DNA of 64,000 nt from Candidatus Poribacteria bacterium (GCA_965214095.1 OZ243938.1:3488001-3552000), one strand, 5' to 3'; positions 1 through 64,000 are shown, counted from the first letter of the stretch. Notes: generated by a model not told the origin, from the sequence alone. Numbers and translations are program-made.

Positions 1-495
1 CCGGTCAAGTGCATCCGGGTGTTCAGAAACGACTTCACTATTCTGCACCGGAAATGGATGCAGCTGCCTCTGATGCAACAGATCAGATGAAATCTTTGTC
101 ACCGACTGCGCGTGCCGATATGCAGACAGCACTGCGTGATGACCCTGCACTTGGAGATCACGTGCTGAAGACGATTGAGCTTGAAGCCGCTGCAGTTGGT
201 GCCTCTAACCGGCGTCTGATGCAATTGCACGTCATGGGCAAACACATCATTGGACGTTTGAAACATTCATCTGAAATGTTAATTAATGAATACGTAACAA
301 AATATGAAAAACTTACCGCTATACCGGGTTCCGCTGCTGAAACACAGCGATTTATGGCAACACGTATGGGTGAAGCAGCTTTTAAAGCACGAGTCCGAGA
401 AGCAGAAAATGCTGCACGGTATTGGCAAAAACAGGACCTTGAAGACGTTCCTATTGGTTATCAACTGGTGGCACAAGAAAGCACAAACAGTGAAA
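1..495 (+). repeat. Direct repeat copy 1 (copy 2 at 1726-2220)
   Basis: Manual alignment at offset 1725 gives about 15 mismatches in the first 420 nt, mostly at third codon positions. Confidence 0.95.
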
Positions 496-782
496 ATGAA
501 TCAGCCAATCGTGATCAGAGACAAACTCAACCACAGCAGGCACTGACTAAAGAAGAGATCATAGCGAAAGCTCAAAGTGATCTAAGTGGAGACTGGTTCA
601 GAACAGGCTTATTCACACTTGGATTCGGGGTCATAACCACTGCAGTCGGTTCGATTATGATATCATCAGGTAATAACGTAAACGACAGCGGGGTTGTATT
701 TGGATTGGTCCTGGGAGCGACCGTCGGACCCGCAGCTATCTTTGCTGGTCTCATTACCCTCATTATAGGTATTGGAAAATAG
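1..782 (+). CDS. Partial (5' end off-window) paralog of the 1431-2534 lipoprotein, with a Gly-rich two-helix hydrophobic C-terminus
   Basis: The frame is open from the window edge (G-Q-V-H-P...). Nt 1-495 align to 1726-2220. The C-terminus is divergent (GLFTLGFGVITTAVG...GLVLGATVGPAAIFAG). Confidence 0.85.
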   Translation, partial: GQVHPGVQKRLHYSAPEMDAAASDATDQMKSLSPTARADMQTALRDDPALGDHVLKTIELEAAAVGASNRRLMQLHVMGKHIIGRLKHSSEMLINEYVTKYEKLTAIPGSAAETQRFMATRMGEAAFKARVREAENAARYWQKQDLEDVPIGYQLVAQESTNSENESANRDQRQTQPQQALTKEEIIAKAQSDLSGDWFRTGLFTLGFGVITTAVGSIMISSGNNVNDSGVVFGLVLGATVGPAAIFAGLITLIIGIGK

Positions 783-897
783 ATACCATGTATGGGATGA
801 TTCTAAGACAGCACGTAGTCCACATACATGGGTCTACGCTAAACTTTGATATGAGTTTTATAAGACACGTATCACTCACCGTGAAAAGGAGAATAAA

Positions 898-1275
898 ATG
901 AATATAGGTCGTATCTTTCACATTTTAGTATTTGTTATGGCGGTGTTAGTCTTTAGTATGTCTATTGCTGCCTTTGCACAACAAAATTCAGAACTATTCG
1001 AAGCCGTAAGTGCCGCCGAACAAGATGCCAAAGCGGAGGTCAATCAAATTAACTGGTGGTTATCGGGTTGTTGTCTGTACGGTATCAGTCAGGCTGGTAG
1101 GGAATCTCACCCGCCTCCAGGAAGACTTGTTGGGAAGTCTCCAGAATATGTTAATGTCTATACACTAACTTACAAAGCAAAAGTCGAGAATCTTAGACTA
1201 AGTGCTGCTGTTCCGGGTTTTCTTACTATTGTTCTATCCCCCATTTGCTTTGTTCTGACCATCTCGCTACTATAA
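898..1275 (+). CDS. Small exported/membrane hypothetical protein
   Basis: AGGAG RBS, signal peptide ending AFA-QQ, motif 'AEQDA...W..GC...PPP.RL.GKSPEYV..Y...YK', hydrophobic C-terminus. Confidence 0.8.
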   Translation: MNIGRIFHILVFVMAVLVFSMSIAAFAQQNSELFEAVSAAEQDAKAEVNQINWWLSGCCLYGISQAGRESHPPPGRLVGKSPEYVNVYTLTYKAKVENLRLSAAVPGFLTIVLSPICFVLTISLL

Positions 1276-1300
1276 CATTCTGGGATGCTATAGAACAAGG
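1269..1300 (+). pseudogene. Remnant of the ketosynthase gene 5' end
   Basis: ACTATAACATTCTGGGATGCTATAGAACAAGG matches 2582-2613 of the KS gene at 28/32 nt (TFWDAIEQG vs TLWHAIEQG). Confidence 0.7.
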
Positions 1301-1430
1301 TAACTAATAGAGAATATGCAGCGGCACAGATGGGTAAAGCCTCCGCAAAGTTGGTGCCTGATTTCTGGACAGGATTAGAAACTGGTAAGCAATTGCTACA
1401 TAATTTCGCTAAACAAAGGGAGAAAATATA

Positions 1431-2534
1431 ATGAAGAGAAGAGATTTTTTAATTGGCAGTATGGGGGCATTAGCTACAGGTGTTACTGGCTGTGCGGGTA
1501 TCGGTCAGGTTATTGCTCCAGATTGGCAAAATATCACACCTTTGCAGATGGATCGTTTTTTGACAAGTCTCGATGGTGCGATGAATCAAATCACAGAGAA
1601 CCCAGAAGGAGGACGTTTTATTAGTGAACTACATCAAAAACCGTTCAATGAAAAAGGCGCACGTTTGCTCCGTCAAGGGATGCGCACTCTCTTGCTCGCT
1701 GGCAATTTCGGTGATCTATCGGTAACCGGGCAAGTGCATCCGGGTGTTCAGAAACGACTTCACTATTCTGCACCGGAAATGGATGCAGCAGCCTCGGACG
1801 CAACAGATCAGATGAAATCTTTGTCACCGACTGCGCGTACCGATATGCAGACAGCACTGCGTGATGACCCTGCACTTGGAGATCGCGTGCTGAAGACGAT
1901 TGAGCTTGAAGCCGCTGCAGTTGGTGCCTCTAACCGGCGTCTGATGCAATTGCACGTCATGGGAAAACATATCATTGGGCGATTGAAACATTCATCTGAA
2001 ATGTTTATTAATGAATACGTAACGAAATATGAAAAACTTACTGCTGTATCGGGTTCCGCTGCTGAAACACAGCGATTTATGGCAACACGTATGGGTGAAG
2101 CAGCTTTTAAAGCACGAGTCCGAGAAGCAGAAAATGCTGCACGGTATTGGCACAGCCAGGAACTTGAAGACATTCCTATTGGCTATCGACTCGTCGCACA
2201 AGAAGGCACAAACAGCGAAAGTCCGTCAGATAACTCTGAACAGGAACAACGACATCAACCGCTGCAACTACCGCAAGATATAGGCAAAACAGGCAAAGAG
2301 GTAAAAAGTGGTGAGAAGAGAAGTGAAAGACTGCGCCGAAGAGGTGCTTATTTACTTGGAATCGGTGCTGTAACCACCGCGGCTGGCTGGCTATATATCG
2401 GTGTTAGTGGAGATTCAGTAGAGGCTGTCACAATCGGATTGATCCTGGGAGTGACTGCCGGACCCATTCTCCTCTTAACAGGTCTCTTTACCCTCCTTGT
2501 TGGAGGAATCATAAGAGCAAATGAAGGCCCATGA
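1431..2534 (+). CDS. Tat-exported lipoprotein of unknown function with a hydrophobic Gly-rich C-terminal hairpin
   Basis: N-terminal KRRDFL twin-arginine motif and lipobox VTG-C. Two C-terminal TM-like helices. Stop overlaps the KS start (ATGA). Confidence 0.85.
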   Translation: MKRRDFLIGSMGALATGVTGCAGIGQVIAPDWQNITPLQMDRFLTSLDGAMNQITENPEGGRFISELHQKPFNEKGARLLRQGMRTLLLAGNFGDLSVTGQVHPGVQKRLHYSAPEMDAAASDATDQMKSLSPTARTDMQTALRDDPALGDRVLKTIELEAAAVGASNRRLMQLHVMGKHIIGRLKHSSEMFINEYVTKYEKLTAVSGSAAETQRFMATRMGEAAFKARVREAENAARYWHSQELEDIPIGYRLVAQEGTNSESPSDNSEQEQRHQPLQLPQDIGKTGKEVKSGEKRSERLRRRGAYLLGIGAVTTAAGWLYIGVSGDSVEAVTIGLILGVTAGPILLLTGLFTLLVGGIIRANEGP

Positions 2535-4459
2535 AAGTCTTAGCCACTGGTCTCGGGGCATGTTGTGCCTTGGGCGAAAACACTAAAACACTTTGGCATG
2601 CTATAGAACAAGGGAAAAGCGGTATTGCACCCATCAATCGCTTTAATACTGATTCATTTCATACGCAACTTGGAGGGATGGTGCCTTCTGGCAATTGCTA
2701 CGATACCGAAGACCAACGTCTGTTGGCTTACGGGCGCGCTGCAGCTGCTGAGGCTCTCCAACATGCCAAAATTGTCAATCGTGATCGAGTTGCCCTGGTA
2801 CTTGGGACCTGTAACGGGTTACAAGAGAGTGAAATAGAGACTGTGAGCGTTGATCTCAAAAATGCCTTGGGTCTCGGTGGACCGGTGCTCACCTTTTCAA
2901 CGGCGTGTGCATCCTCAACACACGCAATAGGATTCGCTGCGGATCTCGTGCGACGTGGCGTTGCTGAATTCGTTCTCGCGGGTGGTGTTGATACACTCAG
3001 CATAGAGGTCTTTGCTGGTTTTCACTGTCTCGGATTGCTATCTAAAAACCCTTGTGCACCCTTCAGCACAAATACAGGAACTACCCTCGGTGAAGGGGCT
3101 GCGTTTATGATACTTGAATCTGAACGTTCCGCGAAGGCACGGAAGATCGCGCCTTTGGCAACGTTCATGGGCTACGGATTGTCTGCTGATGCCTACCATG
3201 ATACAACCCCTATCCCTTCTGGTGCCGGCATGGCACAGGCACTTTCTGCTGCCGTAACGGATGCTGGACTTACCCCTAATTCTATTGACTATCTTAACGC
3301 TCATGGCACAGGCACGGTCGCGAACGATACAGCTGAATGGCGCGCAATTCAACTTGCATTCGGTGATGTCGCAGACCAACTACCTGTCAGTTCAAGCAAA
3401 AGTTTCCTCGGTCATGCTCAAGGGGCTGCTGGCGCACTTGAGGCAGTGGTGACTTTGATGGCGATGCAACACAAAGTTGTACCACCCACTATCAATTTCA
3501 CAAAACCTCGCCCTAATGTCCCCACGGATCCAGTTACCGAACAAAAACCCAGGCCTCATCCAATACAGCATGCAGTCTGTACAAACGCAGCGTTTGGCGG
3601 ATTTAACGCTGCATTGATCTTCGGCCAAACAGAGAATCCACAGCAGATCCGGAGAGAAGAACCCCGGCTCATTCGTCTTATTGGCACAGGCAAGGTGGAA
3701 GATTGCCATAAAATAAAACAATTCGCACCGAGTTCTGAGCTACGAACCATAGATAAGTCTGCACGTCTTCTCGCCAGTGCGGTTGCTGTCGCTCTGACAA
3801 ACGCTGGGATCCAACTACGCACACCTGACTGCAAAAGCATTGGTCTTTTCGTCGGCCAAACCAGAATCTCTCAAGAGAGCGTTGAAGCATTTTCAGAAAG
3901 TGTAGCGGCACGCGGCTTGGCATCCTTCTCAGCAACCGCATTCACACGAATGGCTTGCAGCTACGCCACAGGTGTTAGTTGCAGACTTTTCGGACTAAAA
4001 GGACCAACTGCAACACTGTCAACAGGACCAAGCAGTGGACTTACGGCTCTCGTGACCGGTGCAGACCACCTTGCTTGGCGTGATGATGTTAATTCTCTAC
4101 TGACCGCAGCAGTAGATGAACCAAATAAGTTAGATGATTATGATTACGGAGCCGCCAGCGTTCTTCTCACAGTTGGAGAGGAACCGGCTTCTATTAACCT
4201 TATTGGATGGGCACTCGCAACGGATTGCGAAGAAGCTATCGTACAAGCACTGGCTAAGGCATCCCTTAATCGCAAGGACGTTGTGCCGATGGTCGTTCCG
4301 GGACCACCTACCGTCGCAGACCTTTGGGCAGTCATCGATGCTATTGATGCCTTAAAATCGGGCGAACCAGGCCCCTTCCTTATCAGCAGCAAAGATGACG
4401 GAACCGCAGGAGCAGCTGTTATCCTGCAAAATGGGAGTAAAGAATGCAATCAAATTTGA
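2531..4459 (+). CDS. Beta-ketoacyl-ACP synthase (FabF-like) fused to a degenerate second KS/chain-length-factor-like domain
   Basis: Cys-His-His triad (STACASS, NAHGTGT, LGHAQGAAG). The C-terminal half has KS N-terminal motifs (GLKGPTATLSTGPSSG) without the catalytic Cys. Confidence 0.88.
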   Translation: MKVLATGLGACCALGENTKTLWHAIEQGKSGIAPINRFNTDSFHTQLGGMVPSGNCYDTEDQRLLAYGRAAAAEALQHAKIVNRDRVALVLGTCNGLQESEIETVSVDLKNALGLGGPVLTFSTACASSTHAIGFAADLVRRGVAEFVLAGGVDTLSIEVFAGFHCLGLLSKNPCAPFSTNTGTTLGEGAAFMILESERSAKARKIAPLATFMGYGLSADAYHDTTPIPSGAGMAQALSAAVTDAGLTPNSIDYLNAHGTGTVANDTAEWRAIQLAFGDVADQLPVSSSKSFLGHAQGAAGALEAVVTLMAMQHKVVPPTINFTKPRPNVPTDPVTEQKPRPHPIQHAVCTNAAFGGFNAALIFGQTENPQQIRREEPRLIRLIGTGKVEDCHKIKQFAPSSELRTIDKSARLLASAVAVALTNAGIQLRTPDCKSIGLFVGQTRISQESVEAFSESVAARGLASFSATAFTRMACSYATGVSCRLFGLKGPTATLSTGPSSGLTALVTGADHLAWRDDVNSLLTAAVDEPNKLDDYDYGAASVLLTVGEEPASINLIGWALATDCEEAIVQALAKASLNRKDVVPMVVPGPPTVADLWAVIDAIDALKSGEPGPFLISSKDDGTAGAAVILQNGSKECNQI

Positions 4460-4734
4460 AAGAAAAAATTCAACAACGTGAAAACACCTTCAATCGGGTG
4501 ATTGAAATGTTAATCTCCTCTCTGCAACTTGAGTATACTCCTGACGAACTGGATGCGGATACACCCCTTTTCGGAACAGGGCTCGGACTTGACTCTGTAG
4601 ATGCAGTCGAGGTCATTATAACATTGGAGGCAGAATTCGGAATTTCACTGGATGAAGGTGATAGCATATTCGTTTTACGAACAATTAATTCACTCGTGGA
4701 TGTGGTAATGAGTCGAAAGGAGAATATACAATGA
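4444..4734 (+). CDS. Acyl carrier protein
   Basis: GLGLDSVD phosphopantetheine site and LEAEFGI; acidic, 96 aa. Confidence 0.92.
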   Translation: MQSNLKEKIQQRENTFNRVIEMLISSLQLEYTPDELDADTPLFGTGLGLDSVDAVEVIITLEAEFGISLDEGDSIFVLRTINSLVDVVMSRKENIQ

Positions 4735-5759
4735 CAGAAACTGAAGTCGGCTATCATGCCATTCGTAACTCGGTGGCATTTGCTGAAGAACCTGAACTGC
4801 GTTGCCTGCAGTTGACTGGCAGCCAAGCCTTTGAGGCACTTGATTACGTGTGCCCATGTGATATCTTTCTTCAAGATGGGCAGATGCGACATACACTGTT
4901 GCTAAATGAAAATGGAACCCCTTTTGCCGATGTCTATGTTTGCCGTGAAGCTGAAAATGCTTATCTGGTTGGATATGGATCCAATGTTGATGAGATTATA
5001 GACTGGATTACCGATCACGCAACCGGTATTACTGATTTTTTTATCACCGATCTCGGCGAGTCACATGCTAACTTAGCATTTGATGGTCCTTATGCATGGG
5101 AACTATGTGCCGAAGTATTTGGCACCAATGTCCTCGGCTTACCCTATTTGGGGATGTTGCTCTTGGATGATATATTTATCTTTAGGGCAGGAAGAACAGG
5201 TGAATATGGGTATCACCTATTAGTGCCGATTGATCAGAAAAACACTTGGATCGAAAAAGTGTTAACTACTGGTGCAGCATTTGAGATGGCACGCGCAGAT
5301 GAAGCAGCCCGAGCCCAATGTGTATTGGAAAATTTCTTCTTTGATATCAATAGAGAAGGTCAGTATAATCTTACACCTTTGGAATTGCAGCTGCAATGGC
5401 GATTGTCCAAGCAGAAAGACACATACCCCGGTGCTCAAGCGATACAGGCACTTCGACAGACTGGATTGACGCATAGACTCACCTGTTTCACAACACCGGA
5501 CGCTGTTAACACTAACTCAGAGATTACCTATGATGGTGAAATTGTAGGACAGGTATTAGCATCAGGATATTCTCCGATGCACAAGATTTATGTCGGGAAG
5601 GCATTACTTCGCAAACCATATTGGCATGCTGGATTAGATGGTTTTCGCGCTGAAGACTCTCACATAAAGACTATCTCGGCTCCAGCAGTCAACAATCTTA
5701 GTTTAAATGTCAGTCCTTACCATCACAGTTTTCACACACGAAAAGAGGAGTTGACCTGA
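4731..5759 (+). CDS. GcvT-like aminomethyltransferase/folate-binding family protein
   Basis: YHAIRNSVA, TLLLNENG..FAD, DGPYAWEL, RAGRTGEYGY, VGQV..SGYSP...GKALL. AAGGAG RBS; overlaps the ACP stop. Confidence 0.85.
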   Translation: MTETEVGYHAIRNSVAFAEEPELRCLQLTGSQAFEALDYVCPCDIFLQDGQMRHTLLLNENGTPFADVYVCREAENAYLVGYGSNVDEIIDWITDHATGITDFFITDLGESHANLAFDGPYAWELCAEVFGTNVLGLPYLGMLLLDDIFIFRAGRTGEYGYHLLVPIDQKNTWIEKVLTTGAAFEMARADEAARAQCVLENFFFDINREGQYNLTPLELQLQWRLSKQKDTYPGAQAIQALRQTGLTHRLTCFTTPDAVNTNSEITYDGEIVGQVLASGYSPMHKIYVGKALLRKPYWHAGLDGFRAEDSHIKTISAPAVNNLSLNVSPYHHSFHTRKEELT

Positions 5760-5843
5760 TGCGTTGGGAGACATGGCACAACGAATGGAGAGATGGCTTG
5801 CTAAAACTGCCATACAAAAAGAATGGCGTAAGGTTCACCTCCT

Positions 5844-6398
5844 ATGAAAGATGGTAAAAAGTTCCTTATCGGTGCTGATGTCATAGAACATCTAATACCT
5901 GAGCGACATCCAATGATTATGGTCGATCGGGTAATTGATTATCAAAGTTCGCCGCGACCACAACTATCTGCTGAACGGTATGTGTCGGCTAATGAACCAG
6001 TATTTGTCGGACATTTTCCTAATTTGAAATTGTGGCCCGGTGTTCACACTATTGAAGGACTCCGGCAATGCTGTGTCCTCCTTGATGTTATTCGCCAGTT
6101 GGAAAAAGTAGAGATGCTTGAAGGACTCCTTGAGCTTCAAAGGTACCACATGCTACAACCTCAAGTGGACAAAACCCTGTGTCAACGGGTGCTTGATGCC
6201 TTACAAAAGATATGTCAACTTGAGCAATCTCCGCTTAGATTACGCGTAAAACTACTCGCTCCTGTTTTCGCGGGATGTATTATTACGTATCAAGTCTATC
6301 AGAATAACTCGGATACCTACTGTTGGTCGGTGCAAGCTGAAGTCAATGGACAAAGTGTCGCGAAAGGAGAGATTATATGTCCATCTTCCGTTGGATAA
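5844..6398 (+). CDS. FabZ/FabA-like 3-hydroxyacyl-ACP dehydratase (hotdog fold) with a helical insertion
   Basis: PERHPMIMVDR and NEPVFVGHFP...PGVHTIEG retain the catalytic His and Glu positions. Confidence 0.85.
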   Translation: MKDGKKFLIGADVIEHLIPERHPMIMVDRVIDYQSSPRPQLSAERYVSANEPVFVGHFPNLKLWPGVHTIEGLRQCCVLLDVIRQLEKVEMLEGLLELQRYHMLQPQVDKTLCQRVLDALQKICQLEQSPLRLRVKLLAPVFAGCIITYQVYQNNSDTYCWSVQAEVNGQSVAKGEIICPSSVG

Positions 6399-7720
6399 CT
6401 TTGATACTGGTACTGGTTATTTGCGGCTGTAGTAAGGAATATCTCGTTTGGTACGGTCACAGTCCAGACCGTACCAAACGAGTAGAAGTTATTGAGAAAG
6501 ATAAACGTCAACAGATCAAAATGGGCGAAACTCTTTCGCAACCTTATCTCGGTGTAGCACTCAAAACCATCGTCTTTAGTGAAGATTCCCGACACTTTGC
6601 TTATGCTGCTATGATCGATGAAGGTTGGATTGTCATAACTGATGGTGAGCGTAGTCGTCTCTGGACAGGCATCGGGGAAGTTCTATTCGGACCGAAGCAG
6701 CAACTTGTATATGTCGCTTCCGATTTAGGTGGTTGGCACGTTGTAGTAGACGGTGTCCCAAGCGTTTCTTTTGAAGCGGTGATGCAGGGTTCGCTTACTT
6801 TCTCACCGGACGGATACCATCTCGCTTATGTAGTTGCCGTGGGAAACCAGTTCCGAGTCGTTATAGATGGAAAATTAGGGTTCCTTTATGAAAACGTAGC
6901 AGCACTTCGGTTCAGTCCGGATAGTGAACAAATCGCATACATTGTAAGAAACGGTCTTCACCAATACATAGCACTGGATGACAAATTACTGGGACCATTT
7001 AACCAAATTGCAGATTTTACTATCGGGCGAAACGGTAGATTGGGAATATTGGTTCGTGATCATGATGGATGGCGAACTGTGATAGACGGACAAGAGGGAG
7101 AAGTGTTTGACAATTTAAGTAGTATCCAATTTTCAAGAAATGGACAGTACGCTTACGCTGCAGAACGTGATAACAGTTGGGTTGTTATCCAAAATAGCAC
7201 GCACAGCCCCGTATATGACAGTGTCAAACAACTTACTTTCGCAAAGGAAACGTTATTCTACGAAGCAAGTTTAGGAGACGACACTTGTATTGTAACAAAC
7301 AATATTCGCGGTCCATTGTTGAAATGGGTAGGTCGTTTGATTGTCAGCCCTGACGGTCTTCACACCGCTTACCTCGGACAACCCTGTGGAGGAAATATAT
7401 CTGTCTTTCACAATGCGAACGTGCATGCTGTTCCAAACGCTCTAAATGGCACACTCGTTTTGAGCGACGACTACCAACATTGGGCATGCTTAGTGCAAGA
7501 CGAAATTGATGGAACCATTGATATTATTATTGATGGACAATTGCGATATCCTTTTGACTTAGAAGAGATGATGGCACTAATAATGTTAATCCCAGATGCT
7601 TCAAGTGCCCAACACGAAAAAATACTACGCCGTTGGGTTAAAGCAGAACTCAAAGCTTATTATGTCAAAAAAGGATCTGCACAATCTCCTGAAACATCTA
7701 AAAAGTTTACACGAATGTAA
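6377..7720 (+). CDS. Beta-propeller (PD40/TolB-like repeat) lipoprotein
   Basis: Lipobox ICG-C and repeated FSxDxxHxAY / VVxDG motifs. Confidence 0.8.
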   Translation: MSIFRWITLILVLVICGCSKEYLVWYGHSPDRTKRVEVIEKDKRQQIKMGETLSQPYLGVALKTIVFSEDSRHFAYAAMIDEGWIVITDGERSRLWTGIGEVLFGPKQQLVYVASDLGGWHVVVDGVPSVSFEAVMQGSLTFSPDGYHLAYVVAVGNQFRVVIDGKLGFLYENVAALRFSPDSEQIAYIVRNGLHQYIALDDKLLGPFNQIADFTIGRNGRLGILVRDHDGWRTVIDGQEGEVFDNLSSIQFSRNGQYAYAAERDNSWVVIQNSTHSPVYDSVKQLTFAKETLFYEASLGDDTCIVTNNIRGPLLKWVGRLIVSPDGLHTAYLGQPCGGNISVFHNANVHAVPNALNGTLVLSDDYQHWACLVQDEIDGTIDIIIDGQLRYPFDLEEMMALIMLIPDASSAQHEKILRRWVKAELKAYYVKKGSAQSPETSKKFTRM

Positions 7721-7800
7721 TGGATTATTCCTAACATAGATAGGGTTTACGCAACTTTCAGAATTTTAGTGTAGACACTCCACTAGTAGCATTCTCTTGC

Positions 7801-8610
7801 TCATGTCAACCTGATAACATCCTTCTTAACTATCTCTTTTGTGTGATTGATGTCTGCATGAGCGATTAATTCTAACGTTTCTGGTGCTAACCGATCTCTC
7901 ACCTCTGTAGGTAGACGACTCTCACCACGGTCTTGCGGTCTAAACCGTAAAACAAGGAAGCAACGATATCGGTCTATCGGTTTCCAAGGGAGTGCGCCGT
8001 GGGTTAAGAGTTCCGAGATTATCACAATATCCCCTGCTTTTGGTGTGATATTTTCTACACCTGCGGGAAGGTCTTCAACATCATCAATAGTTCCATTGTT
8101 GAATATGTGTTCGGGACGATCATATTCAGCTTTGTGTGAACCGGGAACAACTAACAATCCACCATCACCGGGATGCACATCTGTTAGATATGGGAAAACG
8201 ACGAAATCATCACAATAGATTTTACCATTTCGGTTTTCAAAGCAGTTCTTGTCCCTTCCATAATCTTCACGCGCACAATGTAGCCGTAATGCTTCTCCAC
8301 CTTCCGGAACACCAACTCTGTCTGCTATCATTGTGCCACGAAACAGCTGCGGTTTATCGTCAGTCAGTTCCTTAATGATAGACCAACTTGCAGGGTGTAA
8401 TGCAAGTGCTTCCAATGCTCTTGAGAAAGCAACTCCGTTTGGCAAGTGTTTTCCACTGGAGTCAAATCCTGCAGGAAGTTCATCAGATGGAGTGTTGATG
8501 TAACTATCAGCTGCTTTCTGTGCTGCTTCTAATTCATCTCCTGTAATTGCATTCTTAAGATGTAGAAATCCAGTAACGTCAAAAAGATATCGTTGTTCAG
8601 GTGTCATCAT
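7801..8610 (-). CDS. Phytanoyl-CoA dioxygenase (PhyH) family Fe(II)/2OG oxygenase
   Basis: FDVTGFLHLKNA, DGGLLVVPGSHK, KAGD..I...L.HG motifs. Confidence 0.88.
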   Translation of the reverse strand: MMTPEQRYLFDVTGFLHLKNAITGDELEAAQKAADSYINTPSDELPAGFDSSGKHLPNGVAFSRALEALALHPASWSIIKELTDDKPQLFRGTMIADRVGVPEGGEALRLHCAREDYGRDKNCFENRNGKIYCDDFVVFPYLTDVHPGDGGLLVVPGSHKAEYDRPEHIFNNGTIDDVEDLPAGVENITPKAGDIVIISELLTHGALPWKPIDRYRCFLVLRFRPQDRGESRLPTEVRDRLAPETLELIAHADINHTKEIVKKDVIRLT

Positions 8611-8631
8611 TACATTATACTCGCTATAACG

Positions 8632-9321
8632 TCAAATCTCTAATATAATTGGAATATCAGTCAACGAACGTATTTCATAATCGGGTTCAATATTTGTATT
8701 GTTTTGCGTGCCTTCGCGGTTGAGCCAGACAGCAGGCACACGAACATTTTGCGCGCCTGCGACATCGTTCTCAAGCGAATCTCCTACATGCATCAACTGT
8801 GAGAATTCACAACCTGCGTGCTGAGCAGTAATCTCAAAAATTTTCGGATCCGGTTTCTCAACTTGCACATCTTGAGCAAAGATTACAAAATCAAAATAAT
8901 CCTCAAGTCCACACCGTTCAGGATATGTGTTTCCATTTGAGAGCAGTCCTAACTTAAAGTGTTGTGCCAGAACCTCAAATGTCGGTATAACATCAGGATA
9001 TAACTCTATGTCTTCAAACCTATGCTTGCGATAAATTGCATTCAGGTGTGCGGCTAACTTTTCGTTAGGATATCCTACATATTCCAGTGTCTGTTCAAAA
9101 GCACCTCGTCTTATTTCTAAGAGATTCCAGATTTTACCTTTTACTTCTTCTGCATATTGATCTCGGATCCATATCATCTCATCAATTGTCAGTTCTGATG
9201 CCCGTTGTGTCGGCACTTGTTCTTGTAGTTCATTTAAAGTCTGTTTGAGCGAATGACGCATGACCTTGTGAAAATCCCACAAGGTCATATCACCATCAAA
9301 TGAGATAACCGAAATATTCAA
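8632..9321 (-). CDS. HAD-superfamily hydrolase
   Basis: FDGDMTL, LLSNG, KPDP, HVGDSLENDVAGA motifs. Confidence 0.9.
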   Translation of the reverse strand: MNISVISFDGDMTLWDFHKVMRHSLKQTLNELQEQVPTQRASELTIDEMIWIRDQYAEEVKGKIWNLLEIRRGAFEQTLEYVGYPNEKLAAHLNAIYRKHRFEDIELYPDVIPTFEVLAQHFKLGLLSNGNTYPERCGLEDYFDFVIFAQDVQVEKPDPKIFEITAQHAGCEFSQLMHVGDSLENDVAGAQNVRVPAVWLNREGTQNNTNIEPDYEIRSLTDIPIILEI

Positions 9322-9338
9322 GGACTTTTCCTCTAAAA

Positions 9339-9725
9339 CTATGATTCAGGCACCCCTATAGAAGCGTGTATTTGTGCGAATTTCCACAAGTTGTCAACAT
9401 TTTCTAAAACTCCTGTCATTCGCATCACGAATTCTTCAGAAACACCTTGCCACTTGAGTTTCCATATCTGACGTGTATAAAACCAAGCGACAGGATCGCG
9501 TTCTTGTACATCAAGATTGATGACTTTGATGCTGAAATCCTCAGTACTTACAACATGATTTTGATAATAGGCTGCAATTCCATCTACACCTTCAACGACT
9601 TCACCTGCATCCGTGCCTATCTTCACATAGTGTGTGGCAGGAAACATCATTGTAATAAGGGTTTCAGCATCTCTTGTCACAAGTGCCTCAAAATATGCCT
9701 TTACCGTATCATGCGCATTCGGCAT
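9339..9725 (-). CDS. SnoaL-like / NTF2-fold protein
   Basis: 128 aa; 'IGTD..E...G', 'R.TGVLE....WK..Q.H.S'. Confidence 0.8.
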   Translation of the reverse strand: MPNAHDTVKAYFEALVTRDAETLITMMFPATHYVKIGTDAGEVVEGVDGIAAYYQNHVVSTEDFSIKVINLDVQERDPVAWFYTRQIWKLKWQGVSEEFVMRMTGVLENVDNLWKFAQIHASIGVPES

Positions 9726-10299
9726 CGTGAATTCCTGTGAGTGCGTCCCACAAGGCAGTGCTCATCTGCTCACATGCCCGTACTGCAGTTTCCTGTGCAT
9801 CTGATGATAATGCACCGATTCTCTCAAGTATTTTCTCTGCTTCATGTTCATTGTGGGAATGTGTTACAAAATAAGGTTCCACTTTTTCCGGAAGTTGATA
9901 GAATGCTTTTAGTCCTGCCAACTTGGATTTCGCAGTTTCCGGTTGTTGTGCTTCAAAAGCATACAGCGCGCCTAACGCTGTTTCTCTATTAGAAAAGAGG
10001 GTTTCAGCGGTATTCAAGAGAGTTTTCACTTGTGGTATTTGTGCATCTGCAATTTCGGTGTCAAGTCCGTCGGCAAAATCTTCCCACATCTCAATATGTT
10101 CCGTTTCCTCTTCCGCTGTTTCAGCATCGTTTAATGTTTCCCACCCATTCGGTAGTGTTGAGATGAACGCACCATATTCACGTGCATAACATTTCAATGC
10201 TTCAACAGGTAATTCACCAGCACTCCATGCTTGGTAAAACGGATGATTGAGTAAATTATATTTGGAGATTTTACTGTCTAATGCTTGCTTGTAATCCAT
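9709..10299 (-). CDS. CADD-like heme-oxygenase-like dimetal oxidase (TenA/PqqC superfamily)
   Basis: LLNHPFYQAW, EEETEH..MW..FA, GALYAFEAQ.P, K..GL, YF..H...EH. Start set at MDYKQ (GGAG RBS). Confidence 0.8.
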   Translation of the reverse strand: MDYKQALDSKISKYNLLNHPFYQAWSAGELPVEALKCYAREYGAFISTLPNGWETLNDAETAEEETEHIEMWEDFADGLDTEIADAQIPQVKTLLNTAETLFSNRETALGALYAFEAQQPETAKSKLAGLKAFYQLPEKVEPYFVTHSHNEHEAEKILERIGALSSDAQETAVRACEQMSTALWDALTGIHDAECA

Positions 10300-10390
10300 T
10301 AATTTAGTACTCCATATCATGTATTATGAACTTGGGTTGTTGATCAATCTACAATTAAGATTTCTATGTTCCATTGAAAATCTGTTTTGT

Positions 10391-10419
10391 AGTATAGCAC
10401 ATCTATGTAGTGATGTCAA
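10391..10419 (-). promoter_or_regulatory. Sigma70-type promoter for the CADD-like operon
   Basis: TTGACA-N17-TATACT on the minus strand. Confidence 0.65.
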
Positions 10420-10467
10420 CAATAGTAGTCAATATTGCGTTAACTACGGAGAACATACCAAATTAAT

Positions 10468-10496
10468 TTGACAATTAAGTTAAAAAAACATATAAT
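10468..10496 (+). promoter_or_regulatory. Consensus sigma70-type promoter for the STAS operon
   Basis: Perfect TTGACA-N17-TATAAT about 60 nt upstream of 10558. Confidence 0.8.
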
Positions 10497-10557
10497 AGAA
10501 ACAGAATCAGTTAAATTTGCGTATTACTTTAAAAAACAGACATAAGGGAGACAAACA

Positions 10558-10905
10558 ATGGCAACCACGGTTCGCTACAAAGATGGAGTTACCATTTTGG
10601 AACCATCAGGAAAAATTATGGGCACTGGAGTGACCGAACTGCGCGAGGTAATGACTGCCGAGATTGATGCCTCCGACAAACCGAGAATTCTGATTGATTT
10701 TGAAAAAGTCAATATGATGGATAGTTCTGGTCTTGGAACGCTGATGGGTGCTCATGTTACAATTACTAGACAAGGTGGCAGGGTCGGTGTGCTCAATGTT
10801 GGGAAGAATATCAAGAATCTTATTGTGCGAAGTCGACTTGCGAGTATTTTTGAACATTTCACGACTGAAGAGGAAGCTGTCTCAACTTTGGGAAGCGAAG
10901 ACTAA
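10558..10905 (+). CDS. STAS anti-sigma-factor antagonist (RsbV/SpoIIAA-like)
   Basis: MDSSGLG phosphoacceptor motif, 115 aa, AAGGGAG RBS. Confidence 0.92.
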   Translation: MATTVRYKDGVTILEPSGKIMGTGVTELREVMTAEIDASDKPRILIDFEKVNMMDSSGLGTLMGAHVTITRQGGRVGVLNVGKNIKNLIVRSRLASIFEHFTTEEEAVSTLGSED

Positions 10906-10944
10906 CAAATTTTTCGTTAGCGCAGCAAGATGGAGGCTGCATTA

Positions 10945-11310
10945 ATGGCGATCATTCAATCAGAACAAGACGGTGTGCATATTTTTAAGCTTGAAGGTAG
11001 AATAATGGGACCTGATATCCAGGAGTTAAAAGACACCGTAGAAAAAACACTATCACAGATAGATAAAACTCCTAAGCTTGTATTTGACTTCAAAGATGTC
11101 ATCGGTATGGACAGTTCAGGTCTTGGTGTTCTTATGAATATTTATGCAGATATACATCCGCTTGGTGGAACAATCGCTGTGATCAATGTCAACAAACATG
11201 TCAAGAACTTAATTGTAATGGCGAGACTAATTACTGTGTTTCGCAACTTTGAAACTGAAGAAGAAGCAGTTTGGTCTCTGCAGAATCCTCCATCCGAAAC
11301 TACACCGTAA
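10945..11310 (+). CDS. STAS anti-sigma-factor antagonist
   Basis: MDSSGLG motif; GGAGG RBS before ATG 10945. Confidence 0.9.
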   Translation: MAIIQSEQDGVHIFKLEGRIMGPDIQELKDTVEKTLSQIDKTPKLVFDFKDVIGMDSSGLGVLMNIYADIHPLGGTIAVINVNKHVKNLIVMARLITVFRNFETEEEAVWSLQNPPSETTP

Positions 11311-11332
11311 TTTATCTTATAGGTATGTTCGA

Positions 11333-12094
11333 ATGATAAAAAATATCCTCGTTTCTATAGGCGACACTGATTATGAAAGAAATGCCTTTGATTACGCGGG
11401 ACAACTTGCTGTTCTATTAGGTACTCATCTGTCTTGTGTTTTTTTTCAAGACAGTTCACATGGTGGTAGTGCCGACGTTGCTGAAACGGTTATCCGTAGA
11501 ACTGAAAAAGAATGCGCGCTTTACGATTTTTTGGACTATCATATTGAAGCAGTCGCTGGTAATCCACGGCAAATGATATGTCAACAAGCACATTCTGCGG
11601 ATTTAGTTGTGGTAGGACTGCCCGAAGAGATAAAAACGCGCGGATTAAAGCTCATTCAAAACCAAATTGACGATGTTCTTGCTCATATTACTAAGCCAAT
11701 AATCGTCGTTCATGAACAATGTACGTTATTACGAAAGATAATGGCTGTAAATCACGGTGATATTTACTCAGACCATGTTCTCTCTCTGGCTGCTGAAATT
11801 GGAGAATTGACGAAGGCAAGTATTTTCGGACTCGCACTTTCAAACACGGCTCAGGAAGCGGCAGACATCAAACAGCAGATGGCATCATACTTACAATACT
11901 ATGATGTGCAAACGGAATTTCTGACAGCACTCGGTTTTACGGTGACCAATATTTTGGAAAATGCAGAAGAGAACGATTGTGATTTAATTGCTCTTAGTGC
12001 CAGTCATCACGGCCGTTTGTATGAACTGGTTTTCCAAAGTACTACACAAACCGTTGTTAAACTTGCAAATCGTGCCGTTTTAGTAACCAAATAA
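11333..12094 (+). CDS. Universal stress protein (tandem USP domains)
   Basis: MIKNILV start, ADLVVVG, CDLIAL...STTQTVV.....VLV. Confidence 0.85.
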   Translation: MIKNILVSIGDTDYERNAFDYAGQLAVLLGTHLSCVFFQDSSHGGSADVAETVIRRTEKECALYDFLDYHIEAVAGNPRQMICQQAHSADLVVVGLPEEIKTRGLKLIQNQIDDVLAHITKPIIVVHEQCTLLRKIMAVNHGDIYSDHVLSLAAEIGELTKASIFGLALSNTAQEAADIKQQMASYLQYYDVQTEFLTALGFTVTNILENAEENDCDLIALSASHHGRLYELVFQSTTQTVVKLANRAVLVTK

Positions 12095-12107
12095 TGAGGG
12101 AATCCAC

Positions 12108-14393
12108 ATGGCATCTGCCTCCGATTCACTTAACAACTCCCCTTTTTTGCAGATGTCATCAGATATGTTCGGATACATACATCTGGATGGCACGTTCCTT
12201 CCACTCAATCCTGCCTGGGAAAAAATTCTTGGATTCACTCGTGCCGAACTTCAAACCCATTCTTGGATAGAACTTATTCATCCAGACGACCAAGCATCTT
12301 CAGTTGATGAACTTACGAAAATAGAATCGGAAGATCAACAGACAATCACTTTTGAAAACCGCTTTCAATGTAGTAATGGGGAATTCAGAAGGTTACTCTG
12401 GTGGGTACAGCCAGATGCCGAACAACACTCCCGTTATTGTGTTACTGTTCGTGATATTACGAGACAAAAGCGGATTGAGAAGAAACTTCGCGAAAGCGAG
12501 ACACGGTTTCAGCAGCTTGCCCAAACCCATACACAAGAAAGTGATTTACTGCATACTCTGATGGATAATACTCCCGACCATATTTACTTCAAGGATATTG
12601 AGAGTAGATTTGTCCGGATCAATCGTTCACTTGCTAATCGCTTCGGTCTAAAAAACCCTGCTGAGGCTATCGGTAAAAGCGACTTTGATTTTTTTACCCG
12701 TGAACATGCACAGCAAGCCTATCAAGATGAACGCACAGTCATAGATTCTGGGAAACCGATTGAGGGGAAACAGGAAAAAGAGACATGGCTTGGTGGACAG
12801 GATACCTGGGTTTCTACGACAAAAGTACCAATTAGAGATAGAAGTGGTCGTATAAATGGCACATGTGGCATCTCCCGTGACATCACGGAGTATTTTCGTG
12901 CCGATCAAGCACTGCGGGATTCGGAGGCAAATTGGCGTTCATTAGTCGAAAGTGCCCCAGACATTATTTCAACACTTGATATGGATTATCGGTTTCAGTT
13001 TATCAACCGTATTCCTTCAGGTGTAGATATGGAACCAGAAGATCTCGTTGGAAAGAGTATCTTTGATTTTTTGACTCAAGAACACCATGATGGGTTTAGA
13101 GAGGCATGTCAAAAGGTCTTGGAAACGTGTGAGGTTGCCGGTTATGAAGTTCAAGGAAGAATTAGTCTAAATTGGTATTCTTCATGGGTTGGTCCTATTT
13201 TACGAGATGGTGATATTGTAGGTTTTGTCGTAACTTCAACGAACATAACTGATCGAAAGCAAGCAGAAATGGAATTACAGGAGAGTGAATTGCGTTTCCG
13301 CCGTGCTGTACTTAATGCCCCGCTGCCTATTATGATACATGCGGAAGATGGTGAGGTAATTCTCATCAATCGTACTTGGACTGATCTTACCGGCTACACG
13401 CTTGAAGATATGACAACAGTTTCTAAATGGTTGATACAAGCAAACAGAGAAATGAGTCAAGAAATTCAAGAGTACTTAGGACAGGCAAATCAAATTAAAG
13501 AGAGGGTTGCCCCGGAGCAATACGAAATAATAACAAAGTCAGGTAAAAAGCAGATATGGGAATTTAGTTCATCGCTACTTGGTGTTGAACCAGATGGCAA
13601 ACGTATTATTATTAGTATGGCACTTGATATTACAGAACGTCTGAAAGCACAAGAAGCAATGCAAAGTGCCAAGGAGACCGCAGAATATGCCAGCAGAGCA
13701 AAGAGCGATTTTCTTGCAAATATGAGCCACGAATTGCGAACTCCTTTGAATGCCATTATCGGTTTCGCTGAAATACTTAGGGACGAACTCGTTGGACCGA
13801 TAAACGATGATCAGAAAGAATGCGTCAACGATATTCGTATTAGTGGACAACATCTACTGGAGATGATCAATGACATATTAGACCTTTCAAAGATTGAAGC
13901 CGGAAAAATGTTTTTACAACTTGAGGAGTTTGTTATCGTTGACGCAGTTGAGGAAGTTAGCACAATTATCAGTTCGCTTGCACTGCAAAAAGATATTGAG
14001 CTCACTTTATCATGTCCAGAAAACGCTATGATTGAAGCTGATCGCGTCAAATTTAAGCAAATATTCTATAATTTGTTATCGAATGCAGTAAAATTCACAC
14101 CGGATAGCGGTAAAGTCACAACTAATTTGAATATTGCATCCACCACACTTCATGTTGAGGTAATAGATACTGGCATAGGAATAGCCGAGGAAGATCAAAT
14201 GAAGTTATTCGCACCTTTTACACAGATTGACACTTCAAAGTCAAGGCGTTTCGGTGGAACAGGTCTCGGTCTTGCACTTACGCAACGTTTGATTGAGTTG
14301 CATGGTGGTGAAATACGTGTAACAAGTGAAGAGGGAAAGGGGAGTACTTTCTCATTTAGTATACCAATAGTCCAAACAATCAACAGCGGTTAG
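12108..14393 (+). CDS. Cytoplasmic multi-PAS sensor histidine kinase
   Basis: Four PAS/PAC repeats, H-box FLANMSHELRTPL, N-box NLLSNAVKF, DTGIG and GTGLGL. Confidence 0.95.
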   Translation: MASASDSLNNSPFLQMSSDMFGYIHLDGTFLPLNPAWEKILGFTRAELQTHSWIELIHPDDQASSVDELTKIESEDQQTITFENRFQCSNGEFRRLLWWVQPDAEQHSRYCVTVRDITRQKRIEKKLRESETRFQQLAQTHTQESDLLHTLMDNTPDHIYFKDIESRFVRINRSLANRFGLKNPAEAIGKSDFDFFTREHAQQAYQDERTVIDSGKPIEGKQEKETWLGGQDTWVSTTKVPIRDRSGRINGTCGISRDITEYFRADQALRDSEANWRSLVESAPDIISTLDMDYRFQFINRIPSGVDMEPEDLVGKSIFDFLTQEHHDGFREACQKVLETCEVAGYEVQGRISLNWYSSWVGPILRDGDIVGFVVTSTNITDRKQAEMELQESELRFRRAVLNAPLPIMIHAEDGEVILINRTWTDLTGYTLEDMTTVSKWLIQANREMSQEIQEYLGQANQIKERVAPEQYEIITKSGKKQIWEFSSSLLGVEPDGKRIIISMALDITERLKAQEAMQSAKETAEYASRAKSDFLANMSHELRTPLNAIIGFAEILRDELVGPINDDQKECVNDIRISGQHLLEMINDILDLSKIEAGKMFLQLEEFVIVDAVEEVSTIISSLALQKDIELTLSCPENAMIEADRVKFKQIFYNLLSNAVKFTPDSGKVTTNLNIASTTLHVEVIDTGIGIAEEDQMKLFAPFTQIDTSKSRRFGGTGLGLALTQRLIELHGGEIRVTSEEGKGSTFSFSIPIVQTINSG

Positions 14394-14527
14394 ATTTTTT
14401 TCCTAAAGACTAGACATACCGAAAAATACAAAAATCAGAAGCAAAACTTTCCTTTCCGAACAAAGTTGGATTGTTCTCTAACTGCTAATCGTGGAATATT
14501 CAATTCCTTGTGTATAGGAGCCATGAG

Positions 14528-14923
14528 GTGAGTCAGGAGAACCTGCATCAAATCTTAGTCATAGAGGATCAAGAATTGAATAGAAAAGTGGTCCGTATTG
14601 TTTTGCAATCGGAAGGCTATGACGTTCTTGAGGCAACAAATGCAGACGAGGCACTTATGCTTTTAGAGCAAGAGGATCCCGTTCTCATGCTAATGGATAT
14701 TGCCCTGCCTGGCCAAAGTGGTGAAGAATTAACCCGTGAGATTAAAGCCAATCCGAATTGGTGTAATATTCCGATTATTGCCTTAACAGCCGCAGCAATG
14801 ACAGGTGACCGTGAACGTATTCTGAAATCAGGTTGTGATGATTATCTCAGTAAACCTATAGATACACAAGTCCTTGTAAACCGTGTGGCACACCATATCA
14901 AGGAAGCACAACATGAAGAGTGA
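14528..14923 (+). CDS. Single-domain response regulator (CheY/DivK-like)
   Basis: ILVIED, LMDIALP, IALTA, YLSKP. Confidence 0.92.
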   Translation: MSQENLHQILVIEDQELNRKVVRIVLQSEGYDVLEATNADEALMLLEQEDPVLMLMDIALPGQSGEELTREIKANPNWCNIPIIALTAAAMTGDRERILKSGCDDYLSKPIDTQVLVNRVAHHIKEAQHEE

Positions 14924-16073
14924 TGAATCGGCGAAGATACTTGTCGTTGATGATGAACCGCGCAATGTGAAAATCTTACAGATACATCTTCAAGCTCGTG
15001 GCTACACTGTCCTCACTGCTGGAGATGGTGATGAAGCCTTGGTGATCGTATCGGATGAAATGCCCGACATCATCTTATTAGATATAAACATGCCAAAAGT
15101 AGATGGGTTTGAAGTGGTAGAAAGTGTTCGGGCAGATAAGAAAACCGAATTTATTCCGATCATAATGATAACTGCATTGCGCGACACAGAAGAAAATAGG
15201 ATTAAGGCACTTGAAGCGGGGGCAGATGACTTCATTGAGAAGCCATTCAATAGTTTTGAGGTATTGGCTCGTATAAAATCACTGCTACGAATAAAGTTTT
15301 ATCACGACACCCTTGAGGAACATAATAGGCGTTTAGAGGCAGAGCTTCAAATGGCTCGCAGTGTTCAAGAGATTATTATTCCACAAAACGGAACTCAAGA
15401 GATAGCTGGATGTCGTATTGCCTCCTATTGTAGTCCTGCCTTGGCAGTCGGTGGAGATTTTTTTGATATCTGGGAGATAGATAACAATTGTGTAGGGATT
15501 TTACTTTCTGATGTAATGGGTCATGGTGCATCTGCAGCTCTCGTTACTGTTTTTATCAAAACGATTTTATCGGAACACAGAGAACATGTTGAGAATAATC
15601 CTTCCGAGCTTTTGCATATACTAAATACACGTTTTAACGACATCATTAGTTCTCGTTTGTATATGTTTGCGACAGCATTCTGCGGTGTATTTGATCTTAC
15701 AAAACAGCAACTTGTCTGTGCTAATGCAGGACATCCCTCTCCATTTTTGCAGCACGGAACACAGTCCGAATGTGAAAAAATTACTGACAAACACACGGGG
15801 AACGGTTTAGGAATACACAGGGATTCGGAATACCAAAATTGCTATTACCCATTTGATAAATTAAGCAGGACATTTCTTTATACTGATGGTGCCTATGAAG
15901 TCAAAAATCGGGTAGGTGAAGTGTTTACTATAGAAAGGTTGGAAAATGTAATAACGATGTGTAATGAGGAGTCCCCATTGGAACTAATCCAGTCCGTTTC
16001 TAATACAATAACGAATTTTACCGAGGGTTCTCCAAATGAGGATGATTTAACACTAATTGCGATTCAGGGTTAA
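14913..16073 (+). CDS. REC + PP2C (SpoIIE/RsbU/RsbP-like) phosphatase
   Basis: REC domain followed by VGGDFFD, DVMGHG, NAGHP, YTDG, DDLT. Confidence 0.93.
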   Translation: MKSDESAKILVVDDEPRNVKILQIHLQARGYTVLTAGDGDEALVIVSDEMPDIILLDINMPKVDGFEVVESVRADKKTEFIPIIMITALRDTEENRIKALEAGADDFIEKPFNSFEVLARIKSLLRIKFYHDTLEEHNRRLEAELQMARSVQEIIIPQNGTQEIAGCRIASYCSPALAVGGDFFDIWEIDNNCVGILLSDVMGHGASAALVTVFIKTILSEHREHVENNPSELLHILNTRFNDIISSRLYMFATAFCGVFDLTKQQLVCANAGHPSPFLQHGTQSECEKITDKHTGNGLGIHRDSEYQNCYYPFDKLSRTFLYTDGAYEVKNRVGEVFTIERLENVITMCNEESPLELIQSVSNTITNFTEGSPNEDDLTLIAIQG

Positions 16074-16516
16074 CCTATTTTTTGTTGTGTATCTCGGTAG
16101 AAAACAGCGGTTACATCAGTACCGCCCAGTGCATTTGCTTGCAGTTTGTGGTCATCCGTAAGACAATCAATCAGATACAAACCGTGTCCTCTTTCACTGG
16201 TTGGTGAACGAGCCGCCTGTATTTCTGCTAATTTCTCAGGTGTAGACCATTCCCCCATACCTTCTTTGCCTTTATCACTAACGACAATTTCAAGGGAACG
16301 TGTGTCAACAGAAATGTGCAATTGAATTCCACTGGAAACAGACTTTGATCCGTGATAAACGGCGTTACTACACATTTCATCAAGAGCGAGCTGAATATCT
16401 GCTATTCGTTTCTTTGAAAATCTGAGTGTTTCGGATAATTTTCCGATAAATACACGTACTGATTCAAGGTAAAACACATCACTTGGCACATTCAACTCAA
16501 TGTGGTCTTTCTTCAT
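16070..16516 (-). CDS. RsbW-like anti-sigma factor/Ser kinase
   Basis: LALDEMCSNAVYHG, V.DKG, ERGHGLYLI. Confidence 0.88.
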   Translation of the reverse strand: MKKDHIELNVPSDVFYLESVRVFIGKLSETLRFSKKRIADIQLALDEMCSNAVYHGSKSVSSGIQLHISVDTRSLEIVVSDKGKEGMGEWSTPEKLAEIQAARSPTSERGHGLYLIDCLTDDHKLQANALGGTDVTAVFYRDTQQKIG

Positions 16517-16544
16517 GGGGACTCCAGTTTTTCTTTGAAATTGA

Positions 16545-16889
16545 TTAAAAAGCTGCTATAGCACTCTTCTCAGATTCATATATTTCAACGACACTAGAAG
16601 CTCCAATAAGATTAAAAGTTCGCGTGAGAGTGGAAGCTAAGTTACAAAGTTTTAAATCCCCACCATTTTGTCGTAGTCGTTTTGCAATTCCTACTAAGGT
16701 GCCGACAGCTGTGCTGTTTATGTGACCTACGTCCTCGAAATTAACAACAACTTTATTCACTTTTTCTGTCAGCAGTTCTTCAAGTGCCTTCCGTAAGTCA
16801 GAGGCAGCATAACTACTTAAATCTGTCTTTACATCTATGATTTTGATATCTGCATTTTCTCGAATATTCATAAATTCTGTACCGGTCAT
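16545..16889 (-). CDS. STAS anti-sigma-factor antagonist
   Basis: INSTAVG motif, GGDLKLC; AGGTGG RBS before ATG 16889. Confidence 0.88.
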   Translation of the reverse strand: MTGTEFMNIRENADIKIIDVKTDLSSYAASDLRKALEELLTEKVNKVVVNFEDVGHINSTAVGTLVGIAKRLRQNGGDLKLCNLASTLTRTFNLIGASSVVEIYESEKSAIAAF

Positions 16890-17241
16890 ATAAACCACCT
16901 TCCGTAGATAAAATCCATATCCCCATTTTAGTGTAAATACATGAATATTACAAGCATTTTTTGAGTATAGCAGGAAATATGTATTAAGTATATGCATATA
17001 CCGTGTTTTACTCTGGATTTTTGTATCCAACGCAGGTCAGGTTTCCTATCCACATCTGATATCGTTGCATTAGCCTTCCCTGAAATCAACGGTATGAATG
17101 CCTTATAGTGTTTTTTCATGCTTGCGCCAAATGAATGTAATAATGGTCAACACTGAATTTTCTTGCAAATTTCCTATATTTTCAGTAGAATTAGCGAACA
17201 TAAACACAATTTCGATTAAATCCACAATTTTGGTAATGATA

Positions 17242-18903
17242 ATGCCTACACAAAAAATCGCTTTTATTATACTTTTTGTCTGTTTTTCGACCTTTGTTAT
17301 TCAGGCTGTTTGCGCTAAACCCGTCGATTCAGAGACATATTGGTTGATGGTTGATTCCTCTCCTGATGCTGATGCGAACACGCTATTTAAATCTTTGAAC
17401 AAATTATTGACAGAGGTTGGAAAAGTTTCTCAGGAAAATATACAACGTCTCAATGGTGACAGAGCAACAAATGATGAAATAGAGAATGTCCTCATTGAGA
17501 TAAGTAGTAAGTCTAATCAGATTAATACTCTGATTTTTTTGTTTCATGGTGAAGTATCTAAACAACAGGGTGTAAATGCCATGTACATTTCAACACAATC
17601 GGAAGATACTATCCAAGATGCAGTCTTAAATCAATGGTTAAAAGGAACGGGCATAGGTCGTATTCTTGTCATCATTGATGGTTATGCCTATGATGAGAGA
17701 CTAACTGTTTATTATGCGAATAGAGTAACACTTGGGACCTCTGCGTTGAATGTTATCAATCCCGCTGAAACGACAGAACCCGCAGGTAAGAATTCCTTTC
17801 TTCAGGCATTAATTGATACCTTATCTACAGAAACAATTGATACAGATGATAACAGGCATATCAGTATAATTGAAATATACCAGTATTTGCAGAACGAAAA
17901 GACTTTTGAAAATGCGATTTTTGCACCTACGGGGGATGTTGAAGAAACGGTGATGAAACTGAGTCCTGCGATTAAAGTTACATCTTTTCCAGAGGGTGCA
18001 CAGATTACATTAAACGACAAAGAAAATGGAGAAACACCTAAACTTTTCACAAAAGATTTAAAAGAAGGAAGTTACACTGTATCCATAAAGAAAGCGGGAT
18101 ATCTTAGTCCTGAACCTAAAACGGCAGATCTCAAGTTAACACAAGGTGAAGCCATCAATTTTATATCCGTTCTCAAACCGATTTCTGTTTACGGTACTGT
18201 TATAGGTTCCCTTGATGTTCCCGTTTCAGGAACGAAAATATCAATTGATGGTACAAACTATATTGAAACAGTTGGAGAAGATGGTAAATATTCATTCCAA
18301 AACTGGAATGCAACTGCGATGCTAACTCCTGGAACAGATTATACGTTATACGCAAAGCAAGGAGATTTCTACCACGGTTCGGTATCTTTCACATTTGATG
18401 GTTATGAGGCGATTGAGCAACCGATTGAATTGATTAAGAAAACATGGTTTGAGATCGCTGAACTTGAATTTAGGCGGGATGCCCATCAAAAAGCGATAGA
18501 AGCCTTCCAAAACGGTATTGAAACGACGACAGATTTCCCACAGTTGTCGGAAGGACTAACAGTTCTGCTATATACATCTTTTGCTGATGCTATTGATAAG
18601 GGACAGGTACAAGACATCAATTATATTGTCGTAACAGCAAAGTTAGCAGAGGTATATCAACAACCGGAAACGGCTAAGAAATATTGGAAACAAGTTGTTT
18701 TAAAAGCGGAAAAAGGGTCTCCCAGTGCAAAATTAGCCGGACAGCGATTGTGGCAGATGAATCCGTGGCGAAATGTTGTCAATATCGGTATAGCTTGTTT
18801 GTTGGTAATTGTGATCGCGTCTGGTGTATGGACATTTTTCCGTTATAGAAAATTGGTGCATACGGAAATTCAGACAGAAACTGAGATAGAAACTGATGCA
18901 TGA
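17242..18903 (+). CDS. Exported membrane-anchored protein: degenerate caspase-like domain, PEGA domain, carboxypeptidase-regulatory-like domain and helical region
   Basis: Signal peptide, LIFLFHG/ILVIIDG, VTSFPEGAQI...GETP...G.YTVSIKKAGY (PEGA), C-terminal TM followed by basic residues. Start codon uncertain. Confidence 0.7.
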   Translation: MPTQKIAFIILFVCFSTFVIQAVCAKPVDSETYWLMVDSSPDADANTLFKSLNKLLTEVGKVSQENIQRLNGDRATNDEIENVLIEISSKSNQINTLIFLFHGEVSKQQGVNAMYISTQSEDTIQDAVLNQWLKGTGIGRILVIIDGYAYDERLTVYYANRVTLGTSALNVINPAETTEPAGKNSFLQALIDTLSTETIDTDDNRHISIIEIYQYLQNEKTFENAIFAPTGDVEETVMKLSPAIKVTSFPEGAQITLNDKENGETPKLFTKDLKEGSYTVSIKKAGYLSPEPKTADLKLTQGEAINFISVLKPISVYGTVIGSLDVPVSGTKISIDGTNYIETVGEDGKYSFQNWNATAMLTPGTDYTLYAKQGDFYHGSVSFTFDGYEAIEQPIELIKKTWFEIAELEFRRDAHQKAIEAFQNGIETTTDFPQLSEGLTVLLYTSFADAIDKGQVQDINYIVVTAKLAEVYQQPETAKKYWKQVVLKAEKGSPSAKLAGQRLWQMNPWRNVVNIGIACLLVIVIASGVWTFFRYRKLVHTEIQTETEIETDA

Positions 18904-20344
18904 AAACCCTCCGAATATCTTATGGATATGTAGCGATCAACAACGTTTTGATACGTTTGGTTGCTATGGAAATCCTTTTGTCCAAACACCGAATTTAGAC
19001 AATTTAGCGCGTGAAGGCGTGCTTTTTGAATATGCGTATTCACAGAGTCCGGTTTGCACACCCAGTAGAGCCAGTTTCCTCACTGGACGGTACCCGCGTA
19101 CCACGAGATGTCGCCAAAATGGACAAGCGATCCCACCGGATGAAGTACTTGTGACAAAACTACTCCAAGATGCTGGTTATGTGTGTGGATTGGCAGGGAA
19201 ACTCCATCTTTCGCCTTGCAACCCGCGCGTCTGCAAAGGGACGGAACAACGGATTGATGATGGCTATGACCAGTTTTTCTGGTCACACGATCCAGCTGAT
19301 GCTTGGCCAACTCACGATTATATCCAGTGGTTATCAAATAAAGGGTTACGTCGGGATAGTAGACCTTTCGCCGATTCAAAATATGTCCGTGTGATTCCAT
19401 CTGAAGAACATAGTCAAACGACGTGGAGTGTTGAACGGGCAATGTCGTTTATCAATAGTTCATCGCGATTTAAGCAACCGTGGCTATTCTCTGTGAATAT
19501 GTTTGATCCGCATCACGCCTTTGACCCTCCCGTTGCAGCGTTAGAGAGATATAGAGACATATTGGATGAAATCCCGTTACCGAACTATGTTGAAGGAGAA
19601 CTGAAAAATAAACCGATATGGCAACAGATTGATCACAGTGGTGCTTATGGTGGTAAATCGGGATATCCTTACAACGAAATGAGCGAAACGGATCACCGTT
19701 GGGTAACAGCTGCGTATTGGGCAATGATTGATGTTATTGACGCACAAGTTGGACGACTTCTTGATTTTTTGGAAGAAACAGGACAGCGAGAAAACACAGT
19801 GGTTATCTTTACATCAGATCACGGAGAAATGCTTGGTGACCACGGTATCTATTTGAAAGGACCTTACTTTTATGAACCTGCCATCCGAGTGCCATTAATT
19901 ATTTCTGGACCTGGGATGTTGAACAGTGGAGCGCGTTCAGATGCTCTTGTGGAATTGGTAGATATTGCTCCGACTTTTCTGGAAGCAAGTGGATTGGAAC
20001 GTTATTCCGGCATGCAGGGGCAAAGTCTTCTACCTATGCTGATAGGTGAAAAAAGTTTGGATTCGCATCGGGATGATGTTTACTGTGAGTATTACAACGC
20101 TATGCCGTGGCACAGTGAACCTGCTGCAAATGCGACGATGGTGCGGAGTGAACGGTATAAGTTGGTGGTTGCACACGGTACAGATGGTGGTGAACTCTAC
20201 GACTTGGAAGACGATCCGCAAGAAACATATAATCTTTGGAATAATTCAGATTATAAAGATGTAAAACTGCAGATGCAAGAACGACTTATCCACCGTATGG
20301 CCTGGACAGTGGATCCACTACCTGAACGACAAGCAGCTTGGTAG
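18896..20344 (+). CDS. Sulfatase (formylglycine type)
   Basis: PNILWICSDQ, CTPSRAS.LTG, GKLH, FTSDHGEMLGDH. Confidence 0.93.
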   Translation: MHENPPNILWICSDQQRFDTFGCYGNPFVQTPNLDNLAREGVLFEYAYSQSPVCTPSRASFLTGRYPRTTRCRQNGQAIPPDEVLVTKLLQDAGYVCGLAGKLHLSPCNPRVCKGTEQRIDDGYDQFFWSHDPADAWPTHDYIQWLSNKGLRRDSRPFADSKYVRVIPSEEHSQTTWSVERAMSFINSSSRFKQPWLFSVNMFDPHHAFDPPVAALERYRDILDEIPLPNYVEGELKNKPIWQQIDHSGAYGGKSGYPYNEMSETDHRWVTAAYWAMIDVIDAQVGRLLDFLEETGQRENTVVIFTSDHGEMLGDHGIYLKGPYFYEPAIRVPLIISGPGMLNSGARSDALVELVDIAPTFLEASGLERYSGMQGQSLLPMLIGEKSLDSHRDDVYCEYYNAMPWHSEPAANATMVRSERYKLVVAHGTDGGELYDLEDDPQETYNLWNNSDYKDVKLQMQERLIHRMAWTVDPLPERQAAW

Positions 20345-20369
20345 TCAACAGTGTAAATGGTGAATTAAA

Positions 20370-21008
20370 TTGAGGTATATTCAACCGAAACTAAGTATTG
20401 TCACAACACAATTCAATATTACGCGAACAAGACAGACACTGCTAATCTATGCTTTGTTTGTTTTATGTTTTGCTGGTGGCTTAGAAGCATACGCTGATAA
20501 TATTTTAGCACGATGGGATCAGCAGATGTTTGAACGGATCTACGATGCACCACCACATAGCGAACCGATGTGGACAGGGATGGAGTTCACTACAGAATTT
20601 GGACATTACCGATCCGTTATGGGATTGTCTATCTTACTGATGGCTTATGGGAATGAAGATCGTCAAAACACGGGTAGGTTGTTGTCCTCAGCATATATAA
20701 GCACTGGGGTTATTACTTATGGGATAAAGCAGTTGGTTCGCAGGAAGCGACCCCTTGATGATATGCTTGGTAATCCATCTATGCCATCGGGACATGCGTC
20801 TATTGCGTTTAGTGCTGCAACAATCCTTGGGTATCGCTATCCAAAGTGGCGAATACCGTTATACATCGGTGCAGGGTTGGTCGGTTTTTCGCGTGTCTAT
20901 CTGGGACGGCACTATACTTCGGATGTGTTAGTAGGTGCAGTTATCGGAACGACTATGGGGGTGCTTGTTTGGCATAATCGTGTAACCTTGTTGGAGTGGA
21001 AGTTTTAG
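20370..21008 (+). CDS. PAP2 family phosphatase
   Basis: K....R.RP, SMPSGH, SRVYLGRHY.SD. Start codon uncertain. Confidence 0.9.
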   Translation: MRYIQPKLSIVTTQFNITRTRQTLLIYALFVLCFAGGLEAYADNILARWDQQMFERIYDAPPHSEPMWTGMEFTTEFGHYRSVMGLSILLMAYGNEDRQNTGRLLSSAYISTGVITYGIKQLVRRKRPLDDMLGNPSMPSGHASIAFSAATILGYRYPKWRIPLYIGAGLVGFSRVYLGRHYTSDVLVGAVIGTTMGVLVWHNRVTLLEWKF

Positions 21009-21061
21009 ATGGTTACTTCTGCATGTTTTTCTTTGATCTATAGAGCGCAGGTATTTGTAGA

Positions 21062-21096
21062 TTGGTGATCTATAAATTTGGTGATCTATAAATTTG
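21062..21096. repeat. 16-bp tandem duplication TTGGTGATCTATAAAT x2
   Basis: Exact copies at 21062-21077 and 21078-21093. Confidence 0.85.
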
Positions 21097-21226
21097 TATG
21101 TTTATTTCACAGAAAAGGAATGACCTTCTGAATAGGATGTGTCTTTCATTGCTTCACTCAATATGCATATATTGGTTTTCTATTACCAAAGATATAGTGG
21201 ATTATGAAATATGTTAACATCTTTCT

Positions 21227-21278
21227 GTAGGAGCGATCTCCGAATCGCGAACTATCGGGAATCGGAGATCTCTCCCAC
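21227..21278. repeat. Inverted pair of GTAG-type REP-like elements
   Basis: GTAGGAGCGATCTCCGAAT ... ATCGGAGATCTCTCCCAC, between convergent genes. Confidence 0.7.
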
Positions 21279-21318
21279 AATGAATTATGCGGTTAATGTC
21301 AAAACTTTACACACCCAG

Positions 21319-22278
21319 TTAACGTTTAAACGTCTGACTATCTTTGAGGTATTTATAGAGTTCGCTATCGGTTGTCAAGATAAGTTTTGTGCTTGGGTTC
21401 ATTGACGTGCGATAGGTTTCTAAAGTTTGGAGGAAAGCGAAGAACTCAGGATCTTTGCCGTGTGCTTCGGCGTAAATCTGGATGGCTTGTGCATCAGCAT
21501 CACCTTTAATTTGTTCCGTTTCCTTGTATGCTTCTGACTCGATACGTTCCAGTTCTTTTTTCTTCTCACCCTCAATCTTAGCGGCTTCACCTTCACCTTC
21601 CGATTTGTATTTTCCAGAGATCCGTTGTCGTTCAGAAATCATCCGAGTAAAGACTTTTTCGCGGACTTCGTCAACATAGTTGATACGTTTGATCTGAACA
21701 TCAACGAGTTCAATACCAAATTGCGGTACAGTTTCCTGCACTTTTTCACGTATCATTTGTGTGATTTTTTCTCTACCATCGTGAATCTCTTCTAAAGGTT
21801 CACCTAACTGTCCTTCATCCTCTTCAAGTGTCTCTATATCAGGATTAAGAACACGGTTGGAATCTCGGACAACTTCAATCAATAGTTGTGCTGTTACTAA
21901 ATCGCGAGCTGCAGAATCAATGATGTCATCTAATCGGGATTGTGCGAGTATTTCTGTTCCGAGTGCCTGATAGAATTTAAGTGCATCTTTAATCCGCCAT
22001 CGTGCAGTCGTATCAAGCCAAATAAACTTTTTGTCTTTGGTTGGAATTTGGTTCGGCGAACCGTCCCATTCCAGGACGCGTTTCTCAAAGCGATGTATCT
22101 GTTGAATAAACGGTGTTTTGATTTTTAATCCAGCATTGACGATTGGTTCCCCAACAGGACGACCGAATTCTGTTATGACAACCTGTTCTGCTTCGTTTAC
22201 GATGTAGAACATACTAAAGACAATGGGAAGAATTAAAATTATGAGGACAATTATTGGTATGAGTATTTTTAACTTCAT
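21319..22278 (-). CDS. hflC: FtsH modulator HflC
   Basis: SPFH domain, TKDKK, RMISER, DPEFFAF; downstream of hflK. Confidence 0.93.
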   Translation of the reverse strand: MKLKILIPIIVLIILILPIVFSMFYIVNEAEQVVITEFGRPVGEPIVNAGLKIKTPFIQQIHRFEKRVLEWDGSPNQIPTKDKKFIWLDTTARWRIKDALKFYQALGTEILAQSRLDDIIDSAARDLVTAQLLIEVVRDSNRVLNPDIETLEEDEGQLGEPLEEIHDGREKITQMIREKVQETVPQFGIELVDVQIKRINYVDEVREKVFTRMISERQRISGKYKSEGEGEAAKIEGEKKKELERIESEAYKETEQIKGDADAQAIQIYAEAHGKDPEFFAFLQTLETYRTSMNPSTKLILTTDSELYKYLKDSQTFKR

Positions 22279-22304
22279 CAGAAAACTCCTATTTCTGTTT
22301 CAAC

Positions 22305-23252
22305 CTATTCTGTAAGCTGAAGGATTGGAATCGGTGCGTTGGTTTTATCGTCAATGACATATATCTCTTTAACTTGTGGCAGGACCTCCTGCATCGTTTC
22401 GAGATATAGTCTTTGTCTTGTCACCTCTTTTGCTTTTTGATACTCCGAACGGATTGCGTTGAATTTGTCTGCATCCCCTTGTGCTTCATTAACACGTTTC
22501 AATGCGTATCCTTGTGCTTCAGAAATTTGTTGTGCAGCTAAACCTTTGGATTTTGGGATTAATTGGTTATAATCCCTCCACGCTTCGTTGATTAGGCGGT
22601 CTTTTTCTTGTTTAGCCTCGTTGACAGCATTAAAAGCAGATTTCACCTTTTCTGGTGGATTTACATTTTGCAGTGTTACATTGGCAACATCCAATCCAGT
22701 TTGGTATAGATCAAGAAGTGTTTGAAGGTGTTGTTCAACTTCGGCAGCGATTTCAATACGGCCAATGGTTAGTACCTCTGTGACAGTCCTGTCACCAATC
22801 ACACGGCTCATTACAGATTCTGAAAGGTCACGCAAAGCACGTTGTGGATTTCTGACGGAAAAAAGAAATGCTGTTGGGTCTTTTATTTTATATTGGATGA
22901 CCCATTCAACATCTGCGATATTGAGATCTCCTGTTAGTAGCAAGGATTCTTCAGAGTATTCTCGTGTATCGTACTGTGTCCGCACTCCCGCTTTGAGAGT
23001 ACGAAAACCAAATTCCTCCTTGAATACCTTTCTCACAGGCACGTTAATAGCTCTTTCAATGCCAAGTGGTAACTTGAAATGTAGTCCGGGTTGGGCTTGT
23101 CTGACAGATTTCCCGAACATGAGAACAACAGCAATTTCGTCTGCTTCAACGGTATAAAAACTGGTGGCTAAGCATACCAAGATTATCAAACCGAGTATGA
23201 CAAACAGAATACGTTTAGGGTTAATAAGTTCCAAAAAATCGGTTAGATCCAT
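22305..23252 (-). CDS. hflK: FtsH modulator HflK
   Basis: LLTGDLNIADVEW.IQY, AFNAVNEA, VTRQRLYLETM. Confidence 0.93.
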   Translation of the reverse strand: MDLTDFLELINPKRILFVILGLIILVCLATSFYTVEADEIAVVLMFGKSVRQAQPGLHFKLPLGIERAINVPVRKVFKEEFGFRTLKAGVRTQYDTREYSEESLLLTGDLNIADVEWVIQYKIKDPTAFLFSVRNPQRALRDLSESVMSRVIGDRTVTEVLTIGRIEIAAEVEQHLQTLLDLYQTGLDVANVTLQNVNPPEKVKSAFNAVNEAKQEKDRLINEAWRDYNQLIPKSKGLAAQQISEAQGYALKRVNEAQGDADKFNAIRSEYQKAKEVTRQRLYLETMQEVLPQVKEIYVIDDKTNAPIPILQLTE

Positions 23253-23283
23253 TTTATTCTCCTTTATGTAATCAAACTGTATT

Positions 23284-24267
23284 TTAAATTTCGTATCTGA
23301 CTAACTTCTGTGCAGCATCAACAATCTGTTCTGTATCGGGTATAACAAATTTTTCCATCACAGGGGCAAACGGTACAGGGACCGGTGCAGCGGTAACACG
23401 TTCGATCGGTGCATCCAGGTAGTCAAACACTTCACGGACAACCAGTGCAGCGATCTCGGCACCAAATCCTGCCCTGCCGACGGCTTCATGTGCGATTAAC
23501 AAGCGATTTGTTTTCTTAACTGATTCAAAAATAGTTTCTTTGTCAAGAGGCATCAAAGTTCTTGGGTCAACGATTTCTGCGGATATACCTTCTTCGGCAA
23601 GTTCATCAGCAGCATCAAGTGCTTTCAACACCATACGTGATGTTGCTAAAATTGTTATATCTTCACCTTCACGTTTTATATCTGCTTCACCCAAGGGAAT
23701 TGTATATTCCTCATCTGGAATTTCACCCTCTTCCGTATAAAGTAGTTTGTGCTCAATGAACATAATCGGATTGTCGTTTCGGATTGCGGTTTTCAGTAAC
23801 CCCTTTGCATCATAAGGTGTAGCGGGCATCACCACAAGGAGTCCAGGAATATGTACAAACCATGATTCAAGACTTTGTGCGTGTTGTGCAGCAGAGGAAC
23901 GTCCCGCACCACCTTGAGTCCGAATGACAAGTGGTACATCTAACTGTCCACCCACCATATATCGTATTTTGGCAACTTGGTTGACAATTTGGTCCATACC
24001 GACAGCGGTGAAGTCAATGTACATAAGTTCCGCGACGGGACGCATACCTGTGACAGCAGCACCCAAGGCAGTGCCGATGATGGCTGCTTCAGAAATCGGT
24101 GTGTTACGGATACGTTCTTTTCCAAACTGCTTGTATAATCCGTCCGTAACCTTATATGCCCCACCATATTCAGCAATATCTTCCCCCATGAGAAAGACAG
24201 CATCGTCGCGTTCCATCTCCTCTATCAGTGCTTCTTTTAAAGCATCACGATAGGTAATTGTTTTCAT
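23284..24267 (-). CDS. Pyruvate/acetoin/2-oxoacid dehydrogenase E1 beta subunit
   Basis: GEDI, NTPISE, MRPVAELMY.DF, QHAQSLE, EHKLLY, LDAPIER. Confidence 0.93.
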   Translation of the reverse strand: MKTITYRDALKEALIEEMERDDAVFLMGEDIAEYGGAYKVTDGLYKQFGKERIRNTPISEAAIIGTALGAAVTGMRPVAELMYIDFTAVGMDQIVNQVAKIRYMVGGQLDVPLVIRTQGGAGRSSAAQHAQSLESWFVHIPGLLVVMPATPYDAKGLLKTAIRNDNPIMFIEHKLLYTEEGEIPDEEYTIPLGEADIKREGEDITILATSRMVLKALDAADELAEEGISAEIVDPRTLMPLDKETIFESVKKTNRLLIAHEAVGRAGFGAEIAALVVREVFDYLDAPIERVTAAPVPVPFAPVMEKFVIPDTEQIVDAAQKLVRYEI

Positions 24268-24335
24268 GTTTTGTCTGTTCCTTTCAGTATCTATATTCTT
24301 TTCGTTTTTGTCTGTGTCCTTACCATCTTATCAAT

Positions 24336-25931
24336 TCACTGTACAGACGAAGGACGTTCTTGCATGATAGGTATGACATAGCTTCGTATATGCACACCGT
24401 TCACAGTTTCTGTTTCTAATCGCGGTTCTGGATTCTGCCTGTGATCAAACACAACGTAGTAACCTTCTGTTGTTCCTTCCAAATCTGCATACACAGAGAG
24501 TTGTTCTTTGCCAGATGCGAACCGCGTATCTCCCTCCCAAATTTTGGTTTCAACAATAAATTTCTGTTGATTATGTATTATTAAAAGGTCCATTCTTCCG
24601 CGTCCTGTTTGCACTTCAATATACATATTTCCACCTACACTGCGGACGAACTGATCAAGGTAGGCATAGAGTAGGTGCTGTCCAATAAATTCCTGTGGTG
24701 TATCAGGAACTTGTAAGATGCGAAATCCTACACGTCTGATGAAATCACGGAAATTATCAAGTAAAGAAACCATATCAATCGATCCGATAGGTGTAAGATA
24801 GTGATTAAAGTCTTCACCTGTATCTTCTGGGAGATATTGCGATTCCAATCCATTTAACACTGGTTTGAATGCACGTAGAATATGATGCTGATATATAGGA
24901 TTTACTATTTCGCACATGCCATCAGAACTTCTGGCGATGACACCATACGTTGCTAACTCGTTGATAATATCATCATTGAGATTGTATGTTAATCCTTTTT
25001 CATAAGATGCAATATGCATTAGTATGGTTTCAAATCGACGATTTCTACGGATATTAGTAAGTAGATGTTCAATATTGGTATTTCGTTCATCAAGGAGTAG
25101 TGTGTGTGATTCTGCAAAATGCGTCATTTTGACTGTCTCAGTCTTAGGGATGTTCAGTTCTTCCGTAAGAATTTGACCGATTCGGTTGACTAAGAAAGGT
25201 TGTCCTCCTGTCTGTGTGTGGAGAGATTTGACGACTTCCGGTGCAAAGGGTTGTCCTACTTCGTTCGTATATTGTCCAAGTAGTTCTTGAACTTGTTCTA
25301 ATGTAAAGTTAGGCAACCGAAACTCGTCTTGGACATTAAAAGGTGAAACAGAGCGGTCATAGTTGAGTTGGTTGATACTCTTTACACCTACTATTCCAAC
25401 ACTGTGTGGACATTGAAGTTCATCAGAGAGATAGATATGGCGGAGTGTATACAGAAATTCACTGACAACATCTTGAGGGATACCATCAAATTCGTCAATG
25501 AGTAACACAACTTTTTTATCACTAAGTAAACTCTCTAATTCCTCAAAGTATGCTAATAAAGAAAAATGATCGCTTATTTGAACATCTTCTAAAAATCGAA
25601 TTATTTCATCAGGTTTCTTGACATCTCTTTTTTTAAGGACATACTGAATATGTCTCCGTATCAACTGAGAAAACCTATCATAGAAAATAGTAGATGAGGT
25701 ATTACCCATCACTTGGAAATCCAGTTGAATAGGAAAATAGCCTGGGTCATTTGTAGAAAGTGTGTCAAGTGCCATTCGGAAGAATGTAGTTTTACCGGTT
25801 TGACGTGGTGCAAACAGAACGATATAACGCCCCTCCTTGACACGTATGTTGAAGTCATTTATCTCTTTGGTGCGAGGGACTACATAGTGTCTATCAGGGT
25901 AAACGCGGCCTTGTGTTCCAAAACGTCTCAT
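24336..25931 (-). CDS. AAA-like P-loop ATPase with a C-terminal PD-(D/E)xK nuclease-like domain
   Basis: Walker A APRQTGKT, Walker B LLIDEFD, SPFN, TGGQPFLV, C-terminal GRMDLLI...IVETKIW. Confidence 0.85.
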   Translation of the reverse strand: MRRFGTQGRVYPDRHYVVPRTKEINDFNIRVKEGRYIVLFAPRQTGKTTFFRMALDTLSTNDPGYFPIQLDFQVMGNTSSTIFYDRFSQLIRRHIQYVLKKRDVKKPDEIIRFLEDVQISDHFSLLAYFEELESLLSDKKVVLLIDEFDGIPQDVVSEFLYTLRHIYLSDELQCPHSVGIVGVKSINQLNYDRSVSPFNVQDEFRLPNFTLEQVQELLGQYTNEVGQPFAPEVVKSLHTQTGGQPFLVNRIGQILTEELNIPKTETVKMTHFAESHTLLLDERNTNIEHLLTNIRRNRRFETILMHIASYEKGLTYNLNDDIINELATYGVIARSSDGMCEIVNPIYQHHILRAFKPVLNGLESQYLPEDTGEDFNHYLTPIGSIDMVSLLDNFRDFIRRVGFRILQVPDTPQEFIGQHLLYAYLDQFVRSVGGNMYIEVQTGRGRMDLLIIHNQQKFIVETKIWEGDTRFASGKEQLSVYADLEGTTEGYYVVFDHRQNPEPRLETETVNGVHIRSYVIPIMQERPSSVQ

Positions 25932-25982
25932 TCTTTATCCTCGTCGTGGCAGTGAATGAATTATATCAAGGAGATTGCCATA

Positions 25983-27239
25983 TTATTCAGTGGAGCAAGA
26001 GTTGCTTTCAAAAATCACTTCAGGATTATCTTCTCCACGAATATGAACTACCTTACCATCTGTTTTAAAACAGTTATCATAGAAACGGATGTTGTAAATA
26101 CCATCAGTCATGCAGTCAACAACAGCGGGATTTCCAGTAGTTGATTTAGCGGATGTGATTGTATTCTGATAAATAGTTGTATTTCTAATACCGCCATTTG
26201 ACCCTGTTGACCATAGGTGAACGCCGCCGTAAGTGTTTTTTCGACCATCGTTTTCACTGAGATTATAGCGAATTATGTTATTGTGGAATGCCTTTGCCCC
26301 ATCAAATTGTGCTAATAGAAATCCCGCTCCGTCATTGTCGTGTGAATAGTTATATTGCACAATTGAATTCTGCACGCCTCCATCCAGATCAAACCCACCT
26401 CCGTCTTTGCTGCTGCCTGTACGGTTATGATGCGATTCGTTCATCTGAATGAGAACACGATTTGAATCCCATGTCCAAATTCCGATGGGACCACCGTCCT
26501 CACAATCATTCAAAGTCCCATTTTCATATACCTCACAATGTTCAATCGTAGCACCATCCACTTGTCCAAGGACTATTCCGTTTCCTGAATGACTCCCCTT
26601 ACCTGGAATTCCTAAGTTGCTAAAGACACGACAGTTTCCAATATAGATGTCAGCATGAGAGTATTCTGTTTCTTCAGGGTTCCAATTGCCTATTAAGTTT
26701 ATTCCTGCGTCTCCGTTATCATGAACATCAGCATGTGTGATATTTACTTGACTAAACCCACACCATCCACCATCAATTGGTTGTGCTGCTATGCTTATTC
26801 CAGCATACTTGAATCCACTAACGTTAACATTTTCAATGTGTATATACTTTAGTTTTCTGTGTTCTGGTAGTGTATTTACGAACGAGATTCCAGAGTTGGT
26901 ATTCTGTTCTGTTCCTGCACCAACGAAGTTGAGATCAAGTATCCGTACACCACCGATGTTTTTCGCGAAAAAACCAGCTTCATCATTAGCATCAATAGTG
27001 GCATTTCCATCACCATAAGAACCGAAAGTAACGGGTTTATCTAAGGTATCTATATTTGCAACAGAAAGCGTAAGGTTTCCCTTGAAAGTCTGATTGCCTT
27101 GAAACGACACCGAATCACCCGGTAGTAATTGCGTTGCATTTACCCGTTTGATGTTCTGCCAAGGCTGCTTCTTGGATATACCTGAGTTTGTATCTTCACC
27201 AAATGGACTGATATAGTAATCCATATACTTTAACTTCAT
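25983..27239 (-). CDS. Right-handed parallel beta-helix protein
   Basis: YYISPFGED.NSG...PW, DGGGFDLDGG, IVQYNYSHDN.GAG; Asn/Gly-rich repeats; no obvious signal peptide. Confidence 0.85.
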   Translation of the reverse strand: MKLKYMDYYISPFGEDTNSGISKKQPWQNIKRVNATQLLPGDSVSFQGNQTFKGNLTLSVANIDTLDKPVTFGSYGDGNATIDANDEAGFFAKNIGGVRILDLNFVGAGTEQNTNSGISFVNTLPEHRKLKYIHIENVNVSGFKYAGISIAAQPIDGGWCGFSQVNITHADVHDNGDAGINLIGNWNPEETEYSHADIYIGNCRVFSNLGIPGKGSHSGNGIVLGQVDGATIEHCEVYENGTLNDCEDGGPIGIWTWDSNRVLIQMNESHHNRTGSSKDGGGFDLDGGVQNSIVQYNYSHDNDGAGFLLAQFDGAKAFHNNIIRYNLSENDGRKNTYGGVHLWSTGSNGGIRNTTIYQNTITSAKSTTGNPAVVDCMTDGIYNIRFYDNCFKTDGKVVHIRGEDNPEVIFESNSCSTE

Positions 27240-28598
27240 CTAATTTGGACTGAGGATTAACCCGTCCATCCTCATCCACTCAATTGTTTGTTCAAAGGCA
27301 TCCACCGTTTTTGTAATGTCTTCTTCTGTATGTGCAGCGGTTGTCATACCTCCATTCGTCGCGAGGTCTACACCATTGAGTAACAAACCGCATCGGAGAT
27401 GCATAAGAAGTTTATCATCATTGCCACCCTTCAGTTTTTGATAATCCCAAGTGTATGGATCGAAATCGGCAGCACGTATATCCTTCTCACCGTGTCCAAT
27501 GAGGAGTCTGATACCAGAAAACTCACCGTATATTACCCAATCTAATCGGTATGAATCAATAACACTATTGAGTGCATCGCGAAGTTTTTGTGCGATGTGG
27601 TTTGCCTTTTCATTCGGTTTTCCTGTCTTTACAATGTTAAGCATTGCGATACCCGCAGATGCCGAAAGCGGATTAGCATTAAATGTGCCAGGATGTGGCA
27701 TTTTTTGTCCTTCTTCCTCTGCCTTCAAAGAAATTAAATCAACAATCTCTTTTTTTCCAACGAGTGCTCCACCGGGTAATCCACCTGCAACAATCTTTGC
27801 TAATGTTGTCATATCGGGGATGACATTGTAGTGTGCCTGTGCGCCACCAGGTGCAACCCGAAAACCTGTAATTACTTCGTCGAAAATGAGTAGAACACCG
27901 TGCTCTTGCGTTATCTCACGAAGTTGTTGTAAAAATACACCATCAGTTGGAACAATTCCAAAAGATGCCCCTGTCGGTTCAAGAATAACACAGGCGATGT
28001 CTTTATCTGTTTTCAACAACGTTTCAACTTTCTCAATGTCGTTTGGTGGGCAGAGAATGGTTGTATCGCGCACCTCTTGTGGAATGCCTGGGACAGACAT
28101 ATCAAAGGGTGGATATGCCCCGAAGATAAGGCTGTCGTGCCAACCGTGAAAATGTCCAGCAAACTTCAACACTTTGTTTTTTTGTGTATAGGTGCGTGCA
28201 AGCCGTATCGCCATGAGTGTTGCTTCAGTGCCAGAACTGACAAACCTGATGCGTTCTGCTGACGGAATGAGTTGCGTAACCAGGTTTCCCCATTCCAACT
28301 CAAGTGGATGACATGCCCCGTAATGTGTGCCGCGTTGCATCTGTGCTGTCACTGCTTCCACAATATCAGGTGGATTATGTCCGAGCAGTAATGCCCCGTG
28401 TCCTGCCCAATAGTCAATAAAGGTCTTATCTTCAAGTCCCCATTTTTTCGCGCCATCAGCACGGGTAATATAAATTGGGAATGGAGACATGTGGCGACTA
28501 TCATGCGTCACACCATCGGGAAAGAGTTGGTTTGCTGCTTGTGACAGTTCTTTATCTTTTGCAAAGGTCTTTTGATATCGCTCTAAAATTGATGGCAT
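27240..28598 (-). CDS. Class III PLP aminotransferase (glutamate-1-semialdehyde aminomutase-like)
   Basis: SSGTEA, FHGWHD, LIFDEVITGFR, AKIVAGGLP, GTFNANP. Confidence 0.9.
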   Translation of the reverse strand: MPSILERYQKTFAKDKELSQAANQLFPDGVTHDSRHMSPFPIYITRADGAKKWGLEDKTFIDYWAGHGALLLGHNPPDIVEAVTAQMQRGTHYGACHPLELEWGNLVTQLIPSAERIRFVSSGTEATLMAIRLARTYTQKNKVLKFAGHFHGWHDSLIFGAYPPFDMSVPGIPQEVRDTTILCPPNDIEKVETLLKTDKDIACVILEPTGASFGIVPTDGVFLQQLREITQEHGVLLIFDEVITGFRVAPGGAQAHYNVIPDMTTLAKIVAGGLPGGALVGKKEIVDLISLKAEEEGQKMPHPGTFNANPLSASAGIAMLNIVKTGKPNEKANHIAQKLRDALNSVIDSYRLDWVIYGEFSGIRLLIGHGEKDIRAADFDPYTWDYQKLKGGNDDKLLMHLRCGLLLNGVDLATNGGMTTAAHTEEDITKTVDAFEQTIEWMRMDGLILSPN

Positions 28599-28811
28599 TC
28601 CTGTCCTCTATGTGAATTGATTCAAAATCGGTGAGAATATATTTCTATAATACATCAATAGAGTGGAAATGTCAATGAAAATGAAGGAATGTATCAGGAT
28701 GGGAATGCAAGCAGGATATTTAGAAAATGTTGTGATAACAATCCGCATGAGTGTTATACTAATGATTATACACCTAATTGCTACACATTCGCAACAATTA
28801 CCTTGAAAAAC

Positions 28812-28840
28812 TTGATATAGCGAACGAAATGTGTTATAAT
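28812..28840 (+). promoter_or_regulatory. Sigma70-type promoter of the rpsF operon
   Basis: TTGATA-N17-TATAAT with an extended TG. Confidence 0.65.
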
Positions 28841-28899
28841 TAAGTGACATTTAGTTATTGAGACAGAATCTATCCAAAAGATAGAAATACAAATAAACT

Positions 28900-28949
28900 T
28901 ACCTCTGCTCCCCGATATTGCGGTGGAGCCGTGAGTCCATAGAGAGGAT
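28900..28949 (+). ncRNA. rpsF (S6:S18) ribosomal protein leader RNA
   Basis: CCTCT/AGAGG outer stem sequesters the RBS, GCTCC/GGAGC inner stem is followed by CCG, directly upstream of rpsF. Confidence 0.65.
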
Positions 28950-28954
28950 ATACT

Positions 28955-29419
28955 TTGAGACTATACGAACTTATGCTTATCATCACCCCTGACCATGAGG
29001 AGAATGAGGCAAATGCACTCATTGATACTGTCAAGGGTATTATTGAAGGTGGTGGAAATCTAATTCATCTTGATGTTTGGGGAAAGAGGCGACTTGCATA
29101 CCCAATTCAGAAGCGCAGCGAGGGTTACTACGCAGTTTATGTGTTTGAATGCGACCCGAGTTTCGTTGCACAAGTGAATCAAGCACTCCGTGTTATTGAA
29201 GCAATTTTACGACACATGATTGTACTCTATGAAGACGACATAGAAAAGTTGAAGGCAGCACAGGAAGAGGAAACAGCACCTGAAGCCACGGATGATAACA
29301 TCCCAGAAGATATAACGGATGAAGACGCGCAAGAAGAAACAACCGAATCTGTAGAAGAAACTACAGAGTCCGATGAAGTCCCAACATCCGTTGAAGACAA
29401 TACCACAGAATCTGAGTAA
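28955..29419 (+). CDS. rpsF: 30S ribosomal protein S6 with a long acidic tail
   Basis: YELMLI, WGKRRLAYPI.K..EGYY; TTG start. Confidence 0.96.
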   Translation: MRLYELMLIITPDHEENEANALIDTVKGIIEGGGNLIHLDVWGKRRLAYPIQKRSEGYYAVYVFECDPSFVAQVNQALRVIEAILRHMIVLYEDDIEKLKAAQEEETAPEATDDNIPEDITDEDAQEETTESVEETTESDEVPTSVEDNTTESE

Positions 29420-29491
29420 TTACATATCAAACAATACTTGCGAAATAAAAAATATATCATCTTATGACGCAGGACAATAAAGGAGCATAAC

Positions 29492-29968
29492 ATGGCAAGT
29501 TATAACAAAGTCATTTTGATGGGAAATCTCACAAGAGACCCGGAAATGAAATATCTGCCAAGTGGAACTGCCGTTGCGAATTTTGGAATCGCTATGAGCG
29601 AAAAGTATACTGATAGACAAAGTGGCGAACAGAGAGAGAATGTCTGTTTTGTTGATGTAGAAGCGTGGGACAGGCAAGCCGAAATTGTTAATGAATACCT
29701 CAGTAAGGGTAGTCCCATCTTCCTTGAAGGGGCCCTAAAGTTTGACTCTTGGGAAACACCTGAAGGGGAAAAACGTAATAAACTCAAAGTTAGAATGTTC
29801 CGTATGCAATTAATTGGCGGCAGACAGGATAGTGATGAAGGAAGCAGTGGTTACACACAAGCTACACCATCAGACACAACACCGATGCAAGGGCAGCCTG
29901 ACCAGAGTTCTACACCATCGGCAGGAGAGAGTGATACATCCTCAACGGATGATGACATACCATTCTAA
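29492..29968 (+). CDS. ssb: Single-stranded DNA-binding protein
   Basis: NKVILMGNLTRDPE ... DDIPF. Confidence 0.97.
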   Translation: MASYNKVILMGNLTRDPEMKYLPSGTAVANFGIAMSEKYTDRQSGEQRENVCFVDVEAWDRQAEIVNEYLSKGSPIFLEGALKFDSWETPEGEKRNKLKVRMFRMQLIGGRQDSDEGSSGYTQATPSDTTPMQGQPDQSSTPSAGESDTSSTDDDIPF

Positions 29969-30045
29969 CAAATGCCGCGGAGGAAAAGTATCAGTTATAC
30001 CCATTTAAACTATTATAGTAATGAGAGATAAAGGAGTAGAAAAAC

Positions 30046-30246
30046 ATGGCTTATCGTCGGAGACCCCGTTATAGCAAGTTGGAATCCGTAGATTACAAAG
30101 ATGTAGATACGTTAAGGAAGTTTGTCAACGAACGCGGGAAAATCGTGAGTCGTAGAGCTTCTGGACTTTCTGCAAAACAGCAACGCATGGTAACCCGTGC
30201 TATCAAACGGGCGAGAGATATGGCATTATTGCCATTTACACGATAA
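30046..30246 (+). CDS. rpsR: 30S ribosomal protein S18
   Basis: DYKD..LRKF..ERGKI, AIKRAR..ALLPF. Confidence 0.97.
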
Positions 30247-30335
30247 TCTTAGATACATATTATCTTTAGGTGCAGGGTTTCTATTGAACAATTATCAAAT
30301 GTTTCATTGACAACTGCACTATTTGGATGGAAATT

Positions 30336-30785
30336 ATGGAAGTCATACTTAAAAAAAGAATTGATGGATTAGGAGATCCAGGGGATGTACTGAAGGTCGC
30401 TGCGGGTTACGCTCGGAATTATCTGTTACCTATGGATTTAGCAGTGCATGCAACGGAGCGAAATCGACGTTTCCTTGAGCATCAGAAACGAGTCATTGAT
30501 CAACAAGAATCGAAAGATAAAGAACAGGCACGTGAAATCGCATCTAAAATCGTTGATGTTACATGTCACTTAACTCGACGTGCAGGTGAAAACGACAGGC
30601 TATTCGGTTCAGTTACCCCCGCGGACATTGTAGAATCTTTGCGAGCAGCAGCCAATGTTGAACTTGATCGGCGCATCATAGAACTTTCTGAACCGATCCG
30701 TGAACTCGGTGCTTTTACTGTCATAGCAAAACTACATGCAGATGTAATAGTAGAATTACGGGTCGTTGTTGAGAGGGAAGAATAG
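30336..30785 (+). CDS. rplI: 50S ribosomal protein L9
   Basis: GYARNYLLP, LFGSVT. Confidence 0.96.
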   Translation: MEVILKKRIDGLGDPGDVLKVAAGYARNYLLPMDLAVHATERNRRFLEHQKRVIDQQESKDKEQAREIASKIVDVTCHLTRRAGENDRLFGSVTPADIVESLRAAANVELDRRIIELSEPIRELGAFTVIAKLHADVIVELRVVVEREE

Positions 30786-30839
30786 CGAGACTTTTCAAAT
30801 TACGGACATTGCCATTATCTGATTGATGGGGAAATAGTC

Positions 30840-32177
30840 ATGCAAACACAAGCAGTTGATTCGCTTATGGATAAAGAAGCTGAACAAGCGGTGCTTGGGT
30901 CAATGATGACAGAAAAGTCTATTATTCCTCGTATAGAGACCTTGCTCGGTCCAACGTCCGATGCCTTTTTCACTACGGATCATCAACTTATCTATACTGC
31001 AATTCTTGCCGTTTATAATCGTGTCAATGATGCGGATCCTATACTTGTTGCGAACGAGTTAAATCGGACAGATCAGTTGAATCGCGTGGGTGGGGCAGAT
31101 TATTTATATGAACTACAAGCCCCCATTGTTGAGACAGAAAGTGCGGAGTTTTATGCAGAAATTATCCGTGAAAAGGCTACACGCCGACGCCTTATCAGTG
31201 CCTCAACACAAATACATGATCTTGCACAAGATGAGAGTATAGAAATCAGCGATGTTCTTGACCAATCACAGGAAGCAGTTTTTGAACTTGGTCAAGATGG
31301 GGTAAAACGAGGTTTTGAACATATACAGTCCTTGCTTAAGCAAGGCATCAATATAATTGAAAAACTCTATCATAGTAAACAAAAGTTCTTAGGTGTTCCT
31401 ACTGGTTTCATAGATTTTGATAACTACACCTCAGGGTTGCAGCCGGGAAATTTCATTATCATTGCTGCTCGACCTAGTATGGGAAAAACGACCTTAGTCC
31501 TAAATATGGCACAAAACATTGCCATAGAACAAAGACTCCCAGTAGCCATATTTAGCCTTGAAATGCCAGCACAAGACATCGCCCTACGCATGCTTTCCGC
31601 TGAGTCACAGATCAATTTCGGACAACTACGGGCTGGCAAGTTTAATGAGGATTACTGGGCACCGTTGGGGCATAGCGTAGGCCGACTCGGTGAAGCCCCT
31701 ATATTGATAAATGATAATAGAGGGGTAACGGTACAGGGACTTCGTGCGGAAGCACGACGCTTAAAGGGAGATTATGAAAACCTTGCTTTAATTATCGTTG
31801 ACTACTTACAACTGCTACGCGGTACTGGACGATACAATGCACGTGAACAAGAAATCTCTGAAATTTCACGTGCTTTAAAAATACTTGCATGGGAATTGAA
31901 TGTACCTGTTCTTGCATGCTCACAACTCAATAGAGAGATAGAACGTCGTCCTAACAAACAACCGCAACTCTCAGATCTTCGTGAATCTGGTGCGATAGAA
32001 CAAGATGCTGACCTTGTTGCATTTCTTTACAGAGAAGATGTCTACGAAGATCAAGAAACTTACACTGAAGATGTAGTTGAAGCCTTATTATCAATAAAGA
32101 AACAACGTAACGGTCCAATTGGAGATGTTCCGCTACATTTTTGCAAAAGGCAGATGCGTTTTGAAAATGTAAAGTAA
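30840..32177 (+). CDS. dnaB: Replicative DNA helicase
   Basis: AARPSMGKT, FSLEM, IVDYLQL, SDLRESGAIEQDAD, KQRNGP. Confidence 0.97.
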   Translation: MQTQAVDSLMDKEAEQAVLGSMMTEKSIIPRIETLLGPTSDAFFTTDHQLIYTAILAVYNRVNDADPILVANELNRTDQLNRVGGADYLYELQAPIVETESAEFYAEIIREKATRRRLISASTQIHDLAQDESIEISDVLDQSQEAVFELGQDGVKRGFEHIQSLLKQGINIIEKLYHSKQKFLGVPTGFIDFDNYTSGLQPGNFIIIAARPSMGKTTLVLNMAQNIAIEQRLPVAIFSLEMPAQDIALRMLSAESQINFGQLRAGKFNEDYWAPLGHSVGRLGEAPILINDNRGVTVQGLRAEARRLKGDYENLALIIVDYLQLLRGTGRYNAREQEISEISRALKILAWELNVPVLACSQLNREIERRPNKQPQLSDLRESGAIEQDADLVAFLYREDVYEDQETYTEDVVEALLSIKKQRNGPIGDVPLHFCKRQMRFENVK

Positions 32178-32204
32178 ATTGTCTCCCCTGTTTGGAAGCT
32201 TAAT

Positions 32205-33029
32205 ATGTCACCTCCTTCTTCTACGCCAGCACCTTCAAATGGGTTGGCGTTCTTAATAAAAAAACGAATATACCATTCGCTCTCTGAATTAGGTGATGCT
32301 TTTCGTCTTCTTGGTGAAACGATTTTCCAAATATTTAGACCGCCGCTGCAGTTTGACTTGTTGATAAAGCAACTGCTCCTCATTGGGGTTAATTCCTTAG
32401 CAGTCGTTTTGTTATCCGGTTTCTTCACGGGGATGGTGTTGGGTGTTCAAGGATATGTGCAGTTAAAACCTTATGCAGTTGAAGGGTCAGTTGCTCAATT
32501 TGTCAGTGTTTCTGTAGTTAAAGAACTGGGACCAATGATTACCGCGTTTGTCCTTTCAGGACGTATCGGTGCGTCCATAACTGCTGAACTTTCAACAATG
32601 AAGGTCACCGAACAAATTGACGCGCTTGAAGTGATGGGAACAAATCCTGTCAAATATCTGGTTGTTCCACGTTTTCTCGCCTGTTCTTTTATGCTCCCAA
32701 CCCTTACAATCTTTTCTACTTTTGCTGGCATCTTCGGTGGATATGTCGCGGTCGTTACGCTCTTCGGTTTCAATGGAGACTTTTACATTCTGCAAGTACA
32801 AAAACATCTGTTCATCGGGAGTGTGTTAATCAGTTTAATCAAAGCAACTTCATTTGGAATGGCAATCGCAGCCGTTGGGTGCTACAAAGGAATCAGCATT
32901 TCAACAGCAGGAGGGGCAGAAGGTGTTGGAACAGCAACAACTGGTTCTGCAGTCATCTCTCTGATAACTATCTTGATTTTAGACTTTGTTCTGAACCATA
33001 TACTGTTTAACATCTTAGGAATGGTATAA
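32205..33029 (+). CDS. mlaE: MlaE-family ABC permease
   Basis: ELGP, MKVTEQIDALEVMG.NP..YLVVPR, GAEGVG.AT. Confidence 0.92.
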   Translation: MSPPSSTPAPSNGLAFLIKKRIYHSLSELGDAFRLLGETIFQIFRPPLQFDLLIKQLLLIGVNSLAVVLLSGFFTGMVLGVQGYVQLKPYAVEGSVAQFVSVSVVKELGPMITAFVLSGRIGASITAELSTMKVTEQIDALEVMGTNPVKYLVVPRFLACSFMLPTLTIFSTFAGIFGGYVAVVTLFGFNGDFYILQVQKHLFIGSVLISLIKATSFGMAIAAVGCYKGISISTAGGAEGVGTATTGSAVISLITILILDFVLNHILFNILGMV

Positions 33030-33066
33030 CAATTGATTGACAGGAACAAATTACGATATAATAACT

Positions 33067-33855
33067 ATGATCACTGTTAAAAACGTCAGAAAAGCATTTG
33101 GTGAGAAAGAAGTACTAAACGGATTAGACCTTGAAATCCCAAAAGGTGAGACTCTTGTTATTATGGGACGAAGCGGCTGTGGAAAAAGCGTTTTGCTCAA
33201 AATTATCGCAGGTCTCCTTTCTATAGATGAAGGTGAAGTTTGGGTTGATGGAACTGAAATTACAGAACTTAAAAGGAAACCATTGAACCAAATTCGTAGA
33301 AAAATCGGGATGCTTTTTCAATCCGCAGCACTATTTGATTCGATGAGTGTAGCCGAAAATATCGCCTTTATGCTTGACCAACATACCAATTTATCACAGA
33401 AAGAAATGCGAGAGATCGTTGATGAAAAACTGAATTTAGTTGACTTAGATGGTGTGCAAGACCTACGACCTGCACAACTCAGTGGGGGTATGCGGAAGCG
33501 GGTCGGTTTAGCACGAGCACTTGCTTTTAATCCGGAGATCATCTTATACGATGAACCTACAACCGGACTTGACCCAGTTACCTGTACCGAGATAAATCAG
33601 TTGATCCGAGATCTGAACCAGAAACTGCAGGTAACATCTATCGTAGTGACACACGATATGCACAGTGCTTTTAGCGTTGGGACCCTTATGGTCATGCTAC
33701 ATGAAGGTAGGAAACTTGCTTACGGTACGCCTGAAGAAATAATAAATGAAGACAATCCGATTTTACAACAGTTTATTCTATTTGGTGCACCAGATCAGAT
33801 CCTAAATATAGACGATCCAACTTTGAGAAAATATACAGGGAGAGATACTCAATGA
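33067..33855 (+). CDS. mlaF: MlaF-family ABC ATPase
   Basis: GRSGCGKS, LSGGMRKR, YDEPTTGLDP. Confidence 0.92.
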   Translation: MITVKNVRKAFGEKEVLNGLDLEIPKGETLVIMGRSGCGKSVLLKIIAGLLSIDEGEVWVDGTEITELKRKPLNQIRRKIGMLFQSAALFDSMSVAENIAFMLDQHTNLSQKEMREIVDEKLNLVDLDGVQDLRPAQLSGGMRKRVGLARALAFNPEIILYDEPTTGLDPVTCTEINQLIRDLNQKLQVTSIVVTHDMHSAFSVGTLMVMLHEGRKLAYGTPEEIINEDNPILQQFILFGAPDQILNIDDPTLRKYTGRDTQ

Positions 33856-35423
33856 AGTTTTGGAGTCCATCTGTTAAAGTCGGACTAATGGTTATTGTGG
33901 CTTTTATCTTACTTGGTATACTCCTCACCAATTCTGCAAATTTACCCTGGGGAACACCTGGAGACGAAGTAACATTCCAATTTCGTGCAGTTAACGGGTT
34001 ATATGTTGGTTCAGGTGTATTGCTGTCTGGTGTCTCTATCGGTAAGGTAACACACATTATACTTCAACCTGAAACAAATACAGTTGAAATCCGAGCACGT
34101 GTCAAGAACGCTTTTCAATGGCTTAGACAAGGATGCGAAGCACACATTTCAATGAGTGGGTTTGTTGGTGAGATATTCATCTCACTAAAAAACGGTGAAG
34201 TCGGTGCCACACCACTGCAACCATCAGATTTACCTATTATCGGTATTGACCCTGTAAATCCGTTGGAATTACTTGAGCAAACCAGTTCAGGATTGAGTAA
34301 AGCCATTGATTTAACCTCCGCAGCTAACGAACTCTTACAAGCAAATCAGGAAGAAATTCAGCAAGGGATTAAAGAGACAAGAGGTTTGGTGGCACAGACA
34401 GGTGAAACACTAAAAAAATTCAATGACAATATGGACGAAACTGTAAGAATTTTATTAGATCTGGCTGCGAAAAATGACAAACGGGTTGAAGATACACTTA
34501 ACAATATGAATCAACTCTTAACCCAACTCGGCAATGATTCCTTAATCCTTAGTAGCCAAGTCAGCGATATCAGTCGTTCATTACTCACACTCGTCGACCA
34601 GAATTTTCCGAGAGTCAATAGGATATTGTCAGACTTACAGCAAGGAACTAATGATTTTCGACGATTAGCAACACAATCCCGAGAAGATTTGAGTTCAATA
34701 ACAAACGATATTTCTAACCTGATTGCCCAAGGAAGCACTGTTATTGAAGAAGGAAGTACCGAAATCAAACCCATTATTAAAAACCTTCAGTCAGCAACAG
34801 CGTCACTTTCTACATTAAATACTAATGTAAATGAAATTTTAGTTACAATCAAAGATGGCAAAGGCACAGTCTCACAACTGTTGAACAATCCAGAACCGCT
34901 TGCTGATGCAAAAGAAACTTTTAATAATCTTAATGAGCTTCTTATAGGACTCACTAATTTCTATGAACAAACAGATGAACAATTAAAAGGTTTTAAATTT
35001 CCCGATTTTTCGTGGGATACTGAACTTCAATATCTTAGTCTTGAAGAAAATCTACATACTGAATTTGGGTTTTCGCTGATACCGATGCCGCCATCAAAGA
35101 ACAGTTACCGTTTCGGTTTAGGTATTCGTGAGGAAAAGATTGGCGTGGAATTCCAATATGCATACAAGTTCACAGACTATTTACGCGGGCGATTTGGATT
35201 TATGCGTTCCAATGTAGGTGCGGGAGTTGATCTAATGGCGTGGAATCAAAGATTAGTTCTCGGAATTGAAAGTGTAGGTTTAACGCAAGACAGACCTGAA
35301 CTAAACGCAGAAATGGGTTTCCGATTTTTCCGAGGTGGTCATATCCTCTTCGGTGTAGAAAATTGGTGGAGTGAAGATAGACGTTGGACCGCGGGGATTA
35401 AACTCATTACAAGTGATTGGTAA
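33852..35423 (+). CDS. MCE/MlaD family protein with a long helical region and a C-terminal beta-rich domain
   Basis: N-terminal TM, GL..GS.V...GV.IGKV, GEIFI; helical middle; ends in alternating beta strands and Trp. Confidence 0.88.
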   Translation: MKFWSPSVKVGLMVIVAFILLGILLTNSANLPWGTPGDEVTFQFRAVNGLYVGSGVLLSGVSIGKVTHIILQPETNTVEIRARVKNAFQWLRQGCEAHISMSGFVGEIFISLKNGEVGATPLQPSDLPIIGIDPVNPLELLEQTSSGLSKAIDLTSAANELLQANQEEIQQGIKETRGLVAQTGETLKKFNDNMDETVRILLDLAAKNDKRVEDTLNNMNQLLTQLGNDSLILSSQVSDISRSLLTLVDQNFPRVNRILSDLQQGTNDFRRLATQSREDLSSITNDISNLIAQGSTVIEEGSTEIKPIIKNLQSATASLSTLNTNVNEILVTIKDGKGTVSQLLNNPEPLADAKETFNNLNELLIGLTNFYEQTDEQLKGFKFPDFSWDTELQYLSLEENLHTEFGFSLIPMPPSKNSYRFGLGIREEKIGVEFQYAYKFTDYLRGRFGFMRSNVGAGVDLMAWNQRLVLGIESVGLTQDRPELNAEMGFRFFRGGHILFGVENWWSEDRRWTAGIKLITSDW

Positions 35424-35507
35424 GACGGTTCTCAACTACAATATAGTTTTTGTATTGTAGGCAACTAACTGATGTATGATAAACGCCAATAGCATTTAGT
35501 GGTCCTT

Positions 35508-36869
35508 ATGGCACAAGCAAAGCACAAATTTGTCTGTCAAGAATGTGGATATACAACGCCGAGAGGACTTGGCAAATGTCCCGGATGTCAGGCTTGGAAT
35601 AGTTTCGCTGAAGAAACAGAAATCGTTTCCACATCTCCTGTACATCGGAGTATCGGTCAACTTTCCAATAAACCTGAAGCAATATCGGACGTTAAAACGG
35701 AAGATATAGAACGACAACTCACTGGGATGCCTGAGTTTGACAGAGTTTTGGGGGGTGGTATTGTTCCAGGGTCGGTAGTTCTTATTGGTGGTGACCCGGG
35801 TATAGGTAAATCAACGCTCTTATTACAAGCAAGCGATGCCCTTAGTCGCAAATACGGGAATGTGCTTTATGTTTCTGGCGAAGAATCGGTTAATCAAACG
35901 AAGATACGTTCAAACCGACTTGGCGTAACTTCAGAGACACTCTATGTTCTATGTGAAAATAATTTAGAACTTATTGAAAAAGAGATAGAAAAACTTCAGC
36001 CTCAAGCCGTTGTTATCGACTCTATTCAATCTGTCTATCTTACGGAATTTCAATCTGCGCCAGGCAGTATCACACAAATACGTGAATGTGCCGCGCAACT
36101 CCTAATTTGTGCTAAGAATCACAACATACCGATTTTTCTCGTTGGACATGTGACAAAAGAGGGAACATTAGCAGGTCCACGTGTTTTAGAACACATAGTG
36201 GATACTGTATTATATTTTGAAGGTGAACGAGACCACATATACCGCATCCTCCGAGCAATAAAAAACCGATTCGGTTCAACCAATGAACTCGGTATTTTTG
36301 AGATGCAGAACAAAGGACTTGTGGATGTTAAAAATCCATCGCAACTTTTTTTAAGCGATAGAGAAGAAGAGATCTCTGGTTCTGTCGTTGTATCAAGTAT
36401 GGAAGGCACGCGTCCTCTGTTATTGGAGGTACAGGCATTAGTCGCACCAACACACTACGGCACACCACGGAACACGGCAACAGGTGTAGACCGAAACCGA
36501 GTTGCACTATTGATTGCAGTGTTGAGTAAAAGAATTGGATTAGACATCGGAGATTCCGATGTATTTGTAAACATTACTGGAGGGTTGCGAGTTAATGAAC
36601 CTGGAATTGACCTCGGTGTTTTAATGGCAATTATATCTAACCACCGTAACATCCCGATAGATCCTCAAACAGTGGTAATTGGCGAAGTCGGATTAGGTGG
36701 AGAAATTAGACCCGTACCGCATCTGGAAACACGGATCCGAGAAGCAGCAAAACTCGGATTCACGCGTGCAATTTTTCCTAAATATCATCAGAAAGGATTA
36801 GAAATCAATGAGAATATAGAACTCATTGGCGTGAAGAATATATATGATAGTCTAAGTAATTTATTGTAA
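35508..36869 (+). CDS. radA: DNA repair protein RadA/Sms
   Basis: C4 zinc finger, GGDPGIGKST, KNRFG. Confidence 0.96.
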   Translation: MAQAKHKFVCQECGYTTPRGLGKCPGCQAWNSFAEETEIVSTSPVHRSIGQLSNKPEAISDVKTEDIERQLTGMPEFDRVLGGGIVPGSVVLIGGDPGIGKSTLLLQASDALSRKYGNVLYVSGEESVNQTKIRSNRLGVTSETLYVLCENNLELIEKEIEKLQPQAVVIDSIQSVYLTEFQSAPGSITQIRECAAQLLICAKNHNIPIFLVGHVTKEGTLAGPRVLEHIVDTVLYFEGERDHIYRILRAIKNRFGSTNELGIFEMQNKGLVDVKNPSQLFLSDREEEISGSVVVSSMEGTRPLLLEVQALVAPTHYGTPRNTATGVDRNRVALLIAVLSKRIGLDIGDSDVFVNITGGLRVNEPGIDLGVLMAIISNHRNIPIDPQTVVIGEVGLGGEIRPVPHLETRIREAAKLGFTRAIFPKYHQKGLEINENIELIGVKNIYDSLSNLL

Positions 36870-37073
36870 CACAAACTCAAACAGCAGCAAATTCGGTGAT
36901 GCATTTGTTATGTATTGAAAATACAATTGCAAACGAAGAAAGTTCCTGTAGATCAACAAATATGTCATTAGCATGTATCTTCTCATCAGAAGGGTAATAC
37001 CTCAAGAAGATACGGAACAACGTTCAATAGCGATGAAACGTGTTTCACCGCTACAAACGGTTGAAAAAGAACT

Positions 37074-38108
37074 ATGCAAATTTGGGTAATTCGTATCTTA
37101 TTTATTGTCGCAAGTGCTGTCGTCTGCTATCTGCCAGATAGTAACATTACCAATGGCGGTGTCGGGCTTGCAATTGCAACTGCCCTTGTTGTAGGGGAGA
37201 AATTCCTTCGTGTAACCCACACGCGTAGACTTGTCGCAAGTGTTGTTGGACTTGCATTCGGTCTGCTGATTTCTTTGCTTGGGTTGTACTTATTCAATCT
37301 ATCAAACGCATCACCCGATCAAGACAATTTCTCATTGCCTGGACTATTAGAGAATGTGATTATTCTCGGATTCGGCTATATTGGTATGGTATGTGGATAC
37401 TATATATCCGAAAGTGTCCCGATTGTCCGATTGTTCAATTCCCATCGTTACACACAAATGGGGACACCTTATGCCACAAACGAATCCAACGGATTTAAAC
37501 TATTAGATACAAGCGTTATTATTGATGGACGTATCCTTGAAATCTGTGAGACACAATTTGTTGACGGGACTCTACTCATCCCGCGTTTTGTTCTAAATGA
37601 ATTGCAACATATTGCCGATTCAACTGATCTATTACGAAGAAACAAAGGGAGACGGGGTTTTGACATCCTCCGATCTCTTCAAAACAGTCCATCTATTGTA
37701 GTAGAAATCATAGAAGAAGATGTGCCACATCTTGATGAAGTGGATGCGAAACTCGTACACCTTGCCCGTAAACATTTCGCAAAAATCATTACGAATGACT
37801 TGAACCTAAACAAAGTTGCAGAATTACAAGGTGTCACAGTATTAAACATCAATGAGTTAGCAAATGCCATCCGTCCAATTGTCGTTGCAGGTGAAATCAT
37901 TCAGGTTCATCTACAAAAAGTGGGTAAAGAGCCAAAGCAAGGTGTAGGTTATCTTGATGACGGAACGATGGTTATCGTTGAAGATGGAAAATCGTATATC
38001 GGACAGACAATTGATGTTGTCGTGACACAGATGTTACGAACTAGCACAGGGCAGATGATCTTCGCGCGAAATGTTGACGAGTCATTAACAGAGAAAGGGT
38101 TTCGATGA
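37074..38108 (+). CDS. Membrane PIN/TRAM domain protein (YacL-like)
   Basis: LDTSVIIDGRI, ELQHIADS, TND.NL.KVA, QGVGYLDDGTM. Confidence 0.92.
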   Translation: MQIWVIRILFIVASAVVCYLPDSNITNGGVGLAIATALVVGEKFLRVTHTRRLVASVVGLAFGLLISLLGLYLFNLSNASPDQDNFSLPGLLENVIILGFGYIGMVCGYYISESVPIVRLFNSHRYTQMGTPYATNESNGFKLLDTSVIIDGRILEICETQFVDGTLLIPRFVLNELQHIADSTDLLRRNKGRRGFDILRSLQNSPSIVVEIIEEDVPHLDEVDAKLVHLARKHFAKIITNDLNLNKVAELQGVTVLNINELANAIRPIVVAGEIIQVHLQKVGKEPKQGVGYLDDGTMVIVEDGKSYIGQTIDVVVTQMLRTSTGQMIFARNVDESLTEKGFR

Positions 38109-38815
38109 AATGGCAACAGATGAACAGTAAGATTTCTGTCCTAATTCCTGCTGCCGGACAAGGCAAGCGGATGGAGACATCTGTTAAAAAACCTTATTTG
38201 ATGTTAGGTGATAGACCGATTCTGTCGCATACGATTGATCAATTTGAACAGAACAGTGTCATTGACGAAATTATAGTAATTGTTAACGAATCAGATCTCA
38301 CAACGTGTAAAGAAAGTGTGATTTCACCCTTTCGGTTTAGAAAGGTTCAAGAATTGGTAGCAGGTGGTGAAACACGACAAGTTTCTGTATTCAATGGACT
38401 CCGCACACTTACCGACGATGTTGATTATGTTGTTATTCATGATGGTGTGCGTCCGTTTATAGATGATGATATTATATTCAGATGTCTTGAAGCTACTGCG
38501 GAATGCGGGGCAAGCGTAGCTGCTGTGCCTGTAAAAGAGACCATAAAAGTAGCAAACAGAGATCTCTATATAGACCACACACCTGAACGTGATCTGTTAT
38601 GGCGAGTGCAGACACCACAGGTTTTCCGAAAATCGCTTCTCGTAGCAGCATACAATAAGGCTATTGAAGAGGGGATAAGTGCTCCAGACGATGCGATATT
38701 AGTTGAAAAACTTGGGCACCCAGTAAAATTGGTGATGGGAAGTTATAGGAACGTGAAACTTACAACACCCGATGATCTGCTACTCGCAGAAACTTTGCTA
38801 AATGAAGAAGAATAA
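38105..38815 (+). CDS. ispD: 2-C-methyl-D-erythritol 4-phosphate cytidylyltransferase
   Basis: AAGQGKRM, GGETRQ.SV, IHDGVRP, QTPQ.F. Confidence 0.95.
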   Translation: MKWQQMNSKISVLIPAAGQGKRMETSVKKPYLMLGDRPILSHTIDQFEQNSVIDEIIVIVNESDLTTCKESVISPFRFRKVQELVAGGETRQVSVFNGLRTLTDDVDYVVIHDGVRPFIDDDIIFRCLEATAECGASVAAVPVKETIKVANRDLYIDHTPERDLLWRVQTPQVFRKSLLVAAYNKAIEEGISAPDDAILVEKLGHPVKLVMGSYRNVKLTTPDDLLLAETLLNEEE

Positions 38816-38837
38816 GGTATAATAAATTGGACATTAT

Positions 38838-39311
38838 ATGCGGATAGGGATAGGTTACGACGTACATCAACTTGTTGAAAATCGAAAGTTGATTTTGGGC
38901 GGTGTAGAAATCCCTTATCACTTAGGACTTTTAGGTCATTCAGATGCAGATGTATTAACACACGCTATCTGTGATGCGATTTTAGGGGCAGCTGCATTAG
39001 GAGATATAGGAACGCACTTTCCAGATACAGACGATAGTTACGCAGAAATGGACAGTCAATTTTTCCTGCAATCTATCGCAGCAATGGTTAAAGAACAGAA
39101 CTATATTATTGAAAATATTGATAGCACAGTGGTTGCACAAAAACCTCAATTGGCACCGTATATCTTACAAATGCGGCAAGTAATCGCAAAAACATTAGGT
39201 ATATCGGATGCACAAGTCAGCGTAAAAGCAACTACTGCAGAAAATTTAGGGATTGTCGGGGAAGGCAAAGCAATAGTCGCTCAAGCAACTGTTTGTCTTT
39301 CCAAAGATTAA
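38838..39311 (+). CDS. ispF: MECDP synthase
   Basis: GYDVH, GHSDADV, GDIGTHFPD, KATT.E. Confidence 0.96.
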   Translation: MRIGIGYDVHQLVENRKLILGGVEIPYHLGLLGHSDADVLTHAICDAILGAAALGDIGTHFPDTDDSYAEMDSQFFLQSIAAMVKEQNYIIENIDSTVVAQKPQLAPYILQMRQVIAKTLGISDAQVSVKATTAENLGIVGEGKAIVAQATVCLSKD

Positions 39312-39323
39312 TTGTGAACTCCT

Positions 39324-39396
39324 CGGTAGATGCGGTTTCCTAACCGCATCTATGAGACTGATCAAACACCGGTTCGGTTAGGAAACTGAACTTACC
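39324..39396. repeat. Inverted pair of REP-like elements (GTAG + hairpin family A)
   Basis: CGGTAGATGCGGTTTCCTAACCGCATC and an inverted degenerate copy GGTTCGGTTAGGAAACTGAACTTACC. Confidence 0.75.
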
Positions 39397-39447
39397 TTAG
39401 TGTGTAAATAATTATGATTTTTGCTATAAATTACAAAGGAATAGTGG

Positions 39448-40905
39448 ATGGGAGTAAAGATATATAATTCCCTTAGCAGACAACTGGAGGAATTTTCACC
39501 ACAGACAGAAGAGTTTGTCAGTATGTATAGTTGTGGTCCGACCGTCTATGACTATATACATATCGGCAATGCCCGAACAGCACTCGTTACTGATATAATA
39601 CGCAGATATCTTGGATATAGAGGATATAATGTCAGATTAGTTCAAAATTTGACTGACATTGATGATAAAATAATCGCTCGGGCACAAACCCTCGGTCTCA
39701 GTTCCAGTCAACTTGCAGATACAAACGGACAAGCATATTTTGAAGACACACAACGTCTCGGAATTCAACCTGCAGATGTGCATCCAAAAGCCACTGAACA
39801 TATACCGGAGATGATTGACTTGATTCAAACACTCATTGCAAGAAATGCGGCTTATGTCATAGATGGTAGTGTGTATTATCGTGTAAATTCATTCAAAGAA
39901 TACGGAAAATTGTCGCGCCGTAAACCAGAGGATTTATTAGCAGGTGCACGCGTTGAAGTTGACCAACGTAAAGAAGACCCACGCGATTTTGACATGTGGA
40001 AAGCCGCAAAGCCTGGTGAACCGTATTGGGATAGCCCCTGGGGACCCGGAAGGCCCGGCTGGCATATAGAATGCTCATCTATGGCGATGAAACATCTTGG
40101 TGAGACGATTGATATACACGCAGGTGGAGAAGACCTTCTGTTCCCACACCACGAAAATGAGATCGCGCAGAGTGAATTAGCAACCGGTAAGCCTTTTGCG
40201 CGTTATTGGGTCCATGTTGCTTTTCTGAAGATAGACGGTCGGAGAATGGGAAAATCTGAACAAAACTTCATTTTCTTAAGGGACGCATTGGACAAATATT
40301 CTGCAGAAATAATACGTCACTTCCTTATTTCAGCACACTACCGACATCCACTTGATTATAGTTTGGAAAGTTTGCAAAATTCTGAATCCGCTCTAAAACG
40401 TTTGAATAACTGTGTCGATATGTTAAATAAATATTATGAAGCAACACCTGAAATTGAAGAAAACAACAACGAATCCTCAAAAAACGTTTCTCATGCCGAT
40501 GCTGAACTTTCTTCAGCAATAGAAATCATGCAATCGCTGTTTACCGAGGCAATGGATAACGATTTTAATACTGCTCAAGCAGTCGGATCAATTTTTTCAC
40601 TTGTTAGTCATGTCAATAAATCTATCAGTTCATCAAACGGGGTTTCCCAATATACTTTAGCAAATGCTTACAAAGTATTAGTAGAAACGTGCCAAGTGCT
40701 CGGTATCTATACAATGAACGAACAGGACACTGACAACACGACTGAGTATCTTGATCCACTGATTGAACTGCTTATAGAAATTAGAGAAGATGCCAGAAAT
40801 CAGAAAGATTGGAATACGTCTGATAAAATTCGAGATAAACTAAAAGAACTCAATATTGAAATACAAGATACCCGTGAGGGGACTACTTGGAAATTCATAT
40901 CATAA
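39448..40905 (+). CDS. cysS: Cysteine--tRNA ligase
   Basis: CGPTVY, HIGN, GRPGWHIECS, FPHHENE, RMGKS. Confidence 0.97.
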   Translation: MGVKIYNSLSRQLEEFSPQTEEFVSMYSCGPTVYDYIHIGNARTALVTDIIRRYLGYRGYNVRLVQNLTDIDDKIIARAQTLGLSSSQLADTNGQAYFEDTQRLGIQPADVHPKATEHIPEMIDLIQTLIARNAAYVIDGSVYYRVNSFKEYGKLSRRKPEDLLAGARVEVDQRKEDPRDFDMWKAAKPGEPYWDSPWGPGRPGWHIECSSMAMKHLGETIDIHAGGEDLLFPHHENEIAQSELATGKPFARYWVHVAFLKIDGRRMGKSEQNFIFLRDALDKYSAEIIRHFLISAHYRHPLDYSLESLQNSESALKRLNNCVDMLNKYYEATPEIEENNNESSKNVSHADAELSSAIEIMQSLFTEAMDNDFNTAQAVGSIFSLVSHVNKSISSSNGVSQYTLANAYKVLVETCQVLGIYTMNEQDTDNTTEYLDPLIELLIEIREDARNQKDWNTSDKIRDKLKELNIEIQDTREGTTWKFIS

Positions 40906-40969
40906 CCTAACATGACACCTCTTATTAACCACAGGTGTCATTTAAGAACGTATGCAAAGGAGTAATAAA

Positions 40970-41593
40970 ATGTTATTCAGAACAATTTGTGCTTTTTCAC
41001 TTTTCTGTCTTTCAATCATGTTAATGAGTTGTGGAGCTCTATTTTCAGTTCAGGAATGGAGTGAAAATTACGCCCTGATGGATGGAACACAATCAACTAC
41101 CCCCCAAGCGATAGATGGAAACTTAAATACAATTGGGGATGCTGTCTTTGCAGGAGAGGTAATTGGAATGAGTTCAGCATCTGAAGTCGTTATTACATTA
41201 CCTGAGAAAAAGAAAATACGTCGCATTGTTGTACATTCCGAAAATGTTGTTGAATTTGATGTGTTCGTTGCAAAGGAAAGTCATACGACTGAAAGAAACT
41301 GGACTTTGATAAAAGAAATAAAAAAAGCACCTAATCTAACTACTGTATCTGTTTTAACGCCGTATCCAACTGATAGAGTTCGTCTTAGAGTCAGGAGAAC
41401 AAGTGATGATGCATCTAAGAGTCGGCAATTTGGTGCGCGTAATGTAGGTTATATAGAGCGATCTAATCGCCGCGCTGTTGGAAAGTTTAGAGAAATTGAA
41501 CTCTACGGATATAAAACCTCTGAACAAGTTGCAGTAGACGATACAACAGATAAACGTGAACAAGAACTTGATGATTTACTCAACTTAGAGTAA
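40970..41593 (+). CDS. Lipoprotein, possibly discoidin/galactose-binding-like fold
   Basis: Lipobox LMS-C, WSENYA, AIDGN, EIELY; AAGGAG RBS. Confidence 0.7.
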   Translation: MLFRTICAFSLFCLSIMLMSCGALFSVQEWSENYALMDGTQSTTPQAIDGNLNTIGDAVFAGEVIGMSSASEVVITLPEKKKIRRIVVHSENVVEFDVFVAKESHTTERNWTLIKEIKKAPNLTTVSVLTPYPTDRVRLRVRRTSDDASKSRQFGARNVGYIERSNRRAVGKFREIELYGYKTSEQVAVDDTTDKREQELDDLLNLE

Positions 41594-41606
41594 CATAGAA
41601 CAGGAC

Positions 41607-41634
41607 TTTGGTGCTGAGCATTTTCAGCACCAAA
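41607..41634. terminator. Intergenic hairpin (possible terminator or processing site)
   Basis: TTTGGTGCTGA / TCAGCACCAAA perfect 11-bp inverted repeat. Confidence 0.5.
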
Positions 41635-41650
41635 TCATGAGGAGACGTGT

Positions 41651-42232
41651 ATGCGTATTGGAATATTAAGTATTATCCTTTTTGTTATGATTGGATTGTC
41701 AGGATGTGTTCTATCGTCAACACCATCGGGCAATTGGAGCGAAAACGTTGCGATTACAGCTGCTGGGTCTGATGCTAAGTTCCACGACGACAATCTATAT
41801 ACAGAAGGAGAAACTACGACTATTCGCGAGGATGCTAAAGACCGCTCCTCACAAGATGAAGCAGATAACTTCACTGAAGCTGTTTTAAGTTGGAATGTCC
41901 CACAAACTATCCAACGAATTGTCATCAAAGCAAAAGAAGGACAGCTTGAATTTTTCCAAATTCAGTATATGGGTGAAGATGGTAAGTGGGTCACAGTTAC
42001 AGATGTACGCGATAACCTGCGTCCTATCTATAGATATACCCTCGGAAAACCTGTGGTGACAAAGAAGTTTCGACTGAAAGTCCCACGTCGGTGGGATTCG
42101 CGACGGGTTGGCGGAGAAAGTCGTTATAAACGTTCAGAAACAGGTGCGCCTACTGCAGCAGAATATCGGAAAATACAGGAAATTGAACTCTATTATGCAA
42201 TGCCAACAACTGATGTAGAGCCAATTCAATGA
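41651..42232 (+). CDS. Lipoprotein, paralog of the upstream lipoprotein
   Basis: Lipobox LSG-C, WSENVA, I.RIV, EIELY. Confidence 0.75.
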   Translation: MRIGILSIILFVMIGLSGCVLSSTPSGNWSENVAITAAGSDAKFHDDNLYTEGETTTIREDAKDRSSQDEADNFTEAVLSWNVPQTIQRIVIKAKEGQLEFFQIQYMGEDGKWVTVTDVRDNLRPIYRYTLGKPVVTKKFRLKVPRRWDSRRVGGESRYKRSETGAPTAAEYRKIQEIELYYAMPTTDVEPIQ

Positions 42233-42328
42233 AGGGCATTAGTTAACAATTTCGTATCACTGTGAGATCGAAATTTTGTCATACAAACAACCGGTTTAGG
42301 TGATATATTTATATAGAGGAGAATTTAC

Positions 42329-42832
42329 ATGTTAAAAGACCTCTTCAGCAACCGCCTTTTTATCGGTGCATTAGCGTTTTCTGTTTTCTGCTTTGTAGGT
42401 TCTCTGCTGTATATGCAGCATGTTGAACATCAAAGCGCGAAAGAGTTAGCCGAGACGTTGAAACACATTGAGCAAAGGAACGAGTTACAGAATCAACAAC
42501 CGATCATGGCAGCACCTGTTGTTGAACCACCACCCCACAAGCAATACACCAAAGGCTCGGTCAACCCAGGACCGTTTAAGAATGTTGTTCCTGTAGACCT
42601 TTCGGACTTTGAAGCCACGAAAGCCTTGATGATAGAGAGCGTCAATTTCGTCAAGGAGAACTGGGATCCGAAAGTGTTTAATCTTGAAGTGCGCGTAGCG
42701 AGACTTCACATATTCAACATTTCATCGTATGCGGATTCGATGTTTTGTTTCTATACGCCTGAACAGCGTGAAGAAATCAGCGCGTTACGCTTTAGCCTTT
42801 TGGATGTTTTCAAAGGCATTGACCGCAAGTAG
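42329..42832 (+). CDS. Hypothetical protein with an N-terminal membrane anchor
   Basis: GAGGAG RBS; MLKDLFSNRLFIGALAF...GSLLYMQH N-terminus. Confidence 0.7.
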   Translation: MLKDLFSNRLFIGALAFSVFCFVGSLLYMQHVEHQSAKELAETLKHIEQRNELQNQQPIMAAPVVEPPPHKQYTKGSVNPGPFKNVVPVDLSDFEATKALMIESVNFVKENWDPKVFNLEVRVARLHIFNISSYADSMFCFYTPEQREEISALRFSLLDVFKGIDRK

Positions 42833-42865
42833 GGTGAGACGCGCACCGTGGGTATTTATTAGAAA

Positions 42866-44065
42866 ATGCTATCACAGAAAACAAAAAACATACTCCATCT
42901 CAGTCTAATTCAAGGTGTAGGACCAAAATCCGCGCAATTCTTAATCGATATATTGGGCAGTGCGGAAAAAGTGTTAAATGCTACTCCATCAGAATTAAAG
43001 AAGTTTGATGGAGTTTCAACCAAACTACAAAATTGTTTGGTGCAGAAAAAACTTGGATGTCCATTAGAACGCGAATTGGAGTTGATAGATGAATTCGGTT
43101 GTCAGATCATCACTTACTATGATGCTGCATATCCAGCACTTTTGAAAGAAATTGACACACCACCTTTAATACTCTATGTCAGAGGTGAGTTGAAACCAGA
43201 GGATAATCTCAGCATAGCAATTGTCGGTTCCCGCAATGCGAAGGATTATGGACGACGAGTCAGTTATCAATTGGCACACCAACTCGTAAACCGTGGTATG
43301 ACAGTGGTAAGTGGTTTTGCTAAGGGGATTGATACGTGTGCACACCGCGGTGCATCTGAAGCAGGTGGTAGAACTATTGCAGTTTTAGGAAATGGACTCA
43401 GTCTCATCTATCCTGCGGGGAATAAGGAATTGGTTGATAAAGTTGTTGAATCGGGTGCATTAATTTCTGAATTTCCAATGGGCATGAAACCTATGGCAGA
43501 GAATTTCCCCAGACGCAACCGAATTATCAGCGGACTATCCATCGGAATCGTTGTCGTTGAAGCATCAAATCGGAGTGGTGCACTTATTACAGCAAGGCTT
43601 GCAAGCGAGCAAGGTAGAGAAGTGTTTGCTGTTCCAGGAGAAATCTTTTCTGAATTATCAACGGGTACACATAGTTTGATAGACAACGGAGCAAAACTGA
43701 TCAGCACTGTGGATGATTTGATAGACGCACTACCGCCGCATACTATTCGTCAAATGACTGCATCCAGACCAGCGACATCACAACAGAAAAACAGAGAAGT
43801 CTTCCAAGTTCCTGAAGTTGGCAAGAATGAAACGAAACCTATAGAAAAAACACCTGAACAGACTTTGCCTGTAACACCACCACCTGATTTAACGGTTGAT
43901 GAAAAAACGATTTACGATGCAATTGAAATACCATCATCACACATTGATACTATTGTGCGAACTACACAGTTGTCTATCAGTCAAGTGTCAAGCGTTCTCT
44001 TGATGTTAGAACTCAAAGGTGTTATTCAGCAATTACCCGGTAAACTCTTCGCCAAAACGACTTAA
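42866..44065 (+). CDS. dprA: DNA processing protein DprA
   Basis: AIVGSR, VSG.AKGID..AH, FPRRNRIISG, SGALITA, C-terminal LELKG. Confidence 0.95.
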   Translation: MLSQKTKNILHLSLIQGVGPKSAQFLIDILGSAEKVLNATPSELKKFDGVSTKLQNCLVQKKLGCPLERELELIDEFGCQIITYYDAAYPALLKEIDTPPLILYVRGELKPEDNLSIAIVGSRNAKDYGRRVSYQLAHQLVNRGMTVVSGFAKGIDTCAHRGASEAGGRTIAVLGNGLSLIYPAGNKELVDKVVESGALISEFPMGMKPMAENFPRRNRIISGLSIGIVVVEASNRSGALITARLASEQGREVFAVPGEIFSELSTGTHSLIDNGAKLISTVDDLIDALPPHTIRQMTASRPATSQQKNREVFQVPEVGKNETKPIEKTPEQTLPVTPPPDLTVDEKTIYDAIEIPSSHIDTIVRTTQLSISQVSSVLLMLELKGVIQQLPGKLFAKTT

Positions 44066-44078
44066 GAAGGATTAATTT

Positions 44079-45050
44079 GTGAATTCAACAGAATTAGATT
44101 TTGAAAAACCTTTAATTGAATTAGAACGTCACCTCTCACAATTGGATGTTTTTACGGAAGAACATCCAGAGTTAGACCTGACAGAGGGAATTGCTGCGCT
44201 CAAACAGAATGCAGACACGTTGACAAAACAGACGTTCCAAAAACTGAGTCGATGGGACAAAGTGCGATTAGCACGGCACGCACAACGACCTCAAGCTTCC
44301 CTATATATAGACTCACTTCTTGATGACCCTGTTGAACTCCGCAGCGATAAGTTATACGGGGATGACAGAGCACTCATCGGTGGTTTCGCTTGGTTTGATG
44401 AACAACCCATCGTCTACCTTGCACAGCAGAAAGGTACAAACCTTCAAGAACGTCAAGCAATGAACTTCGGATATACACATCCTGAGGGATATAGAAAAGC
44501 AAGACGTTTGATGCAGTTGGCAAATAAGTTTAACCGTCCACTTCTCTGTTTTGTTGATACACCAGGCGCACATTTCGATCTCCGTTCTGAGGAATATGGT
44601 CAAGCGGCTGCTATCGCTGATAATCTTGCAGAGATGATGCAAATGCGTGTCCCAATTCTCGTAGTTATAATAGGTGAAGGTGGTAGTGGTGGTGCATTAG
44701 CAATAGCAGTCGGTAATCGCGTTTTGATGATGGAATATGCAGTCTACTGCGTCGCCCCACCCGAAGCGTGTAGCGGTATCGTATGGAAAGACAAAGGGGA
44801 ACACGCACCTGAAGCAACAGAAGGCTATAAACCCACAGCCCCTGATCTACTGAAGTTAGACATCATTGACCAAATAATAAAAGAACCTCTTGGTGGTGCA
44901 CATAGAGACCCAGAAGCCGCTGTCCGTAACGTCAAACGGGCAATCAAGAAGCACCTTACAGAATTACTACAGATGTCTGACAAACAACTGATACAACAAC
45001 GTTATGAACGCTATCGGAATCTCGGACTTTATGGTGAAGATGACTCCTAA
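44079..45050 (+). CDS. accA: Acetyl-CoA carboxylase carboxyltransferase alpha
   Basis: LDFEKP, PEGYRKA, DTPGA, GEGGSGGAL, EPLGGAH. Confidence 0.95.
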   Translation: MNSTELDFEKPLIELERHLSQLDVFTEEHPELDLTEGIAALKQNADTLTKQTFQKLSRWDKVRLARHAQRPQASLYIDSLLDDPVELRSDKLYGDDRALIGGFAWFDEQPIVYLAQQKGTNLQERQAMNFGYTHPEGYRKARRLMQLANKFNRPLLCFVDTPGAHFDLRSEEYGQAAAIADNLAEMMQMRVPILVVIIGEGGSGGALAIAVGNRVLMMEYAVYCVAPPEACSGIVWKDKGEHAPEATEGYKPTAPDLLKLDIIDQIIKEPLGGAHRDPEAAVRNVKRAIKKHLTELLQMSDKQLIQQRYERYRNLGLYGEDDS

Positions 45051-45147
45051 TATGATTATTGAGAATTAAACAAATAATCTGCTATATAAAACTAAACACA
45101 TACTTTACATAATGAAATCTCAAAATACAGAAAAATGAAAACAATAA

Positions 45148-46278
45148 ATGAAAATACGCACAATTACCACAGGCATTCCGTTTCCCTTCTCTACATACCA
45201 ACTTCAACGGGCATCCGAATTTAACACTACATGCCGAACACACTTTGAAACGGACAGATACGAAGTCCAAACCACACGTGTAAGCAGTCAAATCTGGGAT
45301 GAAGCACGAAATGTAAACTCAATCCTTGCGTTAGAATCCGATGCACAAGCATTAGGAATCGAGTTCCTTAGTTTAGGCACAATCTCACCAAATAAACGCC
45401 ACACCGAAACCCATCTTGCACAGGTCGCAGATGTGATTGTTCAAAGTGAGATTCTCTTTGCCACCGTCACCTTGACAACGCAATCGGGACGTTTAGTCTC
45501 TGGTGTGGCTGAAAAGACCGCAGACATTATTCGTCAAATTGCACACCGAACCGATGATGGTTACGGAAATCTCCGCTTCGCAGCACTGATGAACTGTCCA
45601 CCGAATACCCCTTTCTTCCCTGCTGCATACTGGCACGACACCCGAACGAATTTCAGTATCGGATGGCAAGCGATTGACTTTGTGCAGGATGCTTTCGCTG
45701 ATGCCACGAATTTAGAATCTGGTTTGCAAAACCTGAAAGACATTATGGAAACAGAAGGACAAAAACTTGTTGCTCTTGCAGAAACGATAGGAAAAGAATG
45801 GGGGATCAAGTTTATCGGTTTAGATGTTTCTCTCGCGCCGATGGGTGATGACAGCATCGCTTATGCTATGGAACAACAACTCCCCGGTTGCTTTGGTGAC
45901 AGTGGCACATTGACAGTCGCTGCAGGTTTGACGCGAACACTGAAATCACTTTCACTCCCTCTCTGCGGATATTCTGGATTGATGCTCCCGGTGCTTGAAG
46001 ATGTCGGACTCGGAAAGCGCAGCGAAGAGTGTTATTTCAATTTAGACAGTCTCCTGCTCTATTCTTCTGTATGTGGAACCGGCCTGGACACGATCCCCAT
46101 TCCCGGTGATGCCACCACAGAACAGATCGCTGCTATTTTGACTGACGTTGCCACCCTTTCTGTGCAGCTCAACAAACCATTGTCTGTCCGCCTTTTTCCA
46201 GTTCCCGGACTGAAGGCGGGTGACATAACGCAGTTCGATTCCCCTTATCTTACAAATACTGCTGTTATGCAGATATAG
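45148..46278 (+). CDS. DUF711 family protein
   Basis: KIRTIT, PFFPAAY, GLDVSLAP, GYSGLMLPVLED, SSVCGTGLDT.P.PG, KPLSVRL.PV. Confidence 0.82.
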   Translation: MKIRTITTGIPFPFSTYQLQRASEFNTTCRTHFETDRYEVQTTRVSSQIWDEARNVNSILALESDAQALGIEFLSLGTISPNKRHTETHLAQVADVIVQSEILFATVTLTTQSGRLVSGVAEKTADIIRQIAHRTDDGYGNLRFAALMNCPPNTPFFPAAYWHDTRTNFSIGWQAIDFVQDAFADATNLESGLQNLKDIMETEGQKLVALAETIGKEWGIKFIGLDVSLAPMGDDSIAYAMEQQLPGCFGDSGTLTVAAGLTRTLKSLSLPLCGYSGLMLPVLEDVGLGKRSEECYFNLDSLLLYSSVCGTGLDTIPIPGDATTEQIAAILTDVATLSVQLNKPLSVRLFPVPGLKAGDITQFDSPYLTNTAVMQI

Positions 46279-46291
46279 AGTGCAAGTCGTA

Positions 46292-46394
46292 TATGGTAAA
46301 TTATTGAATTAATTCTACACATTGCTTTGGTGAGGTTAGGAAGCCTCGCCTACCGTTGATAGAAAGTGTAGAGATAATTTTATACTTCACCGTA
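46292..46394. mobile_element. MITE-like element: 29-bp imperfect terminal inverted repeats enclosing a family A REP hairpin
   Basis: TATGGTAAATTATTGAATTAATTCTACAC matches the reverse complement of 46366-46394 at 22/29. TA at both ends. 46329-46394 recurs at 60857-60922. Confidence 0.6.
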
Positions 46395-46974
46395 TTTAGC
46401 ACAATTCGCAAAAATAAATGTAAATCATCATTTTACCTTCTATCAATACACTAAAAATCTGACACGCAAAAATTGTATGTCCATGCATATTTTGCTTCTT
46501 CATGCTACATTTTTTGCGTAATTGTGGTTGATAAGGAATTGTGACCGAATCAAGTTTAATTTTATACAAAAATTTTTCATAATATATTTTGATTAATATT
46601 CTTATCTTGATAAACCTAATCAGTATCTGTATTTGTAGCAAAATTCTCGTAAGAGAAGACATCTGGTATTAACGACAATATCACAAGAATTCAGCCATTT
46701 TAATTGTTTTGGCATGAGAATTGATTAAAGCGTTTATATGATTCAGTCAATTAGAAGACTTATAAAATGCACAAAGAGGAAAACTATATAAGAAACATCT
46801 GATTTGATGCATGTAAGTCTTTTACACTATATTTTTTGCATATAAGATAAGTGCACATAACTGTAACATCTGAACGCCACGGCTGAGTGGTACAAGGAGA
46901 AAACTGAGGATCCGTTACCATTTCAGGGACAAGGCAAAATAACACTTGATAGTCCTTCGATTCACTATCATAAC

Positions 46975-47057
46975 CTAAGTTGCCACCTTTGTAGCATAAT
47001 CTGCCAGATTGTGCCTCTAAGTGCCACCTTTGTAGCGTAATCTGCCAGATTGTGCCT
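46975..47057 (+). repeat. Tandem ~41-bp duplication containing a GTAG REP-like palindrome
   Basis: CTAAG(T)TGCCACCTTTGTAGC(A/G)TAATCTGCCAGATTGTGCCT x2. Confidence 0.85.
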
Positions 47058-47133
47058 GATTGAAAACGGTGTTTGCATGCCTAAAAGCTTGTAGGTAGCA
47101 ACTTGAGTTAAAATAACAAACAGGAGGACAGAC

Positions 47134-48024
47134 ATGAAATATCTAATGTCAATGCTAACATACACAATTGTTGGTCTCATGCTAACTTTCAATGCCACTG
47201 CAAGGACTCCCGTAACTGATGGACTGGTGAGTTTTTGGACTCTTGATGAGGACACAATTGTAGGAGATACAATAGAAGATGTTTGGGGTGGAAACAATGC
47301 GACTTCTGTTGGATTACCCAGAACAGTTGATGGTGGACTTGAATTAGATGGAAATGGAGATTTTATCCAATTACCAAATGTTGGTAATTTTGGAAGACAA
47401 ATTGGGGAATATACATTTGAAGTGTGGTTTAAAACGACCAATAAGGAAAAATCAAGTGCGATCTTTAGAATTCTTGAGCACAAGTGTGGAGAACAAGAAA
47501 GAGGCACCGGTATACTTATCAATACTAGATTGGACCCGGATAAGAGACCTAATCACGAAATTAAGACTGAACAAGATTGGTTGTTAATTGAACGCACCTC
47601 AGTAAGAGAAAATGGATGTGGTGGCACCACATCTGGCAGAAAGAAATCTGTATCGGACGGTAAATGGCATCAGATTGTGTTTACAGCACAAACTCTTCCT
47701 GTAAAAGAGTTAGATCAAGAATTAAGGGAGAATTTCAAGGATGGTGACTGCATTCAAAATAAAGTATATCTTGACAGAGAGTTAATAACGGAGCCACTTT
47801 CTTGTTCATTTCCTCCCAATTTCATTGCTCATGTTGAACCTATATTTCTGGGTGCTGAGAATAATATGGGACAACCGTCTCGGTTTTTTGAAGGTATTTT
47901 TCGCGACGTGCGGATATATGATCGTGCTCTAACTGAGAGAGAAATATATCACAATAATGCTCTCAGTGTAGAAGCCGTTCAGAAATTGCCGACAGTATGG
48001 GGTGCATTGAAACGTGGACGTTAG
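47134..48024 (+). CDS. Secreted LamG/concanavalin-like domain protein
   Basis: Signal peptide, GLVSFWTLD, LELDG.GD, T.E.WFK, DGKWHQI, F.G...DVRIYDRAL, C-terminal VEAVQKLPTVWGALK. Confidence 0.9.
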   Translation: MKYLMSMLTYTIVGLMLTFNATARTPVTDGLVSFWTLDEDTIVGDTIEDVWGGNNATSVGLPRTVDGGLELDGNGDFIQLPNVGNFGRQIGEYTFEVWFKTTNKEKSSAIFRILEHKCGEQERGTGILINTRLDPDKRPNHEIKTEQDWLLIERTSVRENGCGGTTSGRKKSVSDGKWHQIVFTAQTLPVKELDQELRENFKDGDCIQNKVYLDRELITEPLSCSFPPNFIAHVEPIFLGAENNMGQPSRFFEGIFRDVRIYDRALTEREIYHNNALSVEAVQKLPTVWGALKRGR

Positions 48025-48025
48025 G

Positions 48026-48075
48026 TGCATCATTATGTATCCGCGTTTTCCTATCCGATCCTACATAATGATGCA
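48026..48075. terminator. 14-bp perfect inverted repeat after the LamG gene
   Basis: TGCATCATTATGTA ... TACATAATGATGCA. Confidence 0.5.
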
Positions 48076-48273
48076 AATCCAGCAAATCCTGGTTCTGATT
48101 TTATTCTCTGAACCAGGATCGACAGGAGAAGAGACTGAAATATCAAAGTACTAATCAAAAAATAAACATCAACCTTTGAATAGGAAAGTTGGAGTCCCAA
48201 ACTCACAATCCTGGAAATCTACTAATCCTGTGAATCCTGGTTCAGACAAAGACGCGCAATCGGCAAATATCGT

Positions 48274-48456
48274 TTACGTTTGCTCTTTGATGTCTTCTGG
48301 TTTCGGTGGCGGCGGATCGTCAAATGGTATGTCTTTTTCAAGTGCTTCCTGTTTCCTACGCTCCCAGTCTGCATACCAAGCATGATAAATCTCGACTTTG
48401 CCTTCGGCTTTCCCTTTATCAAGTGCTTGTTGGATTTTCGCTGTATAACGCAGCAT
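48274..48456 (-). CDS. Small hypothetical protein, possibly the 3' part of a frameshifted gene
   Basis: GGAGGAG RBS; GKAEGK...W..R...PF.DPPPP. A hydrophobic stretch (IGYLAMIFVV) lies upstream in another frame. Confidence 0.55.
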   Translation of the reverse strand: MLRYTAKIQQALDKGKAEGKVEIYHAWYADWERRKQEALEKDIPFDDPPPPKPEDIKEQT

Positions 48457-48714
48457 AATTTCTCCTCCTAATTCAAAACATCGACAACAAAGATCATCGC
48501 CAGATAACCGATTTGAGCATGTTAATCAACGATTTTTGACTGATGTTGCTAATTCTGGTCATCCTTCAATTTTACAAATACTTGTTCATAATTAGAGATC
48601 AGAACACATATCTGCGTCTAAAGAACCAAATCTCCTTTTTCCCTTGCCAATTGCCACAGCATCTGATAGGATAATAGAAAATATATCACTGTGTTAGGAA
48701 GGTAAATCATTGCA

Positions 48715-50172
48715 ATGGCAGACCAACCCCATGTCTTACTAATTAGCACAGATCATTGGCCCAACTCACTACTCGGTGTCAATGACCATCCAGACATCCA
48801 AACACCAACACTTGACTCACTTGCACGCGCTGGCACGCGTTTTACCAATGGATACAGCGAATGTCCTGTTTGTGTCCCCGCACGTAAAACTTTGATGACA
48901 GGCACAACGACACGCACACACAAAGACCGAGTCTTCAACGATAAAATGGGAATCAACGGACTTCCCACAATTGCACAAACATTTCGGGATGCAGGCTATC
49001 AAGCGTACGCAGTCGGCAAACTACACGTCTATCCGCAACGCGATCGCATCGGTTTTGACGATGTGATATTGGGTGAGGAGGGTAGATTACAATACGGTGT
49101 GATTGACGATTATGAACTCTTTCTCGGAGATAGAGGGTATGCCGGGCAGCAGTTTGCACACGGTATGTGTAACAACGACTATCTCAACCGTCCTTGGCAT
49201 CTCCCTGAAGATTGTCATGTCACCAACTGGAGCACCCAACAGATGGTGCGTCAGATTAAACGGCGCGACCCAACCCGCCCCGGTTTCTGGTTCCTGTCCT
49301 ATTGCCATCCACATCCACCATTAGCACCGCTACAATGTTATATGGATATGTATCAGAATATTGATATTGAAATGCCATATCACGGAGAATGGTCTAAAGA
49401 TACAGACAAACTTCCATTACCGTTAAAGTCACGTCAAATGCAGGATGCGCGCTACAATGAGAATCTAATCCGTTCTGCACGTCAAGCGTTTTACGCACTC
49501 TGCACACAAATTGACCATCAATTGCGACTTGTCATCGGTACATTGCGCGAAGAAGGTTTGTTGAACAACACCATCATTCTGTTCACCTCCGACCACGGTG
49601 ATATGCTTGGAAACCATCGGATGTGGGCAAAACGGCTCTACTACGAAGATTCCGCTAACGTACCAATGCTTCTTGTCGGTGCTGCAGGCGACGACAGAGT
49701 CGGACACAACAGAGTTGACAACCGACTCGTTGGATGGCAAGATGTTATGCCGACACTCCTCCATCTCGCCGGTGTTGACATTCCTGATACTGTGGATGGT
49801 ATGCCGATGGTAGGTGACAATCAACGTGAATGGTTATACGGCGAAGTCGGTTCTGGTAGTAGTGCCACCCGAATGATTCATGAAGGACGTTACAAACTCA
49901 TCTACTATGCTATGGGTAACTACCGACAACTTTTTGATTTGGAAGAAGATCCGAGAGAATTCAACGATCTGTCAGCATCCCCTGAACATGCTGATATACT
50001 TGACAGATTGACGAATTTATTGATTGGTGAACTTTATGGTGGTGATGAAAAATGGGTACAGGATGGTGTACTTGTTGGGTTGCCTGACAAAGAATATCGT
50101 CCATCTGCGAATCGTAGTTTATCTGGGCAGCGCGGGCTGCATTGGCCGCAGGCTCCGTCTACTGGACGTTGA
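48715..50172 (+). CDS. Sulfatase (formylglycine type)
   Basis: CVPARKTLMTG, GKLH, HPHPP, FTSDHGDMLG. Confidence 0.93.
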   Translation: MADQPHVLLISTDHWPNSLLGVNDHPDIQTPTLDSLARAGTRFTNGYSECPVCVPARKTLMTGTTTRTHKDRVFNDKMGINGLPTIAQTFRDAGYQAYAVGKLHVYPQRDRIGFDDVILGEEGRLQYGVIDDYELFLGDRGYAGQQFAHGMCNNDYLNRPWHLPEDCHVTNWSTQQMVRQIKRRDPTRPGFWFLSYCHPHPPLAPLQCYMDMYQNIDIEMPYHGEWSKDTDKLPLPLKSRQMQDARYNENLIRSARQAFYALCTQIDHQLRLVIGTLREEGLLNNTIILFTSDHGDMLGNHRMWAKRLYYEDSANVPMLLVGAAGDDRVGHNRVDNRLVGWQDVMPTLLHLAGVDIPDTVDGMPMVGDNQREWLYGEVGSGSSATRMIHEGRYKLIYYAMGNYRQLFDLEEDPREFNDLSASPEHADILDRLTNLLIGELYGGDEKWVQDGVLVGLPDKEYRPSANRSLSGQRGLHWPQAPSTGR

Positions 50173-50219
50173 ATGTCTAAACCAAATGTGGTATAATTTT
50201 AATAAGACTTACGCACCTG

Positions 50220-50243
50220 GTAGGCGCGGTTTCTAACCGCGCC
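50220..50243 (+). repeat. REP-like element, family A
   Basis: GTAGGCGCGGTTTCTAACCGCGCC. Confidence 0.7.
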
Positions 50244-50287
50244 GGACATCTTATGAAATTACCGAAATAAGGCTTTCTAAAAGATTT

Positions 50288-51895
50288 ATGGCAAAAAAGA
50301 AATCAAACACAAATAATAACGGTGCAACACTCGGTTTTGAAGCGACTCTATACCAAGCAGCTGATAAACTTCGTAATAACATGGATGCTGCAGAGTACAA
50401 GCACGTGGTGTTGGGATTGATTTTCCTCAAATATATCTCAGATTCTTTTGAGGAAAAATATAACTTTCTACTGGAAGAATATTCTAGTCCTCAGAGTGAA
50501 TTTTTTGTTGCAGAGGAAACCGACCGTTACACGTATGCGGAGGATAGAGACGAGTACTTGGCAGAGAATATTTTCTATGTACCGAAAGAAGCCCGATGGT
50601 CATATTTACAATCAAATGCTAAACAGCCCAATATTGGCACGTTGATTGATAATGCGATGATTGCAATTGAACAGGAAAATCCACGACTCAAAGGTGTGCT
50701 GCCCAAAAACTACGCACGTCCAGGACTTGACAAACAACGACTCGGTGAACTTGTCGATCTCATCGGTACAATCGGTTTAGGGGAAGAAGAGAATCGCTCA
50801 AAGGATATTCTGGGGAGAGTTTATGAATACTTCCTTGCACGGTTTGCCAGTGCCGAAGGCAAAAGAGGTGGCCAGTTCTATACGCCTCGTTGTGTTGTGC
50901 AGCTGCTCGTTGAGATGCTCGCGCCGTATCAAGGAAGGATTTACGACCCGTGCTGCGGCTCAGGTGGCATGTTTGTTCAGAGTGAAGCATTCGTTGAAGC
51001 ACACGGTGGACAGCGGGATGACATCTCTATCTATGGACAGGAGTCCAACCCAACTACGCGGCAATTGGCACTGATGAACCTTTCTATTCGTGGGATTGAA
51101 GCAAATCTCGGACAGGAACACGCCGACAGTTTTCACGACGATCAGCACCCCGACCTGAAAGTCGACTATATCCTCGCTAATCCACCTTTCAACGATAGCG
51201 ACTGGGGTGGTGACCGATTGCGTGAAGATAAACGTTGGAATTACGGCATTCCTCCTACTGGCAACGCTAACTATGCTTGGGTGCAGCACTTTATCTATCA
51301 CCTCGCGCCAAACGGTATCGCTGGATTTGTGTTAGCAAACGGTTCAATGAGTACAAATACCGCAAACGAAGGTGAAATACGCAAAAACATCGTTGAAGCA
51401 GATTTAGTGGATTGCATGGTCGCGTTACCCGGGCAACTCTTCTATTCCACATCTATTCCTGTCTGTCTCTGGTTTATTGCAAGGAATAAAGAAACACACC
51501 GTTTTCGAAAACGTCCAGGGGAGACACTTTTTATAGACGGTCGTAAGTTAGGGAAGATGATTGACCGCGTACACCGTGAGTTAACTAATTCAGAAATGAC
51601 ACGTATTGCTGAAACCTATCACGCATGGCGCGGCGATGAAGGCGCAGATGAATATGCTGATGTGCCAGGCTTTTGTAAAAGCACTACACTTGCTGAGATT
51701 CAGGAGCACAGTAACGTTCTGACTCCCGGCCGGTACGTCGGGGCAGAGATACAGGAAGAGGATGACGAACTGTTTGAGGACGTTATAGTAGATTTGACTG
51801 AGAAATTAACTAAACAGATGGCAGAAGCGAGACGATTAGATGATGCTATTTGTGAGAATTTGCAAATGCTCGGATTTGAAATGAATAAGAGGTAA
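50288..51895 (+). CDS. hsdM: Type I R-M methyltransferase subunit
   Basis: [29 protein letters not shown]. Confidence 0.96.
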
Positions 51896-51900
51896 AGATA

Positions 51901-52149
51901 ATGACAGTAAAAGAATTAATGGAATATCTCCAAAAATATCCAGACGATTTACGAGTTGTTGTTAACGGCTATGAAGATGGCTATGACGACATTGCGTCAG
52001 AACGGATTTTCACGAGAAAAATAAAGTTAGATGCCGGAACTCACGACTGGGAAGGAAAACACGGCGATCCACCCTATGAGACCGAAACAACAACTGATGA
52101 TGCCGAAGTTGTAGATGCTTTGGTTTTTCACCGCGTTCCGTATTATTGA
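51901..52149 (+). CDS. Small acidic hypothetical protein within the R-M operon
   Basis: GAGGT RBS; MTVKELMEYLQKYPDDLRVVVNGYEDG. Confidence 0.7.
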   Translation: MTVKELMEYLQKYPDDLRVVVNGYEDGYDDIASERIFTRKIKLDAGTHDWEGKHGDPPYETETTTDDAEVVDALVFHRVPYY

Positions 52150-52183
52150 AATAGTTTGAGAATATTAACAGTGGTAGATTATA

Positions 52184-53482
52184 ATGTTTGATTTTCCCGA
52201 TAGATGGCGACTTAGGTCTGTGGAGGAAAGCATGGAAGCAATTATTGACTATCGCGGTAAAACACCGCGCAAAACTCCCTCTGGCACTCCACTGATTACA
52301 GCAAAAATTGTAAAAAATGGTCAGATAATGCCTCCTACCGAATTCATTGCTTCCGAAGGTTATGATTCATGGATGAATCGGGGATTGCCAGAGTCCGGTG
52401 ATGTGGTCATGACGACTGAAGCACCCTTAGGGGAGATTGCACAGATTGATAATTGTAAAGTCGCTCTTGGTCAACGACTGATTACTTTGAGAGGCAAGCC
52501 AGATTTATTAAATAATACCTATCTTAAGTTTGCAATGCAGGCATCGTTTGTGCAAAACCAATTGGAGGCAAGATCTACAGGGACAACGGTGATGGGCATT
52601 TCTCAGCGCGAACTTAGAAAGGTTCAAATACCACTTCCATCTCTATCTGAACAACGCTGCATTGCAAACATCCTTGGCACACTTGACGACAAAATTGAAC
52701 TCAACCGCCAGATGAATGAAACACTGGAAGCAACAGCACGTGCAATTTTCAAATCATGGTTCGTGAACTTTGACCCCGTAAAGGCGAAGATGGAAGGACG
52801 CGAACCTGTATGCATTGATGCGGAAACTGCTGACTTATTTTCATCAGTGTTCCAAGATTCTCCGCTGGGAAAGATTCCGATAGGATGGACAGTTAGCACA
52901 ATTGATGATGATTTTTACCTTACAATGGGACAATCACCACCTGGATCCACGTACAACGAAGATGGAGATGGGATGCCATTCTATCAAGGACGAAAGGATT
53001 TCGGTTTTAGGTATCCAACGCGACGCGTTTATTGCACTGCACCAAAACGATTTGCTAAAAAAGGTGATACCTTGGTAAGTGTTCGTGCACCTGTGGGCGA
53101 TATAAATATGGTTGAGGAAAAGTGCAGTATAGGTCGCGGTGTGGCAGCAATAAGACATAAAAGCGGGAGTCGGTCTTATACCTACTACACCATGCAGTCT
53201 TTGCAGGAAATTTTTTCTCGTTACGAAGCGGAAGGAACGGTTTTTGGGGCAATTAATAAAACTGACTTCCAAACACTATCTCAGATTAGACCATCTGATA
53301 AAATTATCAAAGAATTTGAACGTCTCATTCATCCTTTGGATCAATCTATTGAGAATAACGAAAACGAATCCCGCACACTTTCCCAAATCCGAGATACACT
53401 GCTGCCAAGACTATTATCAGGAGAAATTCGCGTTGAGGATGCAGATGAAATGTTAGAGGTAAAAGATGGCAAACAATCCTAA
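52184..53482 (+). CDS. hsdS: Type I R-M specificity subunit
   Basis: Two TRDs; conserved PLPSLSEQ..IA.IL..LDDKIELN, IP.GW, RDTLLPRLLSGEI. Confidence 0.95.
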   Translation: MFDFPDRWRLRSVEESMEAIIDYRGKTPRKTPSGTPLITAKIVKNGQIMPPTEFIASEGYDSWMNRGLPESGDVVMTTEAPLGEIAQIDNCKVALGQRLITLRGKPDLLNNTYLKFAMQASFVQNQLEARSTGTTVMGISQRELRKVQIPLPSLSEQRCIANILGTLDDKIELNRQMNETLEATARAIFKSWFVNFDPVKAKMEGREPVCIDAETADLFSSVFQDSPLGKIPIGWTVSTIDDDFYLTMGQSPPGSTYNEDGDGMPFYQGRKDFGFRYPTRRVYCTAPKRFAKKGDTLVSVRAPVGDINMVEEKCSIGRGVAAIRHKSGSRSYTYYTMQSLQEIFSRYEAEGTVFGAINKTDFQTLSQIRPSDKIIKEFERLIHPLDQSIENNENESRTLSQIRDTLLPRLLSGEIRVEDADEMLEVKDGKQS

Positions 53483-54974
53483 AGTATTTATTTCATATTC
53501 CCATGACTCTCCCGAACATAAGCAGTGGGTGTCCGAACTTGCTGCACGACTGCGTCGCAATGGAATTGATGCAATGCTTGACCAGTGGGACCTTGGACTC
53601 GGAGATGATATAACACGATTCATGGAACGTAGCATTGTAGACGCTGATAGGGTGTTGGTTATATGCACAGACAAGTACGTGAGCAAGGCAAATGCTGCCG
53701 AGGGTGGTGTTGGCTATGAGCGGATGATTGTAAACGCGGAACTTGTTCAGAATTTAGGGACAGACAAATTTATTCCAATCATCCGTCAGGTATCAGGAAA
53801 AGAAAAAACACCCGTATTTTTAGGTACAAGAGTTTATGCTGACTTTAGAAATGACAGTCAATTTGACGCGGAATGTGAAAAATTAATTCGCGAACTTCAC
53901 GAAATGCCAATCATAGAGAAGCCTCCTTTGGGAAAAAACCCGTTCCCTTCTGTTGAATTAGATCCGCAACTGGTTGATATTCCGGAGCATGTTGAATCCG
54001 CATCTGAGGTTTATAAATTAGCTTCTAAACTTGTCCGGACAGGAGATGTGTTTGGATGGCGACAACTCATTAAACGGGTTCGACCAGGCATATTCGAATC
54101 TTTGGTGCAATGGAGGCAAAATGAATTAGATAGACAAAAACCAGAGAGCATAGAACAATTGGTTCAGGTTGTAGATAAGGCAGTTGAGATTATTTCACCC
54201 TTAATGGTTGTAGCGTTAGTAGGAGTTGAATCTGGTAGAGAGGAATTTCGAGATCAGAAGTCCTTACTTGATGACTTGTTAAACATTTCAGGATGGAATT
54301 CTTCCGGTTACACAACATGGGCAAATATTCCTGAAGCACTGGGATATATCTATCACAGTCTACACGGTGGCCTCAGCATGAGCACAAATCAACTGAATCT
54401 CTCCCTTAGCCTAGCACTAGCAAAAGTCCGCAAAACAGGATATAAAAGAGAATGCCTTCATATTTGGCGGGGAAAAAATCTTATAGGATGGATGGACTCA
54501 CTCGGTTCAAATTGTACAGAAGGTTGGAACTATATAACCAAAGCTTATGAAAGATGGGATTGGCTGTCTCTCATGTTTGGGAACGATTCAAAAGAATATC
54601 AGGCTTCATTGGTTGCCTATTACATGGCACTGAACGTCCATGAGTTAGCAGTAATAATCGCATCAGGTCAACAAGAAAAGTTAAGCAAAAGTTACGGCGT
54701 ATCTTACCCATTTGAGTTTGATGTTCCGTTGACTTTTATGACTGAAAACCAAGATGTTTTTCAGCGAGCACAGACTTTTTTACTTCGAAATTCAGAAGCA
54801 TTCACAGAACTATGGACAATATTAAATGTGACACATGAACAAATGCAGAATTCATGGAAAAAGTGGATTTATTTATTTGAAAGTTGGTTAGGGAATGTCT
54901 ATAAAAATACATCGATGTGGGATGTTTATCATTATAACATTGTCCATTATCAAAACTTTTTTCACAACCTATAA
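53466..54974 (+). CDS. TIR/SEFIR-domain protein with an uncharacterised helical C-terminal region
   Basis: KVFISYSHDS..HK.WV..LA..L...G...LDQW, GGVGYE, KFIPIIR; overlaps the end of hsdS. Confidence 0.88.
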   Translation: MANNPKVFISYSHDSPEHKQWVSELAARLRRNGIDAMLDQWDLGLGDDITRFMERSIVDADRVLVICTDKYVSKANAAEGGVGYERMIVNAELVQNLGTDKFIPIIRQVSGKEKTPVFLGTRVYADFRNDSQFDAECEKLIRELHEMPIIEKPPLGKNPFPSVELDPQLVDIPEHVESASEVYKLASKLVRTGDVFGWRQLIKRVRPGIFESLVQWRQNELDRQKPESIEQLVQVVDKAVEIISPLMVVALVGVESGREEFRDQKSLLDDLLNISGWNSSGYTTWANIPEALGYIYHSLHGGLSMSTNQLNLSLSLALAKVRKTGYKRECLHIWRGKNLIGWMDSLGSNCTEGWNYITKAYERWDWLSLMFGNDSKEYQASLVAYYMALNVHELAVIIASGQQEKLSKSYGVSYPFEFDVPLTFMTENQDVFQRAQTFLLRNSEAFTELWTILNVTHEQMQNSWKKWIYLFESWLGNVYKNTSMWDVYHYNIVHYQNFFHNL

Positions 54975-55063
54975 CCTTATTTTTCGTTAGTCATATTTCT
55001 TGAACAATCTAAGAGAGTCTAAACAATCTCTTATACCAAATTAACGGAATTTATCTTTTCCAA

Positions 55064-55089
55064 CGGTAGGTGCGGTTTCCTAACCGCAC
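55064..55089 (+). repeat. REP-like element, family A
   Basis: CGGTAGGTGCGGTTTCCTAACCGCAC. Confidence 0.75.
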
Positions 55090-55162
55090 ACTTAGCAAGA
55101 CGAATCACGTTAATTGGGTGTTATATCTGCTAAGAACATCTGACGAAGTTGTTCAGTTAAAT

Positions 55163-55352
55163 GAGGGGTGTGCATAAATATATTATGTGCCAACATTGGC
55201 AGCGTCTCTCATCAAGTATTTCTTTATATGTAATTGTCCCCTTTGTGGCAGCATAATCTATTGAGACGCTTTGATCTTGTGGACGGCACGCGGAGCGTGC
55301 CTACTACTTTTAAGACCATATTTGAGATTGATTTTCTTTATGCACACTCCTC
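55163..55352. mobile_element. 190-bp MITE with 16-bp TIRs and an 8-bp target-site duplication
   Basis: GAGGGGTGTGCATAAA ... TTTATGCACACTCCTC (15/16), flanked by AGTTAAAT at 55155-55162 and 55353-55360. Confidence 0.85.
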
Positions 55353-55399
55353 AGTTAAATTTGTCTAAGTGGTGCATCTGATATACCAGAGATAAAAAG

Positions 55400-57070
55400 A
55401 TGACTAAAAATCATAAGGTTTTCATTTCATATTCTCACGATTCTCCAGAGCACAAACGGTGGGTATCCGAACTCGCTGCACAACTTCGGCGCAATGGTGT
55501 CAATACAATACTTGACCAGTGGAATCTTGATCTAAAAGATAATGCTACTCAATTCATGGAACAGAGCGTCAGGGGCTCCGATATGGTCTTAGTTGTTTGC
55601 ACGGATAGTTATGTGAGCAAAGCTAATGATGGCGAAAGTGGAGCTGGATACGAGTCTGTGATAGTGTCTGAAAAAATAGTTGCCGAATTCGGAATTAACA
55701 AATTCATTCCCATAATTCGCCAGACAGAATGGGAAGAAGAAACACCAGATTTCTTAAGAGACCGAGTTTCTATAGACTTTACGAATGACGAACTATTTGA
55801 TGCGAAATTTGAGGAGCTGCTGCATGAACGTCTCTTAGTCCCACCCGGACAAAGACCTGATGTCCCACACATTGAGTCATTACGTGTAAAAAACTACCGT
55901 GCACTACGAGATGTAGAATTAAAACAGCTTAAACCGCTAACTGTCTTTTTAGGTGCAAACGGTAGTGGGAAATCAACGTTTTTTGATGTGTTTGCGTTCC
56001 TATCTGAATGTTTCACAGTCGGTTTGCACCACGCTTGGAACAAAAGAGGTGGACTTAAAGAACTGAGGAGTCGTGGTTGTGATGGTCCAATTGAATTTGA
56101 GTTGAAATATCGTGAGAATCCAAAATCACCAATTATGACATACCATCTGTCTATCAATGAAGATGTAGAAGGTCCTTTTGTTGAAACTGAATGGCTGCAA
56201 TGGAGGATTGGTAGAGGTGGAAAACATGTGCGTTTTCTCAATTTTGAGCGTGGAACAGGGAGTGTTATCCCCGGTGAAAAACCGGATAAAACAGGAACTC
56301 CAATTCATGAACAACTTGATGATCCATCTACACTTGCTGTCAACATGTTTGGTCAATCTTCACAACACCCCCGCGTGGGGGCACTCCGCCGTTTTATTAC
56401 AGATTGGCACCTCTCGGACCTTTCAACCGATGCCACACGCCAGACCACTGACGATGGACCGCAAAAGCGGTTGTCCAAAACAGGGGACAATCTGCCCAAT
56501 GTTATCCAATATCTACAGGAAAGATACCCAGAACGTTTGGAGAAAATCATATCGCTACTATCGGATAGAGTACCACGTTTAGAGAGGGTCGACACAGAAT
56601 TAATGATGGATGGAAGACGTTTGCTGAAAATTAAAGATGCTCCTTTTGAACAACCTATCTTGGCAAAGTTCGCCTCCGATGGCACATTGAAGCTGCTATC
56701 TTACCTAATCCTATTTCATGATAGACAACCGCCGCAACTAATCGGTATCGAGGAACCTGAGAATTACTTACATCCGCGTTTACTTATAGGACTGGTAGAC
56801 ACGTGTCGTATAGCATGCATCACGTCTCAACTTATGATTACGACGCATTCACCACGTTTTGTTAACGAACTCTATACCGATGAAGTATGGGTACTCTATC
56901 GGGATGAACAAGGTTTCACAGTGTGTAAACGCGCGTCGGAGATGCAGGGAATAGAGCAGCTTTTGGATGCTGGCGCGAAATTAGGAAAACTCTGGATGGA
57001 AGGTTACTTTGAATTTGGTGATCCGTTGACCAATGCAGGAGGTCCAAAGCGAAATCTGCATGCACATTAA
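55400..57070 (+). CDS. TIR/SEFIR domain fused to an AAA_21-type ABC ATPase
   Basis: N-terminal KVFISYSHD...GAGYE; Walker A GANGSGKST, signature SDGT, Walker B IEEPEN.LHP, H-loop TTHSP. Confidence 0.9.
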   Translation: MTKNHKVFISYSHDSPEHKRWVSELAAQLRRNGVNTILDQWNLDLKDNATQFMEQSVRGSDMVLVVCTDSYVSKANDGESGAGYESVIVSEKIVAEFGINKFIPIIRQTEWEEETPDFLRDRVSIDFTNDELFDAKFEELLHERLLVPPGQRPDVPHIESLRVKNYRALRDVELKQLKPLTVFLGANGSGKSTFFDVFAFLSECFTVGLHHAWNKRGGLKELRSRGCDGPIEFELKYRENPKSPIMTYHLSINEDVEGPFVETEWLQWRIGRGGKHVRFLNFERGTGSVIPGEKPDKTGTPIHEQLDDPSTLAVNMFGQSSQHPRVGALRRFITDWHLSDLSTDATRQTTDDGPQKRLSKTGDNLPNVIQYLQERYPERLEKIISLLSDRVPRLERVDTELMMDGRRLLKIKDAPFEQPILAKFASDGTLKLLSYLILFHDRQPPQLIGIEEPENYLHPRLLIGLVDTCRIACITSQLMITTHSPRFVNELYTDEVWVLYRDEQGFTVCKRASEMQGIEQLLDAGAKLGKLWMEGYFEFGDPLTNAGGPKRNLHAH

Positions 57071-57683
57071 ATTCTTCTTAGAGGAGCCTTCTGCTGAGGT
57101 AGCATTAAAGCACATCTTGCCCAAGATTCTTTCACCAGATGTCATTTGTATCTTCCATGCATTTGAAGGAAAGGATGATATGCTCAAAGAATTGCCAAAG
57201 TTTATGAAAGGACACCAATGGATACCTAACGACTGGCGACTTATCGTGTTACTTGATGAAGACCGAAGAGACTGCCACGAACTCAAGGAATATTTAGAAA
57301 AAGCAGCACACGATGCGGGTTTTGTAACAAAATCCAGTGCTGCTCCAGACGAAGATGTTCAAGTTGTCAATCGACTGGCAGTTGAAGAATTAGAAGCATG
57401 GTTTTTTGGAGATGTTGAAGCTTTACATGCAGCTTATCCCAGAATCTCGAAAAATCTCCAAGCTCAAGCGAAATATCGGGACCCCGATGCAATTGGGGGA
57501 GGCACCTATGAGGCTTTAGAACATCTACTGAAACAAGCGCGCTATTATAAGGGTTATCTACCTAAACGTGAGGTGGCTCAGAATATTGCACAACACATGG
57601 AACCGAGTCGGAACACATCCAAAAGTTTTCAGGTGTTTGTTGAAGGGCTTAAAGCATGCGTCCGAGAGAAATCGTTGGTGTAA
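57060..57683 (+). CDS. DUF4276 family (TOPRIM-like) protein
   Basis: FLEEPS, LLDED..DC, EELEAWFFGD, DPD.I, N.S.SF..F; overlaps the ATPase stop. Confidence 0.82.
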   Translation: MHIKFFLEEPSAEVALKHILPKILSPDVICIFHAFEGKDDMLKELPKFMKGHQWIPNDWRLIVLLDEDRRDCHELKEYLEKAAHDAGFVTKSSAAPDEDVQVVNRLAVEELEAWFFGDVEALHAAYPRISKNLQAQAKYRDPDAIGGGTYEALEHLLKQARYYKGYLPKREVAQNIAQHMEPSRNTSKSFQVFVEGLKACVREKSLV

Positions 57684-57701
57684 CTCGGTTAGGACAATAA
57701 C

Positions 57702-60700
57702 ATGAATCTCAATACAATTTACGAATCTGACATTGAAGAAGCGACACTTGATTGGCTTGCTGACTTGGATTATACTGTTTTACACGGTCCTAACATCGCA
57801 CCAGACGTACCGAATGCTGAACGTTCTACTTACAAAGAAGTCATTTTGACGAACCGCCTACGAGAGGTCATTGCTCGCCTAAATCCAACAATTCCTGTCA
57901 ATGCACAGCAAGAAGCGTTCCGCAAAGTGTTTAATCCAGATTCTCCCGCTTTAGTACAGAACAACCGATCATTTCATCAGATGCTTGTCGGCGGTATAGA
58001 GGTTGAATATCGGACATCAGACGGGACGATACGCGGTGATCGCGTGCGGTTAATTGATTTTGATTCCCCAGAAAACAATGATTGGCTTGCAGTTAACCAG
58101 TTTACAGTAGTAGGAACAAGCAAATGTCGTCCAGACGTTGTGTTATTTATCAATGGCCTTCCATTAGCTGTCATAGAACTCAAAAACCCAACTGATGAAA
58201 AAGCCACTATCTTAACCGCGTATCATCAAATTCAGACTTATAAACAGGAAATATCAGCATTGTTCACTTACAACGAAGCGGTTGTTATCTCTGATGGATT
58301 AGAGGCGCGCATCGGGTCTTTAACAGCTGACATGGAGTGGTTTCTGCCGTGGCGCACAATTAAGGGAGAAGACGAAGCACCATCTACTGAATTAGAGTTA
58401 GAAATATTGATTAAAGGTGTTTTTGAAAAAAGTCGTTTTTTGAGTTATCTTAAGCATTTTATCGTTTTTGAAGAAACAGAGAGCGGAGCAATTGCCAAAA
58501 AGATTGCTGGGTATCACCAATTCCATGCTGTTCAAACAGCAGTAGAAGCAACACTAAAGGCATCAGGTGATGAGGGAGATCAACAGTGCGGTGTCGTTTG
58601 GCATACGCAAGGTTCCGGTAAGAGTTTGACGATGGCTTTTTACGCGGGCAGCATTATTCAACATCCGCAGATGGAAAACCCAACCCTTGTCGTCATCACT
58701 GATACAAACGACTTAGATGATCAACTCTTTGGAACATTTGCACGTTGCCACCAACTGCTGCGACAGACACCAGAACAAGCAGAAAATAGACGACACTTGC
58801 GTGAACTCCTTAAAGTTGCCTCTGGCGGCGTAGTCTTTACGACGGTTCAGAAGTTTTTCCCAGAAGGTGAGGAGACTCGTTTCCCGCAACTGTCTGACCG
58901 ACGAAATATCGTGGTAATTGCAGACGAAGCACACCGTAGCCAGTACGGCTTTATTGATGGGTTTGCCGCTCACATGCGCGATGCACTTCCGAGTGCCTCT
59001 TTTATCGGTTTTACCGGAACACCCATTGAACTCACTGATCGCAATACAGTTGCTGTCTTTGGAGAATACATAAGCACGTATGATATCCAACAAGCAGTTG
59101 ATGATGGAGCAACCGTGCCAATTTACTACGAGAGCCGTCTTGCAAAAATTGAACTTGACGAAGACGAAAAACCGCACATTGATCCCGAATTTGAGGAACT
59201 GACCGAGACAGAAGAGGTAACGGAAAAAGAAAAACTGAAAACTAAATGGGCGCAGCTTGAGGCATTGGTTGGGACAGAAAAACGCTTAAGACTCATCGCA
59301 GATGATATAATTGAACACTTTGGAGAACGGTTAGAAACGATAGATGGTAAAGGTATGATTGTCTGTATGAGTCGTCGTATCTGCGTTGACCTATACAATG
59401 CAATTATTCATCGATGTCCAGAATGGGACAACGATGATGATAAGGATGGCGAGATAAAAGTTGTGATGACAGGATCAGCTTCTGATGACACATCATGGCA
59501 ACCACATATCCGCAATAAAACACGACGAGAGGCATTGGCAACTCGATTTAAAAATCCCAAGGATCCGTTTAAACTTGTCATTGTCCGTGATATGTGGTTG
59601 ACCGGATTTGATGCACCAAGTCTTCACACGATGTATGTAGACAAACCGATGCGTGGACATGGACTGATGCAAGCAATTGCCCGTGTTAATCGTGTGTATG
59701 GTGATAAACCGGGCGGTTTGATAGTAGACTACATCGGTCTTGCTTACCATCTGAAACAAGCTCTAAACAATTACACAAAAAGTGGTGGAAAAGGAAAGGC
59801 TACTCTTGACAAAAATGAGGCAGTTGTGGTTATGATGGAAAAATACGAAATCTGCTGTAATTTGTTTCATGGGTTCGACTGGTCGTTGTGGACTACAGGG
59901 AACGCTGCAGATCAACTAAAATTGTTACCCGCAGCACAAGAACATATCCTGCAACAGAAGAATGGGAAAGAGCGTTTGCTTGAAAATGTGTCAGCACTAA
60001 CCAAGGCATTTGCCCTGGCTGTTCCAGATGAAAAAACAACCGAAATACGGGACGATGTCTCCTTTTTTCAAGCAGTGAGAAAGGTTTTAGCTAAACCATC
60101 AGCTACAGAAGAAGCACAGTGGGATGCCGCCGACCAAGCAATTAAACAGTTGGTTTCCAAAGCTGTTATTCCAGAAGGTGTAGTTGATATTTTCGCCACC
60201 GCTGGACTGGAAAAGCCTGATATCTCCATCCTCTCCGATGAATTCCTTGCAGAAGTGCAAGACCTTCCCCACAAAAACGTGGCAGTTGAACTCTTGGAAA
60301 AACTCCTTAGTGGTGAAATCAAAACGCGTTCACAGAAAAACGTTGTCCAAAGTCGTTCTTTTGCAGAAATGCTGGAACGATCAATCCGTTCCTACCAGAA
60401 CCGAACAGTTGAAGCGGCACAAGTAATTGAAGAACTTATTGAAATCGCAGGAGTGATGCGTCAAGCACAAGACCGAGGCGAGGAATTAGGATTGTCAGAA
60501 GAGGAATTAGCCTTTTATGATGCACTTGAAACTAACGACAGTGCAGTTCAAGTACTCGGTGATGAAAAACTACGTTCCATCGCTATTGAACTTGTAGATA
60601 CCGTTCGGAAAAGTGTGACTATTGACTGGACAATAAAAGAGAGTGTACGAGCAAATATACGTAGGTTGGTGAAGCGGACTCTTCGCAGACACGGTTATCC

Positions 60701-60776
60701 ACCTGATAAACAGGAAAAAGCTGCACAAACTGTTTTGGAACAAGCAGAAGTATTGTGTAAAGACTGGGAGATATAG
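57702..60776 (+). CDS. hsdR: Type I R-M restriction subunit
   Basis: [47 protein letters not shown]. Confidence 0.96.
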
Positions 60777-60855
60777 TAGTTGGAATACGAATTCAATTTG
60801 TTAAATTTGTGTCCGTAAAATCTATCTTTGCACACATTTGTTTGTCAACAGGATG

Positions 60856-60922
60856 AGGCGAGGTTAGGAAACCTCGCCTACCGTTGATAGAAAGTGTAGA
60901 TATAATTCTATGCTTCACCATA
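60856..60922 (-). repeat. Family A REP plus conserved flank (second copy of 46329-46394)
   Basis: 60/66 nt identical to 46329-46394 by manual count. Confidence 0.85.
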
Positions 60923-61134
60923 ATTGGTAAAATTGGTAATTTTTTGATCGGAAAAACCCAGTCACAGACAAGATTCGTGTCCGGAAAAGATTACCAATTT
61001 CCTGAAAGTATCAACTAGAATATGAACAGTTGTGAAAATAACCAAACTGTCACGTAACTAGCATAAGTCGTCATTTTAGTATTATTTTCTATTGATTGAT
61101 AAACAACACTGCAACACCTTCCGTGGAGATAAAC

Positions 61135-62412
61135 ATGAATTTCAGTGATGAAGAAATTAAACGCCAAATGCGTTTAGGTGAAGACAGCCACTGGGAATTC
61201 AAGGAAATTGTGTTTTCTGAAAACAAACCCAAGAGTCCCGGCCGTGCCGATCTTGCAGACGAACTCGCTGCATTTGCAAATGCAGATGGTGGTGTAGTTC
61301 TATGTGGTGTGACCGATAATGGTGATGTTCAAGGCATGTCCCGCGAACAGATGGACAGATTGGAGATGCTCCTAGTTGAGATTTGCACTGATACTATTAA
61401 ACCCTCAATTCGTCCTACTATATTCCGAAAAGAAATTGAAGAAGGCAAACCTTTCCTCCTCATAGAAGTACCACAGGGATTTGCATTACACAATAGTCCG
61501 GGTGGCAGCTTTCACCGAGTTGGTAGTTCAAAACGCAAAATGACAACCGATGAACAATTGCGGCTTGCTCAACTGTGTTCTCAGGCACGTTTCGTCTGGT
61601 TCGACAAGCAACCCGTACCAGGAACAGGTTTCGGTTCATTGGATGAATCACTGTGGAAACCATTGCTCAGTGCCGAAGGTGCTACCGATCCTGAATTAGC
61701 ATTGGAGAAAATGGGGCTCCTTACGCACGATGAAAATGGCGTATTACGTGCAACCGTTTCAGGTGTATTATTGTGTACCCTTTCACCAGAAGAATGGTTA
61801 CCCAATGCCTATATTACTGCAACTTGTTATAGGGGAGAAGACCGTGCTTCTGGACAAATTGATAGCCAAACTATTACGGGACCACTTAACAAACAAATTG
61901 GTGAAGCAGTTGCCTTTGTAGTCCGTAACATGCGCGTCGGAGCATATAAGAATCCTGCCCGAACCGACCTGCCTCAATATAGCGAAAAAGCACTCTTTGA
62001 AGCAATTGTCAACGCCGTTGTACATAGAGACTACGCAATACATGGCAGCAAAATTCGGATTTCAATGTTTGCAGACCGTATCGAAATAAATTCACCTGGA
62101 GGGTTACCTAACAATCTAACGATTAATAGTATGGAAGTCCGACAATCAACTCGCAACGAAGCTCTTACTTCAATACTCGGAAGAATGCCCGTTGCGAAGA
62201 TACATGGTTCAGGTGACCGACAATTCTTCATGGAAAGACGTGGAGAGGGCGTACCAATTATTATACGAGATACGGAAGAGTTATGTGGTAAACAGCCAAA
62301 GTATAAACTCATTGATAATTCAGAACTTGTTCTTACAATTCCAGCAGCCAAGACAGATTCCTCACCCGCAGCCCGTTCATTTCCTTCCAGGGGAGGATTT
62401 ACACCTTACTGA
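61135..62412 (+). CDS. Schlafen/AlbA_2 domain + HATPase_c_4-like protein, probably C-terminally truncated
   Basis: GEDSHWEFK, AAFANADGG.V..GV.D, EAIVNAVVHRDY, I.SPG.LP, RN, ERRGEG; GGAG RBS. Confidence 0.82.
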   Translation: MNFSDEEIKRQMRLGEDSHWEFKEIVFSENKPKSPGRADLADELAAFANADGGVVLCGVTDNGDVQGMSREQMDRLEMLLVEICTDTIKPSIRPTIFRKEIEEGKPFLLIEVPQGFALHNSPGGSFHRVGSSKRKMTTDEQLRLAQLCSQARFVWFDKQPVPGTGFGSLDESLWKPLLSAEGATDPELALEKMGLLTHDENGVLRATVSGVLLCTLSPEEWLPNAYITATCYRGEDRASGQIDSQTITGPLNKQIGEAVAFVVRNMRVGAYKNPARTDLPQYSEKALFEAIVNAVVHRDYAIHGSKIRISMFADRIEINSPGGLPNNLTINSMEVRQSTRNEALTSILGRMPVAKIHGSGDRQFFMERRGEGVPIIIRDTEELCGKQPKYKLIDNSELVLTIPAAKTDSSPAARSFPSRGGFTPY

Positions 62413-62571
62413 TGCTAACGGAATCGAATTAATAGTACGTATTATTGCTATTGTCGGTAATTCGGCATTATTGGAATATTGTCCTGATACAAATGAGCGC
62501 AGCGATTGACTTAAATCACCTTGTTGACATTAATTTGATATATACATTTTGAAACATGAATTCATTCATCC

Positions 62572-62600
62572 TTGACAAAATCAATTGAATGCGTTACACT
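62572..62600 (+). promoter_or_regulatory. Sigma70-type promoter
   Basis: TTGACA-N17-TACACT upstream of the STAS gene. Confidence 0.6.
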
Positions 62601-62656
62601 AAACACAGTTTAAACTATTTCCGCATATATAAGCGGAAAAACTATGAGGGAGAAAT

Positions 62657-63010
62657 ATGTTAGCTGAAATTCGTAACAGAGAAGGTGTTATTGTTATCCG
62701 TCCGACTGGACGAATGATCGGGGCAGCAAACGTTGAACTTAGACAACAAATTCAGGAAGAACTTGAGGAATACTTTGATTCACCAAAGGTAATCTTCAAT
62801 CTTGAAGAAGTTACCCGAATGGATAGTAGTGGTTTGGGAACACTCGTTTCCGTTCACGTCACTATCACGCGAAAAGGTGGACGCACGGCTCTTGTCAAAG
62901 CAGGCGCGCATATCAGAAATCTACTCGTTCTTGGAAGGTTAGCGTCCGTTTTTGAAAGTTACGACACTGAAGAGGAAGCAATCCTTGAACTGAATGCAGA
63001 GAAAAGTTAA
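62657..63010 (+). CDS. STAS anti-sigma-factor antagonist
   Basis: MDSSGLGTL; close paralog of 10558-10905 (HVTITR.GGR, RLAS.FE). Confidence 0.92.
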   Translation: MLAEIRNREGVIVIRPTGRMIGAANVELRQQIQEELEEYFDSPKVIFNLEEVTRMDSSGLGTLVSVHVTITRKGGRTALVKAGAHIRNLLVLGRLASVFESYDTEEEAILELNAEKS

Positions 63011-63012
63011 AC

Positions 63013-63037
63013 TGTAGGATTAGTTACTCAACCTACA
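63013..63037 (+). terminator. Hairpin after the STAS gene (terminator or REP-like)
   Basis: TGTAGGATTAG...CTCAACCTACA followed by a pyrimidine-rich run. Confidence 0.45.
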
Positions 63038-63111
63038 CTTCTCTTTAGTTGACTGACTAAAGACATATTATATTCATATACTATTACGATTGAAGGATAT
63101 TAAGGAGATTT

Positions 63112-64000
63112 ATGGCAAATCAGAATTGCCTATCACTCACTGTCAACGCTGACAATCATGATAGGACTGGATGTCCTGTTGTTGTTGACCTTGACCATCC
63201 CAGTATTCACGAATATGCGAAACGTGATGTTATCCTAACGGATTCAGAAAATGGCGAGGTCGTTGCCGCACAATGCTACAAAAGTGATGACAAAAAGTCT
63301 ACGACTTTAGCATGGATACTTAACGATCTTCCCGCTGGTGCCTCACGGACCTATATGCTTTCAGAGGGTGGTATTAACACAGACACAGGTGTTGAATTAG
63401 AATATGGCACGGAAACAATTGATGTTACTCTAAACGGTAGACCTTTTACCACGTTTCGGTATGGATCAGAGCAGTTCCGTCCCTATTTCTTTCCTGTACT
63501 GGGACCGAATGGCCGTGAAGTAACACGCGGTGAAACAAGCGACATCTCAAAAGATCACGTTCATCACCGTTCACTCTACGTTGCTTATGGGGAAGTCAAT
63601 GATGTTGACTTATGGGGTGAAGGTAGCAATTGCGGCAGAGTTGTACATCAAGGTTTTACACAAAAACATGGTGGGGCAGTTGTCAGTAGAATTTATGCTG
63701 AAAACAACTGGGAAACGAAAGATGGCAAAGTCTTGATGAAAGATAAGCAACATTTTCGTATTTACAATTTGTCTGAAAAAGATACTATATTCGACCTTGA
63801 TTTGAGTTTTACTGCCTCTGAGGGTGATGTCCATTTTGGTGATACCAAAGAGGGTGGCATCATGTGCATTCGGGTACATCCATCCATGAACGCATCTGAT
63901 GGTGGAAAGATTGAAAACGCTTTCGGTGGGATCGATGAATCTGAAACTTGGGGGAAACGCGCGAACTGGTGTGATTATTCTGGTATTGTTGAAGGAACAC
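63112..64000 (+). CDS. PmoA-like/DUF6807 family protein (partial, runs off the window; not in the ORF track)
   Basis: AAGGAG RBS; manual translation MANQNC...RPYFFPV.GP.G..VTR...DHVHHRSL...GDTKEGG...WGKRANWCDYSG has no stop. Confidence 0.8.
   Translation, partial: MANQNCLSLTVNADNHDRTGCPVVVDLDHPSIHEYAKRDVILTDSENGEVVAAQCYKSDDKKSTTLAWILNDLPAGASRTYMLSEGGINTDTGVELEYGTETIDVTLNGRPFTTFRYGSEQFRPYFFPVLGPNGREVTRGETSDISKDHVHHRSLYVAYGEVNDVDLWGEGSNCGRVVHQGFTQKHGGAVVSRIYAENNWETKDGKVLMKDKQHFRIYNLSEKDTIFDLDLSFTASEGDVHFGDTKEGGIMCIRVHPSMNASDGGKIENAFGGIDESETWGKRANWCDYSGIVEGT

Follow-up and report, generated by a model that had tools for sequence, protein, structure and literature searches.

Genes are often found embedded in type I restriction-modification (R-M) operons (Payne et al., bioRxiv 10.1101/2024.01.29.577857). 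HEC-01, consisting of an ABC ATPase together with a TOPRIM protein, was described in the same preprint, the available part of which states that defence was not seen in the authors' tests, while a cold-seep preprint describes one HEC-01 that protects against at least one phage. It is a common candidate system with an unsettled trigger and mechanism. bSEFIR is a single-gene system in which the D40A mutant loses defence (Millman et al., bioRxiv 10.1101/2022.05.11.491447), and it depletes NAD+ (Osterman et al., 10.1101/2024.02.11.579819); the activation of bacterial SEFIR domains is poorly described in the literature that we found. In MADS, MAD3 and MAD4 form a 2:2 complex with ATPase and DNA cleavage activity, and mad6-8 are mandatory (PMC13662399). 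PARIS directly senses an anti-restriction protein (PMC11464382), and PrrC is almost exclusively embedded in type I R-M operons (bioRxiv 10.1101/2024.01.29.577857). DUF4276 is assigned to the TOPRIM fold in the literature.

We analysed a 64,000-nucleotide stretch of a Candidatus Poribacteria genome (GCA_965214095.1 OZ243938.1:3488001-3552000), here called the window. The host lineage comprises sponge symbionts of an uncultured phylum. A preliminary description had placed three co-oriented genes between hsdS and hsdR, and the ORF coordinates bear this out: the start of SEFIR-A overlaps the end of hsdS by 17 nt, the fusion gene and the HEC-01B gene overlap each other, and 19 nt separate the HEC-01B stop from the hsdR start. 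The features of the locus are as follows.

50288..51895, + strand: hsdM, type I methyltransferase of the host operon (Pfam N6_Mtase/HsdM_N; PADLOC MTase_I)
52184..53482, + strand: hsdS, specificity subunit (ORF call, Pfam, PADLOC)
53466..54974, + strand: SEFIR-A (gene 1), 502 aa (PADLOC bSEFIR E 1e-79, 5Y8F structural match, conservation)
~55060..55094 (approximate), strand not assigned: palindromic genome-wide repeat, ~290 copies
55157..55358, strand not assigned: MITE-like insertion of ~200 nt with 22-nt inverted ends, ~15 copies
55285..55311, + strand: terminator-like hairpin inside the MITE-like element
55400..57070, + strand: fusion protein of SEFIR and HEC-01A (gene 2), 556 aa
55400..55834, + strand: fused SEFIR domain, aa 1-145 of the 556-aa protein
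55862..57070, + strand: HEC-01A ABC ATPase domain, aa 155-556 of the fusion (PADLOC HEC-01A E 7.6e-154)
57033..57683, + strand: HEC-01B, putative DUF4276 TOPRIM nuclease (gene 3), 216 aa (Pfam DUF4276; PADLOC HEC-01B E 1.5e-83)
57702..60776, + strand: hsdR, type I restriction subunit of the host operon (Pfam, PADLOC)

The probable start of HEC-01B is the ATG at 57060, because an unfused paralog begins at the same Met. Pfam and PADLOC assigned the expected domains, with TIR_2 and SEFIR on residues 5-141 of both SEFIR-A and the fusion protein, AAA_21/AAA_15 on the remainder of the fusion protein and DUF4276 on gene 3. The 425-nt gap between SEFIR-A and the fusion gene contains the MITE-like element and the palindromic repeat, which the preliminary description does not list. 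A promoter scan gave a chance-level result (21 vs 23.5). An assembly chimera, which the preliminary description had raised as a concern, was rejected on the following evidence. Contigs of two samples, from either of which the assembly may derive, cover 50000-55186 and 55324-60883 with zero differences and break only in the MITE, so that in both samples a single contig runs across the fusion; the fusion occurs in 31 of 176 genomes of the phylum, with one copy broken; and it is full-length in all 120 best homologs (73-89% identity). The SEFIR-ATPase junction is also spanned by relatives' contigs from two metatranscriptome libraries, both of one study, which is not proof of transcription.

The PADLOC model PDLC04182 (HEC-01A) matches aa 156-541 of the fusion (E 7.6e-154), and PDLC04202 (HEC-01B) matches the DUF4276 protein (E 1.5e-83). 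The ATPase motifs reported in the preliminary description are present, namely Walker A (G185/K191), S426-D-G-T, Walker B (E451) and the H-loop (H483), and are kept in 119-120 of 120 homologs; the TOPRIM-like acidic residues of HEC-01B (E17/E18 and D75-x-D77) are likewise conserved. The predicted fold of the HEC-01A domain resembles PtuA/OLD/Rad50; the structure model of the fusion is mediocre in its ATPase part (pLDDT 68). Plain HEC-01 has two genes and an ATPase of ~400 aa, and the additional 150-aa N-terminal SEFIR makes the present pair a variant. The parts of the cassette are very probably HEC-01A/B and bSEFIR-type SEFIR domains, and the defence-type module of ABC ATPase and TOPRIM with SEFIR/TIR domains seen earlier is real. 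The AriA, AbiLi and mad3 profiles score far below HEC-01A on the ATPase in PADLOC, and identity with PARIS, MADS, AbiL, Septu or a retron was rejected on profile matches much weaker than those to HEC-01.

SEFIR-A carries an N-terminal prokaryotic SEFIR domain (aa 1-~150), followed by a variable, all-helical C-terminal domain. For both SEFIR domains of the locus, the top match by sequence and by fold is the prokaryotic SEFIR of B. cereus (5Y8E/F), with ~40% identity between the N-terminal domain of SEFIR-A and 5Y8E, and a Z of 17.9 for the predicted SEFIR-A model against 5Y8F (next-best 12.6). The PADLOC bSEFIR profile matches SEFIR-A at E 1e-79, extending to aa 301 of the whole protein, and the fused domain at E 2e-60. 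Millman et al. define bSEFIR by a SEFIR match stronger than the TIR match using HHsearch; here SEFIR stands above TIR in searches against the PDB, and Pfam TIR_2 above SEFIR with hmmscan. The C-terminal domain alone has zero matches to PADLOC models at 1e-5, and fold searches with the whole model are dominated by its SEFIR part. ESM Atlas matches for this domain fall in unnamed clusters of ~270-290 aa (0.90-0.91), a lead only. D39, G46 and E85 are invariant in the upstream SEFIR-A domain (D39 and G46 in 103/103). The Glu of the GYE motif, correctly noted earlier in both domains, is E85, and its position and invariance suggest that it is the catalytic residue. SEFIR-A is bSEFIR-like and, by analogy, the likely NADase effector, a better candidate than the fused SEFIR.

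The fusion was found in 29 of 151 genomes in the first search of the phylum; it is confined to two families, and its named homologs are Candidatus Poribacteria. Our map covers 62 loci, 29 with the fusion and 33 without it, drawn from the top matches, two of them picked for a nearby SEFIR gene. In the family of the window the site is a defence hotspot with a sulfatase gene on one side and a STAS gene on the other, where a type I R-M operon is usually found as well. A gene of the SEFIR-A family stands directly upstream of 28 of the 29 fusions, 25 of them with a SEFIR domain; at three loci (L039, L041, L050) the upstream gene is reduced to the C-terminal domain and lacks the SEFIR, and at L055 there is no upstream gene. 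The TOPRIM gene lies beside 28/29 fusions, counting a broken piece in L051. HEC-01 is also found without the upstream SEFIR gene, and vice versa. SEFIR-A is present in 57/151 Poribacteria genomes; 29 further loci have it but no fusion, 24 of which adjoin type I, III or IIG R-M genes (families named from one representative each), and tandem copies are found at L057, L063 and L095. Outside the phylum, 0/27 HEC-01 loci have a SEFIR fusion or a SEFIR gene (from the best 80 of 347 matches, many with short flanks), and none of the best 150 50%-cluster representatives is a SEFIR fusion, where an unfused representative can hide a fused member. The HEC-01A N-terminus is elsewhere joined to HsdS (L066 and P0146, both HsdS-ATPase read-through fusions), to a receiver domain (L062) and to a TIR in Magnetococcus (P0226), the last being distinct from the SEFIR fusion and a singleton among its 120 best matches; such other fusions are seen once or twice each.

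The two SEFIR domains of the locus are 58% identical over 153 aa (69% at the DNA level). In a quick, midpoint-rooted tree, the fused and upstream SEFIRs separate on a single branch (SH-aLRT 98), and the SEFIR-ATPase junction is identical in 29/29 fused loci. This single separating branch and common junction indicate one old duplication, from which the fused SEFIR descends as a long-separated paralog of the domain in SEFIR-A. Gene conversion by the copy upstream of each fusion shows no general sign (17/18 loci), with L043 as a possible exception. Recent duplication or routine conversion between the SEFIRs was rejected on the 69% DNA identity, the tree and these 17/18 loci. The ATPase tree, also a quick one and with L086 left out, needs five gains or losses of the fusion, four of them forced, with unfused alleles of the same slot nested among fused ones; because of these five state changes, repeated allele exchange or domain loss is the expected history. 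In the scenario that we favour, the SEFIR-A gene would have been duplicated in tandem, an in-frame deletion would have joined the SEFIR of the second copy to HEC-01A, once, before the two families split, and recombination would afterwards have spread or removed the fusion.

E85 is kept in 119/120 fused domains, D39 in 100/120 (vs 103/103 upstream), and G46 in only 26/120 (vs 103/103 upstream). The window's fused copy has Lys at position 46, and 77 of the 94 non-Gly residues there are Asp or Asn, which can adopt glycine-like backbone geometry. The BB loop of the fused SEFIR (42-47) is highly variable; 34 positions are conserved in both SEFIR copies, and 15 fixed residues, mostly at 128-145, are specific to the fused one. 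When BtTir and TcpB are aligned by HMM, position 46 falls on the BB-loop Gly that bacterial TIRs carry, a mapping not made with AbTir coordinates, and we take D39 to be the probable equivalent of bSEFIR D40. In AbTir, according to the available account, the BB loop builds the active interface, and the NADase activity of G174A is absent or very low. The dN/dS ratio is 0.19 (0.13-0.26) for the fused SEFIR, 0.06 (0.04-0.09) for the upstream SEFIR, 0.12 for the ATPase, 0.15 for the TOPRIM and 0.22 for the SEFIR-A C-terminus, as estimated by NG86 in 18 genomes of one family with non-independent pairs. The fused SEFIR is under purifying selection and is less constrained than the upstream copy. Because E85 is kept but the BB-loop Gly46 is mostly missing, the fused SEFIR may serve in docking or regulation instead of being another NADase, and the NADase output once ascribed to it is doubtful.

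What, then, might the cassette do? The preliminary description had seen in it a guard like PrrC or PARIS, sensing inhibition of the surrounding type I R-M system and firing a nuclease and an NADase. The cassette does occupy the PrrC-like slot in an intact R-M operon at 17/29 fused loci, unfused HEC-01A often begins right at the hsdS stop, an hsdS-like gene neighbours 5/27 non-Poribacteria HEC-01 loci, SEFIR-A without the fusion is mostly found beside R-M genes (24/29), and MAD3-MAD4 is, in the text available, required inside a methylation-based system (PMC13662399). However, R-M is broken at four more fused loci, cut by a contig end at one, and absent at seven, which lack hsdM/S/R and lie on several branches of the ATPase tree, representing several events rather than seven as kin are non-independent. 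No hsdM in these seven genomes (90-99% complete) is closer than 44% to that of the window. No type I R-M lies within ~9 kb of the second HEC-01 pair of the window's own genome (L031), and unrelated systems are commonly embedded in type I R-M operons (bioRxiv 10.1101/2024.01.29.577857, available part). Because a guard firing on R-M loss should not tolerate R-M-less cassettes, the guard reading is weak and we regard it as very unlikely: judged by gene content, the cassette is probably not a dedicated guard of the surrounding R-M, and we think it quite likely that it has an R-M-independent defence role. The cassette may detect an anti-restriction protein directly, as PARIS does, with no contact to R-M.

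We tentatively prefer, with somewhat less than even confidence, a composite anti-phage cassette in which the fused SEFIR would be a docking partner of SEFIR-A. HEC-01A and HEC-01B would form an ATPase-TOPRIM nuclease complex as in MAD3-MAD4, SEFIR-A would deplete NAD+ upon infection as bSEFIR does, and the fused SEFIR would mainly seed or cap SEFIR-A assemblies, the ATPase state thereby tuning NAD+ depletion, without need for an R-M system. Purifying selection, the adjacency of SEFIR-A, the lost G46, the fused-specific residues and the tandem copies suggest docking. Counting against it, E85 is retained as expected of an active enzyme, Asp or Asn at position 46 can hold a glycine-like backbone, SEFIR-A does not need the partner at its 29 loci without fusion, 4/29 fusions lack an upstream SEFIR domain (L039, L041, L050, L055), the adjacency may be linkage inherited from the duplication, and both genes are kept apart here by a MITE that contains a terminator-like hairpin. 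The fused domain could instead be an active, retuned NADase triggered by dimerisation or oligomerisation of the ATPase, a second HEC-01 output independent of SEFIR-A. Besides E85, the 34 shared positions and purifying selection, this would explain the persistence of fusions where the upstream SEFIR domain is lost, and the TIR-HEC-01A fusion of Magnetococcus is independent, but a singleton; with a highly variable BB loop, loss of D39 in a sixth of the copies and the intact BB loop required in AbTir, we find it somewhat unlikely. We consider it rather improbable that two independent systems, bSEFIR-like and HEC-01, share a hotspot, with the fused SEFIR tolerated as a passenger and retained solely because it stabilises the folding of the ATPase N-terminus. 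That N-terminus also acquires HsdS, receiver and TIR domains, unfused alleles nest among fused ones in the same slot, and the upstream SEFIR is under threefold stronger constraint; yet two families retain the fused SEFIR at dS near 1 and a dN/dS of 0.19, with E85 at 99% and new fixed residues, and the other fusions are rare.

If the docking reading is taken further, the HEC-01 ATPase may sense infection and the SEFIR paralog, its BB loop given up in favour of docking, may nucleate or cap a SEFIR-A NADase filament, a paired-SEFIR circuit that we judge unlikely. Plant sensor/executor TIR pairs would be its counterpart. If true, one ATPase would control both the TOPRIM nuclease and NAD+ depletion, and the circuit would offer a trigger assay for the HEC-01 family; should the fused domain link ATPase state and NAD+ depletion, the latter would be an easy read-out for HEC-01 activators. 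The dozens of alleles, fused or unfused, with or without R-M and with or without an upstream SEFIR, are a ready comparison set. The fusion records the merging of two separate defence systems by duplication and divergence at a hotspot, although its reach is limited, being found only in an uncultured phylum and built from parts that are all known. The claim of an undescribed system may stand for the SEFIR-HEC-01A fusion and falls for its parts, which are named in PADLOC as HEC-01 and bSEFIR. We found no published description of the fusion, and work on ABC ATPase classification or supplementary tables may list TIR/SEFIR-ABC fusions. What is newly added here is the independence from R-M and the way in which the fused SEFIR has diverged.

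Compared with known systems, the cassette shares with PrrC the position between hsdS and hsdR, whereas no HEPN domain was found here and the cassette is not confined to R-M operons (7/29 fused loci without R-M). PARIS also joins an ABC ATPase to a nuclease output, but AriB has DUF4435 where the TOPRIM here is DUF4276, the gene-3 TOPRIM protein has no AriB match in Pfam or PADLOC, and the AriA profile gives E 3e-25 on the ATPase compared with 8e-154 for HEC-01A. MADS has an AAA_21 ATPase and a DUF4276-type TOPRIM amid methyltransferase and specificity genes, and MAD3-MAD4 is the best mechanistic model for HEC-01A/B here; it differs in that MAD3 scores 113 bits here against a cut-off of 420, mad6-8 have zero PADLOC matches among the eight window proteins scanned, and SEFIR domains are added. 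SEFIR-A resembles bSEFIR in having an N-terminal prokaryotic SEFIR domain on a single-gene effector, and departs from it in the second SEFIR copy fused to an ATPase and perhaps in its C-terminal domain, which by itself matches no PADLOC model at 1e-5. The closest system is HEC-01, with the same ABC ATPase and DUF4276 TOPRIM pair as the best HMM match for both genes, and first identified as a cassette lying inside DNA-modification systems (bioRxiv 10.1101/2024.01.29.577857, available part); here, in contrast, the ATPase bears an N-terminal SEFIR and a paralogous SEFIR gene lies upstream. The fusion is real and under selection, a variant on known defence systems whose new element is the SEFIR joined to HEC-01A.

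An unfused ATPase lies directly downstream of SEFIR-A at just two of the mapped loci, L065 and L093, and at both of them SEFIR-A is broken up by stops or frameshifts. These splits, seen in only two cases, would fit a model in which the fused SEFIR caps SEFIR-A assemblies. The genome containing the window carries a second HEC-01 pair, located at another conserved site, and a third ATPase. Other loci have additional genes in the R-M slot or other fusions:

L031:9077-10905 (G000 C1 ~2817076-2818900), second HEC-01 pair, unfused, 71%/66% identical
L032:18661-19935, third ATPase, distant (28%), close to a different type I R-M cluster of the window's genome
L062:9663-11333, also L063, L090, L101, L105, L107 and L109, GHKL/histidine-kinase-like gene (~720 aa) and receiver-domain gene, inserted after SEFIR-A within the R-M slot
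L066:9321-11882, and separately protein P0146, in-frame HsdS-HEC-01A fusions

At L062, HEC-01A is itself fused to a receiver domain. The HsdS-HEC-01A fusions (L066, P0146) may be simple read-through mutations, since in unfused alleles the ATPase ATG lies immediately behind the hsdS stop.

Two further genes flank parts of the R-M operon in the window:

51901-52149, 82-aa ORF between hsdM and hsdS
61096-62485, SLFN_AlbA_2 + HATPase_c_4 gene after hsdR, truncated

The 82-aa ORF had no match in Pfam, PADLOC or NCBIfam, and is 55-82% conserved at the same position in many relatives. Other alleles have a 137-aa NTase_sub_bind gene in this gap instead, sometimes ahead of a longer (~550 aa) HsdS. The gene after hsdR has suffered an internal deletion and a frameshift, losing aa ~413-538 of the 584-aa form; the full-length gene accompanies the hotspot in many relatives, at varying places inside it.

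The C-terminal helical domain of SEFIR-A is uncharacterised and may have a function of its own. It is also found as an ORF of ~340-350 aa lacking the SEFIR (L039, L050, L096, L105; e.g. proteins P0403 and P0406), the full SEFIR is missing in 17 of the 120 homologs in the aligned set, and the helical domain resembles large unnamed ESM Atlas clusters. A closely related SEFIR (60% identical) lies within P0260, a TPR-SEFIR-pentapeptide protein, a layout which indicates that SEFIRs of the SEFIR-A kind have been shuffled into other architectures.
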